A stretch of DNA of 64,000 nucleotides from Podarcis muralis. Taxonomy: Eukaryota. How positions within the stretch are numbered: position 1 is the stretch's first letter; each line of letters opens with the position of its first letter. The notes below the pieces were generated by a model. The model was given only the letters and a program-made list of their open reading frames with translations. It was not told the DNA's origin and did not search any database. The stretch is taken from assembly GCF_964188315.1 (NCBI RefSeq), contig NC_135660.1, positions 19,282,001 through 19,346,000 on the forward strand, in the 5' to 3' direction. Of the stretch, positions 1 through 64,000 are shown one piece after another. A program made the position numbers and the translations under genes.

Positions 1-843
1 ATGCTGCAGCCCAGCAACATGCACAGATGCATTTGCAGATGCAACAAATCGGCAGTCAGCATTGCACTATCTATCAGTGCTGGTCCCCTGTTAAGAAAGG
101 TGTGGAACCTGAAGCAAGGCTTCCTTTGCCCCTCTGCAACCAGTCAAGGGAGGAAAGCAGGTGGCCTGTACTCAGCCTTCCATGCCCTCCAAAAATGAGG
201 CTGGTGCTGTAAATGCTCGCTGCACTTTTGTAACCCAAGAATGTGTAAGAAATAGCTCCAGAGATCTCCAGCCCCTTATTGTCTCCAGCGGCACCATATT
301 TCTTCCCTGAGCTTTAGATATATTAAGCTCCAAGTCAAGGCAAAGGACATTTCGATGCCAGGAGTCCCCTTTCCTGCCCCCCCCTCCACAACTGATTTCA
401 GAAGCCTAAGCGTCCAATTTTTCATCTTATTTTATTGCCTTTTTGTCTGATGTAGAGCAACATTGCCCTCTGCTGGTGATTTCTATGTGTTTGCTGTCAC
501 CTAAGAACAATAAAACGCAAAGCGGCACAGCTAGACTGTTCTACAAGATGTTAGTGTGCATTTTAACATTCCCATTTATGTGTATTTCCCCCGCCCGCCC
601 ACAAAAAAAAGAAGTATGGATTTGGGCCGACACAATACAAACTGGAGGATTTTGTGCATCAGCACAAATTGCAGAGTTGGGAGGGACCCCAAATTTCATC
701 TAGTCCAACCCTCTGCAATGCAGGAATCTCAGCTAAAGCATCCATGACACGAACATTAACTTTTTTTAGCTGCAGCTGGGACTATGGAGTGGGCAGGGGT
801 AGAAATTCAGAACAATTTAATTTAAAGAGGCTGTCTTCTAAGT

Positions 844-1526
844 CAGTGTTTCCCAACCGGTGTTCCCAACACTAGTGTGCCGCGAGACGTTCCCTGGTGT
901 GCCGTGGGAGGGAGGCGGGCGAGGCGGGCGGCGAGAGGCGGGGCGGCGGCGGCGAGGATCCGCGTCGAGCCGGGGGCGGCTCCGCGGTGGTGGTGCCGAG
1001 GTTTCTCTCTCCATTCTCCCCTCACACACACACACAGGAAATAACACAGGATCAGCTGACAGGACCCGGCCAATGGGGCGGCGGCGGGGCAGCGCGCGCA
1101 AAAGGGAGGAGCGCGAGACAGCGGACGAGGAGGAGGCCGGCATGTCCGGGCAGCAGCAGCAACAACAGCAGCAGCAACTCCCGGCGACGGCTCCTCAAGC
1201 CCCGGGCAACCCTACTCCCTCACCGGCCTCAGCCGCCCTCCTGCTCCACCCGCCGCCGCCTCCCCCGCCGCCGCCGGCCACCTCGGCCCTGCCGCCGCCC
1301 CCTCCTCCGCCCGCTATCGCCGCCACCACCACAACAGCCGCCGCCGCCTCAGCTGGGCCCATGCCTGCCGGGAGCGGCGGCGGCAGCAGCAGCAGCAGCG
1401 CCCCGGCGCCCTTCCCTCCCGGCGTGACGCTGCGCGCTGACGTCACGGGGCTGTAATGGTGGTGTGCCTCAAGATTTTTTTCATCAAACAAGTGTGCCTT
1501 TGCCCAAAAAAGGTTGGGAAACACTG
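844..1526 (+). mobile_element. Non-autonomous hAT (Charlie-like) DNA transposon carrying a captured host gene fragment
   Basis: 15-bp TIRs CAGTGTTTCCCAACC (844-858) and GGTTGGGAAACACTG (1512-1526); perfect 8-bp TSD TTCTAAGT (836-843, 1527-1534); subterminal GTGTGCC motifs at both ends; no transposase. Confidence 0.92.
1142..1423 (+). pseudogene. RANBP9: Captured N-terminal coding fragment resembling RANBP9 (RanBPM) exon 1, truncated before the SPRY domain
   Basis: MSGQQQQQQQQQL...AALLLHPPPPPPPPPATS...SSSAPAPFPPG parallels the RANBP9 N-terminus as I recall it (MSGQ-polyP/Q-L...AAALLLHPPPPPPPATA...SSAAAPFPHGDSAL). The frame continues into transposon sequence and stops at 1456. CpG-rich upstream sequence with CCAAT (1070-1074) and GC boxes. 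Confidence 0.8.
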
Positions 1527-1575
1527 TTCTAAGTGACAGTAAACATGGCGTTTTTCAACATGCTGAGCATTAGAC

Positions 1576-1825
1576 CATGGGCAGGCAAACTAAGGCCCGA
1601 GGGCCGAATCTGGCCCAATCGCCTTCTAAATCTGGCCCGTGGACAGTCTGGGAATCAGTGTGTTTTTGCATGAGCAGAATGTGTCCTTTTATTTAAAATG
1701 CATCTCTGGGTTATTTGTGGGGCATAGGAATTTGTTCATTTCTCCCCCAAAAATATAGTCCAGCCCCCCACAAGGTCTGAGGGACAGTGGACTGGCCCCC
1801 TGCTGAAAAAGTTAGCTGATCCCTG
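1576..1825. mobile_element. hAT MITE (about 250 bp)
   Basis: Imperfect TIRs CATGGGCAGGCAAACT / AGTTAGCTGATCCCTG; 8-bp TSD CATTAGAC / CATTAGAT. Confidence 0.8.
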
Positions 1826-1954
1826 CATTAGATAGTAAAAACTGAACATGATTGTGCAGAATTTGGCAGCTGAGAAGTACAAATATTAAGCATGTTCTAG
1901 GTTTGATCAGTGCCTGGACAAAGAACCACCTGGGAATTCTATGACAACCTTTGA

Positions 1955-4900
1955 CAAGTTTAAAAAGTCCAAAAGGTGACAACAGGTGTTATTCATCTTC
2001 TGTTTTCTTTTGTTTTTCTTGTTTTTTCTCTTCTACCGATGTAAATTATAATGACGTTAAAGGTGTACAGTTGGAATGTCAATGGGATGAACGATAAGGG
2101 AAAAAGGAACCGAATTGAGCATATTTTGAAGAAGGAAAGTTTGGACGTCATTTGTCTCCAAGAGACACATATAGCGAGGAAGCATAAAAGAATTCTGATC
2201 AATCAAAGACTAGGGAATGAATTCACATCCTCAGATCGGAGTAAAAAAAGGGGGGTGGTCATTTATATAAACAAACAAATTGAAGCGAAACATCTTTTTA
2301 AAGATGAAGAAGGAAGGATCTCAGCAGTACAAATAAAATGGCAGGGAGAAAAGATAATAATAGTGGGTATATATGCGCCAAATGAGAATAAGTCAGAATT
2401 CTATGGGAGGTTGGAAGCAAAACTATTGGAGTACGCTGACCAGAAAATTATACTATTAGGAGATATGAATGGCGTGGTGTCGTTAGAATCGGACAGATTG
2501 AGGGATTCAAAAGGTAAAGAAGGGAAGTTACCCAGAACCTTCTTCTCCCTGGTTCAAAACTGTAATTTAGTAGATATTTGGAGATTCAAACATCCCTTAG
2601 AAAAGCAATACACTTTCCATTCAGAACCTAACGATTCATCATCGAGACTAGATCAGATGTGGATTTCAAAAGAACTTGTCCCAAGATCTGCACGGGTGGA
2701 GATCCAGGTTAGAACAATCTCAGATCATAATTCAATTAAAATGGAATTGAAAGGGCAGGAGAGCAGACTAAATAGATGGAAACTGAAGGATTACCTGCTG
2801 GATGACCAAGAGATAATAGAAAAAGCTCAAAATAGATTAAAAGAGTACTTCGAAGATAATCTAGGCAGCAATATAAAACCAAGGGTTGTGTGGGACGCAG
2901 GTAAGGCGGTGATGCGGGGATTCTTCATTCAACAGAGCGCAATTAAAAACAAAAAAAGAGAAAAAGGGAAAAAAGAAATTATACAACAACTAGCAGAGAA
3001 CGAACAGAAATTAACTCAAAACCCAAAAAACAAGAAAGTAAAAGAGAACATAAAAGTTCTACAATCCCAATATACAATGCTGATAAATAGAGAGATAGAA
3101 TGGAAAATCAAAAGACTGAGACAGAGAAATTTTGAATACGCTAATAAAACTGGGAAACTATTAGCTTGGCAACTGAAGAAGAGAAAAGAACAGAATACTA
3201 TAAATAGGATAGTGGTGGAAGGAGAAGAGATAAACAAACCTAAAGAAATAAGAAGAGCCTTCTTGGACTTTTATGGAGGCCTCTTCAGGAATACGGAAAA
3301 GAGTAAGACAAGGAAAATAGAGAGATATTTAACATCTAAGAACATCAATAAGATCCCCACAGCGGACAAAGAAAATTTAAACGCCCCAATTAAGACGGAG
3401 GAAATAAAAGCAATCATATCAGATCTAAAAAATGGGAAAGCCCCAGGCCCAGATGGGTTCATCAGCAGATACTATAAAGAGATGGAATCGGTCTTGTTGA
3501 ACCCACTACAGGAAGTAATGAACAAAATTCTAAAGGAAAGAGAAATACCAGAGACGTGGAAGGAGGCACTGATCACATTAATCCCAAAGCAAGACTCAGA
3601 CTTAGAACAAATTAAAAATTACAGGCCGATCTCCCTACTAAATGTAGACTACAAGATCTTTACGGGAGTCCTGGCAAGAAGACTTAAAACTATTTTGGTA
3701 AAAAACATACATAGAGACCAAGCTGGCTTCTTGCCGGGCAGGCAGATTAAAGACAATATAAGGAATATTATAAACATTATAGAATATCTAACAGAAAGAT
3801 GCGACAAACAAGGTGCACTGTTATTCGTAGACGCTGAGAAAGCGTTTGATAACGTAAACTGGGAATTCCTGTTGAAACATATGGACTACATGGAAGTAGG
3901 CATCGAATTTTTAAATGGGATAAAAGCTATTTATACGGAACAAAAAGCAAGACTGATAATAAATGGGGTGGAAACGGAAGAAATAACAGTATCCAAAGGA
4001 ACAAGACAGGGATGCCCGCTGTCTCCACTGGTATTTATAATGATACTAGAGGTTTTGCTAAATTCCATCAGAGACAACAAAGAAATTAAAGGAATCAGGG
4101 TCGGTCAGCATGAATACAAAACTAAAGCTTTCGCAGACGATCTGGTTGTAATAATGGAAGACCCATTGGGCTCAATAAAAGAGGTACTCAAAGAATTTGA
4201 TCAATTTGGGGAAGTTGCGGGCTTTAAGTTAAACAAAAGGAAAACGAAAATATTAACTAAGAATATGCAGGCAGATAAGATTGAGGAACTACAGAAAGAA
4301 ACGGGAATAGACGTGACAAAGAAGGTGAAATACTTAGGGGTATGGGTAACGCCAAAAAATATAGATCTTTTCAAAAACAATTATGAAACAGTATGGAAAG
4401 GAGTTAAAAAAGATATAGAAGTGTGGGGTCGGCTCAGATTATCTCTTTGGGGAAGGATAGACACAATTAAAATGTCGGTGTTACCAAGAGTTTTATTTCT
4501 CTTCCAAAACATTCCAATTATAAAAGGTACAAAGATATTTAGAACCTGGCATAGAGAGATTTCTAAATTCATCTGGCAGGGGAGGAAGCCGAGAGTTAAG
4601 TTTAAACTATTGACAGACACGAAAGAAAGGGGAGGCTTCGCCCTTCCCGATCTGAAACTTTACTATGAGGCATCGTGCCTATGCTGGGTCAAAACATGGA
4701 TAAAATTGGAAGACAGGGAAGTGTTAGACTTGGAGGGGCACGACAACCGTTTTGGATGGCACGCCTATCTATGGCATGGGCGAAAGAAGGGCCATAAGGG
4801 ATTTGAAAATCATATATTTAGGGGTCCCCTGATGGAGGTATGGGAAAGATACAAGGACATGCTAGAACCTAAAACACCCCAATGGTTATCTCCATTAGAG

Positions 4901-6029
4901 GTTATGGCTGTTAAAAAGACTAATATGAGGGACAAATGGGCAACTTATGAACATCTGTTGATGAAGGAGGAAGGAAAGTGGAAAATGAGGCCATATGACC
5001 AGGTCAAATCCCAAGTATACGATTGGCTACACTACCACCAGATAAACGACATGTTTAGAAAAGACGTTAAAGACAAAGGATATGCCGACAAAAACTCCAG
5101 ATTCCAAACTGAGATTCTGGGAGATAACACAAAAATCTTATCTAAAATGTATAAGCAATTACTGGATTGGAACTTAGTTGACGAGGAGGTCAAGGCGGTA
5201 ATGACACACTGGGCCAGAGACATTGGCCGTAATATTTATTTTGAAGAGTGGGAAAAACTCTGGAAGCAACATCTTAAATTTACAGCTTGTGTGTTACTTA
5301 AAGAGAATCTAATGAAAATGTTTTACCGTTGGTATTTGACCCCGGTCAAATTAGCTAAAATGTACGGATCCTGCAACAAATGTTGGAAATGCAAGGACAG
5401 GGAGGGGACTTTTTACCACATGTGGTGGGAATGCCAAAAGATCAAAGGGTTCTGGGAGAGTGTATACAATGAAATGAAGAAAATGTTAAGATACACCTTT
5501 GTTAAAAAACCCGAGGCGTTCCTACTAGGTTTGGTAGGAACAGAGATAAAGAAAAAGGACTACAAACTATTTCAATATGCTACAACGGCAGCAAGGGTCC
5601 TGATAGCTAAGAATTGGAAACAAGAGAGTTTACCAACAATGGAGGAATGGAGATCAAAACTATTAGAATATGTGGAGATGGACAGGATGACAGGTAAAAT
5701 TAGATATATAAAAGATCAGAGGTTTGTTAAAAGTTGGGAAAACTTTACGAAATATCTGGAAAATCTAACGGACGAACAGATAACACTGGCGGGTTATAAA
5801 GGTGCTCTGTAAAAAGTAAGGGTAATACCAAAGGAAAATAGAGGAACGAGAACAGCTTGTGGCATTACAAACAAGGAAATGCGGATGTATAGTTTAATGT
5901 TACTTTGGAAGATTCGTGGAACGTCAGAAGGAAGTCTTATCTTTTGCTTTTTGTGAACAATATGAATACTGACTCATCTGTTTTGTGTTTTGTATTTTGA
6001 AATTTAATAAAAATTATGCAGAAAAAAAA
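1955..6029 (+). mobile_element. 5'-truncated L1-clade LINE (no ORF1 or 5'UTR), 4075 bp
   Basis: Intact ORF2, about 200-bp 3'UTR, AATAAA at 6006-6011 and A-tail at 6022-6031. Confidence 0.95.
2051..5812 (+). CDS. L1-type ORF2 protein: APE endonuclease, reverse transcriptase and CCHC knuckle (1253 aa)
   Basis: EN motifs SWNVNG, CLQETH, IYAPN, GDMN, RLD, SDH; RT motifs GKAPGPDGF, YRPISLLNVDYK, DAEKAFD, RQGCPLSP, FADD, YLGV; C-terminal CWKC-x8-H-x4-C. No stops or frameshifts. Confidence 0.97.
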   Translation: MTLKVYSWNVNGMNDKGKRNRIEHILKKESLDVICLQETHIARKHKRILINQRLGNEFTSSDRSKKRGVVIYINKQIEAKHLFKDEEGRISAVQIKWQGEKIIIVGIYAPNENKSEFYGRLEAKLLEYADQKIILLGDMNGVVSLESDRLRDSKGKEGKLPRTFFSLVQNCNLVDIWRFKHPLEKQYTFHSEPNDSSSRLDQMWISKELVPRSARVEIQVRTISDHNSIKMELKGQESRLNRWKLKDYLLDDQEIIEKAQNRLKEYFEDNLGSNIKPRVVWDAGKAVMRGFFIQQSAIKNKKREKGKKEIIQQLAENEQKLTQNPKNKKVKENIKVLQSQYTMLINREIEWKIKRLRQRNFEYANKTGKLLAWQLKKRKEQNTINRIVVEGEEINKPKEIRRAFLDFYGGLFRNTEKSKTRKIERYLTSKNINKIPTADKENLNAPIKTEEIKAIISDLKNGKAPGPDGFISRYYKEMESVLLNPLQEVMNKILKEREIPETWKEALITLIPKQDSDLEQIKNYRPISLLNVDYKIFTGVLARRLKTILVKNIHRDQAGFLPGRQIKDNIRNIINIIEYLTERCDKQGALLFVDAEKAFDNVNWEFLLKHMDYMEVGIEFLNGIKAIYTEQKARLIINGVETEEITVSKGTRQGCPLSPLVFIMILEVLLNSIRDNKEIKGIRVGQHEYKTKAFADDLVVIMEDPLGSIKEVLKEFDQFGEVAGFKLNKRKTKILTKNMQADKIEELQKETGIDVTKKVKYLGVWVTPKNIDLFKNNYETVWKGVKKDIEVWGRLRLSLWGRIDTIKMSVLPRVLFLFQNIPIIKGTKIFRTWHREISKFIWQGRKPRVKFKLLTDTKERGGFALPDLKLYYEASCLCWVKTWIKLEDREVLDLEGHDNRFGWHAYLWHGRKKGHKGFENHIFRGPLMEVWERYKDMLEPKTPQWLSPLEVMAVKKTNMRDKWATYEHLLMKEEGKWKMRPYDQVKSQVYDWLHYHQINDMFRKDVKDKGYADKNSRFQTEILGDNTKILSKMYKQLLDWNLVDEEVKAVMTHWARDIGRNIYFEEWEKLWKQHLKFTACVLLKENLMKMFYRWYLTPVKLAKMYGSCNKCWKCKDREGTFYHMWWECQKIKGFWESVYNEMKKMLRYTFVKKPEAFLLGLVGTEIKKKDYKLFQYATTAARVLIAKNWKQESLPTMEEWRSKLLEYVEMDRMTGKIRYIKDQRFVKSWENFTKYLENLTDEQITLAGYKGAL

Positions 6030-6115
6030 AACTTTTTTTAGCTGCAGCTGGGACTATGGAGTGGGCAGGGGTAGAAATTCAGAACAATTTAATTTAAAGA
6101 GGCTGTCTTCTAAGT

Positions 6116-6798
6116 CAGTGTTTCCCAACCGGTGTTCCCAACACTAGTGTGCCGCGAGACGTTCCCTGGTGTGCCGTGGGAGGGAGGCGGGCGAGTCGGG
6201 CGGCGAGAGGCGGGGCGGCGGCGGCGAGGATCCGCGTCGAGCCGGGGGCGGCTCCGCGGTGGTGGTGCCGAGGTTTCTCTCTCCATTCTCCCCTCACACA
6301 CACACACAGGAAATAACACAGGATCAGCTGACAGGACCCGGCCAATGGGGCGGCGGCGGGGCAGCGCGCGCAAAAGGGAGGAGCGCGAGACAGCGGACGA
6401 GGAGGAGGCCGGCATGTCCGGGCAGCAGCAGCAACAACAGCAGCAGCAACTCCCGGCGACGGCTCCTCAAGCCCCGGGCAACCCTACTCCCTCACCGGCC
6501 TCAGCCGCCCTCCTGCTCCACCCGCCGCCGCCTCCCCCGCCGCCGCCGGCCACCTCGGCCCTGCCGCCGCCCCCTCCTCCGCCCGCTATCGCCGCCACCA
6601 CCACAACAGCCGCCGCCGCCTCAGCTGGGCCCATGCCTGCCGGGAGCGGCGGCGGCAGCAGCAGCAGCAGCGCCCCGGCGCCCTTCCCTCCCGGCGTGAC
6701 GCTGCGCGCTGACGTCACGGGGCTGTAATGGTGGTGTGCCTCAAGATTTTTTTCATCAAACAAGTGTGCCTTTGCCCAAAAAAGGTTGGGAAACACTG
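6116..6798 (+). mobile_element. Second copy of the RANBP9-carrying hAT element
   Basis: Same TIRs and TTCTAAGT TSD (6108-6115, 6799-6806). Confidence 0.92.
6414..6695 (+). pseudogene. RANBP9: Second copy of the RANBP9-like exon 1 fragment
   Basis: Same translation as 1142-1423. Confidence 0.8.
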
Positions 6799-6847
6799 TT
6801 CTAAGTGACAGTAAACATGGCGTTTTTCAACATGCTGAGCATTAGAC

Positions 6848-7097
6848 CATGGGCAGGCAAACTAAGGCCCGAGGGCCGAATCTGGCCCAATCGCCTTCTA
6901 AATCTGGCCCGTGGACAGTCTGGGAATCAGTGTGTTTTTGCATGAGCAGAATGTGTCCTTTTATTTAAAATGCATCTCTGGGTTATTTGTGGGGCATAGG
7001 AATTTGTTCATTTCTCCCCCAAAAATATAGTCCAGCCCCCCACAAGGTCTGAGGGACAGTGGACTGGCCCCCTGCTGAAAAAGTTAGCTGATCCCTG
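6848..7097. mobile_element. Second copy of the 250-bp hAT MITE
   Basis: Matches 1576-1825 including the TSD. Confidence 0.8.
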
Positions 7098-7968
7098 CAT
7101 TAGATAGTAAAAACTGAACATGATTGTGCAGAATTTGGCAGCTGAGAAGTACAAATATTAAGCATGTTCTAGGTTTGATCAGTGCCTGGACAAAGAACCA
7201 CCTGGGAATTCTATGACAACCTTTGATTCCAACTCCCATCAGCCCCAGCCAGCATAACCAGTGATCATGGTTGATGGGACTTGTAGTCCAGCAACCTCTG
7301 GAGGCCTTTATGGACACTGACTGGAAGAAAGATGGACTATAAAGTAGACTTGAACACCACAGAAATAAGTTAAATGAGACAAAACAAATACATTAGTGTT
7401 ATCCCCCTCCTCCACCCCTTTTCTTCATTATTTTCCCGCCTATTCCCATTAATTAATATAATTCAGTGGCCCAAGAGAGGCCATCTTTATTTTCATTTGA
7501 ACTGAAAGGTTGTGCATTAAACTGGGGATTTAAGAGTAACTTCTTCCGACATCCAAGAGAAGCTCAACTAATCAGTCTCCAACAGCTATGAGTCTTCTGA
7601 GGGAGCACTGGAGGGGGGGGTGGCGGGAATTAAGTGAGAAGACACCAGCCTGCAAACATTTTCTCCATCAATTTGCATGTTAATGGAAGAATGCAGAACT
7701 TGTTAGTGTGGAGTACCAGGGACCAACAGAACCAGAGAGTCAATGCCACGTGAACTGATAAATGCACCCCACTTTTTACGGGACAGCAGGGGGAATTGCT
7801 GGGAAGCGTTAGCTGGCAACTCTGTTAGGCTTTTTACAGAGGTGGGTGACATCCTTGCATGTCACCAAGTGATTGGCAGCTGGTCTGCAAGGACCATTTT
7901 GTCTTGTGTTTTGAGCAGATAATTGGGTACCAGAAGGGTCCTAAGAGCTTATTGTGATGGATGAAACA

Positions 7969-8425
7969 TGTTGTTGTTGTTCTTTAGTCGTTTAGTCGTG
8001 TCCGACTCTTCGTGACCCCATGGACCAGAGCACACCAGGCACTCCTATCTTCCACTGCCTCCCGCAGTTTGGTCAAACTCATGCTGGTAGCTTCGAGAAC
8101 ACTATCCAACCATCTCGTCCTCTGTCGTCCCCTTCTCCTTGTGCCCTCCATCTTTCCCAACATCAGGGTCTTTTCCAGGGAGTCTTCTCTTCTCATGAGG
8201 TGGCCAAAGTATTGGAGTCTCAGCTTCACGATCTGTCCTTCCAGTGAGCACTCGGGGCTGATTTCCTTAAGGATGGATAGGTTTGATCTTCTTGCAGTCC
8301 ATGGGACTCTCAAGAGTCTCCTCCAGCACCATAATTCAAAAGCATCAATTCTTTGGCAATCAGCCTTCTTTATGGTCCAGCTCTCACTTCCATACATCAC
8401 TACTGGGAAAACCATAGCTTTAACA
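7969..8425 (-). mobile_element. Bov-B (RTE clade) LINE 3' fragment
   Basis: Translation KAMVFPVVMYGSESWTIKKAD...IDAFELWCWRRLLRVPWTARRSN...HGVTKSRTRLND; (ACA)n tail. Confidence 0.92.
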
Positions 8426-9123
8426 TACACACATATATAGCCAGATTCCTTGACCTGCCTGGGCTCCCTTGAAAGACAGGTGCTACATATCAAGGCAATG
8501 GGGAAAGCATATTTTATCTTGGGGACTTCAGGACAAGTAGGAAGAGCCCTGTTGCACTCTTGCCCTTTTGGGGGCTTCCCAGATACATCTACTGTGACCA
8601 GAGGCCCCCTGGACCAGCTCTTCCTCTTCACAATTGCAACCTACACCTCTCTGTTTGTTCAATGTGGGGATCAGCAAGCAAACAAGAGCATTGGTGAGAA
8701 GGTGGAGCTGTCACTGTCTACTTGCTCACTGGTTCTGTCCTCATAGCAGTGATGAGGGAGAGGAGGTAGACTCAAGGAGAAAGAGGGCACATTAAGGGTG
8801 TCTTGCTCAAGGGCCCCCCAAAATGCCAAATGCTTCCTGTCATACCTTCACCTTTCTTCGAAGTTGTTCAGAACAGCCATTCCTGGGTCCATTCCCTCCA
8901 GCTGTTATACTCCCAACAGACCTGTAAATAAACTGCAGGAACTCATAATCACATATCCAGATAGGACCTGACAGCCTGACAGGTCTGCTCCCCAGTCAGA
9001 TCACTTTCTTTGTCTTCTCTTGCCCAGTTCACAATCCTTCATGGGACCACATTCATCTTGATCTGGCAACATCTACTGTATGCTGCTCTGCACGATACTA
9101 TATTGGTCTGCTGTCAGGATATG

Positions 9124-9474
9124 AAAGGTAAAGGGACCCCTGACCATTAGGTCCAGTCGTGACCGACTCTGGGGTTGCGGCGCTCATCTTGCTTTATTGG
9201 CCGAGGGAGCCGGCGTACAGCTTCCAGGTCTTGTGGCCAGCATGACTAAGCCGCTTCTGGCGAACCAGAGCAGCGCACAAAAACGCCGTTTACCTTCCCG
9301 CCGGAGTGGTACCTATTTATCTACTTGCACTTTGACGTGCTTTCGAACTGCTAGGTTGGCAAGAGCAGGGACCGAGCAATGGGAGCTCACCCTGTCGTGG
9401 GGATTCGAACCGCCGACCTTCTGATCGGCAAGTCCTAGTCTCTGTGGTTTAACCTACAGTGCTACCCGCGTCCC
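9124..9474 (-). mobile_element. Sauria SINE, near full length
   Basis: tRNA-related head with GGATTCGAACC box B, GTACCTATTTATCTACTTGCAC core, (ACCTTT) tail; TSD TATGAAAGGT at 9120-9129 and 9476-9485. Confidence 0.9.
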
Positions 9475-12400
9475 TTATGAAAGGTTAAATCCCAACAAAA
9501 GCAAACATGTCTGGCGATATACAGTATCCCATGGAAACCCTGGGCGTTTATTTCCAAGTTAATGTGACGGTGATGAAGTATAAAATTGCTATGGCTCTAT
9601 TTATAATAATGATCCAACCCAATTCTTCATTTCCTGGTATGAATTTTTAACCTGACAATATAAAACACAGGCACTTTATGTGCCAACCATTGCTCTCTCC
9701 AGTCATAATCATTACATTTGAGTTTATAAATTTTCTATAACCACCACTTCCCCTCCAGCTAAAGCTGCAATCCTAAACACACCTACTAGGCATTAAGTTC
9801 TGTTGAACTTGGTGGGACTTAGTTCTGAGTGAACATGCTGATGAGTTGGTTCCCCACCACTCAGGCAATAGCACATAGCTACGTATCCAGTAAGATGAAG
9901 TCCCAGAATGTCCATATGAGCAAATTCCCTTAAACAAGTGGTGTGACCCTGTTATTCTAAAATTTTATTAACTCGTTTAAATGAAATAAAATAAACTTAG
10001 AGCGCACGAGCTCCATAGGCAAGACATTTTTATTGACTAAATCGGTACTCTTTCAATACCAAATTGATGAACAATCATGGCCGATGATCTTATTAAAGCT
10101 ATTTTGCATATTTATGAAGACCCTGTAGCTTAATATAGTGTTATAGGACCATGAAAGTTTATGTAGGCCTCTAGAAATGTCAGCCTAGTACTCCAAGGGT
10201 CCCATAAAATGGAGTATTACTTGCTTAAATCACATCCCAACTAAAATAAAAACCAGTAGTTGTTTTATTAGTTTGTCCTCATTGAAACAAAATCCAATTT
10301 TCCTATGTAGTGGTTCTAATAACTGGAGGCCCAGAATGGAGGACCGTTAAGGCTAACAATGTAGACATAAATTCAAGACTTAAATTTCACTTAATAGAAA
10401 ATGATTTCTCAGTGGAGAGCTGTAAGTTGGAGTTTAAGGAAGCAGAACTCTTAAAGAAAGAAAAACAAAATGACACGTGTGGGTGTTATGGCTCTTTGAT
10501 GGGTGCTGAGGGTCTAGCTATGTGTTATGTTCACCACACAGAAGCAACCAGATTCTGAAGGCTCCTCCAGAGGTTTGAGGACAGCTGGAAGGATAGTATT
10601 GGTAACATTAGTATTAGTCGTGGTGCTTTATTATATTTATTTGTCGCTTACTACAAATAGTGTCAAAGCAACTTACAATTATAAAAGCAATTATAAAATA
10701 ATAAAAGTGAAATAACTAAAAGTGATCCGCTTGCAATAACATAGAAAGGACAAATCCTACCCCACCATACTCAATATGAACACCAGTTACTATGATCATA
10801 CTCTATGACCCAAGTAAGACTCAAATGCTTGGGTGAATGGGAACACCTAAACATTGGTCTTGAGGGCACCAGGCAACCCACAGTCGGTGGGCCACCACTG
10901 AAAAGACAAATACTTAAGTTGCCAACCTCTCTTGGAGGGAAGGTACATGAGGAATGGTGTCAGATGTTTGATTCAGGGTGCCAGTAGGTTCATATGTGAA
11001 GAGGTGGTTCCTGAGCTGTGAGATTTTATGTGTCAAAACCAGTACTTTGAATTGAGCCCTGACTTAATGAGAGACTTGGCTTAAAGTCAAGCCCAAATGG
11101 AAGGAGATGTGGCAGTTCACCTCTACTGTCTTTTAACTCTTCCCTCCTTTCATCGAAAGAAGAAAATAAAGGAAGAAGCTTCACTTCCTTCTTCACTGGA
11201 GGTGAGGGGGTGTGACCTCACTGAGTCTAGGAATACAGCTCTGTGGTCTTAACCCCTTCACGCATTAACTAGCCCTAAGCTTGCTAGTTATTTTTGACTG
11301 CAATCTTCAAGGGCAGTTGAAGGGCATCTTCCAGAGGTACTTGCTGCAGAATTAAGCTGCTATGAAGGGGACAATGACATGACAATGGCAGTCAACAGCT
11401 TCTTTATAATACTGTACATCTGTGGAGCCATTAGGATAAGCAAGCAACTGGAGGCCATAACCTAGATGACAAGTCTACATACACATGGTTTCCTCAAGGG
11501 ATATACATTACAATGGATTTTCTCTGGCAGGAAGCATGGATCCTTTCTTAGCTGCAGTCGAGCAAACCCAAACCCATTGCAACTACAGAAATTTTACTAA
11601 CTGAGCTACGTGAAACCTTTACATGATTTGGTAGCCCCTGTTCCTCAGTAACATATTGCTTCTCTGGCCCTCAGGTTGTTCAAAGGATTGGTTCTCTCTG
11701 TTCTTCAGACGCAATTATCCATTTGAAGTTCTAATACCAGCTGGACCCCCCACAAACCTCTTTTCAAAAAACAGGAGAGGGAAATAGAAAACACATTGTT
11801 AATGTGATATTTGAAGCGTAGCCCCTCAAACTGGGATTTCCCAGTAGGGTCGGAACGTTACACTGCTTTGCCTATTTAATAGTATAATAAATCAAGGGGG
11901 GTCACTATTTTAACTCTTATAACAGGAGAATAAGAAGAGGCCCTTTTAAAACGAACAGAAATCTTGCGGTGTTTTTCCTTGCATCTAGGAATTCACCGCT
12001 GCTACATGCAAATAAGTTTTTAAATAATAATAAAAAACAGGAAGCATGTTGCTACAATTTATTCTAAAACTAAGCCACAAAAAATGAAAGTTTACAAGCC
12101 CAGATGAATGCAATTTGAGTGTATTCTTCGGAGCCTGAGGCACCTTGACCAGACACCATATATTAGGAGGGTTACCCATCAAAGCGCTAAAAGCATTATC
12201 TTAATCTTAAGGGTTATATTTTATAGCTCTCCTTGTTCCATTTGACAGCCTTATCTCCACAAGTGACTGCTGGAGGCAAGGATTCTGTAGTTGTTTCTGC
12301 CTCTGAAGCACCAACACCCATTTGTACAGAATAATAAAAATGCTAGCGAGCAATTAATTTATCCATCCTCCCGCCTTGTCCTGATACTATATAAGTTCAA

Positions 12401-12898
12401 ATATCAAGGAAGTCAGGAGCATTAATCTTCCGAGATTCCAGCCGCAGGGGATTTCACAAAGAGTTTGGTATCTGGCATGCAATCCGGACATCAGCTTGCA
12501 TTTGAACACACAAACACACACGCAATACATTTCTGTCAGGGATGTTTTCAGGGGTACTTTTGAAATTACACAGCCCATAGACTGTCCCTGCCTTTAACCA
12601 TCCATGGGGACAAGGATTCTAAGACACACTGAGAACTGACCCATCCACAAGGACTTCTGCTTTCGTCCCAGGGAAAGTGACAGTCATGTTTTGGCAGTTT
12701 CTCCTGAATCTCATTTATGGTGAGATATACAGGCATTTGAAACACCAGGGAATTTGGCAGGCTGTGCGCCTCTCTTTTATGATATATCTTAGAAACTGCT
12801 TTGGAAGGCTAGAGAGAGAGCTGATGTCCACCCCCTGCAGCTTGAGTCAATGCCCCCATACAGCTGAAAGATGTGTGATATTTTGCAGAGGTAGTAAA

Positions 12899-13197
12899 TG
12901 TTATGTATTCAGTGGTCTGTGTTTTCCTGAGCTTGAGTCTGGACTAAGGATTCTGAGTCCCTGTGCTCTGATTCAATAGATGATATCCAATCACAGAACT
13001 TTTCAGGATTTGGGCCTCTGCCAAACTCTGAGTCATGATTCGCAGCTTGGAAGTTTAGACAGCCAATCACGTTGGGAGTGGGAGTGGCCCAGGCCTTCAG
13101 AAATGTATATAAGCAGTTGCTTTGCCCCTGTTGTCCAGTTCTGTTAGTTCAATAAAGGTTCTTGCTGTTATCACTGTGTCTTGCCTCGTGGGAACAT
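12899..13197 (+). mobile_element. Putative LTR (solo or with a PBS remnant)
   Basis: TGTTATGTA start and GGGAACA end; two CCAAT boxes, TATATAAG and AATAAA in LTR order; followed by TGGTGCC. No TSD found. Confidence 0.5.
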
Positions 13198-14480
13198 GGT
13201 GCCATTCAGATGTTATTAAACGACAGCTTCTGCCTTCCTTTTGGCCAATGGTGTTTTATGGAAAGCAGTATAGAAATATTTAAGTAACAAAATAAAAAAA
13301 TAAAAAAACAGGCAACAGGAAAATGCATCCACCAGGCTCAAAACAGTTCCCCATACAAGAGCTGACTTTAAACTCTCCCCGCGCAAACACCTGTGCAACA
13401 TTTATTCAGCAATATTTTGAAATGTTCAGTCATATGTCCCTGTACATTCAACAGATCATCAGATAAAGTAATGATGCAATGACACACCAGCTTAAGCACA
13501 CAATGCTGTTGGGTGTTTTGGCCAATGTCATGTATTGCCACTCAAAATCAGGCCATTTCCAATGCCTTATTGCCTTGCATAGACCCACATGGCTCCATTA
13601 ATGGGAATGAACCCACAAATCAATGGGAGGAGGATTAACAAAAAAAAGTTCGTAAAACTGGGAAGATGTAATATCGGTGAAACAGGTAGAAAGCCTGGTG
13701 AATTATGGGGAATGCGACAATAAAAAGGCCACAAGTATGTTTCAATTTTTAAAGTTCTCCACCAAGGGGGACAGCATATTTGATGAGAAGTTCCATTTCA
13801 AAGCACCCCTTCTGGAGCATAAAACTGACAACCACATTAATCTGGTTCGGCCTGGTATGAACAATCCTCATGGCTCTCTCTGAAACAAATAATACGATGT
13901 CTCTTTCAGAGGAACTCCTTGTTTCAAGGTTGCTACATTTTGAATTCATCTTCATGAAGCCCCCCTGCTTACAGTGAAGTACCTTCATTTTTCACCACAA
14001 CAGCTCTATAGTGCACAATGCACCTGCTTCCCTGGCATCTTAACTCTGCACTTGGCGCTTGCAAGTGCTCCCTTTGATGCTCCTGAGAGAGGAGATGAAA
14101 GAAAAATCCACTGAGCCAAGGCGCCTTACTCAGCTGCTGCAGAGGTAGAGGCCCTTTCAAGCCCATAGGCCCCATTTCCTTGTTGCCAGCTTCTTGAGGG
14201 GTGAGCAGGGTCAAAATGTGGGCCAGGCCAAAGCTGTCAATGGACACAGCCGCTCCACAGTTTCTCACCCACATGCAACACACAAACATACCAGTGAGGG
14301 TGAGAGACATTTGGCCTTCAAGAAGTTGCTGAACTACAACTCCCATCAGCCCTAGGAAGCATGACCAATGTTCAGGAATGATGGGAGTTGCAGTTCAGCA
14401 GTATCTGGAGGGCCAAATGTTCCCCACACCTGCTGTACACACAAACGCACACACACACACATCCTGACATCTTCACATCC

Positions 14481-15222
14481 NNNNNNNNNNNNNNNNNNNN
14501 NNNNNNNNNNNNNNNNNNNNNNNNNNNNNNNNNNNNNNNNNNNNNNNNNNNNNNNNNNNNNNNNNNNNNNNNNNNNNNNNNNNNNNNNNNNNNNNNNNNN
14601 NNNNNNNNNNNNNNNNNNNNNNNNNNNNNNNNNNNNNNNNNNNNNNNNNNNNNNNNNNNNNNNNNNNNNNNNNNNNNNNNNNNNNNNNNNNNNNNNNNNN
14701 NNNNNNNNNNNNNNNNNNNNNNNNNNNNNNNNNNNNNNNNNNNNNNNNNNNNNNNNNNNNNNNNNNNNNNNNNNNNNNNNNNNNNNNNNNNNNNNNNNNN
14801 NNNNNNNNNNNNNNNNNNNNNNNNNNNNNNNNNNNNNNNNNNNNNNNNNNNNNNNNNNNNNNNNNNNNNNNNNNNNNNNNNNNNNNNNNNNNNNNNNNNN
14901 NNNNNNNNNNNNNNNNNNNNNNNNNNNNNNNNNNNNNNNNNNNNNNNNNNNNNNNNNNNNNNNNNNNNNNNNNNNNNNNNNNNNNNNNNNNNNNNNNNNN
15001 NNNNNNNNNNNNNNNNNNNNNNNNNNNNNNNNNNNNNNNNNNNNNNNNNNNNNNNNNNNNNNNNNNNNNNNNNNNNNNNNNNNNNNNNNNNNNNNNNNNN
15101 NNNNNNNNNNNNNNNNNNNNNNNNNNNNNNNNNNNNNNNNNNNNNNNNNNNNNNNNNNNNNNNNNNNNNNNNNNNNNNNNNNNNNNNNNNNNNNNNNNNN
15201 NNNNNNNNNNNNNNNNNNNNNN
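14481..15222. other. Assembly gap (742 N)
   Basis: Run of N; right flank is a GATA repeat. Confidence 1.
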
Positions 15223-17230
15223 GATGATAGATCGATCTATCTCACACAGAGAACTCTTTCCTGCAACCCAGCTAGGCAAAATCATTAACTTTCCTTCTTT
15301 TGCTATCAGTGTACAACCACTTTCACCCCCTGCTTCCCACAGGTTAATGACAGTGACAAATGGCACATCCTACAAGGAGAGCACACTGCTGTTAGATGAT
15401 TACATCAAGCAGCTTATTAAGGCGACTGTGGCAGTTGCAATCTCCATCTTTCCAGTGTAGTTTCAAGCTACCAGGAACACTTGTCTGAAAACAAACTGTA
15501 TTAGCCCCCGAATGTGATGCTCCTGGAGAGAGGGCTAATAACACGGGCGGAGCCTTTCCGTTCAGTCCTCTGTGTCATCTCAGCCCCCGCTGTGAACAGA
15601 AAGAACAGCGCTGCCTCCATCTGATATATTTTGGGAGGCGGTTTGGAAAGACCTTGTGAGGCAGGCACAGTAGTCTGCTTCCCAGTGCCAGGGCGAGGGT
15701 AAATAGCAGAGCAAAAGACACAAGTGTGGGTTAAGGAGACGTTATGAAGCTAAAGAGAGGCAGGAGGAGGTTTTCAGACAAGGGCTCAAGAAATGTTGTT
15801 TGGTAGTCCAATAGCAGAGGTTCTAGGCTTGGAAGGAAAAAGCTGCTTTAAGAGCTGCTTCTTTTACACTGAGCAGATGATCAGCTTGAGGTAATCTTTA
15901 CCTCCTGTTTTCAGCATGCAGTGCTGCATAAATGTTAGCAAAACAGCAGAAGCTTTGCTTTCATACTTTGCTTATTGTGGAGAATTTGATGCAAAGGGAG
16001 TTGGCTGGTGGCAGGCAGAAGAAAGAGAGGGGTACATCTGGACAGCTGCTCTTGCCTCACACCTCTGTAGCTTGGCAAGCAATTACGGAGGCACATGAAA
16101 ACAAGCCAAAGTTAAGCCAGGAAGCTGGGTTCTGATGTAATGACAAACCACAGTTAAGCCATGATTCATAGGCCAACAACAAACCATGGCTTCAAATAGC
16201 ACTGCAAGTTTGGACAACCCATCACTTAGTCTTATATGTAAACACGGCCAATGCTACTGGTTAGCCATTGCCAAACTTTGCCATAATGCATCTTCTGTGA
16301 GGAAAACGACTGTTCATGCCTCCCAAACCATACGGAGGATTGGTTCGCACATTTGCATTCTTCATGTGCTTTCTCACCACTTGATTACCACAATTTGTGT
16401 CCCATTTTGTTTCCCATCTATATATTATGCAGAAGAAACACTTGCAATCAAACAGTCATATTACTTTATTATAGAACACTCCAAGGAATGCAATTTACTT
16501 AAGTACAAAAGCAATTTGATGAGCGAATAGACTTATTTTAATACATTGATTATATGATACAATTTCTACATCAAACTTTCATTGCACTTGATGATATTGG
16601 ATTGATAAACAAACTTTCTTAAAACGATTAATGTGACTGGAAGAAATGAGCACAAGATATTTTTAGCTATTCAATGCAAATACCTTTAGGTAAAATCCTG
16701 CAAGCCTTTTTCAGATTCTACAATAGCAACGCCCACTCCAAGGAAGGTCATGACTGCAGAAGGAATGCAGAGCTTGACCATGTCTGAATTAATCTAAAAC
16801 TAAGTTGAGATCACAGAATAATTTTCATTAGCTAAAAATTAAAACATGAACTCCTTTTGGAGGTTTTATCCAGCACAACCTCTCCCACAACCTGGTGTTT
16901 TCTGAATATTGTTGGACCACAACTCCTGTTATCCCTGACTGTTGGCTGTGCCCAAACTTTTTTCAAAGAAGGCCAGATTTGATGAAGTGAACATGCATGA
17001 GGGCCGAGCAAAGTTGTTGAGCTTTCTTTAGGATTGAAGTTGCTGAGCTTTCTTTAGGATTTTATACCAGGAAATATACTGCCATGGGGGCCAGATTGAA
17101 TCAACCAGTGGGCCAGATTAGGCCCCTAAAACAGACTTTGGACTTGCCTGGCTTAAGGGAACTGAAGGCCAAAACATCTGGAGAACATCAGGGAAACTAG
17201 CTGAACCAAACCACTGCCACAAATAAAACC

Positions 17231-17246
17231 TTTATTACATTTTATT
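17231..17246 (-). terminator. Two AATAAA polyadenylation signals for OTOL1
   Basis: TTTATT at 17231-17236 and 17241-17246, about 200 bp past the stop codon. Confidence 0.65.
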
Positions 17247-17446
17247 ATGCAACAATAAAAATTTACTCTGAAATAGGTTCTACGTGCTTTAGTGCAATAC
17301 AATTAATAAACATGCCTTTTTAAAGAAATATTATAAATATATGGATTGCGGACTATGATATGGATTGTAAAATATGCTTCTTTAAAATAAACAAGAGAGA
17401 AGGGGGGGGGAATTCTTGGTAATGCATTCAAATCCAGACACCATAC

Positions 17447-18382
<936 letters not shown>

Positions 18383-18516
18383 TCAAGTAAACCACAAGGG
18401 ACATTGCAGCCTAGTCCACAGGCTAATTTCTTGCAGGCCTCCTCCCTGCTCAACACAGCTGGTTAGCCTAAATAAATGCTGAGCAATCCCAATGGGAAAG
18501 CTCTTTGAATAGCAAG

Positions 18517-18705
18517 GGCCTGTAGCTCAGTGGCAGAGCATCTGATTTGCATGTAGGAGGTCCCAGATTTAATCCCTGGCGTCTTCAGGTAAGCCTGGGA
18601 ATGTCCTCTATCTACTACCACCCTGGAGAGCCACTGTCCCTCACTGTGGATGATAGTGAGCTAGAGGGACCAATCGTCTGACTCGGTATATGGCAGCTTT
18701 CCAAC
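18517..18705 (+). mobile_element. Old SINE with a tRNA-Ala-like head
   Basis: GGGCCTGTAGCTCAGTGGCAGAGCA...TTTGCATG...GGTCCCAGATTTAATCCCTGGC head and GGACCAATCGTCTGACTCGGTATATGGCAGCTT tail; related copies near 42950-43105 and 46060-46258. Confidence 0.65.
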
Positions 18706-18916
18706 ACTTATCAGCAGTTTGTTGAGGGAGAGGAACGTGTGGTGAGACTGGGTCTGGGAACATCTGAGGACCACTATAGTTCTCAGATGTTCCAAGGAGA
18801 AGTCGGCTTGCAGCGCCCCCTCCAAATACCTCACACATCTCCCTGGCCCCTCCTATCACAAAAGAGGATGCTATTCTTTGCAAAGGTCCATTAGGCATAG
18901 AACTGTACATGTGAAG

Positions 18917-19114
18917 CAGGGGCACCAACTTGCCCCCACATACACGCACTGGTGGGCAGTGTCACATGACATGTTCCACCCCCACCCGGTGCACCAACAC
19001 TCTCCTGTTAGCAGCAGGGGATGGCAACCCCCTCAATATTGGGGGGCTCAGCCCCCTGCCCACAAATATTGAGGGGGCCGAAGCCCCTTTCGCCCCCTAT
19101 GGTTGGTGCCCCTG
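18917..19114. mobile_element. hAT MITE in OTOL1 intron 3
   Basis: Perfect 13-bp TIR CAGGGGCACCAAC / GTTGGTGCCCCTG; perfect 8-bp TSD ATGTGAAG. Confidence 0.9.
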
Positions 19115-19710
19115 ATGTGAAGTCATAACGTCTCATGGGGATCCAAGAACCCCTCCACCGGGGAAGGAACTTTGTGACGATGTAATTGTATTGACTAGAA
19201 GAGTTGTGTAGCCTGGTGTGATTAAAAGGAAAAAGGGAAAAACTTGAAGAGAAGCACAGGACTACAAGAAATGGCAATTTGAGGATGTCATTCCCAACCA
19301 GGTGCCATAGCAAATTATAGCTGTTGGTTGCTTCTCTAGCAAAATGATCTAGTATGTGTTGGGAGTAAACGGCGACACTTGCTATTCGCTACCTGAATGG
19401 GGGGGGGGGGGCAATAAACTGAAAGACAACCTGTTCTTACTCCTCAAATAGTCCTTCTCTTCTAGTAGCTGCTTGTTGATGAAGAAGATCATTTCCTTTC
19501 GGACTTTGCTTCCTTCCTGCTTCACTCTAGCCAGTTCTAGCCAGTTACAGTATGAGCTACTGCCTCCATTTTGGCCACATGTAAAGCCAGAATGGCTTTG
19601 TTTGCCATGTCTTTATTTTTATGTTTCTTTTATTTTTTCAGTCAGCATTCTTATTAGATTATTTATTTCTACACATGTACAAACATACTTTACCAAACTG
19701 TAACAGTATG

Positions 19711-19766
<56 letters not shown>

Positions 19767-19773
19767 GATAGAT
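19711..19773 (+). repeat. (GATA)n microsatellite
   Basis: Direct reading. Confidence 0.95.
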
Positions 19774-20086
19774 ATATTCCACTCCTGTAACTTCATATCC
19801 TACTCCATCTCCCATCTGCTCAGTTTTTCACATGGTTTTGTGATTTTCTGGGCCTCTTTTCCCTTGTCACCAGGCCTCACTCATTCATCCACCTCCCACC
19901 CCAGAACTTGGCACTGATCCACTACAAGCAGTATACAATCTGTGCTTAGCATTGACATGTGACAGCTGGGCATATGGTGACAACTTGTGGCCAATGGAAG
20001 AGATTGGGTTCAACGAGAGTGTAAAATTCTTATGCTTTATGAACAGACCCATCTCCCTAACTCTCATCAAATTTAATGTGGCATAC

Positions 20087-20158
20087 CTTGTTCTCCTGTC
20101 TTGCCTGGAAATCCCGGGATTCCATTTGCTCCTTGGGCTCCATGTTCTCCTTTATCTC
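20087..20158 (-). CDS. OTOL1: Otolin-1 exon 3 (72 bp)
   Basis: CACAG|GA...CAAG|GTATG; encodes (G)DKGEHGAQGANGIPGFPGKTGEQ(G); phase 1-1. Confidence 0.88.
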
Positions 20159-21081
20159 CTGTGACATTTTTACAATAGAATGTTCTGTTATTGGTGTTCT
20201 TTGGAATGTCCCTACATGTCAAATGACTTATACATCACATTTCATCTCTTGCCTTTCACTCAAAATGAGGGCACATCTCATTCCAAACAAACATATAGTA
20301 AGTGCAAATAAACATTTTAGGTTGCATTCCATGAATTCAATTGTTCGTCAGGTAATTGTGACCTGTGAAAGAAGGTTTCCTGATACAAAGATGGTCAGAC
20401 AAATAGAATAAATTCTGCTGGAATCATAGAATTGTAGAGTTTGATCTAAGGGTCATCTAGTCCAAATCCCTGAAATGCAGGAATCACAGGTAGTCCAATC
20501 CCTGACAGTTGGACATCCAACCTTGGTTGGTTGGTTGGTTGGTTGGTTAATTGCTTGGCTGGCTGGCCTCATCTGACTCAAGCACACCCGCCTCCTCCTC
20601 CTCCTCCTCAGTAGGCTGCCTCAGCCTCATCTAAAGATCTGGGGGCAAGGCGCCCACGAAACTGCTGCTACTGCCAGCAACAGCAGCAGGATGCACAGTG
20701 AAGAGCATTCCCTGCCTCTTGAGAGAGGCGCAGGCTGAGGGAGAGGGTGTGCTATTTTTTTTTTCTTCTGAAATTTTGCACCCCAATAGTTTTGCACCCA
20801 AGGCATCTGACCCTTTGGACCCCTCCCCCCCCCCCCAATGCTATGCCGGTGTCTGTGATTGTAAGTTGTTTTAGACTTTTCTTAACATTGAGGGTTGTAA
20901 CGCAGTCTGGAACCTGAGGGTGAAGGGCAAGATGATGCTAACCCTATTGGAGGTCAGAAGCTGAAAAAAGAGGTTCAAGCCTGAAAATGTGAAAGAAGTT
21001 GGGGTTTCCTTCATTTCACGCTCCGAAGACATTACTGTGCAAAACATTCATTTTTCAAACAGTTCACTTGTGTGTCCATAC

Positions 21082-21171
21082 CTTTGTCTCCTTTGAATCC
21101 TCTTGCACCTTGTAGTCCAGGACTTCCTGGTAGACCCTGAAGTCCTTTTTCTCCCGCCTCTCCTTTCAGAC
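21082..21171 (-). CDS. OTOL1: Otolin-1 exon 2 (90 bp)
   Basis: AATAG|GT...AAAG|GTATG; encodes (G)LKGEAGEKGLQGLPGSPGLQGARGFKGDK(G). Confidence 0.92.
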
Positions 21172-21856
21172 CTATTTACAGAGTGGACATTTGAAAAATC
21201 TGCTGCAAGCAAAACAAAAAGTCTTGTAGCATCTTGAGGGCTAACCAATATCTCATGAGACTTACGCCGTGACAGATTGCTGTTGGTCTCAAAAGCTTCA
21301 CAAGATGTTGTGTTGCCTTTGCTGCAACAGAGCAGCAGGCCTGTCCCCCTGGAAGCAAGTTGCATGACCACACAAGTTTGCCAACAAGGCACTGATATAT
21401 TCCCCTTTACACTGCATCTAGTTTCACAGACACTAAATAAGAATGAAGATTACTCAGTGATGTTGTTGTTATCAAACTAGCAGACTTTTGAAATCCTAAA
21501 ACAGATGTATACGTCATTAGCCATGGAAGCTAAATACAGGAATGCTCAAGTTACAGAGGGGCCTGAAGAAGGGACCTTTTGTGATAGTCACCTTAGTTAC
21601 TTAGGTACTGTTTTAAGGAGACAACTTAACTCTGCCGCATCTTTAGCCCTGCCACACACAGCAGCCAGGGTGAAAGGGAGGGCAAGCAGATCACTGCACT
21701 GGCATGCAGCTGGTGCAGTGATCAGGCCTGGATCAGGCCTCCTGCCATCATGTGATGGCAGCCAGATTGTTTCAGGATCCAATAGATCCCAAGTTGGCTC
21801 AACACCCAGCTCCATGCCCCAGAAGGCCAACATACAGTGGGCAAAAGGAGTAGCTA

Positions 21857-22361
21857 TGTATGGACTGGCCGGATACAGAGGAATGGTGGAAGGGACCAGC
21901 TAGGGAACCCCCAGGGAAAGAAGGCTCAGAGCCCAGGGATTGGCAGTGTTCAGAGGGAGAAGAGGGAGAGGACTGGAGGGAGGAGGTGTTGGAAGCTGAA
22001 GAGCTAACAGGGTTCAGTGAGCGGGAAGAGCCTCTGGCAGAGAGAAGTCCAGAAGGAGAAGCAGGAGAGGAAGGAGGCCAAGAGGCAAAGATGAGTCAGG
22101 TTGGTGAAGAAGCCAGGGTATCTCCCCCTCCTGCTGCGACAAGCTCTCCTCCCCTCTCAGATTGCTTGGGAAACCCTGGGAGAGGAGGAGACTTAGGCAG
22201 CTGTGGGAAGGCAAGGACTTTCAGTCTCCACCTCATAGGGGCAAGATCAACCAAGAAGAGTTGCTGTACCCATTAGACCTGGTACTCCTGAGCGGACCTT
22301 GCTTCTTCTAATAGTTAACTCCAGTTATTCCATGTGATTTATTGCTGGCTGGATGCTGACA
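21857..22361 (+). mobile_element. Putative solo LTR in OTOL1 intron 1
   Basis: TG...CA termini and a purine-rich body resembling a repeat I recognise from lacertid genomes; no TSD seen. Confidence 0.5.
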
Positions 22362-22892
22362 CTCTGCTCCAGTGACCCTGGCATCAGCCTGCAGGTGGCC
22401 AATGGAGGACAGCAGAGCTGGACAACTCTCCCCAATCCAAACCACCACCCCAAAGCAGGTTTGGACTGCTCTCCCAGAAAGTTACAGGGGTGATTTGGTT
22501 AAAATTGAGGAGCAGGGCTTAAGGATTTCAGCAAGCTGCTCTTTTTTACTCACCAGCCCCCAAATAATTTAAGAATTGTTTCAGCAACAGTATACTTCCA
22601 CCAGATGCTTGAGACAAACAGATCCTGTGCTGCCTTTTTAAAAATCTATATTTTCATATATTCTAGCTTTACCTTGATCATGGCACCGCATCGCTCTTCC
22701 CCAGTGATTGACTTGTGATGAATTAAAATGTTTGCACCTATTTCTCTCCCTCCCTCCTTCCTTCCCTCTCTCTCTCTCTCTCTCTCACCCACCCACCCAC
22801 ACACACACACACATCCTGCTTATTTCAGTCTGGAAATAAGAATGACAAAGGGCCATGGTAAATCACTCAGTAGTGCATTAGCCTTTCCATAC

Positions 22893-23259
22893 CTGGCAAT
22901 CCTCGCTCTCCGGGTTCGCCTTTCTCCCCTGGGGTGGCAGCACAGCAATCGCAGCAGTTAAAGAAGAAGTCGGATGAGTCGAGGGTGAAGTTTTCAAAAG
23001 GGAAGAGAGTGGTGGCTGTTCGGAAGGCGTAGTTTGGAGTGGAGAGCTCCAAGGTGGAGTCGCTTGTCTCTGCTGGTTCAGTGAAATGGTTGTCTTCAGT
23101 GGGTGAAGCATCAGATGCACCAAGGCCGTCTCCGTCTTCCACGCCAGCCACTTTTATCTTTGTGAACTTGGGCGATGGGGTACTTTTGCCCTCTGTGCTC
23201 AGTTTAGCAACAGTGATTACCACTGCCAAGACAGCACACCACCAGTGCATGCTCCACAT
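22893..23259 (-). CDS. OTOL1: Otolin-1 exon 1: signal peptide, N-terminal region, Cys cluster and start of collagen
   Basis: MWSMHWWCAVLAVVITVA...FPFENFTLDSSDFFFNCCDCC...PGEKGEPGERGLP(G); donor CCAG|GTATG. The four exons sum to 1428 bp, 475 aa. Confidence 0.95.
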
Positions 23260-23327
23260 TTCTGCAGCTGCTGGAAAAGATTGATGCAACAGTCACACCT
23301 TCAGAATATTCCTACCACTACTAGTAA

Positions 23328-23347
23328 ATATATATATATATATATAT
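23328..23347 (-). promoter_or_regulatory. (TA)n tract at the expected TATA-box position of OTOL1
   Basis: Lies about 70-90 bp upstream of the ATG at 23259. Confidence 0.4.
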
Positions 23348-23389
23348 TCCCTTCCCTTCACCAGCAGGTCCCATGGAGGGTTACAACAA

Positions 23390-23720
23390 TTCAGAATTAA
23401 ACGCAGTTACAGAAGATTACAGTCGCAGGATTAGGATGGGTCCTGGAAAGACATGTCTCAGGTGCCAAAGGCTTGTGTCTTCATCATCTGCTGAAAGCTG
23501 CATAGCAAAGAAGCCAGGACCATCTTTCCAAGAAGGCAATTCCACAATTTAGGGGCTACCACAGATAATGCCCTCTCCTTGGCCACCCACCCCCATTTCT
23601 GAGGAAGATAGAAGTACCAAGAAGAGGACAGTTCTGCTGACCTTAACATCTAGGAGGATCCAGAGGGATTTGGGTGACACACTCTCAAACATTTGGGGCC
23701 TAAGTCATTTAGATCTTCAA
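23390..23720 (-). mobile_element. Degraded L2 LINE 3' fragment
   Basis: Translation ERALSVVAPKLWNCL...SFQQMMKT matches the L2 ORF2 C-terminal pattern (RAFSxxAPxLWNxLP...FKxxLKT). Confidence 0.65.
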
Positions 23721-26160
23721 ACGCTAATGTGTTTTGCTGAAATAGCAAGGGCTTCTACCTTGTATTTTGCTGAAATAGCAAGCTAGTGCACAGTTAACGT
23801 TGCCTCTAGGTTCGCCACCTTGCACCAAAAGATAGCAAGGCCTGACTCTTAAAGCACTGTAGGTCTATCTCAACTAATTAAACATTTCTTTACCCTATAT
23901 GCTTCCTTATGCATAGCCTTTCTTTATCTCTAATAACATTGGCCCACACCAAAGCAGCTGCCTGGGGACCATTAAAAAAAAATTTTTTCCACACTCCACT
24001 CAGTTACCCAGTCCCTGCTCTTTCCTACACAAGATAAGAAAACTCTTCCAAGAACTAATTAATCGCATGAGTACAAACTATCAAATACGCAAGACTGTTG
24101 GCTTCAGGAGCGGCGCCGGTTTCAGCATTATTTTCATTACAGAGCCCCAATTATGTTCTCCATAATAACTGCGTCCTTTTATCAGAACAGCCCAATCTCT
24201 GTGGTCAGTTGTATCTCTTAGGTCAGGGCTTGGCCAGTTGTCCATATTTTTTTCCCTTTGACCTATAAACAAGATGGGCATAACAATCCAAAACTCCAGC
24301 TTCTGCTGGACTGGAGGGAATTGGATTGCGTACAAGTGTCCCCTCTGCCCAGCTCTGGTGTCTGAGTCTGCCTTCCCCTGACCAATGGAGTAAAGCAAGT
24401 ATTACTTTCCTTGTGAGGAGCTTCCCCTTCCACCCTCCAAATGTAAGAGTGGATGGAGAGGTAGGTGTGACAGTCAGAAGGCCCTGAAATGAGGGAGAGA
24501 GGAGGAGGGACTGAACCAGCCTTGCATCTATTGGATCCTGAGTTGGTCTGACTGCTCTTGCAAGGCACCATTGGGTCCGATCACTGTGCCAGTCTGAAAA
24601 GGATCACTTGTGTGCATATACTGGTAGGTGCATAGGCTCCCCACATAGTCAGAAGCCACATGAAGTTCACAATTACACAGAAAGCCTTCCGTAGGGAGAG
24701 GGAGAAATTCAGCTCCCAGTTAAAGACAAATCGGTCAAGCTGAACTGAAACTGAAATGCAGCCATCTGTAGACACCTGCAAATTCTGCAATGCAGTTCTC
24801 CGACCAGTGTTTACAAAAGTTGATGTAGAAATGTGGTGAACTTAATTTGAGATTGGGAAAATGAGAAATAGAGGGAAGTGAAAATGACAGATCCTTCCAT
24901 CTCTAGTGTTTAGTTAGACATTTTCTTCTGAGACAGTCTAAGGGAGAAGGCAATAATTTCAGAACAGCTAGAACACACTATAGAATCTGGAGAGCACCGG
25001 TTTAGAGAAGACTGGGCTAGCATCTTGTTTTTCTAATGAAAACTGAGAGTTCAGGAAAGGATCCTGGAATATCCCTGAGTGGGGCAGGCCCCCACTGCCC
25101 TCCCTGTAGGGATGGCATTGGCTGGGGCTACAGCCAATCATGGTTTCCTCATAAGTGGCACGTATTTTTGGAAATGCGCGTGCATCTCAGGCTTTCTATT
25201 TTTAGGTGTACACTTGAAGCATGTGAAGCTTTCACAAAATGTAACATAAAGTAGCTCTCCAGTGCATGCTCAACAGGGAGAAACAGTCGATTCCATCTCC
25301 CTGGCTTTTTTTCAGCCGGAACTCTCCAGAATGGTGTTCCAGCACCTCTCAACTGGGCACCGGACTCGTGGGGAGAGAACTGACCAGCCTCAGCAAAGCC
25401 CTACTGCACCTCTGGCTCATGAGGAGTTCCTCTACAGATCCCAAAGGGAACATCCTCTACAGTCTCCAGAGAAGGTCTCTTCACAAGCTGGACGTGCAGC
25501 TCAGCTTTGCTGAAGCTCGTCAGCCTCCCAGCTTATAGCTGGTGTGTGGGGAAACCGTGTCTTATCTGATCAAGCCCCCATGCTGCTCTGGCTCACAGGA
25601 GCTAAGTAGGTGGGGGGGGCTTGATAAGCTGCTCAGCTGAGGCACAGAAACCTCTCTCCATGCCTCAGCAGAGCAGCCTCAACAAGCCTCAAAGATCCTC
25701 TTTGGGGTGGGTCTTCTGAGGAAGGTGTGTTCTGGCACCTTTTTCTCTAGGAAAAAGAAAAGGCACTGATTATACTTGTTTGGTATAAGTACTTCTTTGT
25801 CCTATTCAAATAGCTACGTTTTCAGCTATTCTCCTTTTTAAAAACTGTGTGAAGAAGCCTTTAATGCCTGCTACCTATTGCATATAGTATGGCTGATTCA
25901 TTTATACCAAAAACCAGTGAATTCCATTCATATGTTTAAGGCAGGGGGCCTTCTTGGTAGTGGCACCCACTCTGTTGAATGCCCTCCCGTCAGAAGTCAA
26001 GAAAATAAACAACTACTGTATCTGACTTTTAGAGGACATCTGAAGGCAACCCTGTTTAGGGAAGTTTTTAATGTTTGATGTTTATCGTGTTTTTAATATT
26101 CTGTTGGGAGCCGCCCAGAGTGGCTGGGAAAACCCAGCCAAATGGGCAGGGTATAAATAA

Positions 26161-26201
<41 letters not shown>
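26161..26201 (+). repeat. (ATT)n microsatellite; similar tracts at 28359-28398 and 32722-32756
   Basis: Direct reading. Confidence 0.95.
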
Positions 26202-27407
26202 CTGGGGGGGGGAGAAGTATCACATGGAGGAGGAGAGGGGAGTCGTGTTTGGAGAAAAAGCACTCATCTTTCTGGTGAGGAAACTTTGACAATTGCCCAT
26301 ATGTATGATTTTAGAGAAACCCTAAAAAACATGAGACTGCAAACTCACTATGCGAGGAGATTAGTGCCTTGAGCTGCATTTTCCTGACATTTCCCTAACT
26401 GTTTAATTTCTGCATTACGTTTGCGCTTTCGCGTGCCAAAAAAAAAAAGCCACTTCCAGAAATACAGCAAAATATAACACGTGTTTAGCACTCATTTCCG
26501 GGGCGGGGGAGAGTGGAGTTTGCAAATAACATGGAAATGAGAGATAACTTTGTGTTGTGCTTCAGTATCCCTAGTGAACCAGCCTCCACTGGGTGGGTGG
26601 AGCCTAGATGTGTGATCCCACTCCACAGTCCACACACAGGCTGCAACATTCTCCATGGTACTCCAGAATCTGTCACCTGAGAATTCCTCAGGTCTTTGGA
26701 TCCCTTGCAACAACAGACCGCCTTGTGCTGTTTTACATCCAGTCTGCAGTTGTGGAAATCTGCAGCTGTGGAAATTTCAAATCGAAAGAAGATCAAGCAT
26801 GAGATCCGATACTTGCAGCAATACACACCCGCTGATACAACATTGACTACTCCAACGTTCTTTTAATATTTCAGGAAGACAGTTGCCTTTGTTAGAAGTC
26901 TGTCAGTTCAGAATTCCAGGCTTTTTACAAGAGGACAGAAAGAACACAACCAATATCCAGCTCAATTATCTTTTCTCCACTGCGACATTACTAATACCAA
27001 CTTTAATAAAACTTGGGGAAAAAACATCTGGTGCATAAGGTTGAGTGAGCAAGAACATTCTGAGCAGCCGAAGAACATTCAGAGTAGCTCATTCAGAGGA
27101 CGGCACAGCTGAATCCCTATCAGAGATAATTCCATAATGATGATCAAGTCAAGCATAATTACACACGTTGAAAGGTTTTAATAGGAAGGAATAAATGGAA
27201 GCAAAATTAGGCCCTTTTTACTCAGTGCATTAGGAAGGTGCAATCATCTTTGGACCATATCATCTTTGGACCATATCTGATTCTCCATTTTCATAAAATT
27301 TCACATAAATTACTTATTATGGACATCTTGGGTTCAGGAAGGGTGGTGAGAAGACTAAAAAAGAACTCAGCACATTGTTTCACAGATTTCCTATCTATAA
27401 AAAAATA

Positions 27408-27641
27408 CAGTGGTACCTCGGGTTAAGTACTTAATTCGTTTTGGAGATCTGTTCTTAACCTGAAACTGTTCTTAACCTGAAGCACCACTTTAGCTAATGG
27501 GGCCTCCCGCTGCCACCGGAGCACGACTTCTGTTCTCATCCTGAAGCAAAGTTCTTAACCTGAGGTAATATTTCTGGGTTAGCAGAGTCTATAACCTGAA
27601 GCATATGTAACCTGAAGCGTACGTAACCCGAGGTACCACTG
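27408..27641. mobile_element. Tc1/mariner (Tigger-like) MITE
   Basis: TIR CAGTGGTACCTCG / CGAGGTACCACTG; TA TSD. Confidence 0.9.
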
Positions 27642-28357
27642 TATACTTTCTTCAGGGAGTGCGGCTCCCCTCAGTTCAAAAACATGCAATGCACAATATG
27701 TGGTTTCATACAGTCCATTCAAATATAAGATGGTACATTATGAGGAGGCAGCCCCAATAGCCATGCAGGGGGGGATGTGTGCAGTGTCATGTGTGTCCAT
27801 CCTCCCCCCCCCCCCCCGCGAGCTGTAATTCACACACACACAAGGATTGGGGGGGGTTGAAATTTTGTGACATAACCGAAAATGACAACCACTATTTAAA
27901 CAATGACAGCTTTTTTTAAGAACAGGAGAAAATTAATAATAGGATCCTCTGGAAAATTCAGGGCTGCTTGGTGTTATGAAAAATCTTGAATTTTGTTTTC
28001 CTTCAGTGTTTGCGAAGAAAGTTATTGAGATTCTAGAACCTGTAGATAAGGTCTCACAAGCCCAAGAAACGTGGCAGGGGGACTTTTTTTGTATTGATGT
28101 TGTCATGATACAAAATTCATTTGAATTTTTGAGAAACTAGCTCCACACTAGTTTTTAAATTGTTAATCGTAGCATAAACTATTTTGCTTGAATTACACCT
28201 TCTGGTACCCCTTAGGTCACCTGTATCATAAGCATCCTTTTTTCTTATGAAGCAAAACAATTTGTGGGTCATTTAATTCCTGGTGTTCATAGTAAATTTC
28301 TGTGAACTTGACCTTTACATGGCCCGTCATGTAAGTTAACTCCCTCTCTCCATGTAG

Positions 28358-28402
<45 letters not shown>

Positions 28403-29190
28403 ATTGGAAAAATGGGATTATAAACTATCCTGAGGTTGAGTACTTACTCCTAAACCCAGCCTCATGTGGACCTTCCTACCAGAATCAGTGTATGTGACAG
28501 TATGTTAATACGAAGCTGTAGAAATGTACTTTTTATTATTAACTCAATTGTACAAGTAACCAAATTCAGGGGGGTTTAAAAGAACAAAATCAGGAGAGGA
28601 TTATCCAGACTATTTCTCCTGAAGGTTCTTTCAGATCTTGTCCAAATGTGATTTGCTGTCATCATGTGCACACAGAAGTCCGGCCTGCTTACTTCATGGA
28701 GCACTTTGTCTCCAATGCGGCGAGAGGGCTTTGCGCCAACAAGCTGATAATAAGGCACACATCTGCAAAGCCCCAGCTTCAGAGTCAGCCAAGAGCCAAA
28801 CAACAAAAAGGCTGTTTTTCACGATGTTGGCAACAGGTTGAGGGAAGAAGGTTATGTGGTCACTTCCCTTTTCAGGAGAAGCCCTGGTATGTTCTGCTCC
28901 AAGCAGCTGAGGACAATCCGTCCCATTGTATGAACTCCCGTAACCCAAACAATTAGCAAGGTAATGGCCTGTGAGGTTTGCTGAAGCAGAACATCACCTT
29001 AAACGCGCAGGGAGGAAAGTTTGGAAAGGCCCATGGCTATCAAATGCTACACCCCGAAAACAGAAGAGAAGGGTGGTAACAGTGGCGATGCCGGGATTAT
29101 CAAAGAAAAGAGAGAAAGCTTGGAAGCCCCTGAATAGCTGCTTCTTTCATGGGGACGGCACAGAAATGCAGTCAAGAAGCATATAGAATA

Positions 29191-29432
29191 CAGTGGTACC
29201 TCGGGTTACATACGCTTCAGGTTACATATGCTTCAGGTTACAGACTCTGCTAACCCAGAAATAGTACCTCAAGTTAAGAACTTTGCTTCAGGATGAGAAT
29301 AGAAATCATGCTCCAACGGCGTGGCAGCAGCGGGAGGCCCCATTAGCTAAAGTGGTGCTTCAGGTTAAGAACAGTTTCAGGTTAAGAACAGACCTCCAGA
29401 ATGAATTAAGTTCTTAACCAGAGGTACCACTG
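29191..29432. mobile_element. Tigger-like MITE, same family, opposite orientation to 27408-27641
   Basis: CAGTGGTACCTC TIRs; TA TSD. Confidence 0.9.
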
Positions 29433-30538
29433 TATCTGCAAATTCAGCCCTGACCCAAGTACCAGGGAGAACCTTCTCTTTTAGGCATTGGAACCTAAAT
29501 ATTTTAGGACCTTCTGCTCCCCCTCCCCCTTGCTCACACACTACCAAAGGGTATTTCAGATATAACACAAGAAGAAATTTTCAGATTTTTTATTAAGGAA
29601 GCAATTGTTTTGGGTTTTTTAAAGAGCATTATGCACTTTTTAAATATCTCCCCAAATTTGCCACTGGAGATAGCTGCCTCGTGACAGAAGTTCTGCGCTA
29701 TGCCTGGGCACATGGCCGTCTTTACCTGGGGGTGCAAGGGGTACAGTACCCCTGGGCGCCGAATCTGGGGGCCTGCCAAGTGTTTACCTACTGCATACCG
29801 GTCTCTCTCGATCGGCGGCAGTGAAAAGCAATGGAGCGGATCCCCCCACCTCTGTTGCTCTGTTACTCCGTAGTGTCAAACAAAAGCAACTAACAACTTT
29901 AAGTTCACCCCCCCCCCCCAAAGAAAGGGGGCGCTGGGCAGATCTTTGCACCCTGGCAGTGCATATGCTAAACACGCCCTGCCTGGACAGGAAATGCCAA
30001 CGTGTCAGAGCCCCAAGGTTGCATGCAGTCTCTAATCTAAGATTCTGTTTTTATCTATGTTTTATTTATTGTATAGGTCAAGTGTTTGTGTACGATTCTG
30101 CTGTACAATTTATGTTCATATGTTTCTGTTTGGCTACAACCTGTATTTTGTTGACTTATTGATAGATCTGAATTGTTCCCAATGTCTCCATCCCTGACCT
30201 TGCTTACTTTCATTCATCGTGCAGGAACATCTCTTGGGGGCTTCTAAGTGTGTTCAGCTTAACATATTTTGAAGCCTCCTGGGAACTCCGTGTTGCCAAT
30301 GTCTCTGATCCTGGAGAGATTTCTAAGCATGCTCAGCAAAACACACTTGGAAGCCGCCTTCAGATCTTCCCACTTGTCATAGGAAGTGTCAGGTCAGCAT
30401 CATAGCTGTCAATGTTTCCCTTTTTTTAAGGGAAATTCCCTTATTCCGAATAGGATTCCTCGCAAGAAAAGGGAAAAGTTGACAGCTATGGTCAGCATGC
30501 GCAGGGTTATCAAAGAGGGAACCCCTGCACTTGTTGGC

Positions 30539-30569
<31 letters not shown>

Positions 30570-31078
30570 TATACATATACATACATACACCCCCAGAAAT
30601 GCTAGAGTATTTGCTAGTGCACTCATGAGTTGGCTCTAGACTCTGTAAGAATAGAGTCATCAAAATCAGTAGAACTTCAGTTACTCATTACCAACTTAAG
30701 TGCCATTGATTTCATTAAATATGACTAAATCAAGATCAAACCTAATGTCTTCTTCCCCTTATAATAGAACATTGACCCCCCCCCCCCAATTATTCATTAG
30801 TCCTTGTGGTGTCAACGAGGCCCCATTGTATAAATGTGCATGTCAGTGGCACATCTAACCATCTCGTCAACTTCCTATAGACATCTGGTTGGCCACTGTG
30901 GGAACAGAATGATGGATTATATGGGGGTTTGATCTGATCTGGCCGGGCTCATCTTATGCATTTGTGTACATCCATATCTAGTCTGCATCCACATCTCCCA
31001 GTCCAGAAAAGGAATTTACATGAATCATCTCTTTTTTAAATTGGGCTAATTCATCAACCAGGAATATTGGTGTATAGT

Positions 31079-31510
31079 NNNNNNNNNNNNNNNNNNNNNN
31101 NNNNNNNNNNNNNNNNNNNNNNNNNNNNNNNNNNNNNNNNNNNNNNNNNNNNNNNNNNNNNNNNNNNNNNNNNNNNNNNNNNNNNNNNNNNNNNNNNNNN
31201 NNNNNNNNNNNNNNNNNNNNNNNNNNNNNNNNNNNNNNNNNNNNNNNNNNNNNNNNNNNNNNNNNNNNNNNNNNNNNNNNNNNNNNNNNNNNNNNNNNNN
31301 NNNNNNNNNNNNNNNNNNNNNNNNNNNNNNNNNNNNNNNNNNNNNNNNNNNNNNNNNNNNNNNNNNNNNNNNNNNNNNNNNNNNNNNNNNNNNNNNNNNN
31401 NNNNNNNNNNNNNNNNNNNNNNNNNNNNNNNNNNNNNNNNNNNNNNNNNNNNNNNNNNNNNNNNNNNNNNNNNNNNNNNNNNNNNNNNNNNNNNNNNNNN
31501 NNNNNNNNNN
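31079..31510. other. Assembly gap (432 N)
   Basis: Run of N. Confidence 1.
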
Positions 31511-31929
31511 TAGTGCCCATTCCATGTTTATCTGGAAGTATAACTTTGTTCCATGGGGCACATGGCTGGGATTATTTATTTACTTTATTTTTTATGTTAC
31601 TTTTTAAAAATAGGGTTTACATACTGTTACATAATCATCAATAAACCTCTGTGGTTTACCTAGAATATAAACCTTTTCATTAAAAAAGAATACTCATACG
31701 ATCAACCATAAAAAGAAGTTAACCTGAAATATATCAGAATGCAAGTTTTTACAAAACTTCTGTATATGTGAATAAAGCTGCATGTTGAAATTGCAGGTAT
31801 AGCAGGATTGTAGACTTCATCATCACACGTAAGTCCAATTTAATAAATGGAGCTTAAGGTACTTGCAGTTTATTTGTACCACTAAGACTGCAATCCTAAC
31901 CCCACTTATCCGGGAGTAAAACCCATTTA

Positions 31930-32151
31930 CAGTGGTACCTCGGGTTAAGTACTTAATTCGTTCCAGAGGTCCGTTCTTAACCTGAAACTGTTCTTAACCT
32001 GAGGTACCACTTTAGCACGATTTCTGTTTTCATCCTGAAGCAAAGTTCTTAACCCGAGGCACTATTTCTGGGTTAGCGGAGTCTGTAACCTGAAGCATCT
32101 GTAACCTGAAGCGTATGTAACCTGAAGCATATGTAACCTGAGGTACCACTG
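31930..32151. mobile_element. Tigger-like MITE nested in an older quasi-palindromic repeat
   Basis: CAGTGGTACCTC TIRs, TA TSD; flanks CTGCAATCCTAACC... and ...GGTTAGGATTGCA form the host element. Confidence 0.88.
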
Positions 32152-32720
32152 TAATTCATTTCGGATTTACCCCTGAGTAGCTATGGTTAGGATTGCACCA
32201 TAAGTCCTACTGAGCAAAGTTGCCCTGGCTGGCTACTATCCCCCCCTTTCTTCTTTTTCCATCACTGCCTTCACCTTGTTATATCCAAATGGGACCAGGG
32301 AAGATTCCTATTTGAAGATTCCTGCAGAGCTGCTGCCAGTCAATGCAAGCTGAGCTGGATGGACCAATATTCTGCCTCAATATAAGGCAGTGTCCTTACA
32401 GTGTCTTTGTAATATTTTCTTGATACAGGGATACCTCAGCAGGCCCTGGAGGGCTGCTGCCAGTCAGTGTAAACTACACTGGCCTAGGCGAACCAACACT
32501 CTAACATGGCATTAGGCATCTTCCTGTGTTCCAAGTTCATTGTATATTTATCTGGGTACCATTTGCTGTAAGAAACTATCTAATCAGCTGCCTTGAAGAC
32601 CCTGTATTTCATAGAAGCCCCTTCCATATAAACATTTTTTTTGCCAAAATATCCAAATATATTTAGTTACATTTAATTTAAGTTCAGTATTCTTCTTTCC
32701 CCCCAACTCAGCTTTAATAT

Positions 32721-32757
<37 letters not shown>

Positions 32758-34276
32758 TCTCTAATAAAATTGGATTGTTCATGTTTTCAGAAGTTGTCTA
32801 TAAAGAAAAACCTTAAGAAAATGTTTGCTTGCTCTAGTTCTTTCTCCTTTGGTCTCAGAACCTCCATCTTGAACTTTGCTCCAGGAAAAAGTCTTGTTTC
32901 ATACATAATTGGTTTCATGAATCAAACTCTACTGACAACGACAGTTGCAGCCCAAAATGTTTGTTATAAAAAACCCTCCTTCAAAAGAGTGAAACGTTTT
33001 GTTATTTATCTCCTACCTTATGAATATTCCTCTAATCGGGACTTCTCACCCTGCATAGTACATTGAAGGAGCCAATCTTATTCTCTGGTAGGTTGCAATC
33101 TATTTTATTTCTTTAATTACTTTAATCATAGCCAATGAGAGGATGCGGTAGACAGGGAAGAACGGGGATTGGCGACTTCTCTAGAAAGTCAACAGCATGA
33201 CACTGAAATTGGAGTAAATGCAAATTCAATGCCAACTGCGGGTCAGGAGTCGGTTTTTCAGCTGGTTCTTTGTTCTTTGGGCACTTGCTACTTACCTTTA
33301 GAGACAATAGAGTTTTCCTCTAATAGCTACATTAAAAGCAGTTGCTAGTAACTAGACGGTGGGGGGGGTTGTCAATTTAGAAAGTTATTTACAGCATATG
33401 ATGTGTCTACCTTCATAACGATGCTATAAAGTAGCCTCTGTTATAAACATCTCACAGACAGACAGCTGAGGCACCCAAGACGGCAACTTGTAAAGGTATT
33501 TGTGGTGTGCAATGAGTCCACCTTCACTGCAATGCTGTAAAGTCACTTATGTTATAGTCATCTTGCATACCCTCCAACATTTTGGGAGGGCAATTCGGGG
33601 AATCCCCACCACCCCGCTGCCCCCTACCCCGTTCCTCGCCCCCTCCCTGCCACCGTCTTAGGGTCCTTCGCTCTGGCGCAACCACCTCAGGGGAGCAAAA
33701 TTAGGACATTTGGGATTGGGAACAGAAGCCCCGTGGCTTCTGCCAATCCGTGATGTCCCAGGTAAATTGGGCCACTTAAGGGGTCTGAGACCAGCCCACG
33801 TTTATCATCCTCACAGATAGCATTAATCTGCTTAAGGCACTTGCATTCTATTTGCTTTCCTTCCATTTCACCAGAAAGCTTCCAAATAAGGATAACAGTA
33901 GAAATATACTCTTGTCGATTTTCTTTCATCAGCTGATGCGGGAGCAAAACCGATTGCCAACTCCAGTGTGCGCAGGGGTGTAGACGTGCAATAACATCAC
34001 TGTTGCTACACTCTGAACTAAACGCACATTTGCTGGCGCAGTAAGTTTTAGGACTAGGCTATTAATCATCATGGCCTCATAGTCAGTGTGGTTTGTCAGA
34101 AATATGAGGGATTGGTGGCCTTCCATTGGCACCCACTTAGGAACTCCTGACCCAGAGCTCCTGAGGTCAAGATTTATGGGGGGAAGTGGAAAGCCGAGCA
34201 GATTCCAGGCCTCTTCGGAGCAAAACGCCTCACTCCTGTCTGTCTTTGTCAGTGAGTGTGCCTGCTAGGCTGCTTA

Positions 34277-34523
34277 AGAAGAAGAGTTTGGATTTGATAT
34301 CCCGCTTTATCACTACCCGAAGGAGTCTCAAAGTGGCTCACAATCTCCTTTCCCTTCCTCCCCCACAACAAACACTCTGTGAGGTGAGTGAGGCTGAGAG
34401 ACTTCAGAGAAGTGTGACTAGCCCAAGGTCACCCAGCAGCTGCATGTGGAGGAGCGGGGAAGCGAACCCGGTTCACCAGATTACGAACCCACCACTCTTA
34501 ACCACTACACCACACTGGCTCTC
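34277..34523 (-). mobile_element. tRNA-derived MIR-like SINE; an older related copy lies at about 34786-35012
   Basis: Minus-strand head GAGAGCCAGTGTGGTGTAGTGGTTAAGAG, core CCCAAGGTCACCCAGC, (TCT)n tail. Confidence 0.75.
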
Positions 34524-35349
34524 TTAACTGATGGTTAAACAAATCTTCACCTCTGCACAAAAACTCTGGGCGTCGTGAGAGTGACATGCTAAATGGAGAA
34601 AGGGAAATATGCAGCATGCAAGTCAAAATATAAATGTATTTATTTAAAACATTTATAAGCCACCTTTTTTTTCAAGTGGTGCATTACATAAGACCAGTAA
34701 AACAGCAATATAAAAGCAAGGATTCAAGGAATTAATATGGATTTTTTTTTAAAAAAAGGGCCCAAATCTTATGGGTCAGAGAATTTACTTATTGCGTTTG
34801 TATCCTACCTTTTTGTCCAAGGAGCTCAATACGGCATATATAGTTGCCCCCCTCCTCATTTAATGCCCACAACAACCCTATGAGGTAGGTTAGGCTGAGA
34901 GGCAGGCTGCCCCAGCATCACCCAGTGAGCTTCATGGTCAAGTGTGGTTTGAACCCCCATCTTCCAGGTTCTAGCCCACCGATGCTCTAACCACGATACC
35001 ACACTGTCTCTCGAGGAAAGCCTAGGCAAAAAAAAAAAAGGTGTCTACAAGACACCTGAAGCAACTGATGGCTGCTGCTGCTTCATGCATAAGATAGGGA
35101 AGAACATTCCCTAGTACAGGGTCAATAGCAGGAAATACCCACTTTGGGGTTGTTGCCCTGTGATATTCTGTAGGTACCACAAGTGGAATTTCCCCAGGTG
35201 ATTATGTGATCTTATAGATCTATATAGAGGCAGGTGGTCCTTTAAGGTAGCCTGGTCCTGAGCTGTTCAGGGCTTTATATGTTAACAGTTAAATCATTTG
35301 TTTGTTTGTTTTTAAAACTTCCTATTTAGGACTTCCAGAAGCTGAGCAT

Positions 35350-35673
35350 GACGTGGGTGGTGCTGTGGTTAAACCACAGAGCCTAGGACTTGCTGATCAG
35401 TTCGAATCTCCGCGACAAGGTGAGCTCCCGTTGCTCAGTCCCTGCTCCTGCCAACCTAGCAGTTTGAAAGCACATCAAAGTGCAAGTAGATAAACAGGTA
35501 CCACTCCGGTGGGAAGGTAAACGGTGTTTCCGTGCGCTGCTCTGGTCATGCTGGCCACATGACCCGGAAGCTGTACGCCAGCTCCCTCAGCCAATAAAGC
35601 GAGATGAGCGTGCAACCCCAGAGTCAGTCACGACTGGACCTAATGGTCAGGGGTCCCTTTACCTTTACCTTTA
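35350..35673 (+). mobile_element. Sauria SINE
   Basis: GACGTGGGTGGTGCTGTGGTTAAACCACAG head; GTGCAAGTAGATAAACAGGTACC core; CCTTTACCTTTACC tail. Confidence 0.9.
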
Positions 35674-37708
35674 TGCCCATCTACTCTGCATCCAGCATGC
35701 ACCCACCACTGGTTTGGGAAATGGTATACACAAGGCATTAGCTACAATCCATAACTATCCTGTCATTTCTTGTGGAATACTGCATTTTTGTTACGTTTCC
35801 CCCCCCCCCCCCAAACTAGCTTCAATCTGAATTCAGAAAAAGGAGGACCTAGCTGGTAGGTAATGTTTGAACAACCAGCTTTTAGGACAAAGTCTAAGCT
35901 CCTGCCACAATGAACTGCTGGTGATGCATGGGCAAGAATCTCCCTTTAATGGCTATAGAGTTTAAAATGTTTCTAATTACACTCTATTGTAAGTAGCAAT
36001 AAACAGTATGAAACCAATAAAGTGCATATTGCCTTTCATTTATTGTTCAGGGTGATAAATCTACTGCATTATGAGAGGGGTGGTGAATCTTTTTTTTTTT
36101 CCCCTAATAGCTTTGCATCCAAAAATTGGAAAGAAAATGAAATATAATAACAGACGCAAAAACTGCAATGTTGTTACAAAAGGGCAATTTGCACTTGCAA
36201 TTTGGAAGGAAATTGCTTGCTTGGGTTCAATCAATTGCATCTTAATTATGATGCACACACACTTTGAATCAAAAAGTTTAAATTTTACTTGTGCATCAGC
36301 AAAGTTACCCACCGCTTTTAAGAACAACATCTCGATTTCATTCCTCATCCATTCCTTGGCTGGCATCATTTTTCTAAACAATACCGTTTATCTGAATTGC
36401 TTTATGGTGTGAATATCTAAAAGAAGGGGATGTCTATAATTATGTCCAGCCCTGGAAAGCGATGAAGTGCAATCTGTTTTAAATAGTAGATCAAGCTGCT
36501 GATATGTTTCTTTTCCCCCCTCCCTTTTTTTTCATTTAAAGTAAGAAAGTTCGGGACAGTATCACATTCATCTCTCCTTTTTCAAACGACTTACTTTTGC
36601 CTGCAATACTCAAAATGCTTCTGCTCCCTTGATCTTAATTAAAGCTGCCTGAAAAGACTGCTGAAGGAATCATTGAATCTGGCTTTTTTTAAAAAAAAAA
36701 TATTAGGATTTGTTGTCTCGTTTTTTTATTATTTTATTGATAGGATTATGATTTATGGATTGTGACCTACTCTGGGAGCCTTTTTAAACTGAAAGGTAAC
36801 ATTGAAATCACTTGACCGTGATTCCTGCATTGCAGGAGTTTAGACTAGATGATTCTTTGGGTCCCTCCCAACTATACAGTTCTGAATCTATGACACACTT
36901 TGCAGGGGGCAAACCTATTAGCTACAAAGAATCGTCAAAGCAATCCTATGCATCAGGCTGGGCAATCTGGGGTCCTTGGGCCCAATATGAAAAGTCATCT
37001 TCAAGCAATTAGTTCAGATCATATTCCTTCCATGTGCAGCCCTCCAGATGTGGTTAGACTTTAACTTCCATTGATCTGATGTGTAGAGAGCTATTCCTAT
37101 TCTAATTAATTCAAGAGGTTTCTGGAAGCTTCTCTGTGTGAAAGAAACTGGTGCAAGCTGGAAGTTTCTGGCTGACATGTAAGTTTCTATTCTGCCTAGA
37201 AACAAGCAGAAGGTTCATAATGTTTGGGTTATTCCTTCCGAGAAGCTGAGTGCAGCTGGCTTAAACTGGTTCTGTTATCTCTTTCTGTCAAGGTCATGCT
37301 GACTATAATATTAAAGCCAGAAGGAGCATGGGTTTTCCTTTCTATCTCTCTTTCCTTCTGGCGTGATGGTTTGTATATAGTATGCTTAGTGTTAAAGTTT
37401 TAGTCTTATTATAAGTCATTGTAAGTTTAAATTAAGTCTGCTGCAACTGGATTTCTTATGGACAGTGCCAATCCTGAATGTATTGGATTTGTGACCGTTA
37501 TGTTCATTTGCCTTCAGTAAAGCTCTGCTGGATGAAATATGAATTGCCTCTGGTCTATTTTCGGGAATCCTGCAACGTGTTTAAGTTTTTACTCTGCTGA
37601 CTATACGTTGGAATCTGCTCTGAATCAATATGAGTAGAATTCACGTCACCATCAGCCCCAGGCAACATGGCCGATGGCCGGGAATGATGAAAACTGTAGT
37701 CCTAAACA

Positions 37709-37853
37709 GCTGGATAGCTCAGTTGGTTAGAGAACGATGCAGATAACGGCAAGGTTGCAGGCGTGATCCGCGTAAGGGTTATCTGCATATTCCTGCATAG
37801 CAGGGGGTTGTACTAGATGATCCTCAGGGTCTCTTCCAACTCTATGATAATGA
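37709..37853 (+). mobile_element. Short SINE with tRNA-Ile-like head and CR1-like tail
   Basis: TAGCTCAGTTGGTTAGAG head; CAGGGGGTTGTACTAGATGA...TTCCAACTCTATGA tail. Reverse-orientation tail fragments near 628-745 and 20424-20490. Confidence 0.7.
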
Positions 37854-39214
37854 CCTGGAGGGCACTACATTAACTACCTGAAGCTGGAGATAAGGGCAGA
37901 GTGTGTGGAATCAGCAAGGGACTGAAGACAGGGACAGCAGACTAAGAAAAGGGGAATAAGAAAGGTGGGACTTGAGAAAGCAGAGACCCAAGAAAGAGCT
38001 CTGGGGAAAGTCAGCTGAGAACAGGAAAGGGAAGCTAGGAATGGCCTCACCCTCCCACTCGGCCACAAACTATCTTTCAGTGGGTCAATTTATGCTTTCC
38101 AGGCCAGGTAAGGAATTAATTGGTCTATAGGAGCAGTGCAAGAAACACAAGGATCCCCGCAGAAGCTTTTGGAGTCATCATTCCAGGTGTCTCTGTTAGA
38201 ACATCAGCAGTTTTTGACTAGTTGGAGGAGCTGTGTAATGTGGGATCCATGAAGAAGATGGCAGCTCTGGGGAATATCACTGCATGACAGAGAACTGAAG
38301 CACGTATTCAACGAGTCTAGAGCAAAGTAAACTCAGGAGTCAACAGCTGAAACAGCCCATGCTCAGAATTCCAGTTTATTATTTTTAAGCCATCAACTTA
38401 TATAGATCAAACCATCCACATAACACAAAATAAGTAAATCGTTTTGCACAAAGGTTCGACAAGACACTGCAGTTCTGATAAAAAGGGGCAAAGTCATGAC
38501 GCTTCACTAAAATTTTATTTCTTAAAGAAAGGAATCAGTTACCAAAAAGGGAGAGTCAATGCATGACTTTTTACCCTCCACGACCATCACAAATGAACAA
38601 TGACAGATAAATACCTCCAGGTAGGGCTGAGGAAAACTCCTTTGAGAACCACTTGAGAGTCACTGTGGACAATCCTGAGCTATGTGGACCAATGGTCTGG
38701 CTCTCTATAAGGCAGCTTCATAAGAAGATATAAATGGAAGGGTGTAAATGTTCAGTAATTCAGGACAGGGTGGGATCTTCAATCTTGCAATTCAATCCTA
38801 TGCATTTCTACTCAGACTTAAGCCACATTGCATTCAGCGGGGTTTACTCCCAGGCAGGTGTGTGCAAGAGGGGGTGCCAACAGTTTTGAGGCCTGTGGGC
38901 ACGTTTAGAATTTTGAGAAAGTGCCCTGAACACCAATCACAAAATGGCTGCCATGGGGCGTGTAGCATGACACAAAATGGCTGCCACATATTAAAGAGCA
39001 GGAAAGGAGACAGGGCCACAAAAATGTGCAGCCATGCTCCCCCATCTGCCATACCCATCAATGGGAAAATGGCAACTACATCAGTGGCCACAGCACTTGC
39101 TCACCGAGGCACCCATGGGTACCACATTAGTGAATTCTGAGATGGTGACAGATCTAAAATCTTCACGTGGACTTCATCCTCGAGTGAGGATTTCAACCTG
39201 GGTCTCCCCAGCTC

Positions 39215-40165
39215 TATGAATGATTTTACTTTATTTGGTCACAGGCCAGCATAAGCAAAACATCTAAATAAATAGCATAACAGTATGAATCCAAGTGAAT
39301 AATTATTAAATAAATGGGAGCAAGAACCAACCATAGATTAAAACATATACATAGAATATTTGATTAAGCATTAAAAATGGGTGAATAAAAACTTATAAGA
39401 AGAATGAAAAAAGACCAGTTAAAACAGCTATATGGGGTGGGGCTTCAATGATACAGATCTAACAATATGGGGCTTCATTTTGGGACTGATTTGTAGCATA
39501 GACCTTCCTTCGATGAGTATCTATCATGGCAGCACAGGATCTGGCGACTAAATATGTGACTTCTGGGCTTCCGTCCTGTAGTAATAGGGAGATGTTGTCT
39601 TGTTCTGAACGCCCTGGGAATTATATAGGATGGGCTGGATAAACCTGGCTCGAATCTCTATATAATACTGGCAACGAAGAAGGGCATGCTCTGTTGTTTC
39701 CTGCTGCCCAGAGCCACAGGGGCATTTCCTCTCCCCGTAAGGTTTCTACCTATAACGGTCTTCCTGAATTGCTGAAGGCAGGGCCTGACAACGGGCCAAG
39801 GTGAAAGCCCTTTGCTGTTTTGGTATTTTGAGATTAGCTATGTATGGCATTTGGGAAGTCACGTATCTTCTAGTTTCACTAATTAGAAATTTTGGGACCT
39901 GGCTAGGTCAACCTGTCGTTTAGTATCTACCACTCGCTGTTTAGTGTTGTTTTTTGCTTGTTCGTACCCCATGTCAAGTAAGATCTGTGGATTAAATCCT
40001 AAAGTTGTTATTATATTTTCCACTGCTTGTTTCCATGTTGTTTGGAAATCGTCTTTAATGGTCAAGGAAGCAAGGCTGCTCGGAAGGAAGCCTGGTCTCA
40101 GCCAGTAATTAAGAGTGGCGGTCCCTAGGTCTAATCTAAGCAAGTAACAATGATACCACACTGAC
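39215..40165 (-). mobile_element. 3' fragment of a non-LTR retrotransposon with a C-terminal CCHC knuckle (clade uncertain)
   Basis: Translation RAFTLARCQALPSAIQEDRYR*KPYGERKCPCGSGQQETTEHALLRCQYY; one stop and a frameshift; 3' end TGCTGGCCTGTGACCAAATAAA. Confidence 0.75.
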
Positions 40166-40576
40166 TCTCAATGATGAAATGCTGCTTCATAATAATAATA
40201 AAAATAACAAAATAAAAACACAGTAATTTTAGAACTGACAATAAGCCACTGTCAAAGCAAGAGTGAAGAAGTTTAACCTTAAAGTCACCCTTTAGGGAAC
40301 AGTTTAATCAAAATCTAGAAATCTAGTGTAAAATCTCACAAGTCTATTAGAGTTTCTGGTTTTAGGCCTCTAGAAAGTTCTGCACGTGCTAATCTAATGG
40401 TAAAGCTGGAAGAACTGGCCACCGCTGTTCTACAGCTTAGTACGCTAGCAATAAAACTGAAACTGTGAAATTGAGAAAAATGTGAAAATATTAGGTATGC
40501 TATGTGATCCAAGACACAAAGCTGTCAGGTGTGGGATGCTTATTCCCAACCCTATATGTAATAATGTTAAATTTCA

Positions 40577-41295
40577 TTAATCAGGGTATAACAGAAACCC
40601 TGAAAATACAGAATCAGTGGTTTCATCAGCCACCAGCCCGTTTTGAGAGCCATTCAAAACCTGAAGCCAAATCTCATCATCTTCAGAGAGGTGAACCAGC
40701 ATCGATCCAGAGACCTGGGAAACGCTCTGTGGAGGCTGCCTTACGCTTGACACCTGCATAAGTCTTTCACCGTTGTGGAAGAGCGCCGCCCTCAGCGCCT
40801 TGCCAGAGACACTCAGGTGATAACTGAAAGAATAGACTCCTCCAGTGTTGGCAGTAAATATGCCCGATTCCTCGTGATATGCTTCATTTTCATTCAGGAA
40901 AACCTTTTCAAATCTCACTGGGGATCCTGGCAATGGGAAGCTTCTCCTTTTCTGAAGGCCAGCTGAAAAGGCTACAGGTTCAACCGATCTGCAGTCCCCC
41001 TTCTGGCCCTTTTCGCCTCTTCGGCCTGGAAGTCCAGTTAGCCCTTCTCTCCCAGGGGCACCAACTGTTCCCTGCATCCCTGCATCTCCTTTTAAACCAG
41101 GAGCTCCTTGAATTCCTGGTGGCCCTCCTGGTCCTATCTCCCCCTTCTCACCTGCTATGCCTCTTTCTCCTTTCTCCCCAGGGTCACCTTTCTGTCCAGT
41201 GTCACCTTTTGGGCCTGGTTCTCCACGTTCCCCTGTGTCTCCCTTTGGCCCCGGAATTCCTATGGGGCCAGGGCTCCCAACCTCACCTTTGTCAC
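40577..41295 (-). CDS. Otolin-like collagen/C1q gene, last exon (34 Gly-X-Y triplets and gC1q domain)
   Basis: GDKGEVGSPGPIGIP...GQKGDC, then VAFSAGL...FEKVFLNENEAY...GVYSFSYHL...IWLQV...[12 protein letters not shown]. The in-frame acceptor is the second AG of TTTTCCAAGAG. Confidence 0.88.
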
Positions 41296-43175
41296 CTCTT
41301 GGAAAAGAAAAATCGGTAGAGCCACCATATTGTTCTGCCTGATGAGGGGACACTGGTCTACCTACAGCAGCCCTGGATCTGGAATCCCCCCTTTCCGCTG
41401 TTCTGCCTTGTCCGACGTCTACCAAAGACCGCAGTTCTCCTCTTCTCCTAGCAAGTCTCAGCACATCTGGAAGGAAACAGGAGCAGATCTTTATCCACTG
41501 TCATATAAACTGAGAAAAATTCTCAATCAAAACATATAGCAAAATTGCACTAAGCTCAAGTATAAACAGTAACATGCTTACACACACACAGGACCAAACG
41601 AATCTCAACTAGCATCATTGCAGGTCCTCATTTATGTTCCAGTTTCCCCTCTATAAAACATGCAGCTATAGGGGAGGGGGCACTTCAGTGGAAGTGCTTT
41701 GTATACAGAAGGTCTCAGACTCAATCCTTGCATCTTTCCTTTAAAAATTCTGGGGAATGTCGCTGCATGAGACCCTGTGAAGCTATTGCCACTTCACAGT
41801 AGACAGATCTGGGCTTGATGGACAAATGATCTTTCATGGTGCAAGGCAACTGTCTGTCTTCCATGGGGGCAAGAAACAGACTACAAAATCTATTACTATA
41901 GACCTCCCAGTTGGGTTGGTCCTGTACCTGCAGCGTAATGCAGCAAAATGCAGCTCTTTGATCTACATTGACACTATTCGAGGAGGAGCAACAACAAATA
42001 GTACTGCTACATTGCTATATAACTGAAATGCCATAACCCAGCCCTTAACTGAACAACTTCTGCCCAATGTGTTCTACCTTCACCAGCCTATGAGTAACCC
42101 TTACATATTGCTTTGTGATGGGTGCTTAAATCTAACACCCAAAAGGTCCAAGAAACAGCTTCAAATTTTACAGTTAAATGTATGCATGAAAAGATGGTAT
42201 GAGCATCATGGTAACTATCATCATACTTTGGGTCAATGACTGTAACCATAGGAGTCCCTGAGGTCATATTTAAAGAATCATTAAAATGTACTCATTTATA
42301 TGATACTCTGGTGTGTCTCCAAATGAGCCATTACAGCTCCGTGTGGTGAATTATGCACCCCTCTAGAAAGGATTGTGCTTTTCTCAATTACTGCACAGGA
42401 GGTGCCGAACACATTCATATTCCACGCTGAACTGAGCACCACCAACACTTCTGAAACATAATGGTTAATGCCAGGACATGAATCCCCTGGCATTTTCACA
42501 TGAGGCTGAAACCACCTTTGAATATATCTTATGCTGTTTGTGTTAATGGTAGGGATGCAATACAATTAATAGTTAATAGTTAGGTTAAATGTGCCTACAC
42601 TTACAAACGTGTCTAACCAATAGTTCTGATTTTGCATTGCAACAGAAATCATCTTAAAAGATACAATCTTCACTAGGTAAGGGAAGGGGATTTGTTTAAA
42701 TGAAGAATGCAGTCTGAAGTTTTATAAGCATTTCCAAAAAGGTGTGCTGGTTTAATAATATATCAAAAGTTTTTAAAGCAATTAGTCTGGTGGATTAATC
42801 AATAAACACCACAGCCACAGTTCATAGTATTCATGCAGAAGAAAAGAAAAAAAAGCATTTGCAAGCCTCATGAACATTCTGCCCAGTGTAGATCAAAGAG
42901 CTGCTTTAAGCTACATGTGGGAAGCTTAAACCCCCACCATGCTTTACTAGCTGGGCTGTAGCTCAGTGGAAAAACTCATGCATTGCATGCACACACAAGG
43001 TCCCAGTTTCAATCCCCAGTGTCTCTAGGTAGGGCTAGGAAACACACTTGGTTCAAAACCCTGCAGAGCCTACTGAGGTGGATGGACCAATGGTCTGACT
43101 CAGGTCCCATCTGTACAATACATTTAAAATAGTGTCTTGTCCCTTTAAAGAACTCCCTGAATCCTGGGGAGTGTA

Positions 43176-43497
43176 CAGTGGTGCCCCGCAAGACGAATGC
43201 CTCGCAAGACGGAAAACCCGCTAGACGAAAGGGTTTTCCGTTTTGGAGGTGCTTCGCAAAACGAATTTGCTATGGGCTTGCTTCGCAAGACGAAAATGTC
43301 TTGCGAGTTGCTGCAGGGTTTCCCCCCCCCCCTTTTCCCAAGCCGCTAAGCCGCTTATCAGCTGATCCGCTAAGCCCGCTAAGCCGCTAATAGCGCTAAT
43401 CCACTAAGCCGCTAATGGGCTTGCTTCGCAAGACGAAAAAACCGCAAGACGAAGAGACTCGCGGAATGGATTCTTTTCGTCTTGCGAGGCACCACTG
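43176..43497. mobile_element. Tigger-like MITE (second family) nested in a larger palindromic repeat (about 43113-43745)
   Basis: TIR CAGTGGTGCC / GGCACCACTG, TA TSD, internal GCAAGACG and GCTAAGCC repeats. Confidence 0.88.
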
Positions 43498-44815
43498 TAG
43501 TTTGTTAAGGATGTTGAGAGTTCTTGGGAGACCCCTATTCTCTTCCACTCACAGAGCTCCAATTCTTAGAGTGGTATAACAAGCAATGGTTCTTCCCAGG
43601 GAACTCTGGGAATTGGAGCTCTGTGAGGGGAATCGGCGTTTCTTAACAGCTCTTAGCACCCTTAATAAACTACAGTTCCCATGATTCTTTGGGGGGGAAC
43701 GTCATGACTGTTTAAAGTGGTAAGATACTGTTTTAAATGTATAGCACAAATGGGGCCTTAAGCCTTGGCCTAACACTGAAGATCCAGAATGCTTTTCTTC
43801 TGAGAAGCCATGATGTCTTCAGAACCAGTCATTGTTAGTCTGTTGTCTATCCCAATAGTTTTCCAACTTTCTACTTCCCAGGAACTCTTCCCACATTGAC
43901 ATTCGTCAAGAATCTCTTGCATGTCTGCCACGGAGACCCTGTGGGTTGCAGAGGAGTCTGGGAAATGTTTTAGGCTGCACACACATACAAAGTGCATGAA
44001 GAACATTGGCCATTCCTGGTGGGCCTCATTACTGCTATGCATATACCCAGGGCTGTTTGTTTGTTTGTTTGTTTGTTTGTTGCAGCCGGAACTCTCTGGA
44101 ACTCAGTTCTGGCACCTCTCAGGTGGGCGCCATTGCCATTCTGAACGAACAAGGGAGGTGTTTGTGGTGAGTTCCAGGACCTTTTTTTCCTAGAAAAACA
44201 GCGCTGCCCCAGATTGCTGCAGCTGAACATTTTGTAGTACCATCAATAGTGGAGGGCAAGCTTTCCTGAACAGGAACTTGGCAGTTGTTACTGAGGTTCC
44301 TTATTGAGGAAGCCTTGCTAAGATTACAAGGAGCCCTGGGATTTCCCAGAACACTGTTTGAAAACCACTCATTTATCTCAGTCACCTCACGCTGTAGTTA
44401 CATCTGTCCAAGTCACGCTGCTTCATTGCAGGTGCTTCATGAGTTCAGCAGAGTCTTGGGGCTTATTATAAAATTGCAGATGGTCTGCTACCAAATACTA
44501 CCAGATTATGAGAAGGAGAACATGGGTGTTATGGGTCAGGCAGCTCTGCTGGCGTTTGGTGCTCTGCACACCGGCAAGTTTGTGTGCGAGACGCGAGGGA
44601 CACAATTTGTCCATTTACCCGCCGCCGAGTATCTCTTTACTTCATTGCACAGAGCATTTGGATTTGGGGGGATTTTCAGTATGATACTGATCCGGTTGTT
44701 TTTAATTAGAAAATAAATGAATGGCGTTCAGTTTTGGTTTTTTTGTTGTTGTTTTTAAAAAAGGAAAGAAAGAAAAAGATTTTGGCAACCTGAAGGCATT
44801 AAGCGATACAATTAC

Positions 44816-45419
44816 CCGCATTCTCTTTTTCACCTTGGTCTCTCTTTTGTCCTTCGGCTCCTGGAATTTTACAGAAGCAGCGTCGCTCAGTATCGGTGCT
44901 GTTTCCCTTTGGTGCATTTGAGAAGGCAGGATCTACGCGGTCGCCAACTGCAAGGCCTTTGTTAGTCGCAGAAAATGGAACCAGGCGGGTAGTACGGTTT
45001 TCCTCCCTGGAAACACCCATAGCTGGGGAGGTATGCTCTGTGTTTGGAGCAGTGAACAATTCCAGGGCCACCTGTTGTCTGGATCCAATGGCAGTGGTGG
45101 TTGTGGTGGTGGCCCCTGGTTCCAGAAGGTTCTTCTTGCTTCCACCCACCCCGTTAAAGAAAGAGGTTGCCGCAGGTGTCACGGCGATCTGGGAACTCGC
45201 TCGACTCCCACCATCTGTGACCAGATCAATTACATTGGTCTCTGGGTCCTGATCAGGGGGAACAGTGAAGGCTTGTTTAGGGTCTTCAGTTTCAGCGACA
45301 CCGCTGAGTGACTCCATTGTGAAGAGAGGGTAGGGAGAAAAGCTGACGATGGCTGATGTCCTCGCGGGGCTCCAGAGGGCGCTGGAGAGCAGAGCTTGGA
45401 TCAGGAGTATGGGAATCAT
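44816..45419 (-). CDS. Otolin-like collagen/C1q gene, first coding exon: signal peptide, Ser/Thr-rich stalk, CxC and start of collagen
   Basis: MIPILLIQALLSSALWSPARTSA...RCFCKIPGAEGQKRDQGEKENA(G); donor GCGG|GTAATT, phase 1; acceptor TTTGCACCTTTTCAG|ACATG just upstream of the ATG. Joined to 40577-41295 it gives 1323 bp, 440 aa. Confidence 0.8.
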
Positions 45420-45451
45420 GTCTGAAAAGGTGCAAATATAGATAGATGATA

Positions 45452-45896
45452 NNNNNNNNNNNNNNNNNNNNNNNNNNNNNNNNNNNNNNNNNNNNNNNNN
45501 NNNNNNNNNNNNNNNNNNNNNNNNNNNNNNNNNNNNNNNNNNNNNNNNNNNNNNNNNNNNNNNNNNNNNNNNNNNNNNNNNNNNNNNNNNNNNNNNNNNN
45601 NNNNNNNNNNNNNNNNNNNNNNNNNNNNNNNNNNNNNNNNNNNNNNNNNNNNNNNNNNNNNNNNNNNNNNNNNNNNNNNNNNNNNNNNNNNNNNNNNNNN
45701 NNNNNNNNNNNNNNNNNNNNNNNNNNNNNNNNNNNNNNNNNNNNNNNNNNNNNNNNNNNNNNNNNNNNNNNNNNNNNNNNNNNNNNNNNNNNNNNNNNNN
45801 NNNNNNNNNNNNNNNNNNNNNNNNNNNNNNNNNNNNNNNNNNNNNNNNNNNNNNNNNNNNNNNNNNNNNNNNNNNNNNNNNNNNNNNNNNNNNNNC
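45452..45896. other. Assembly gap (445 N)
   Basis: Run of N next to a GATA repeat, immediately upstream of the paralog's first coding exon. Confidence 1.
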
Positions 45897-46507
45897 TGAA
45901 ATAAATTACTATTATAAACCACAGCTGGGAGGAGGGCAGTCATGTTGTTTTGCCGGGGTTGTGTTGATTATGCCGATTCACAGGGCTCATGCCTCAGACC
46001 ATCAAGAACCAAGGGTAGCATGATGCTCAGGATGCCAGACTTGGACCAGAGATGTCATGGTTCTAACTCAGGGGAAGAAAGACCAGAACATCTGCCTTGC
46101 ATGCAGACAGTCCCAAATTCAATCCCTTGCATCTCTGTGTAGGGCTGTGGATGTTTCCTGTCTCAAACCCTCGAGGGCCACTGCCAGTCAGAGCAGACAG
46201 TGCTGAACTTGATGGACCAATGGCCTGACTTGGTGTAAGGCGCCTTTCTATGTTCCAGGGTAACTCCTGCTCAGCCATGGAAGGTCACTGGGCCACCCTT
46301 CTCAGTCTAGTCTGCCTCACAGGGTGGTTGCGAAGGAGAGAAATTCTGTGCCTCCCCCTTGAGCAAATTTAAGATGGACTTGGGCTGAGCAGTCCTTGAA
46401 ATACAGAACAGTCCTCCGGGACATCTTAGAAGGGATAAAGGACTCTCCCCCACCCTTCCTTTACTTCCTTACCCTTTGTGCTATATAAAGGGGCTAAAAA
46501 AAAAAAA

Positions 46508-46885
46508 AAAAGGTAAAGGACCCCTGACAGTTAAGTCCAGTCGCAGATGATTCTGGGGTTGTGGCGCTCATCTCGCTTTACAGGCCAAGGGAGCCGGCGT
46601 TTGTCCGCAGGCAGTTTTTTTAGATCATGTGGTCAGCATGATTAATCCGCTTCTGGCGCAATGGAAGACCAAAACCAGAGCAGCACACAGAAATGCTGTT
46701 TACCTTCCCGGCGGAGAGGTACCTATTTATCTACTTGCACTTTTTGGCATGCTTTCGAACTGCTAGATTGGCAGGAACTGGGACCGAGCAACGGGAGCTC
46801 ACCCCATCGCGGGGATTCGACCCGCCGACCTTCTGATAGGTAAGCCCAAGAGGCTCAGTGGTTTAGACCACAGCGCCACCCGTGC
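46508..46885 (-). mobile_element. Sauria SINE
   Basis: Core GTACCTATTTATCTACTTGCAC, box B GGATTCGAC, CCTTT tail running into poly(T). Confidence 0.9.
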
Positions 46886-47319
46886 TCTAAATCTGAGCAT
46901 TATATAATTATGGGGCGGCGGGGGGGGGGGTAACACAGTTTTACATACTGAACCATTTCATATATAAAGTGCAAGGGGGGGAATTAAAAACACATACAAA
47001 TTCCAACACCATTCCAATACCCTTCTTCTTCCAGGATAATTATTATAAATTGCTAGGGGCTTGAGCAGGCCAGTTCCTTCTCACCACCATCCTTTGTGTT
47101 CCTTTTCTGGAAGCGTGGGCACCCTAAAATTCCATTTCTAAGCTGCTTATTTCATTCATTCATTCATTTTATTTATATCCCACCCTCCTTCCAGAAGGTG
47201 CCCAGCGTGACAGACCCAGCAGTGATAAAATATTAAAAAATACAACAGCAACAAAACAACAACACCAGCAACTAAAACAGTTTAGAACACTCTAAAACAA
47301 TTTAAAACAGTCTAGAAAC

Positions 47320-47477
47320 AATGGGTGCCAACTTGAATAAAATATTGGGGGGGGCAGGTAAGCCCTACCCCGCATAATCAGTCACGTGATACAGGGCATG
47401 CACACCATATGAATGGGGGGCTCTAATATTTTATGGGGGGGCAAAGGGACCTCGACCCCTAGGAGTTAACTCTTATG
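47320..47477. mobile_element. hAT MITE
   Basis: 8-bp TSD CTAGAAAC at 47312-47319 and 47478-47485; degenerate TIRs. Confidence 0.7.
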
Positions 47478-47538
47478 CTAGAAACCACCTAAAACACTCT
47501 AAAGACTACATTAGCCATGTTACAGTGTTATAAACATG

Positions 47539-47558
47539 CGGCACTAGATGGCGCTACA
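47539..47558 (+). promoter_or_regulatory. Candidate CTCF binding site
   Basis: GGCACTAGATGGCGCTAC closely matches the CCAC/G-AG(A/G)(G/T)GGCGC core. Confidence 0.5.
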
Positions 47559-48978
47559 GAGCACAAAACTTTGTCCATGCATTTTGCATAGAGTTTTTTT
47601 TCTTCTTTTGTTATAATGATTTTATTTATAACTTATTTGTAGCAGGGCGGGGGGCTTCCCTGTGTGTAGATCCAGCCTAGGAAATACTTTAAAATGTTCT
47701 CAATCAGTGATCTCATGTTTGCTAGGAACAGTGCTTTTCAGCCATCAAATGCCTGGGGAACCTGGAATGTTTTTTTTACATTTTTCCTGAAAGTCAACAA
47801 TGAGGGAGACACATGCACCTCACTAGGGAGGGCTTTCCACAAACTGGGAAACTCCAACAAAAAGGCCCTGTCATGGGTTACTGCCAACTACCTAGACTCA
47901 ATAGACCTTTTGTTTAAACACCAGTCCATCTGACAGCCCACCAATGGTTTGATTGTACAACATGGAAGCAAAATCATTCTGAATTCCTGTAGGGGGGGAA
48001 TGGTTAGTAAGCACAAGTAGTAAATTCAAGATGGATGGTTTACCTGGAATGAGTCTTCAGAATACTCAGATGCTTTCCCCACCACATCCGTGATGCTGAA
48101 ATGGCAAACTGAGCTGACTTAAATACTAAAACCTCAAACAAAGATCACGTATTTCGTACAATAAAGAAAAGCATGCAGGAGGGGCTAAGCTACTCTTTGG
48201 TATAAATAATTGCTTCCTAGAAAAGCCTGCAAAATGCACTGTTTTGTTGTATTTTAATAAATAAAACTTGTTCTTAATGACCTCTGTTGTCTGAAAAGAT
48301 AGGTTAGTTTTCCAAACCGGTGATTGCTTCTCAATACCTGTTATTAAGAGGAATAAGGAGCGACTGTTTCCGCAGAACTTTCCGCCCTCTTTTTTGTTTC
48401 TTTCTTGAAAGAAATTAACTTTTTAAGGATTAGATACAACATTTCCAGATGTATTAAAGGCCCAAACTAAAGCGTTACATCAAGAATTATTTTTAACTAA
48501 CTGTGCTTAGAACTGGTTGCAGCCCTTTGTTTGGGGAGAGGAGGACAGATACAGGGGACCCAATCCAAAGAAGTGTCCTAGCATGGTAAAAGGGAGGGAG
48601 GGGTTTTAACCCTTTCTGCTCCCATGCCATTTCACTGCTCAAATTCCCCGCTACCAAAGCCACTACCAAGGCTGCTACTTCTCCTCAATGCTGCTATTCG
48701 GAGGCAAATGACATCTGGGTGGACAGGTTTTGGAAGAAAAACAGCACAATAGAAGTTCAAAATAATAATAATAATAAATCATTCCCCCATCCCATACAGT
48801 TGCACTCTGTATCAGAGGTCCCCTTGGCTAATTTTTTTTCTGGGCACGCACACTAGTTGAAAATGGTTTCAGCCAAAAGTATTGCAAAAAAGGAAAAGAA
48901 ATGGAGAGGAGGCTGAAAATATAGTCCAGAAGTCATGGCCTAATTATGAGAAGAGCAAGTGATCCCCAGTTTGTTTTA

Positions 48979-49025
<47 letters not shown>
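48979..49025 (+). repeat. (TTAC)n microsatellite; compound (TTTA)n(TTCA)n at about 50092-50148
   Basis: Direct reading. Confidence 0.9.
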
Positions 49026-49143
49026 TTTCATAGAATTTATATACTGCTTGATTGTAAAATAAAATAAAATAAAAGAAGGTGGTTTGCAAAAAAAAAAGAT
49101 AAACAATAAAAATGTTAGCAAAAACAAAACATTCAGAAAATTT

Positions 49144-49479
49144 TGTTGTTGTTGTTTAGTGATTTAGCCATGTCCGACTCTTCGTGACCCCATGGACCAG
49201 AGCATGCCAGGCACTCCTGTCTTCCACGGCCTCCTGCAGTTTGGTCAAACTCATGCCGGTAGCTTCGAGAACACTATCCAACCATCTCGCCCTCTGTCGT
49301 CCCCTTCTCTTTGTGCCCTCCATCTTTCCCAACATCAGGGTCTTTTCCAGGGAGTCTTCTCTTCTCATGAGGTGGCCAAAGTACTGGAGCTTCAGGATCT
49401 GTCCTTCCAGTGAGCACTCAGGGCTGATTTCCTTAAGAATGGAGAGGTTTGATCTTCTTGCAGTCCATGGGACTCTCAG
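49144..49479 (-). mobile_element. Bov-B LINE 3' fragment
   Basis: MRREDSLEKTLMLGKMEG...HGVTKSRT; (ACA)n tail. Confidence 0.9.
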
Positions 49480-50541
49480 ATTAAAATGAGCAATAAAATA
49501 AAAACACTTCGGGATTCTAAATATCTAGGTAAGCATGTCTAAACAAAAAACATTTTTGGCAGGTGCCAAAAGGAGTTCAATGAAGGCACCTGTCTGATAT
49601 CAATCGGCAAGGAGTTCCACAGTGTAGATGCCAACGCACAAAAATATCAGTTTCTTGCAGATGTGGAATGGGGATGATGTGGGACCTGTAGAGTCTAGCT
49701 CAGTCCTCTCCCCACATACACAACAGGGTTTCTCCCCAAAGATGTGGAGGGAGAGCCTCAGTATTTGCCACAAGACCCCTGATGTTTACATAATTCAGTG
49801 ACAACAACAGTCTGTCCTAAAATTCTATAATTGCAGCAATAGGCAAAAGGAGTACTATGGATTACCTGGCAGCACCCACAAAAAAAGAAAACAAGGAACA
49901 ACTGCCAACGTCCCAATGAATGAGTTCCTTATTTATCTTTCCCAGCAGCAACTTCTATTGTGATTGCAGGTTTAGCACATTGCAGGTAACTTCTAGTCCA
50001 CTAGAGAGCAACAGTAGACCATTTTTTTTATTGCCTTGTTTGCTTCACATTTTTGGAAAGGCATCTCTTCAGAGGCCCACACATTTATCTCATTTATTTA
50101 TTTATTTATTCATTCATTCATTCATTCATTCATTCATCCATCCATTCATCAAAAAGTGGAGAAAATCACACTAAAGTGATGGTAAATTTTCACGGGGACT
50201 TTAAAAAAACCAAAAACTATGTGGAAATGTGGAGTATGGGGAAAAGGAGAAACTGAAATTGACAGGTTTGCCTATATTACCACAGTTAATTTATATGTCG
50301 CCAGTTCCCCATGGACACTAACACATGCCTCACAATTTTCAGGTGAGACCTTTAAAAGACAACACAGAGCAGGATGCAAGGTATACTGCAATTTCGGTGC
50401 TGAGTTCTGTGAAAGCATGAAATGTCAGAAATAGTCAGGCACTTGCACTAAATGTCTCATGTGAATGCCAGGGCCTGCCCCCATCCCTACCCCCAACTAA
50501 AATTGACCATGTTTGCCTATCCTTAGGGCTGGTGTACATGT

Positions 50542-50927
50542 ACGCGGGTGGCGCTGTGGTCTAAAGCCCTGAAACTCTTGGGCTTGCCGATCAGAAGGTC
50601 AGCGGTTTGAATCCCCACGGCAGGGTGAGCTCCCATTGCTCTGTCCCAGCTCCTGCCAACCTAGCAGTTCGAAATCACGCCAGTGTGAGTAGATAAATAT
50701 GTACCACTCCAGCGGGAAGGTAAATGGTGTTCCGTGCGCTCTAGTTTCTGTCACAGTGTTCCATTGCACCAGAAGTGGTTTAGTCATGCTGGCCACATGA
50801 CCGGGAAAGCTGTCTGTGGACAAACACCGGCTCCCTCAGTCTGAAAGCGAGATGCGCACCACAACCCCATAGTCACCTTTGACTGGACTTAAGCATCCAG
50901 GGGTCCTTTACCTTTTTACCTTTACCT
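50542..50927 (+). mobile_element. Sauria SINE
   Basis: ACGCGGGTGGCGCTGTGG head; AGTAGATAAATATGTACC core; TTTACCTTT tail. Confidence 0.9.
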
Positions 50928-52612
50928 GCATGTACCCACTCCTCCTCTATAACCATGCATGCTCTCCTGAATGTATGGAATGGCTTGTATAAACAACCAG
51001 GGAGGATCCAGACGAGAAAGGTCTTCAGAAAACTGGAGTGAAATTGTTTTCTCCCTTCCTGCATTCATTACTTCCCTGGAGCAGAAGCAAATCACAGTAA
51101 TAATCTTTGCCCAAAAATGCAGCACTCCCACAACAGACCCTGTGATTATCCCATGGAAGAAACTATACTTTACAGACTGAAAATTAAGCTCATTTCCTCT
51201 TGGGCGTTCTGAGCCTCTACCTTGGATATCCTTGAACGAACTGGAAAGTTGCCATGAATCATTACCTCCCACCCAAAAAAACAAAAACAAAAAACCCTCA
51301 GAGTAATAGAAATTGGATTAAAAGATTATCTGTTTTTTAGGTTGCAATCCTAAACACTCTTTCCAAGGAATAAATCCCACTGATCTCTCAAAGGGGCTTA
51401 TTTCCGAATAGACATGCAAAGCATTTTTGCTGTTATTTACTTAGATACATTCAGGGCACTCCCAGACTGTTACAATTTCAAGTGGGATTCACTTTCCTAA
51501 CAGCAAATTCAAAGCGTACAATTACAGTTTGTTTTATATTCTTGGACATCAAACCCACTTCCCCAAAAAACCTGACTTTTTTGCAAAAAGGAAAATGACA
51601 GGAAAATGCAATGGAGAGTGTGAAGTAACATCATTGATACAACATCATATAATCTCACCAAAACCAAATAACGATGAATGTTCAATAAAAACAGGTCATC
51701 TGGAAGGGATCTCAGAATGGCCTTTTGCACTATTAAGGAAATCGATAGCATTTAGCCTCTTTGGGGTCTGTTTTACAACTATTGTTTTGGATCTGCTTTT
51801 AGTGGTTCACGGCCCAGGTGAGATTTGCACTTGGGACTTCACCGCTCAGAGTCTTCAGTACTGCATCAAAGATCACAAAGGTTTGTATGATTTGTTTGTG
51901 TATTGTGAATTTTCCCACAAAGCATTTGGAAAATATTTTATGACTTGCATTGCACCAGAAGGACCTTAAGAAAAGCCCTGTTCGCCAACTGATTAGAAGG
52001 AGAAGAGATAGCAAAGTGATGCCAACTGAAAATAATTGAAGGCTTATATGAGAAATGCTGCGGTAAATGGAGCCAAACAAACAAAAAAATCTGAATAAAA
52101 GCAGCCTTTCACCATCCTCAGGAGGAATGCTGAATAAACAGATCATCTTAGTTGTTTGTCTCTACTCAGGTTGCCATATTTCAAAAAGTAAAAACCAGGA
52201 CACCCAGAAAGTTGTTGAGCCTTTTTAATTAGAAAACCACTGCATGTGCTAAATGAAGACATTTGTGAAGCTATTCAACCCAAAACAGCAAGATATATCC
52301 AGCAGATGGCAACCTTACCCAATCAGAAGCATTTTTGCGATGAAGAAGGCAGCAATACTTCAAAGCAAACTACCTTTATGCCATGCTTATTCCACTTGCA
52401 TAATATGGATCTATTTTAATACCACATAATCCATACTGCCTGGTACTATAAGGCTGGCTTGTCTTGTGAGCCACAGGCTCCACTGATTTGTACATTGCTT
52501 TTGTCCTGCTCCATTACATTGCAAGGCTGGTCAACACGGACTGAACATGTGCCTGCAAATTGTTTTCCACAAAAACTGAACGCTTTGTAAAATAATGCCC
52601 CTGAAACAGAAT

Positions 52613-52922
52613 AAAAGGTAAAGGTACCCCTGCCCGTACGGGCCAGTCTTGCCAGACTCTAGGGTTGTGCGCTCATCTCACTCTCTAGGCCAGGGGCCAG
52701 CGCTGTCCGGAGACACTTCCAGGTCACGTGGCCAGCGTGACAAAGCTGCATCTAGCGAGCCAGCGCAGCACACGGAAACGCTGTTTACCTTCCCGCTATA
52801 AAGCGGTCCCTATATATCTACTTGCACCCGGGGGTGCTTTCGAACTACTAGGTTGGCAGGCGCTGGGACCAAACGACGGGAGCGCACCCCGCCACAGGGA
52901 TTTGAACCGCCGACCATGCGAT
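52613..52922 (-). mobile_element. Sauria SINE variant subfamily, 5'-truncated
   Basis: ATCTACTTGCAC core and GGTAAAGGTACCCCTG tail, with a body that differs from the other copies. Confidence 0.8.
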
Positions 52923-53086
52923 ATAGACCGTCCAAACAGAATAGACCGTCCAAAGTTAGCAACAACAACAAAACGTGACAGTAATCCATGGTGGGGGTAG
53001 ATTTACTAGCAGGATAAGGAAGGGCCAAACCAGATGTGACGGTGGCTTCTAGTTAGTGTGCTTAAACCTGGATCTACTACAATCAT

Positions 53087-53438
53087 GGATGCGGGTAGCA
53101 CTGTAGGTTAAACCACAGAGCCTAGGACTTGCTGATCAGAAGGTCAGCGGTTCGAAGCCCCGCGACGGGGTGAGCTCCCGTTGCTCGGTCCCTGCTCCTG
53201 CCAACCTAGCAGTTTGAAAGCACGTCAAAGTGCAAGTAGATAAATAGGTACTGCTCTGGTGGGAAGGTAAACGGCATTTACATGTGCTGCTCTGGTTCGC
53301 CAGAAGGAGCTTAGTCATGCTGGCCACATGACCCGGAAGCTGTACACCGGCTCCCTCGGCCAATAAAGCGAGATGAGCGCCGCAACCCCAGAGTTGGCCA
53401 TGACTGGACCTAATGGTCAGGGATCCCTTTAACTTTAC
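53087..53438 (+). mobile_element. Sauria SINE
   Basis: GGATGCGGGTAGCACTGT head, core and tail; imperfect TSD ACTACAATCAT / ACTAGAATCAT. Confidence 0.9.
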
Positions 53439-54399
53439 TAGAATCATATAGTAAGCAGAGGCTGACTCTAATTTAAGGAACAATAAAGTGATGGGTAACG
53501 GGAACAAGGAAGTGCAAGTAAGGAGAAAGCGAAGTGTGTGTGCACTTGTTTGCTTTCTGTCTCTCTGGGCAGCTAATCTGGAGGAGTGGGGAGAAAAGTG
53601 ACCAGAGGCAGTGGCACCCACAGCAGTCACTCAAATCCAGAGGTGCCTGTGAGCCTAAAAAAAGCTTTGCATGTACATGGGGAAGTGTAAATAGCAAGTC
53701 GGGGGCGGGAGGGGAGCGAGTCTGATTGATAGCACAACAGGGCCAAAGGACTAACACGCCCAGTTTTTCCCTAAGCCAGTGCCCTGATCTATCTCAGTAC
53801 TGCCCATCCCAAGGCTGTTGCAGAATATTTGTTAAAGAAAACTACATAAAGGCTAGCTACATGAAAAAGGTCACGTCAATTTGGGCCTCAAGGCTTTGTG
53901 CAAAGTATGCCTCCGTGAGCAGTTGTGGAGAAGGGTGACCAAAACTGTTAAGCAGCTGTAAATAAACCCGAGGCCCCAATGAGAGATGAAACCATGAGGG
54001 GGCTCGACAGCCCTTGAGGCAAGTTGAAGGGAGCCAACACTGCTACAGACATCACCAGACCTGGCCATTAGAGATGAATAGACCCACAGCTGTAAGGAAT
54101 ATATGAGCCTTCCCTAGCGCTGTGGGCAAAACCCTCAGGCACCGGTGAAAGAAATACTTGTACTGTTTGTTGATTATCGTTCTCTGCACTTTTCCTCATT
54201 CTTGTTTGTTGGCTACAGCTGTTCCCTTGATTTTTGTTTTGCTTCAAATACTTCCGCACGTAAACATTTGGAAATGTCATTCTTCTAATGCCAACGTTTG
54301 AGGAAACCCTGAAGGCAAGAATTGAAGTGGCACACCATCTCCCAGGGTTAAGGTGGGAGAGGACACTGCTCTCACAACACAAACACTTTTGTTTGTTTG

Positions 54400-55742
54400 T
54401 GTTAGGTTGTGGGAGAACATATCAGACGACACAGCAATTCTTCAAACAGCTCTTCTTTATTCTGAGGCCAGAACTGAACAGCAAACAGCTCAGCCGGCCT
54501 GCTTTTATAAGCAAGCCGGCTGTCAACATTGTTGCAACAACAACCCAGGATTTCCCGCCTAAAATAACTGACGTGGACCTGAGTGAAAACTACATACACA
54601 GTACTCCTGGTGGCCAGGGGGAGAACTTCAATACATAACACCCCTCCCCACCGAGATAAGGCGTTAGTTACAATCGTAATGGTTTCCTTATATACAGCAC
54701 TACACGTAATGGTTCAATTAGGCACAAAGCATATCGGTTACATTTCACATGCTTCCATTAGACCAACAGTGTTACATGTCCAACAACATAGTCCTTTAAA
54801 TACGGTCTACTGGCCTTGTGGATTTCCTGGGCGGAGAGTTCAACAGCTTCTGAGGCCACGGCCTCCTCAGTGGCTTTCTGCAGCGTGAGGTCTGGCTTGG
54901 CGAGGAGATGCCGTTGCAGACGGATGTCCCAGACCCCGCAGACGATTTGATCCATCAGGGCATCGTCTAAGTCTCGGAACTCGCAGTGCATTGCAGCCTG
55001 TTGGAGGGCGGTGGTGTAGTTGTTGATTGACTCCCCCTCTGCCTGGTTCCGGTGGTAGAACGCATGGCGGGCAGCAATCTTGGACGGCTTTGGGGCGTAG
55101 TGGTTGCGGAGCTTCTCTTGAATCATGTCCCAAGGTGCTGCCTGGACTGCTAGAGGCGCAACCAATGCTCGGGCCGTCGCGAACACTTCGGGGCCACAAA
55201 GGCTGAGGAGAGGCCCCGCTTCTGCTCTACAGACCCTCTTGTCAGCTCATTTGCTTGGAGGTAGCAGTCAAACCGAGCAAGGTAGGAGTCCCATGATTCA
55301 GAGGCTGGGGCAAACGGCGGTAGAGGCACGAGTGAAGCCATGGTTCCGATGCCGACGTGGAGGCAATGGATGGAACACTGTGCTCTAGCCAGAACAGTCA
55401 GCTCTGAATTGGTTCTACTCCGCAATTTCGCTCAGTGTTTCAGCTCCGTGATTCAGCTCATCTCAGAGGGTGGCTGCATCTGGCTGTGCTCTGTTCGCCA
55501 GTGTTAGGTTGTGGGCGAACATATCACACGACACAACGATTCTTCAAACAGCTCTTCTTTATTCTGAGGCCAGAACTGAACAGCAAACAGCTCAGCCGGC
55601 CTGCTTTTATAGGTAAGCCGGCTGTCAACATTGTCGCAACAACAACCCAGGGTTTCCCACCTAAAATAACTGACATGGACCTGAGTGAAAACTACATACA
55701 CAATACTCCTGGTGGCCAGGGTGAGAACTTCAATACATAACA
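54400..55742 (-). mobile_element. Internally deleted Ty3/Gypsy LTR retrotransposon (1343 bp)
   Basis: 241-bp LTRs at 54400-54640 and 55502-55742 (TG...CA, about 12 differences); 5-bp TSD GTTTG; PBS-like TGGCGAACAG after the 5' LTR; PPT TGGGGAGGGG before the 3' LTR; frameshifted gag fragment from ATG 55341 (PPF...ESWDSYLARF...KLRNHYAPKPSKIAARHAFYHRNQAEGESI...CEFRDLDDALMDQIVCG). Confidence 0.92.
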
Positions 55743-57574
55743 GTTTGTCTGCTTTGGCTTTTCATTGTGCAGTTAACTCACAAGTTATGTGCATTTCACA
55801 TGCGTGATCTCAACTGCTGAAGGCCAGCTGGTTGAAATTGCACAAGTCGAATGCGCAGAAGGCAGACAGCTTAAAAGCTCTTTTGTGCAGGCGTTTCCCA
55901 GCACAGAAGGAGCTTTTCAGCTCTCTGCTTTGCTTAAAAGCTGTTTGCCTTGTTTGCGGGAGTAAGGTCCATTTGGTGCACTGACTTTGGAAGGTAAGAC
56001 TGCTCGCACAGGGTGGTTCCAAGGGGGTGGCGTGCAAGCATACACATTTTTGCATAAACACACTATCCCCAGAACATAACCCCTGCGTGAGATGTGGGTT
56101 ACCTGTAGCTTGAGATGTATGGGGTGTTAAGGGGAGGGGTAGTACCTCTGGCGGAGGACACCTGCTCCTTCTGGGGTAGTTTGTCCACCTTTGGTCCCCA
56201 CCCTGCACTCAGCTCTCAACTGTGGCTTCTAGAAGCTGTCAGGATGCGACAGTGGCCACACCCCAGGAAACAGCCGGGCTGTCATGGGGTTAATTACCTT
56301 TGGATTTCTTCCATCTGTACTTTGTGTGTTCAAGGGGAATACACTAAGATGGAATGGAGAATCAGAGATTCTTGGTCCGTGCTGCAAGGGGCAATCACTG
56401 CCTCATGGCACTAGCTTTACTATGCAGCCTGCTAAAGGGGTTTGTGGATGCAGAAAAATATATTTCTAGCTTTCAGCCTGCAGCAGTGACCACAAACACA
56501 GAACTCAGCCACACCTGACCAAAGGAATATTCCACTCCAGCCAATGTTGTTTTTCATGGACATTATTACTATGTTTTCTGGACCAAATATTTTCTTTCTG
56601 GTTTTCGCTTTTCTGACATGCATGTGTGTTTTTCCTTCTCACCCCCCTCTAAGGTAAGAAAGGAGCTCCATACCTTTGGGTAAATGACAGTTCTGCCTAA
56701 ATAACCTTGGAGCAGAATCCTTCCCAATGTGGCCGCTGCTGCCACACTGACCAAGACAGCAAGTGGAAGTGCCTGTTTCTGAATAAAACTGCAAGATTCT
56801 CATTTACAAGTAAAAGAAGAAGAATGTCCTGATCGGCTGCTTGAAGGAAAGGGTAGTAAATGTATGTGCAATGTATTTACTCCCTCAGGTTTACTGGAAG
56901 TGCAGATTACAGCCTGGAAAAGGGTGTGGTCTCTTCTCAGGTACACATATACACCTGCATGCTATCTTACGTTTACTTGTGTTAAACCTTCAGCATACAT
57001 AGATTGTAGCCAACTGTGGGTGGCCCTGAGATAATGCTTCAGGTTATAGCCAAGAGAACAGTCCCTGAAAAACAAAACTAGGGTATGCACTAAAAGGTTC
57101 AAACACATGCCAATTTCAAACCCAGAGCAAACCCTCAGGCAACTGGTGAACTTTACAGCCAGAAGCATGGTGGAAGCCTCAAATATAGGCAAGGCAGTTC
57201 GCAACATAATGTACAAAAATGAGAATACAAAATACAACCAGGTTTTTTTGTTTTTTACTGTGCAAGTTTTATACTCCATTCTAATGAGCTGCTACTGAGC
57301 AAAATCAAACCTCAATTGCAATCCGATGAATATTGGTTCGCTGGCCAGTTTTGGGCATGATGTTGATTGACTCACCAGATTAACACAGAGGACTAGAAAC
57401 TTTCAGGGGGGAAATTGTGTCCACCATCCCGGGGTTGTCCCCACTTTCGGTGTTTCTCCCAACCACTGAAAGAAAGTGTGGTTTTATGGAAGTAGTGGGC
57501 ACAAACTTCTGGGTCATATTTAAGCAACACATGCATTGCACATCTTTCCATACCTTGTTATTGCTTATGCAAGA

Positions 57575-57821
57575 TGTTAAGTTGTGGGTGAACATATCAG
57601 ACGACACAGCGATTCTTCAAACAGCTCTTGTTTATTCACAGGCCAGAACTGAACTGAAATGAAGGGTTCAGTCAGCCTGCTTATATAGAGCTCCAGTACA
57701 ACGTAACTGTAACAATTTTCTAAAACTATCCAATCACTGAACGTCACTTTCGATCCCTTATTTGCATAACTATCTACAGTATCCCCCTGCTGGCCCAGGG
57801 TGAGAACTTCAGTACATAACA
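57575..57821 (-). mobile_element. Solo LTR related to the 54400-55742 element
   Basis: TG...CA; perfect 5-bp TSD CAAGA; ends shared with the other LTRs, middle different. Confidence 0.9.
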
Positions 57822-58249
57822 CAAGATCTGCAAGTTTAAGGGCAAGGAGTCTTCATGTGAGATATCTGTGCTTGTTGGAACATGAGTGAATCTGTATGAG
57901 TAGTCTGTTTGCCCCCTTTTGAGCAGGTGGATTTGCGGGTGGGCCCTGGACCTCCCTGGTCAACTGGCCTATCGCAGGCCAGATCGTATTCCTGCAGCCA
58001 ATTGGGCCAATGGCTCTGAACAACCACAAGCAACACGTGGCTAATAATGCACTCACAAAATATTTATAACATTATACTGTTTCACAATTCATAAACAGAA
58101 GACATGTAATCACAAATAATAGGAGTCAAATAAACAGAAATGGTAGGTGTGGTCAGTCACTATCAAAGAACACTAAGATGGAGGCAAAAATGCCTTTCCA
58201 CAGTCAACACCCTGCAAATGTGTGGTGATAGGTGCTCCAAACATAGCAA

Positions 58250-59650
58250 TATGGTACTCCGAGCACAGCAGCAGACAGAACAGTTCTTCCGGGATAATGA
58301 ACTGTTTCAATGATAATTCTTCATCAGCTGGCAATAATATGAAATAAAATCCATTATATTCAAGTAATACAGAAATTGAAATGACAGACCTGCATTTAAA
58401 CAACCAATAATAAATACATACCAAATAAATTGTCCTTGCGGGTACATCAAATAGCCATGGATCAGCAATCACTTAAAAGTGTAGTAAGCGGATACTGTTG
58501 GCAGAATCCTAGTAGCATTATAAAGGCAACCCACAGGTGCACTGATTCACATACAATTTCAGGAAATTTAAAGATACAGTATCCAAAATCTAGCATAGAG
58601 AACACAAACAGTAGCCATCTTGTCTGAAAACTTAAATAAAACAATTAAAATCTAATTCAGTGTTCAAACCCCTGGGTGCAGGGATTTAAATAGGTAAATC
58701 AATTTAGTTTCTTGTTGGTTAGTAGTAATTTGTAGTAATTTGACGTGATCTCTCCTCATCCCAAATTTTCTCTGATTAACCCACAGGACCGTGTAAAGTA
58801 GGTTTGTATCTGCATGATGGTCTTTTACAAAGTGCTCAACTAAAGGTGCCTCCATGACTTGATTCCTAATGTGAGATCACAGACACCGACCGCTTGTGTG
58901 GTCAATCCAATGTATAGCAGATTGCAAGGGCATCTTATTAGGTATCCCTAATACCATCTTTGGTCTGACACGTACTGAAATGGCGGGTGGTAAATCTAAA
59001 GCTAGAGTGAGCATCATAGATCTCTTTCGTCTGTAAAACAAGAGGACAAGATACACATCTATCCCATTTATGATGACTCAATGGGCTGGAACTAGTGGGA
59101 GAACGTGCCAATGTAAGGTCAGAATGGACCAATATGCCTTTAATTGACCGAGTTTTTCTAAGGCCAATAAGTGGGAAATCAGAACAGCCTTGGACATTCC
59201 ACAAGATATGCCAGTGTTTTCTTATGATCCTAATGATCCTATCTGAATACGTGGTAAATTCTAAGGATTCCGTGATCCGTGTACTGGACGATGTTTGTGG
59301 CGTTAGGGAAAAAAGTGATGAGCAATCCTTAGCTAAGGATCTTTTTTTCGCCAAATTAATCACTCGGTTAGGATATCATCTGGAAAGTAAAGAATTGAAC
59401 AGGCCATCAACTCTACTTAAAAAAATCATTCTGTAATGAGGAATTCCTCTTAATTCTCAATAGTTGGCCGTACAGTAAGTTATCCTTAAGATGCCTGGGA
59501 TGGAAGGAGGAATAATGCAATAAAGAATTACAATCAGTGGGTTTTCTAAAAGGTTTCACAAGTAAGTATCCATCCTGTTTTACTACCTCAACATCTAGAA
59601 ATGTAGAGGAAATGGTACTATGATGTCCTGAAAAAGAGAGTTGGGTGTAT
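58250..59650 (-). mobile_element. Degraded Penelope-like element (RT C-terminus and GIY-YIG endonuclease)
   Basis: FLDVEVV...KPFRKPTDCNSLLHYSSFHPRHLKDNLLYGQLLRIKRNSS; IIRKHWHIL; CPCNLLYIGLTT...HIRNQVMEAPLVEHF across frameshifts. Boundaries approximate. Confidence 0.85.
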
Positions 59651-61841
59651 TTTTCCCTCATCTTCCTCTGAGCTGTGACCTCCCTCAAACCCCTGTTGTA
59701 ATTCTGAACTGTCTTCTTCTTCTCTGGAAGGGTCAGGCTGGGGAGGTGGTCTCCACCATTCCTCCTCTGCCCAGTGCCTGACATGTCCCTACCTAATCTT
59801 TCTAGGAGTAGTACAAATGGAGCAGAACAGAATTCAGAAAACATAACAGAGCTAGGGCAAAATTTTCCAAATTCCTGATGGCCAGGTCACAGTTGTTTTT
59901 CTGGATTAATGTGGAAACATGTTTTACTTGTTCAAACCCAAAAAATGATGTGTCTTAAATGTCTTGATCAGCTCCTAGAACAACAAGCAGGCAATCTCCT
60001 TCAACTGCAGGTCAACCCAGCTAACATTGCCCTCTTACATAAATCAGTTTAAAGATGGGACTATACTTTAATTCTGGGCAATAGTGATGGATCTGAGCAT
60101 CCAATACCATCCAATTCAAAAAACACACAGAGTACAGTATAAACAGGGTTTGGATTGCACCCTTACTTATTTAAATATACAACAAGAGTTGTCAGAGAAG
60201 TAGTAAGTCTTTGCAAGCCAAAACAATATAATACCTGCCTTTTGTAACACAATAAAACAATATGAGGCTCACCCACACAGCACTAAACTATGGATTAAGT
60301 TAATGTCAGAACATGGCATCTATTAATTACACTTCCTTGTGATGGAGTTGTAGAAAAATTACATCCCTCTGCATCATTGGGGCCATTGCCATTTAATAGC
60401 ATTAGAGCAACTTTTATTCAGCGTTCACTAGGCTTTATATAAGACCTATTAATCTTAGTCCTTTGAAGGTATCATTATTGCAAATATGACTCTTCTTTTT
60501 GCAAACCTAGCAAAGGGTTACGATTCTGACTCATTTGAACTAGCTCCAGGTTGTCAGTCTTCTGACAAAAAACTGGGATCTCATTTGTTAAGGAATTGCT
60601 GTGACACTCACATTTCCCATTTAATTGTTTTTAAAGCACGATTCAATCTACTGGAGCAAAGGACAAGATGTTTTTATTTGTGGCTTCCAAGAGTCTTCTT
60701 GGAACTGCTTTCCACATAATGAGGAAAGGAGAGTTACTCAAAGTGTAAAGAGAGAATGTGTAAAGAAAGAGTGTAAAGAGACACCCAGAGAGGAGCTCAC
60801 ACCTGTTTTGCTCTGCCACTTTCCTTTGAGCTCAGGGCAATGCTGAGGTGAGCCTGAGTGTGTCATCCGAACCTAGGATCACGGTTCTATTCCTTAGCAA
60901 TTATTAGTAATCAAGAACACACCTTGTGCAGTTAAGGAAAACAGTGCATAACCACTACCCCAGGTTTGAGTGGCATGCTAAACCAAACCTTGGTTTAACT
61001 GCCATCAGAGCCGGCCCACCAATGAGGCGTGGTGAAGCACCTGCCTCAGGTGGCAGAAGTACAAGAGGTGGTGCCCCACACTCCCTACCACTGCCGGAAT
61101 GCCCGTCTCACCAGCAAAAGGGAGACATTCCAACAAGCAACAACACTTTGTGGAACGCCACAGCTCTTGCCGAGTTTGGTGAGAGGTGGTGTGCCTGAGA
61201 ACAGCATCACCGCTCATCTTCTCCAGCCCGGTTTGGCAAGACGGGGGCATTTGGGGAGGAGGACAGGGAGCTAAAAGGACTGGGAACGAGCAAAGCAGCT
61301 GTAATTTCCTCCCTGTAAGCCAGCACATTCACTCTAAGTAAGCCATGGTCTTCACACATCACATAGTTAAACTTTGGAACTTGGCCCCACAGAAGGAAGC
61401 GATAGCCACCAACTTCTTCTTTTTTTGTAAATGCTTTTTATTGGTTTTTCCTTTAATACAGACCAACAAAATACAGTGAAATTTAACAGTCGTTTACCCA
61501 CATTCTTTCCCCACACTCTGCCGAGTGTTGACTTACTTCCCTCCCTTCAACAGGCTTTCTTATTTCAATTACCACCAACTTCGATGGAGAACCGGGCAAA
61601 TTCAGAGAAGATAAGGCTACCAATGGCTGCTACCTGAGATGGCTATGCCTACCCACAAGGTCGGGGGCAGTATGCTTTGGAATATCAGTTACTAAAAACC
61701 ACAGGAGGGGACAATGCTGTTGACTCAGGTCGTGCTGGCAGACTCTGGTTGGCCACAGTAAGCAGAGAATGCTGGACTAGATGAGACACTAGCCTGATCC
61801 AGCCAGCTCTTGATACATTATTATGTTTTATCTTATCATTA

Positions 61842-61968
61842 CATTTGTTCCCATGTAATGCTAAGATAAGCATTACATAGCATTTTGTTCCCATGTAATG
61901 CTAAGATAAGCATTACATAGCATTTTGTTCCCATGTAATGCTTATCTTAGCATTACATGGGAACAAAA
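61842..61968. repeat. 40-bp tandem repeat (two full units plus a third) ending in a perfect 20-bp inverted repeat
   Basis: Unit TTGTTCCCATGTAATGCTAAGATAAGCATTACATAGCATT; arms 61923-61942 and 61949-61968 with a 6-nt loop. Confidence 0.95.
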
Positions 61969-62045
61969 CCAATGTGTGGGATGATGGCAGACCTAGACCA
62001 CATTGTTTTTTAACCAGCTATCTGTGTGAATTAGTACAGGTCTGC

Positions 62046-62489
62046 ATAGTTAAAGCTATGGTTTTCCCAGTAGTGATGTATGCAAGTGAGAGCTGGACCA
62101 TAAAGAAGGCTGATTGCTGAAGAATTGATGCTTTTGAATTATGGTGCTGGAGGAGATTCTTGAGAGTTTCATGGACTGCAAGAAGATCAAACCTCTCCAT
62201 TCTTAAGGACATCAGCCCTGAGTGCTCACTGGAAGGACAGATCGTGAAGCTGAGGCTCCAATACTTTGGCTACCTCATGAGAAGAGAAGACTCTCTGGAA
62301 AAGACCCTGATGTTGGGAAAGATGGAGGGCACAAGGAGAAGGGGACGACAGATGACGAGGTGGTTGGACAGTGTTCTCGAAGCATGAGTTTGACCAAACT
62401 GCGGGAGGCAGTGGAAGACAAGAGTGCCTGGCGTGCTGTGGTCCATGGGGTCACAAAGAGTCGGACACGACTAAATGACTAAACAACAA
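62046..62489 (+). mobile_element. Bov-B LINE 3' fragment
   Basis: KAMVFPVVMYASESWTIKKAD...; HGVTKSRTRLND; ACAACA tail. Confidence 0.92.
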
Positions 62490-62590
62490 TTAAGAAGCAA
62501 GCTCCACCGTAGGACTGGTTTCCAAGTAAGCATATGTAGTGCTGCAGCCTTATACCCCACCTTTCCTAAAAGTCTGAGGTTGTTCACATG

Positions 62591-63110
62591 ACACCTGATT
62601 GGCTCTGAGGACACTAGGAGGGTTGGTTTTTATGTATACAGGAAAGGACAGTTAACAGCAAGAATCAGGAGCTGTAACTGTTGAGACATCTAACAGCCTC
62701 CAACTGTCAAGTTCTAACCTTTTGTGATCCACAGTACATCAGCCTGCTGCGCTGTCCCATCATCTGCAACGTAAAAGATCGCCATGAAACAAGTTCAAAA
62801 GTGAAAAAGCAGCCTCAGTTAAATCCTCAAAGAGATGTCCAGCATTATAAAGTTTGCAGCACAGTGATCTTAACATAAAAAGGAGTGGCTGGTGAGTGTC
62901 CCTGGGTCACCTCCAGGTTCCTTAAATAGGTGCCACCTGGTTCTTCAGTTAACAAAGAAAGGGATGGGAGGTTTGTCACCACAGGCCTGCAAGTGCAAAT
63001 GGGATAATACACACCTAATTGACTTTGAGGACACTAAGAGGGTTGCTTGCTATGTATACTGGAGAGCAAAAAGCAGAAACTGTAACTGTTGAGACATCTA
63101 ACAGCCTCCA
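62591..63110 (+). repeat. Diverged pair of 100-112 bp direct repeats (62591-62702, 63011-63110)
   Basis: Shared GAGGACACTA.GAGGGTTG, TATGTATAC and an identical 31-bp core CTGTAACTGTTGAGACATCTAACAGCCTCCA. Confidence 0.8.
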
Positions 63111-64000
63111 GCTATGCACTTTTGAGGTAACCTATGCAGGGCCATCTTTACCCTGTGGTGCAAGGGGTGTGGGGCACCTGGGCACCGAATTCTGGGGGCC
63201 CCAGGCACCTGACGTTGAAGCCACCTAAGCTCTTAACTATCTACATGTAATGAAATAATAAATAATTATTATAATTATGATCAAGCTAGAAAAACAAAAT
63301 ACATATATACCTAGGTATTACCGAAATGTATCAACTTTATGTGCTCATTTACCAAAAATGCGCCGCGCTAGCGGCGGCGCTTGTCATTCACAATGGTGCC
63401 GCTTGTTAGACTCAACGATTTGGGGGTGCTGGGCGGATTTTTGCACCCCAGCGGCACATATGCTAAAGACTCCCCTGAATCTATGGAGAAACATTTGCAT
63501 GTTCCCTCTTTTACAAGTGCAGGATCTCTTCATGATAGTCACAGCCGTGCCACTTCTAAGATCATGCAATAATCTTATATTTATACAATTATACAATAAA
63601 AATTAGGGGTGCATTGCAACAACTGTTGCTATTCTCCACGGGTTGCCTTTCTGCAAGATCTACTATTTTCTCTGTGCATGCGTGGACAAATTATTGCGAG
63701 TACGCCAACATGTTCTTGACTTGTGTTTTCTACGAAGTTCCATTGATCATGACAGAGCATGTAGACCATTCTTATGAAATTGAAGCACATGGTGTCCTCA
63801 CTCTGTGTACTTAAATGCTTGACTTTGGAGCATACAGCTGCTAAGAAGATCCCCTTTCATGTGGCCCTTTCCAACCGCATTGGGAACATGTTCCTTCCCT
63901 CAAAGAATTCTGGGCACTGCCGTTTGTTGACGGGGGTGGGGGTGGGAATTCTAACTCTGCAAGGTGTAAACTTCAAGGCCCAGAATTCTTTGAGGGAAAG

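Follow-up and report, generated by a model that had tools for sequence, protein, structure and literature searches.

A 5'-truncated L1 between 1,197-bp direct repeats in Podarcis muralis: a probable kilobase-scale target-site duplication

Ordinary 5'-truncated L1 insertions combine poly(A), AATAAA and a TT|AA target with a target-site duplication (TSD) that is usually 5–30 nt long. The lizard insertion described here shares the first three features and the 5' truncation, whereas its apparent TSD is about 50–100 times longer. Up to 10% of L1 events in HeLa cells have TSDs of more than 100 bp, and lengths of several kb are reached in NER-deficient cells (PMC5223499). The same study (Servant et al. 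2017) cites Gilbert 2002/2005 and Symer 2002 on large TSDs and tabulates a length class of 1–2 kb. Tandem duplications of 1–10 kb with an L1 at the joint have been described as large TSDs (bioRxiv 10.1101/2024.12.14.628481), and a sister-chromatid model has been put forward for a tandem duplication bridged by L1 (PMC7058536). These sources agree with the statement in the initial annotation of this locus that much longer L1 TSDs are rare outcomes: kilobase-scale TSDs are real but rare (PMC5223499; bioRxiv 10.1101/2024.12.14.628481; PMC7058536). Since human L1 is known to produce them in cultured cells and tumours, the lizard case belongs to a known kind, and its novelty probably lies in the germline setting and the reptilian host. 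Our literature search found no natural germline kilobase-scale L1 TSD, which does not show that the literature contains none.

The locus lies near the start of a 64-kb stretch of Podarcis muralis DNA (64,000 nucleotides), hereafter the window. The left flank (A), the two repeat copies (D), the insert and the right flank (B) are arranged as follows, with the basis of each assignment in brackets.

1–757, no strand: left flank A (BLAST within the window, read-contig ends)
754–761, minus strand: putative first-strand nick site (sequence read directly)
758–1954, no strand: D copy 1 (D1), upstream copy of the 1,197-bp putative duplicated target (repeat search, base comparison, BLAST)
924, no strand: sole difference between the copies, G here versus T at 6196 (base comparison)
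1955–6029, plus strand: 5'-truncated L1 insert, 4,075 bp (bounds set by the ends of D identity; Pfam domains; relatives)
6030–7226, no strand: D copy 2 (D2), downstream copy, with T6196 and hAT copy 2 at 6116–6798 (repeat search, base comparison, BLAST)
7227–7310, no strand: start of right flank B (BLAST within the window)

An ungapped base-by-base comparison verified the A-D-L1-D-B layout proposed earlier, in which D1 (758–1954) equals D2 (6030–7226) at 1,196 of 1,197 positions; the sole mismatch is G924 versus T6196. With this length and identity, the repeat cannot be a product of chance. In the 64-kb window, BLAST with D as query returned two copies only, and the repeat search found the same pair. 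Identity ends abruptly on both sides, with T757 opposite A6029 on the left and CAAGTT at 1955 opposite TTCCAA at 7227 on the right. As previously described, the truncated L1 begins at the first base past D1 (1955), and its poly(A) adjoins D2; eight of the A's cannot be target-derived, and the final two (6030–6031) are common to the tail and the D start. Both boundaries, between the end of D1 and the start of the L1 and between the end of the poly(A) and the start of D2, are thus exact to one base. Inspection of the insert ends found no short TSD, and position 1955 is preceded by neither a short TSD nor leftover A sequence. We therefore rejected the idea that an ordinary L1 landed in a D-D tandem that already existed. 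Two further readings were discarded: 3' transduction, because no poly(A) follows D2, and 5' transduction of D, for which the element would have had to land precisely where another D begins.

Within D, we confirmed the Pack-type hAT element that had been proposed there, with a length of 683 bp, 15/15-nt terminal inverted repeats (TIRs) and an 8-bp TSD.

844–1526, plus strand: Pack-type hAT copy 1, with 15-nt TIRs CAGTGTTTCCCAACC and the 8-bp TSD TTCTAAGT at 836–843 and 1527–1534

The interior of the element has a GC content of 70% and contains a poly-Q/poly-P ORF from 1142. This 104-aa ORF had no match in a phmmer search against PDB sequences or in Pfam.

The insert itself was divided into three parts.

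1955–2050, plus strand: L1 stretch upstream of ORF2 (translation; layout of distant L1 contigs)
2051–5812, plus strand: intact L1 ORF2, 1,253 aa (ORF scan, Pfam, motif search)
5813–6029, plus strand: L1 3' UTR (alignment with the related contig L001)

ORF2 encodes an APE-type endonuclease (Exo_endo_phos, residues 7–226, E = 2.5e-18), a reverse transcriptase (RVT_1, residues 511–765, E = 7.3e-40) and a C-terminal Cys/His motif at residues 1111–1128. Its best matches were lacertid RT-domain proteins (P0001, P0002) of the same length, 1,253 aa, with 83–84% identity, and mammalian and fish L1 ORF2 proteins showed 28–37% over the full length. An exact-protein look-up found no identical protein on record for ORF2 or for two ORFs inside D. 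The 3' UTR contains AATAAA at 6006–6011; G6021 is the last non-A base and is followed by the A tail at 6022–6029, the whole A run extending over 6022–6031. In the alignment, contig L001, the closest relative with DNA, ends in a matching AATAAAAATTA-GCA motif and then poly(A). Because this relative terminates identically, the 3' end of the insert is complete, and D2 therefore starts exactly where the tail stops. The endonuclease, the reverse transcriptase, the Cys/His motif, the AATAAA with its A tail and the L1 ORF2 relatives identify the insert as an L1-clade LINE.

The 5' end was assigned by architecture. The stretch at 1955–2050 probably comprises the final 7 ORF1 codons (with the stop at 1977–1979) and a 71-nt T-rich spacer. 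The same layout, an ORF1 stop, a spacer of 42–86 nt and the ORF2 ATG, is also present in two distant L1 contigs (L002, L003), both too diverged to align, and L001 contains just 23 nt upstream of ORF2, which are poorly alignable to the insert.

Engineered human L1 insertions in cultured cells (PMC5223499) resemble this structure in their poly(A), 5' truncation and duplication of 0.1–6 kb abutting both ends, and in an endonuclease-type site that is matched here in part. They differ in that a marked L1 inserted somatically, in HeLa or NER-deficient cells, whereas here an endogenous lacertid L1 is fixed or segregating in a germline genome; their A tails measure 20–90 nt, against 8–10 nt here (PMC5223499). 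The L1-bridged duplications of tumours and L1-induced clones (PMC7058536; bioRxiv 10.1101/2024.12.14.628481) share the A-D-L1-D-B layout, the endonuclease motif at the 3' breakpoint, here a partial one, and the kilobase size, but they come from a cancer or experimental context and reach sizes of up to megabases.

Direct reading of the sequence upheld the earlier assignment of the D1 start to CATT|AACT, which contains the TT|AA core of an L1 endonuclease site. With this top strand, the bottom strand reads 5'-AGTT/AATG-3', and a nick there would expose a 3' ...TT end that can serve as primer on the poly(A). The consensus site of the L1 endonuclease is 5'-TTTT/AA-3'; AGTT/AATG retains the TT/AA core and lacks the two upstream pyrimidines, and is thus a partial match. 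TTAA is found at 0.58% of the window positions, and at 0.83% if a base other than A comes before it, which puts the chance expectation of such a site below 1%. The top-strand break, TTGA|TTCC, is as read not endonuclease-like.

We consider it likely that the structure arose in a single target-primed reverse transcription event, in which a second-strand or sister-chromatid break 1.2 kb downstream led to duplication of the cassette, including the hAT element. The junction anatomy suggests that the ORF2p nick fell on the bottom strand, between 757 and 758 (5'-AGTT/AATG-3'), and that the bared T's served as primer on the L1 poly(A) for reverse transcription. Close to the end of ORF1, cDNA synthesis would then have halted or changed template, which would leave an insert devoid of promoter and ORF1. 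Such an insert would be dead on arrival despite its open ORF2. The cDNA end would next have joined the top strand at a 3' end located 1,197 nt, instead of the usual 5–30 nt, downstream of the initial nick, and fill-in of the two long single-stranded stretches would have yielded A-D-L1-D-B, with the whole cassette copied, Pack-type hAT included.

All of the anatomy of a long-TSD insertion is present, namely the contact between poly(A) and D2, the TT|AA at D1, the L1 start directly after D1, the complete 3' end and the near-identical copies. The initial annotation, which invoked second-strand cleavage about 1.2 kb away, is thus partly supported, since cleavage of the same duplex is one of several published routes. 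The distal top-strand 3' end could have come from a same-duplex nick, from break-induced replication or from a sister-chromatid break. Break-induced replication and invasion from a sister-chromatid break, both published and proposed for the L1-bridged duplications, give the same product and are indistinguishable here from a distal nick (PMC7058536; bioRxiv 10.1101/2024.12.14.628481).

At 1,197 bp, the repeat exceeds the 100 bp that define long-TSD insertions, and a single-event origin, as opposed to a pre-existing duplication, is the probable reading. In one alternative, D was duplicated in tandem by replication slippage or double-strand-break repair, and the L1 entered either as captured cDNA filler or by a later insertion exactly at the D|D joint. 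Endonuclease-independent L1 events typically lack a complete 3' end, poly(A) and a TT|AA site, whereas the insert has all three, and its ends match the repeat ends to the base; a later insertion should have left its own short TSD, which is not present. Although endonuclease-independent capture of L1 at breaks is known (PMC1920257), we regard this origin as highly improbable.

Also improbable in the extreme is a history in which one L1 subfamily inserted twice, independently and in the same orientation, at the two edges of D on different haplotypes (A-L1-D-B and A-D-L1-B), with subsequent unequal crossing-over within the L1s. The product would be identical, including the TT|AA site and the absent short TSDs. 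The subfamily is also multi-copy and young in these genomes: the read contigs listed include some with 0 differences and several-fold depth. However, two rare insertions would have to coincide at a distance of 1.2 kb and be followed by recombination, and the A|L1 joint (757 to 1955) is absent among the joints listed.

If the long TSD is genuine, the event would be young because of the single G/T difference and the open ORF2. With an assumed rate of 1–2.4e-9 substitutions per site per year, a rough estimate is of the order of 0.2–0.4 Myr and at most about 2 Myr. The lone mismatch would be explained equally well if D were single copy and its two haplotypes differed by a heterozygous SNP.

Such a SNP would belong to an assembly artefact, in which a heterozygous L1 with a short TSD lies at 757/758 and two contigs were joined end to end with no N's between them: one of the empty haplotype (A-D, to 1954) and one of the filled haplotype, which starts inside the L1 at 1955 and continues across the poly(A) into D-B. 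D would then be single copy, and the apparent 5' truncation would be a mere contig start. This artefact predicts the junction of poly(A) with D, the TT|AA site and two near-identical copies as well as a long TSD does, and one difference per 1,197 bp fits the heterozygosity range of lizards. The initial annotation had pointed to sized N gaps, and the window does contain three (14481–15222, 31079–31510 and 45452–45895); the assembly is therefore scaffolded and possibly gap-filled. None of the gaps falls within 7 kb of the structure, the nearest being 7.2 kb away. An interspersed repeat in flank B starts at about 7230, some 3 bp from the D|B boundary, where contigs tend to end; BLAST within the window gave it an 80% match at 14337–14411. 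On the other side, the final ~90 bp of flank A are part of a high-copy interspersed repeat, whose likeness to other copies stops at about 749, and loose contig ends occurred at 749 in all four read runs examined.

A search of sequencing runs gave 20 partial matches in 6 studies, and a second one limited to SINGLE-layout (long-read) libraries had no listed match. For positions 700–6699, the reads of four runs were available as short Logan contigs dominated by high-copy repeats. Among the contigs listed for these runs, none bridged 1954/1955 or 6029/6030; the listing was swamped by high-copy repeats. The repeats in D reached summed depths of 1e5, and the L1 interior was covered by paralogue contigs at 95–100% identity. 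Nor did any row among those listed for the short contigs of the four runs address position 924 or 6196. Word shares differed between studies (0.32–0.52 versus 0.65–0.78), and an empty allele shares both outer junctions with a filled allele. One of the four runs had almost no cover over 5900–6029; such holes prove nothing.

Against the artefact, two contigs would have to be joined with neither gap nor overlap, and the L1 at 1955 is preceded by no trace of A or of a short TSD. Furthermore, the structure lies within more than 14 kb of uninterrupted sequence crossing many high-copy repeats, which suggests that long reads or clones underlie it. Where an assembly retains both haplotypes, false duplications likewise yield neighbouring, near-identical copies whose divergence is close to heterozygosity, but they usually flank a gap or contig end, whereas here no N occurs within 7 kb and the ends of the intervening element match the copy ends to the base. 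On balance, we consider the artefact unlikely and favour a single L1 integration with a long TSD.

The hAT copy in D1 lies in sense orientation roughly 0.5–1.1 kb upstream of the intact ORF2, which has neither ORF1 nor a promoter of its own. It is conceivable, though very doubtful, that the duplicated hAT with its CpG-rich, putative gene 5' end created a new expression unit, from which an ORF2-only transcript could supply reverse transcriptase in trans to SINEs.

If the structure were an artefact, it would be a useful case of a heterozygous L1 insertion mimicking a long TSD in a scaffolded assembly. If it is real, it provides a clean germline, non-mammalian example of an L1 duplicating 1.2 kb of its target, an outcome so far documented mainly in cultured human cells and tumours. 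Aberrant L1 integration would then add small segmental duplications in the course of normal vertebrate genome evolution, in this instance by copying a DNA transposon that carries a gene fragment.

The layout A-D-L1-D-B, in which flanks A and B enclose two copies (D1 and D2) of a duplicated target D around an L1 insert, comprises the following features (window positions; both copies of D were delimited by an ungapped base-by-base walk).

758–1954: D1, upstream copy of the direct repeat
844–1526, in D1: Pack-type hAT, 683 bp, with perfect 15-nt TIRs, an 8-bp target-site duplication (TSD) TTCTAAGT and 70%-GC cargo
1955–6029: L1 insert, 4,075 bp, 37.5% GC, with one long ORF inside
2051–5812: ORF2, 1,253 aa, sole long ORF of the insert
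ORF2 residues 7–226: Pfam match to Exo_endo_phos
ORF2 residues 511–765: Pfam match to RVT_1
6006–6011: AATAAA in the L1 3' UTR
6030–7226: D2, downstream copy of the direct repeat

The walk showed that the two 1,197-bp copies differ at one base, G924 versus T6196, and that identity ends immediately at both the left edge (T757 versus A6029) and the right edge (CAAGTT at 1955 versus TTCCAA at 7227). A separate repeat search of the window seeded the same 758–1954/6030–7226 pair, and BLAST of D, the insert, and both flanks detected neither a third copy of D nor a second copy of the insert in the 64-kb window. The duplication with a single difference, as claimed in the initial annotation, was thus borne out. 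Three N runs are present, starting at 14481, 31079, and 45452; since the first begins only at 14481, the whole structure lies within more than 14 kb of unbroken sequence.

ORF2 additionally bears a Cys/His motif at its C-terminus. In a search of 5.8 billion proteins, its nearest relatives were Podarcis muralis RT-domain proteins and one Logan contig product (1,253 aa, 83–84% identity; shorter fragments up to 89%), in comparison with just 41–45% identity to Anolis proteins and 28–37% to mammalian and fish L1 ORF2 proteins. These predicted domains and relatives identify the insert as an L1-clade LINE of a lacertid lineage and assign the genome to a lacertid lizard, not an anole. The final non-A base of the L1 is G6021, and an A10 run (6022–6031) runs into the AA opening D2. 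The aligned 3' end of L001, a Logan contig with a related L1, showed an identical terminal motif with poly(A) directly after it, indicating that the L1 3' end is complete and that D2 begins exactly at the end of the tail, in agreement with the original claim. On the 5' side of ORF2, the 1955–2050 stretch contains seven codons up to a stop at 1977–1979, and then a 71-nt T-rich spacer. Two distant L1 contigs, neither close enough to align, share the layout of ORF1 stop, 42–86-nt spacer, and ORF2 ATG, and by this architecture support a putative truncation at the extreme end of ORF1.

Three Logan contigs of 4–5.5 kb from other public runs carry a complete open L1 ORF2, which is 84% (L001, ERR14657324), 55% (L002, ERR14654836), and 51% (L003, ERR14657318) identical to that of the window; L002 and L003 also contain ORF1. 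As these elements are intact and divergent, several L1 lineages with intact genes coexist in related lizards.

The start of D1 reads CATT|AACT at 758, confirming the annotated TT/AA site. The primed strand, 5'-AGTT/AATG-3', matches the L1 endonuclease site at its TT/AA core and lacks the pair of pyrimidines ahead of it. TTAA is found at 0.58% of window positions (0.83% where the preceding base is not A); the match is supportive, not strong. The top-strand break as read, TTGA|TTCC, is unlike an endonuclease site; a parental L1 with GA immediately before the point of truncation would allow the break to be CTTT/GA. No short duplication was found at the L1 ends, where TTTGA precedes the L1 and AACTT follows the tail, which excludes an ordinary L1 insertion into a pre-existing D-D tandem.

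In the left flank, a high-copy interspersed repeat (667–749) ends sharply at 749, leaving 8 bp to the L1 target site; there, in 4/4 runs, 6–13 contigs continue into GATGGCCATCCAA... and depart from the local sequence. Weaker copies lie at 36820–36881 (-) and 20453–20507 (+). Another interspersed repeat occurs in three copies 92–93% identical, at 7977–8400, 62073–62489 (-), and 49137–49478 (+); its motif GTCCGACTCTTCGTGACCCCATGGAC appears to resemble the 3' region of BovB/RTE-type LINEs.

The tail adjoins D2 and the truncated 5' end adjoins D1. Judging from this structure, which supports it well, a kilobase-scale long-TSD L1 event is the probable reading. The anatomy implies target-primed reverse transcription in which the bottom strand would have been nicked at 757/758 and the L1 cDNA would in the end have been attached to a top-strand 3' end lying 1,197 nt farther downstream; filling-in of two long single-stranded stretches would then have duplicated D. 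Three non-exclusive sources of the distant top-strand end appear in the literature, including an unrelated distal nick when the normal second nick fails, proposed for kilobase-scale TSDs in NER-deficient cells (PMC5223499), and invasion of a sister-chromatid break that lies downstream of where the L1 integrated (PMC7058536). The layout fits the suggested second-strand cleavage 1.2 kb away, but the sequence cannot choose among these sources.

Most assembly-artefact scenarios can be dismissed: a single short-TSD insertion cannot give rise to both inner joints, the one between the D end and the L1 5' end and the one between the tail and the D start. Unlikely, yet to be weighed, is a heterozygous ordinary insertion at 757/758, with an empty-haplotype A-D contig ending at 1954 and joined end to end, with no N's between, to a filled-haplotype contig that begins inside the L1 at 1955. 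Such an artefact would account equally well for the junction of tail and D, for TT|AA at the target, and for a heterozygosity-level difference, departing from the long-TSD reading only in predicting no read over 1954/1955; an interspersed repeat starts within ~3 bp of the D|B boundary, where the A-D contig would stop. However, a butt joint with neither gap nor overlap is unusual, and the surrounding 14 kb is unbroken across many high-copy repeats, which suggests long-molecule support. A search of public sequencing runs for the locus listed none with long reads, the Logan contigs placed on 700–6699 were short and repeat-dominated, and exact-protein look-ups with ORF2 and two ORFs inside D turned up no other assembly of this locus. 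Two insertions combined with unequal crossing-over, and likewise any other duplication route, are each highly improbable.

For the long-TSD event, the single mismatch across 1,197 bp, together with an open ORF2 that matches its relatives in length, corresponds to an age of about 0.2–0.4 Myr (Poisson upper bound near 2 Myr) at a rate that we assumed to be 1–2.4e-9 substitutions per site per year. Word shares for 1700–2300, of which the D part alone makes up ~0.4, fell into two study groups (0.65–0.78 versus 0.32–0.52), and contigs of public run X8 left the final 130 nt of the L1 3' UTR nearly uncovered, although such holes prove nothing. Both patterns are compatible with presence/absence polymorphism, with paralogous L1 copies confounding the counts.

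D itself is a mosaic of the Pack-type hAT and further high-copy repeats. Because the hAT is present in both copies, the L1 event is more recent than the hAT insertion. At 836–1534 (equivalent to 6108–6806 in D2), contigs of runs X15 and X8 pass straight from 835 to 1527, and 8 letters at the joint fit either side. Such contigs represent the hAT-free form, which has one TTCTAAGT; their depth resembles that of single-copy sequence (22.6 and 11.9, respectively), and their flanking sides are only 33–55 letters long. This could reflect a polymorphic hAT insertion in the species or a paralogue of the hAT flanks that lacks the element. From 1750 rightwards, 12–17 contigs match with a long T run before them instead of the local sequence (4/4 runs), and summed depth at 1700–1899 reaches 0.5–1.4 million. 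This suggests a minus-oriented, very high-copy retroelement ending at 1750, its poly(A) appearing here as poly(T). The cargo contains an ATG-started poly-Q/poly-P/poly-A frame in the 70%-GC stretch (1142–1456 and 6414–6728), without a match in Pfam or PDB sequence searches, and oriented as the ORF2 downstream of D1. There, ORF2 is intact and ORF1 is missing from the insert; in a speculative and improbable reading, the cargo, a putative CpG-rich gene 5' end in sense upstream of ORF2, would drive an ORF2-only transcript.

TSDs above 100 bp represent up to 10% of the events recovered from HeLa cells, and in NER-deficient cells their median is ~1.5 kb and their maximum >5 kb (PMC5223499). For tumours and L1-induced clones, tandem duplications of 1–10 kb with L1 at the joint have been explicitly classed as large TSDs (bioRxiv 10.1101/2024.12.14.628481), and one published L1-bridged duplication spans 22.6 Mb (PMC7058536). 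The window structure has the defining anatomy of this class known from cells and tumours, but differs in its setting: it is a germline copy of an endogenous lizard L1, and its A tail is short, as is typical of the family (A13 in L001). A limited literature search, which is not proof of absence, found no natural germline L1 TSD of this size. While the large-TSD outcome is already known, its setting, an endogenous lizard L1 in the germline, is new.

What the first reader, a model, noticed from the sequence alone, without database searches (positions are those of the whole stretch)
40577..45419. Tandem otolin-like paralog upstream of OTOL1 with a mucin-like stalk
Seen: same strand as OTOL1 and the same overall architecture (signal peptide, Cys motif, collagen, C1q ending SGFLLYPD), but with two coding exons instead of four, about 39 collagen triplet positions, and an N-terminal region of about 160 aa rich in Thr/Ser/Pro with NRT and NST glycosylation sequons. 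The C1q domain is strongly diverged from the neighbouring OTOL1. Known: otolin-1 scaffolds otoconia and otoliths; I recall no such paralog beside human OTOL1. Inference: an old local duplicate or relocated C1QTNF-type gene retained in this lineage, with uncharacterised function.
Basis: partly seen in the sequence, partly recalled or inferred. Interest (0 to 1): 0.7.

Follow-up and report, generated by a model that had tools for sequence, protein, structure and literature searches.

The report
Unnamed ancient C1q-collagen gene beside OTOL1
Just upstream of the ear-stone gene OTOL1, this wall lizard carries an intact gene for a secreted collagen-plus-C1q protein; the same unnamed gene sits there in lizards, snakes, turtles, amphibians and lungfish, was not found in birds, mammals or ray-finned fishes, and its function is untested.

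Summary
A minus-strand gene has two coding exons, 45419-44816 and 41466-40577, and encodes about 497 aa. In order it has a signal peptide, a roughly 155-aa disordered Ser/Thr-rich acidic region, a Cys-Phe-Cys motif, a 56-aa decayed ex-collagen linker, 34 Gly-X-Y triplets and a gC1q domain. It lies 17.3 kb upstream of OTOL1 on the same strand. "Mucin-like" is overstated: S+T+P is 28% and there are no mucin-type tandem repeats.

It is not OTOL1, fish otol1a/otol1b, CTRP2/7, a fish CTRP9A-type protein or adiponectin. Its gC1q forms its own clade whose branching follows the species tree from lungfish to lizards. Read-through gene models that fuse it to OTOL1 in a lizard, a snake, two turtles, a caecilian and a lungfish show the tandem pair is old. 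A collagen-less shark and ray relative with a locus tag next to otolin may push it back to early jawed vertebrates. No bird, crocodilian, mammal or ray-finned fish member was found.

All tetrapod members have lost the two acidic residues that bind Ca2+ on the trimer axis in otolin-1 and adiponectin.

Databases give it inconsistent automatic names, and I found no paper on it.

The parts
44816..45419 (-). Coding exon 1 (604 nt, phase 1 end): signal peptide, disordered N-terminal region, CFC motif and the first relic Gly-X-Y triplets.
   Evidence: ORF and sequence. It is 98.5% identical to the Podarcis muralis model P0131 and 92% to Zootoca P0132. Donor GCGG|GTAATT. tblastn of P0132 maps its residues 1-203 to 45419-44817.
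45348..45419 (-). Predicted signal peptide (about aa 1-24; the cleavage site is not determined).
   Evidence: Hydrophobic N-terminus conserved in all full-length orthologs. It is the only helix in the AlphaFold2 model, residues 3-14.
44991..44999 (-). N-glycosylation sequon NRT (aa 141-143).
   Evidence: A sequon is kept in this neighbourhood in most aligned orthologs (alignment).
44895..44903 (-). N-glycosylation sequon NST (aa 173-175); N173 is invariant in 20 orthologs.
44871..44879 (-). Cys-Phe-Cys motif (C181, C183) directly before the start of the collagen. It is the likely site of inter-chain disulfides.
   Evidence: C183 is invariant and C181 nearly invariant across 20 orthologs. OTOL1 has NCCDCC here instead.
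44833..44834 (-). Alternative 5' splice site A (CAAG|GTGAAA), 18 nt upstream of donor B and also phase 1.
   Evidence: It is used in the Ensembl Podarcis model P0131 and the Thamnophis model P0010.
41467..44815 (-). Intron (3.35 kb, GT...AG).
40577..41466 (-). Coding exon 2 (890 nt including the TAA stop at 40577-40579).
   Evidence: ORF. Acceptor ttccttccAG|AT. It is 99.7% identical to P0131.
41297..41466 (-). 56-aa non-collagen linker: decayed remnant of the first collagen segment (Col1).
   Evidence: It aligns to intact Gly-X-Y repeats in turtle, amphibian and lungfish orthologs. Triplet counts are 31-35 in squamates against 48-59 in the others.
40991..41296 (-). Collagen triple-helix segment, 34 uninterrupted Gly-X-Y triplets.
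40589..40972 (-). Globular C1q domain. The two axial Ca2+-binding acidic positions are neutral (site 1 Ser or Val depending on the alignment; site 2 Ser).
   Evidence: Pfam PF00386, 7.3e-30, full length 1-127/127. Alignment to adiponectin structures. Column table across families.
45452..45895 (.). Assembly gap beginning 32 bp upstream of the ATG. It hides the promoter and 5'UTR region.
   Evidence: A good acceptor (cttttcag) sits 2 nt before the ATG, suggesting an upstream non-coding exon.
17450..23259 (-). Neighbouring OTOL1 (four coding exons), 17.3 kb downstream of the stop codon of this gene.
   Evidence: Its gC1q sits inside the tetrapod OTOL1 clade.

Best explanation
This is an intact member of an ancient, so far unnamed group of orthologous genes in the C1q/collagen superfamily. 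I call the group NF here. NF sits head-to-tail immediately upstream of OTOL1.

Shown by sequence and comparison:
- The gene encodes a protein with a signal peptide and a roughly 155-aa acidic Ser/Thr-rich N-terminal region. That region is predicted disordered but carries short motifs and N-glycosylation sequons conserved from frogs to lizards.
- A Cys-Phe-Cys motif follows, then a collagen stalk and a C-terminal gC1q domain.
- The family is present in squamates, turtles, amphibians and lungfish, in the same tandem position.
- In squamates the first collagen segment has decayed to a linker, leaving 34 triplets.
- In all tetrapod members the two acidic residues that bind Ca2+ on the gC1q trimer axis are neutral.

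Inferred from what is known of adiponectin, the CTRPs and otolin-1:
- The protein is secreted and N-glycosylated.
- It trimerises through gC1q and the triple helix.
- It does so without needing axial Ca2+, as otolin-1 Asp/Glu-to-Ala mutants do.
- Trimers are linked into larger oligomers by the CFC cysteines, which would display three disordered acidic tails.

Physiological role (inferred, roughly 30% likely): an extracellular-matrix partner of otolin-1 in the inner ear. The basis is the several-hundred-million-year linkage and shared orientation with OTOL1. Otherwise it is a circulating or tissue CTRP-like factor.
For: Gene model:
- ORFs, canonical splice sites and Pfam Collagen and C1q hits.
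- Collinear mapping of the Zootoca model.
- 98.5-99.7% identity to the Podarcis muralis protein.

Conservation:
- Orthologs at 81% (Tiliqua), 62% (turtle), 57% (salamanders), about 50% (frogs) and 54% (lungfish).
- The gC1q is 89% identical to Tiliqua, against 64% for exon 1.
- The N-terminal motifs were found only in this family.

Distinctness:
- The careful tree gives NF 94/84, with branching inside NF that follows the species tree.
- All named families form separate clades at 99-100.
- With a gC1q query, only NF members reach a single-domain score of 150 bits or more; the next best single-domain matches score 107 bits or less.

Tandem linkage:
- Fused NF-OTOL1 models occur in Zootoca, Erythrolamprus, Malaclemys, Caretta, Rhinatrema and Protopterus.
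- Consecutive locus tags occur in Phrynosoma and Hymenochirus.

Ca2+ site:
-, together with PMC8211825.

Disorder:
-.
Against: - There is no expression evidence of any kind. The Logan proteins are genomic exon-2 ORFs, not transcripts.
- The promoter lies in an assembly gap.
- Decay of a third of the collagen in squamates, and of all of it in the shark relatives, shows relaxed constraint on part of the protein.
- The backbone of the gC1q tree is unresolved, so kinship with OTOL1 rests on position only.
- The shark grouping is weak (93/48).
- The absence calls rest on annotated proteomes, not on genome searches.
- Fused models may be annotation artefacts rather than real read-through transcripts.
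Confidence: 0.8

Rival explanations
1. It is the one-to-one ortholog of a named gene: a C1QTNF (CTRP2, CTRP7 or CTRP9) or the fish otol1b / 'inner ear-specific collagen' gene. The NCBI automatic names suggest this.
For: Automatic names given to orthologs include C1QTNF2-like, C1QTNF9-like, otolin-1-A-like and otolin-1. The best solved-structure match is adiponectin (98 bits). In a low-resolution tree NF fell next to CTRP2/7 with SH-aLRT 88.
Against: - In the careful tree CTRP2/7 (100/100), fish CTRP9A (99/96), adiponectin (99/96) and OTOL including otol1a and otol1b (100/99) each exclude NF.
- Otolin a/b and tetrapod OTOL1 share the NCCDCC/NFCECC motif and a CENGTKG interruption that NF lacks.
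- No mammal or bird protein approaches the similarity of the lungfish ortholog.
- True tetrapod CTRP9 was not explicitly sampled in the tree.
Confidence: 0.05
2. It is a decaying or non-functional duplicate (a pseudogene in the making) that gene predictors still call.
For: The first collagen segment has lost its Gly periodicity in all squamates. The lacertid copy also lost the Cys of the inter-collagen CxxC interruption. The canonical Ca2+ ligands are gone. No transcript evidence was obtained.
Against: - Open reading frames are intact, with canonical splice sites, in more than ten squamates and many amphibians.
- The gC1q is 89% identical between lacertid and skink, against 64% for the N-terminal region.
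- Motifs in a disordered region and the invariant N173 sequon are conserved over the tetrapods.
- The phylogeny follows the species tree and has short terminal branches.
Confidence: 0.07
3. It is a lineage-specific recent tandem copy of OTOL1 that diverged fast, so its position outside the OTOL clade is a long-branch artefact.
For: It is adjacent to OTOL1 on the same strand. The NF stem is long (0.93). A single NF+OTOL clade is not rejected (AU p = 0.285).
Against: NF orthologs with the same N-terminal motifs exist in amphibians, and a lungfish ortholog shares the CFC motif and gC1q. Each of these has its own OTOL1. Any duplication therefore predates the lungfish-tetrapod split. Shark otolin groups with other otolins, not with NF.
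Confidence: 0.03
4. It is functional, but as a circulating adipokine-like or immune CTRP rather than an inner-ear matrix protein. On this view the linkage to OTOL1 is historical only.
For: gC1q similarity ranks adiponectin above collagen X, collagen VIII and CTRP5. The architecture (signal peptide, variable region with Cys, short collagen, gC1q) is that of the CTRPs. Loss of the axial Ca2+ site argues against an otolin-like Ca2+-dependent role.
Against: Nothing direct. The tandem position and shared orientation have been kept since before the lungfish split. Fused read-through models in six species hint at shared transcription. The long acidic disordered tail is unlike the CTRPs.
Confidence: 0.4

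Closest known systems
Otolin-1 (OTOL1; fish otol1a and otol1b)
   Same: It is the neighbouring gene on the same strand. The overall plan is the same: signal peptide, Cys-containing N-terminal region, collagen, gC1q. The C-terminus also ends in SGFLLYPD-type residues. gC1q identity is about 35-41%.
   Different: - The N-terminal region is unrelated: CFC instead of NCCDCC, and none of OTOL1's ENFTLD motif.
- It has 34 triplets against 73-74, and two coding exons against four.
- It falls outside the gnathostome OTOL clade.
- It lacks the two acidic residues that form the Ca2+ site in otolin-1.
Adiponectin and the CTRP (C1QTNF) proteins, especially CTRP2/7 and CTRP9/9A
   Same: It has a short collagen stalk plus gC1q, with Cys residues before the collagen that in those proteins link trimers into higher oligomers. 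Adiponectin is the best solved-structure match (98 bits). Fish CTRP9A has a similar CVC motif just before its collagen.
   Different: Its gC1q clade is separate. It has a far longer, conserved, disordered N-terminal region. The axial Asp residues conserved in adiponectin, CTRP2/7 and CTRP9A are lost. There is no mammalian member.
Collagen X / VIII NC1 domains
   Same: The gC1q fold is similar at 88 and 75 bits. By PMC8211825, collagen VIII also trimerises without axial Ca2+.
   Different: Their collagen domains are much longer, they form a distinct clade (100/99), and they lack the N-terminal architecture.
A fish, coelacanth and lungfish clade annotated 'inner ear-specific collagen-like' or 'C1QTNF9-like' (here famX; examples P0192 from Latimeria, P0215 from Protopterus)
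   Same: It is another unnamed collagen-gC1q family related to otolin, present in lineages without a curated name.
   Different: It is a separate clade at 100/100, with a different N-terminal Cys pattern (CMCMNC-type). The lungfish has both famX and NF.

Membership tests
C1q/TNF superfamily, collagenous branch | C-terminal globular C1q domain | tested here: met
   Pfam PF00386 at 7.3e-30, covering profile positions 1-127 of 127. Matches to adiponectin, collagen X and C1q structures.
C1q/TNF superfamily, collagenous branch | Gly-X-Y collagen repeat directly N-terminal to gC1q | tested here: met
   34 uninterrupted triplets at 40991-41296. Pfam Collagen at 3.9e-16.
C1q/TNF superfamily, collagenous branch | Secretion signal and trimer assembly | not testable with these tools
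   The hydrophobic N-terminus is conserved and is modelled as the only helix. No signal-peptide predictor or assembly assay was available.
Otolin-1 (OTOL1) | gC1q falls inside the OTOL1/otol1a/otol1b clade | tested here: not met
   The OTOL clade (95/94 and 100/99) excludes NF.
Otolin-1 (OTOL1) | N-terminal four-Cys motif (NCCDCC / NFCECC) and about 70 Gly-X-Y triplets with a CENGTKG interruption | tested here: not met
   NF has CFC and 34 triplets. The window's own OTOL1 has NCCDCC, and OTOL1 proteins have 73-74 triplets.
Otolin-1 (OTOL1) | Conserved acidic pair forming the axial Ca2+ site (human E417 and D425; PMC8211825) | tested here: not met
   Both positions are neutral in every tetrapod NF. 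They are Asp and Asp in lungfish NF, and acidic in all OTOL, adiponectin and collagen VIII/X rows.
Otolin-1 (OTOL1) | Inner-ear-restricted expression and presence in the otoconial matrix | not testable with these tools
CTRP2/CTRP7, fish CTRP9A, adiponectin | gC1q falls inside the respective clade | tested here: not met
   Each clade has 99-100 support and excludes NF. Tetrapod CTRP9 itself was not sampled.
Mucin-like domain | Very high Ser/Thr/Pro content arranged in tandem repeats | tested here: not met
   S+T+P is 28% of the mature exon-1 part. The only repeat in exon 1 is a six-codon Thr run. O-glycosylation itself could not be tested.
NF orthologous group (defined here) | N-terminal motifs (FTMExLxG, EDPKQAxTVP, DPVTDGG), CFC before the collagen, an NF-type gC1q, and a position upstream of OTOL1 | tested here: met

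The most novel reading that the evidence does not exclude
[quoted passage not shown] On this reading its loss in birds and mammals went with their switch to purely calcitic otoconia.

What fits:
- NF was found in lungfish, amphibians, turtles and squamates, with a possible relative in sharks and rays. It was not found in birds or mammals.
- That parallels the polymorph distribution summarised in PMC3038909.
- The acidic disordered tail on an otolin-like scaffold resembles the acidic disordered proteins that control CaCO3 polymorph in fish otoliths (my own knowledge; not tested here).

What does not fit:
- Teleosts have aragonite otoliths but no NF was found in them.
- Crocodilians are unresolved.
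Probability: 0.12. Interest if true: 0.8.

Novelty: new member of a known kind. Interest (0 to 1): 0.45.

Why it matters
Otolin-1 is the collagen scaffold of vertebrate ear stones, and it is usually treated as a single gene outside teleosts. This finding shows it has a constant next-door partner gene of the same architecture. That partner has been kept since at least the lungfish-tetrapod ancestor, was not found in birds or mammals, and is hidden in databases under contradictory automatic names or fused into 'otolin-1' models.

- If it is expressed in the ear, it is an unstudied component of otoconia in amphibians and reptiles, and a candidate for why their crystals differ from ours.
- If it is not, it is a new CTRP-like secreted factor absent from the usual model mammals.
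- In either case, the fused NF-OTOL1 models (Zootoca, Erythrolamprus, Malaclemys, Caretta, Rhinatrema, Protopterus) should be checked, because they may misdescribe OTOL1 itself.

Tried and rejected
- The Logan-derived proteins were checked as possible transcripts. They start in translated polypyrimidine tract, so they are genomic exon-2 ORFs.
- The ESM Atlas gave no usable hit for exon 1. Pfam finds nothing in exon 1 or in the N-terminal regions of orthologs.
- Paper searches for otolin-2, otol2, otolin-like, c1qtnf9 with Xenopus, inner ear-specific collagen, and C1q family evolution found nothing on this gene. The library excludes most subscription journals.
- The bacterial-type promoter and terminator scan is irrelevant to a vertebrate gene and was ignored.
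- The N-terminal 60 aa of the Ensembl Podarcis model have no match in the window. They lie in the gap, beyond the window, or are an artefact.
Every search used exon 1 or exon 2 by reference, or database orthologs.
- No human sequence was fetched or compared beyond what the solved-structure tool listed.


Full report
**What is in the sequence**

On the minus strand, an ATG at 45419 opens a 206-codon ORF, and a second ORF runs from 41464 to the TAA at 40577-40579. Pfam finds Collagen (3.9e-16) and a full-length C1q domain (7.3e-30) in the second ORF and nothing in the first. A six-frame scan for Gly-X-Y runs also locates the OTOL1 collagen exons at about 17.9-22.9 kb on the same strand.

OTOL1 starts at 23259 and has four coding exons ending at 17450. 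The gene under study therefore lies 17.3 kb upstream of OTOL1, head to tail. An assembly gap (45452-45895) begins 32 bp upstream of the ATG and hides the promoter. A good acceptor 2 nt before the ATG suggests an upstream non-coding exon.

**Gene model**

Full-length orthologous models from Tiliqua, Sceloporus, Phrynosoma and Zootoca read from the end of exon 1 straight into the 56 residues that precede the collagen run. The Zootoca protein maps collinearly onto the window at 45419-44817 and then from 41467.

- Exon 1 is 45419-44816 (donor GCGG|GTAATT).
- Exon 2 is 41466-40577 (acceptor ttccttccAG|AT).
- The junction codon is GAT, and the product is 497 aa.
- A second donor 18 nt upstream (44834, CAAG|GTGAAA) has the same phase and is used in the Ensembl Podarcis and NCBI Thamnophis models. 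Which donor is used in vivo, or whether both are, could not be tested.

All searches used exon 1 or exon 2 by reference, or database orthologs.

**Source organism**

Exon 1 is 98.5% and exon 2 is 99.7% identical to a Podarcis muralis protein.

**Protein anatomy**

1. Residues 1 to about 24 are a hydrophobic signal-like segment.
2. Residues 25 to about 180 are acidic (22 D+E against 17 K+R) and Ser/Thr-rich. S+T+P is 28%, and the only DNA repeat in exon 1 is a six-codon Thr run.
   - AlphaFold2 with a 20-sequence alignment gives mean pLDDT 47 and no secondary structure beyond the signal helix. The alignment is shallow, so this is suggestive of disorder rather than proof.
   - The region nevertheless carries short motifs conserved from frogs to lizards: FTMExLxG, EDPKQAxTVP and DPVTDGG. 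One invariant sequon (N173) and a second sequon region are also conserved.
   - 'Mucin-like' is therefore too strong. 'Disordered, glycosylated, motif-bearing tail' fits better.
3. A Cys-Phe-Cys motif follows (C183 invariant, C181 nearly so), directly before PGxEGQK.
4. Next comes a 56-aa linker that is not collagen in squamates. It aligns residue for residue with intact Gly-X-Y repeats in turtles, amphibians and lungfish.
   - Triplet counts are 31-35 in squamates, 50 in a turtle, 48-57 in amphibians (typically 22 + 35, split by a CxxC interruption) and 59 in lungfish. OTOL1 has 73-74.
   - Squamates have thus lost the first collagen segment by substitution of the glycines, not by deletion.
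5. Then come 34 uninterrupted triplets.
6. The protein ends with the gC1q domain.

**Relatives and distribution**

A search with exon 2 found the following:

| Group | Identity to the window protein |
|---|---|
| Skink (Tiliqua) | 81% |
| Geckos, iguanians | 74-78% |
| Snakes | 65-70% |
| Turtle (Pelusios) | 62% |
| Salamanders | 57% |
| Frogs | about 47-52% |
| Fish and shark otolins | about 41% |
| True OTOL1 proteins | 35-40% |

- No bird, crocodilian or mammal protein appears above OTOL1 level.
- Searches with the N-terminal region of a frog and of a skink ortholog recovered only frogs, a caecilian, lacertids, other squamates and turtles.
- A full HMMER scan of 1.84 billion representatives with the gC1q alone gave ten hits at E ≤ 1e-30. 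Single-domain scores of 150 bits or more belong only to this family. The other high totals are proteins with two to four C1q domains.
- That scan added Xenopus laevis (named 'C1QTNF9'), Caretta and the lungfish Protopterus annectens.
- The lungfish 'otolin-1' model of 1,263 aa is a fusion. Residues 1-518 are an NF protein (Thr/Ser-rich tail, CFC, 59 triplets, gC1q 54% identical). Transposon-like sequence follows, and then a complete OTOL1.

The absences rest on annotated proteomes. The 50%-identity clustering of the big library could hide a close member inside a listed cluster, so the word search carries most of the weight for birds, crocodilians and mammals.

**Tandem position**

The position next to OTOL1 is conserved.

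- Besides the lungfish, NCBI models that start with the NF exon(s) and continue into OTOL1 from its own start exist for Zootoca, Erythrolamprus, Malaclemys, Caretta and Rhinatrema.
- Consecutive locus tags link the two genes in Phrynosoma (007525/007526) and Hymenochirus (010123/010122).
- In several other species both proteins come from the same chromosome-scale record.

Whether the fusions reflect real read-through transcripts or model-building artefacts is unknown.

**Phylogeny**

*First tree (54 rows), rooted on fish CTRP9A.* NF (100/99) falls outside a clade of all jawed-vertebrate otolins, including shark otolin and teleost otol1a/otol1b (95/94). The NF stem is long, at 0.93.

*Careful tree (72 rows), with representatives named through cluster look-ups.*
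- NF including lungfish is a clade (94/84), and its internal branching follows the species tree: lungfish, then amphibians, then turtles plus squamates.
- OTOL (100/99), CTRP2/7 (100/100), adiponectin (99/96), fish CTRP9A (99/96), collagen VIII/X (100/99), CTRP5, C1qA-C and an unnamed fish/coelacanth/lungfish clade (100/100) are all separate.
- The backbone is unresolved.
- Forcing NF plus the shark relatives plus OTOL into one clade costs 5.8 log-likelihood units and is not rejected (AU p = 0.285).

An ancient tandem duplication is therefore compatible with the data but not demonstrated by them.

**Possible cartilaginous-fish counterpart**

- Proteins from bamboo and epaulette sharks and a stingray group with NF, weakly (93/48).
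- Their best matches outside cartilaginous fishes are NF members, by small margins.
- They have a signal peptide, an acidic Ser/Thr-rich glycosylated tail, a CC motif followed by a vestige of a collagen start, no collagen at all, and a gC1q.
- In Chiloscyllium punctatum the gene's locus tag (0007381) is adjacent to that of otolin (0007382) on the same 3.08-Mb scaffold.

I rate orthology at roughly 60%. If it holds, the pair dates to early jawed vertebrates, and collagen was lost independently to different degrees in sharks and squamates.

**The Ca2+ site**

In adiponectin, collagen X and otolin-1, two conserved acidic residues bind Ca2+ on the trimer axis (human otolin-1 E417 and D425). Replacing them with alanine in otolin-1 reduces Ca2+ binding and gives trimers that are stable without Ca2+ (PMC8211825).

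- The HMMER alignment to adiponectin and a family-wide column table show that OTOL, adiponectin and collagen VIII/X rows keep an acidic residue at both positions.
- Fish CTRP9A and CTRP2/7 rows keep Asp at both positions.
- Lungfish NF keeps Asp at both.
- Every tetrapod NF has neutral residues at both: Ser or Val at the first depending on the alignment and Ser at the second in this lizard, and Cys at the second position in frogs and turtles.

The inference is that tetrapod NF trimerises without axial Ca2+. This was not tested here.

**Function**

The architecture and its conservation are shown. The following is inferred from adiponectin, the CTRPs and otolin-1: secretion, N-glycosylation, trimerisation through gC1q and the triple helix, and disulfide-linked higher oligomers through the CFC cysteines.

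The physiological role is open. The long-kept linkage and shared orientation with OTOL1, and the acidic disordered tail, make an inner-ear matrix role attractive; I put it at about 30%. A CTRP-like circulating or tissue factor is at least as likely. No expression data could be obtained.

**Novelty**

The gene is predicted in many genomes, but under contradictory automatic names: C1QTNF2-like, C1QTNF9-like, otolin-1-A-like, otolin-1, inner ear-specific collagen-like, or uncharacterised. In other genomes it is fused to OTOL1.

I found no paper that describes it, with the caveat that the library lacks most subscription journals. It is a new, unnamed member family of a well-known kind of protein rather than a new kind of system.

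**The most novel reading not excluded**

NF's distribution parallels that of non-calcitic otoconia. [quoted passage not shown] Teleosts are an exception, since they have aragonite otoliths and no NF was found in them. Crocodilians are unresolved. I give this reading about 12%.

Noticed in passing
window 17450-23259 (minus strand): OTOL1 itself looks intact. It has four coding exons (about 23259-22885, 21172-21080, 20159-20085, 18346-17450), the NCCDCC motif, and a gC1q that clusters with other lizard OTOL1 proteins.
   Followed up: partly
P0132 (Zootoca), P0133 (Erythrolamprus), P0134 (Malaclemys), P0136 (Caretta), P0129/P0130 (Rhinatrema), P0135 (Protopterus): Public 'otolin-1' gene models in six species are chimeras that begin with the upstream NF gene and continue into OTOL1. 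In squamates the junction uses GT sites inside NF exon 2 (near 41153 and 41296 in window terms). They are either real read-through transcripts or annotation artefacts.
   Followed up: partly
P0192 (Latimeria), P0215 (Protopterus), P0139, P0200, P0189 and other teleost proteins: A further unnamed collagen-gC1q clade (100/100) is present in teleosts, coelacanth and lungfish. It is annotated 'inner ear-specific collagen-like', 'C1QTNF9-like' or 'collagen alpha-1(V)', and is distinct from otolin and from NF. Some models are tandem two-domain fusions.
   Followed up: partly
P0177, P0288, P0289 (bamboo and epaulette sharks), P0233 (stingray): The NF-like proteins of sharks and a ray keep the signal peptide, the acidic Ser/Thr-rich tail and the gC1q, but have no collagen at all. 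In Chiloscyllium the gene's locus tag is adjacent to that of otolin.
   Followed up: partly
NF orthologs of frogs and turtles (for example P0017, P0018, P0126, P0011, P0014), gC1q site-2 column: Where other families have the axial Ca2+-binding Asp, frogs and turtles have a Cys. This would place three thiols near the trimer axis. The significance is unknown.
   Followed up: no
window 45452-45895, 31079-31510, 14481-15222: There are three assembly gaps. The first begins 32 bp upstream of the NF start codon, so the promoter and any 5' non-coding exon cannot be read. The 60-aa N-terminal extension of the Ensembl Podarcis model has no match in the window.
   Followed up: partly
window 2051-5812 (+), with duplicated ORF pairs at 860-1456 and 6132-6728: A 1,253-codon ORF is flanked by two identical-length ORF pairs. 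This matches the L1 insertion with duplicated flanks already noted by an earlier finding on this window.
   Followed up: no
window 43340-43415: A 33-bp / 8-bp tandem array (AAGCCGCT-type, score 101) lies inside the NF intron. It is probably part of a repeat element.
   Followed up: no
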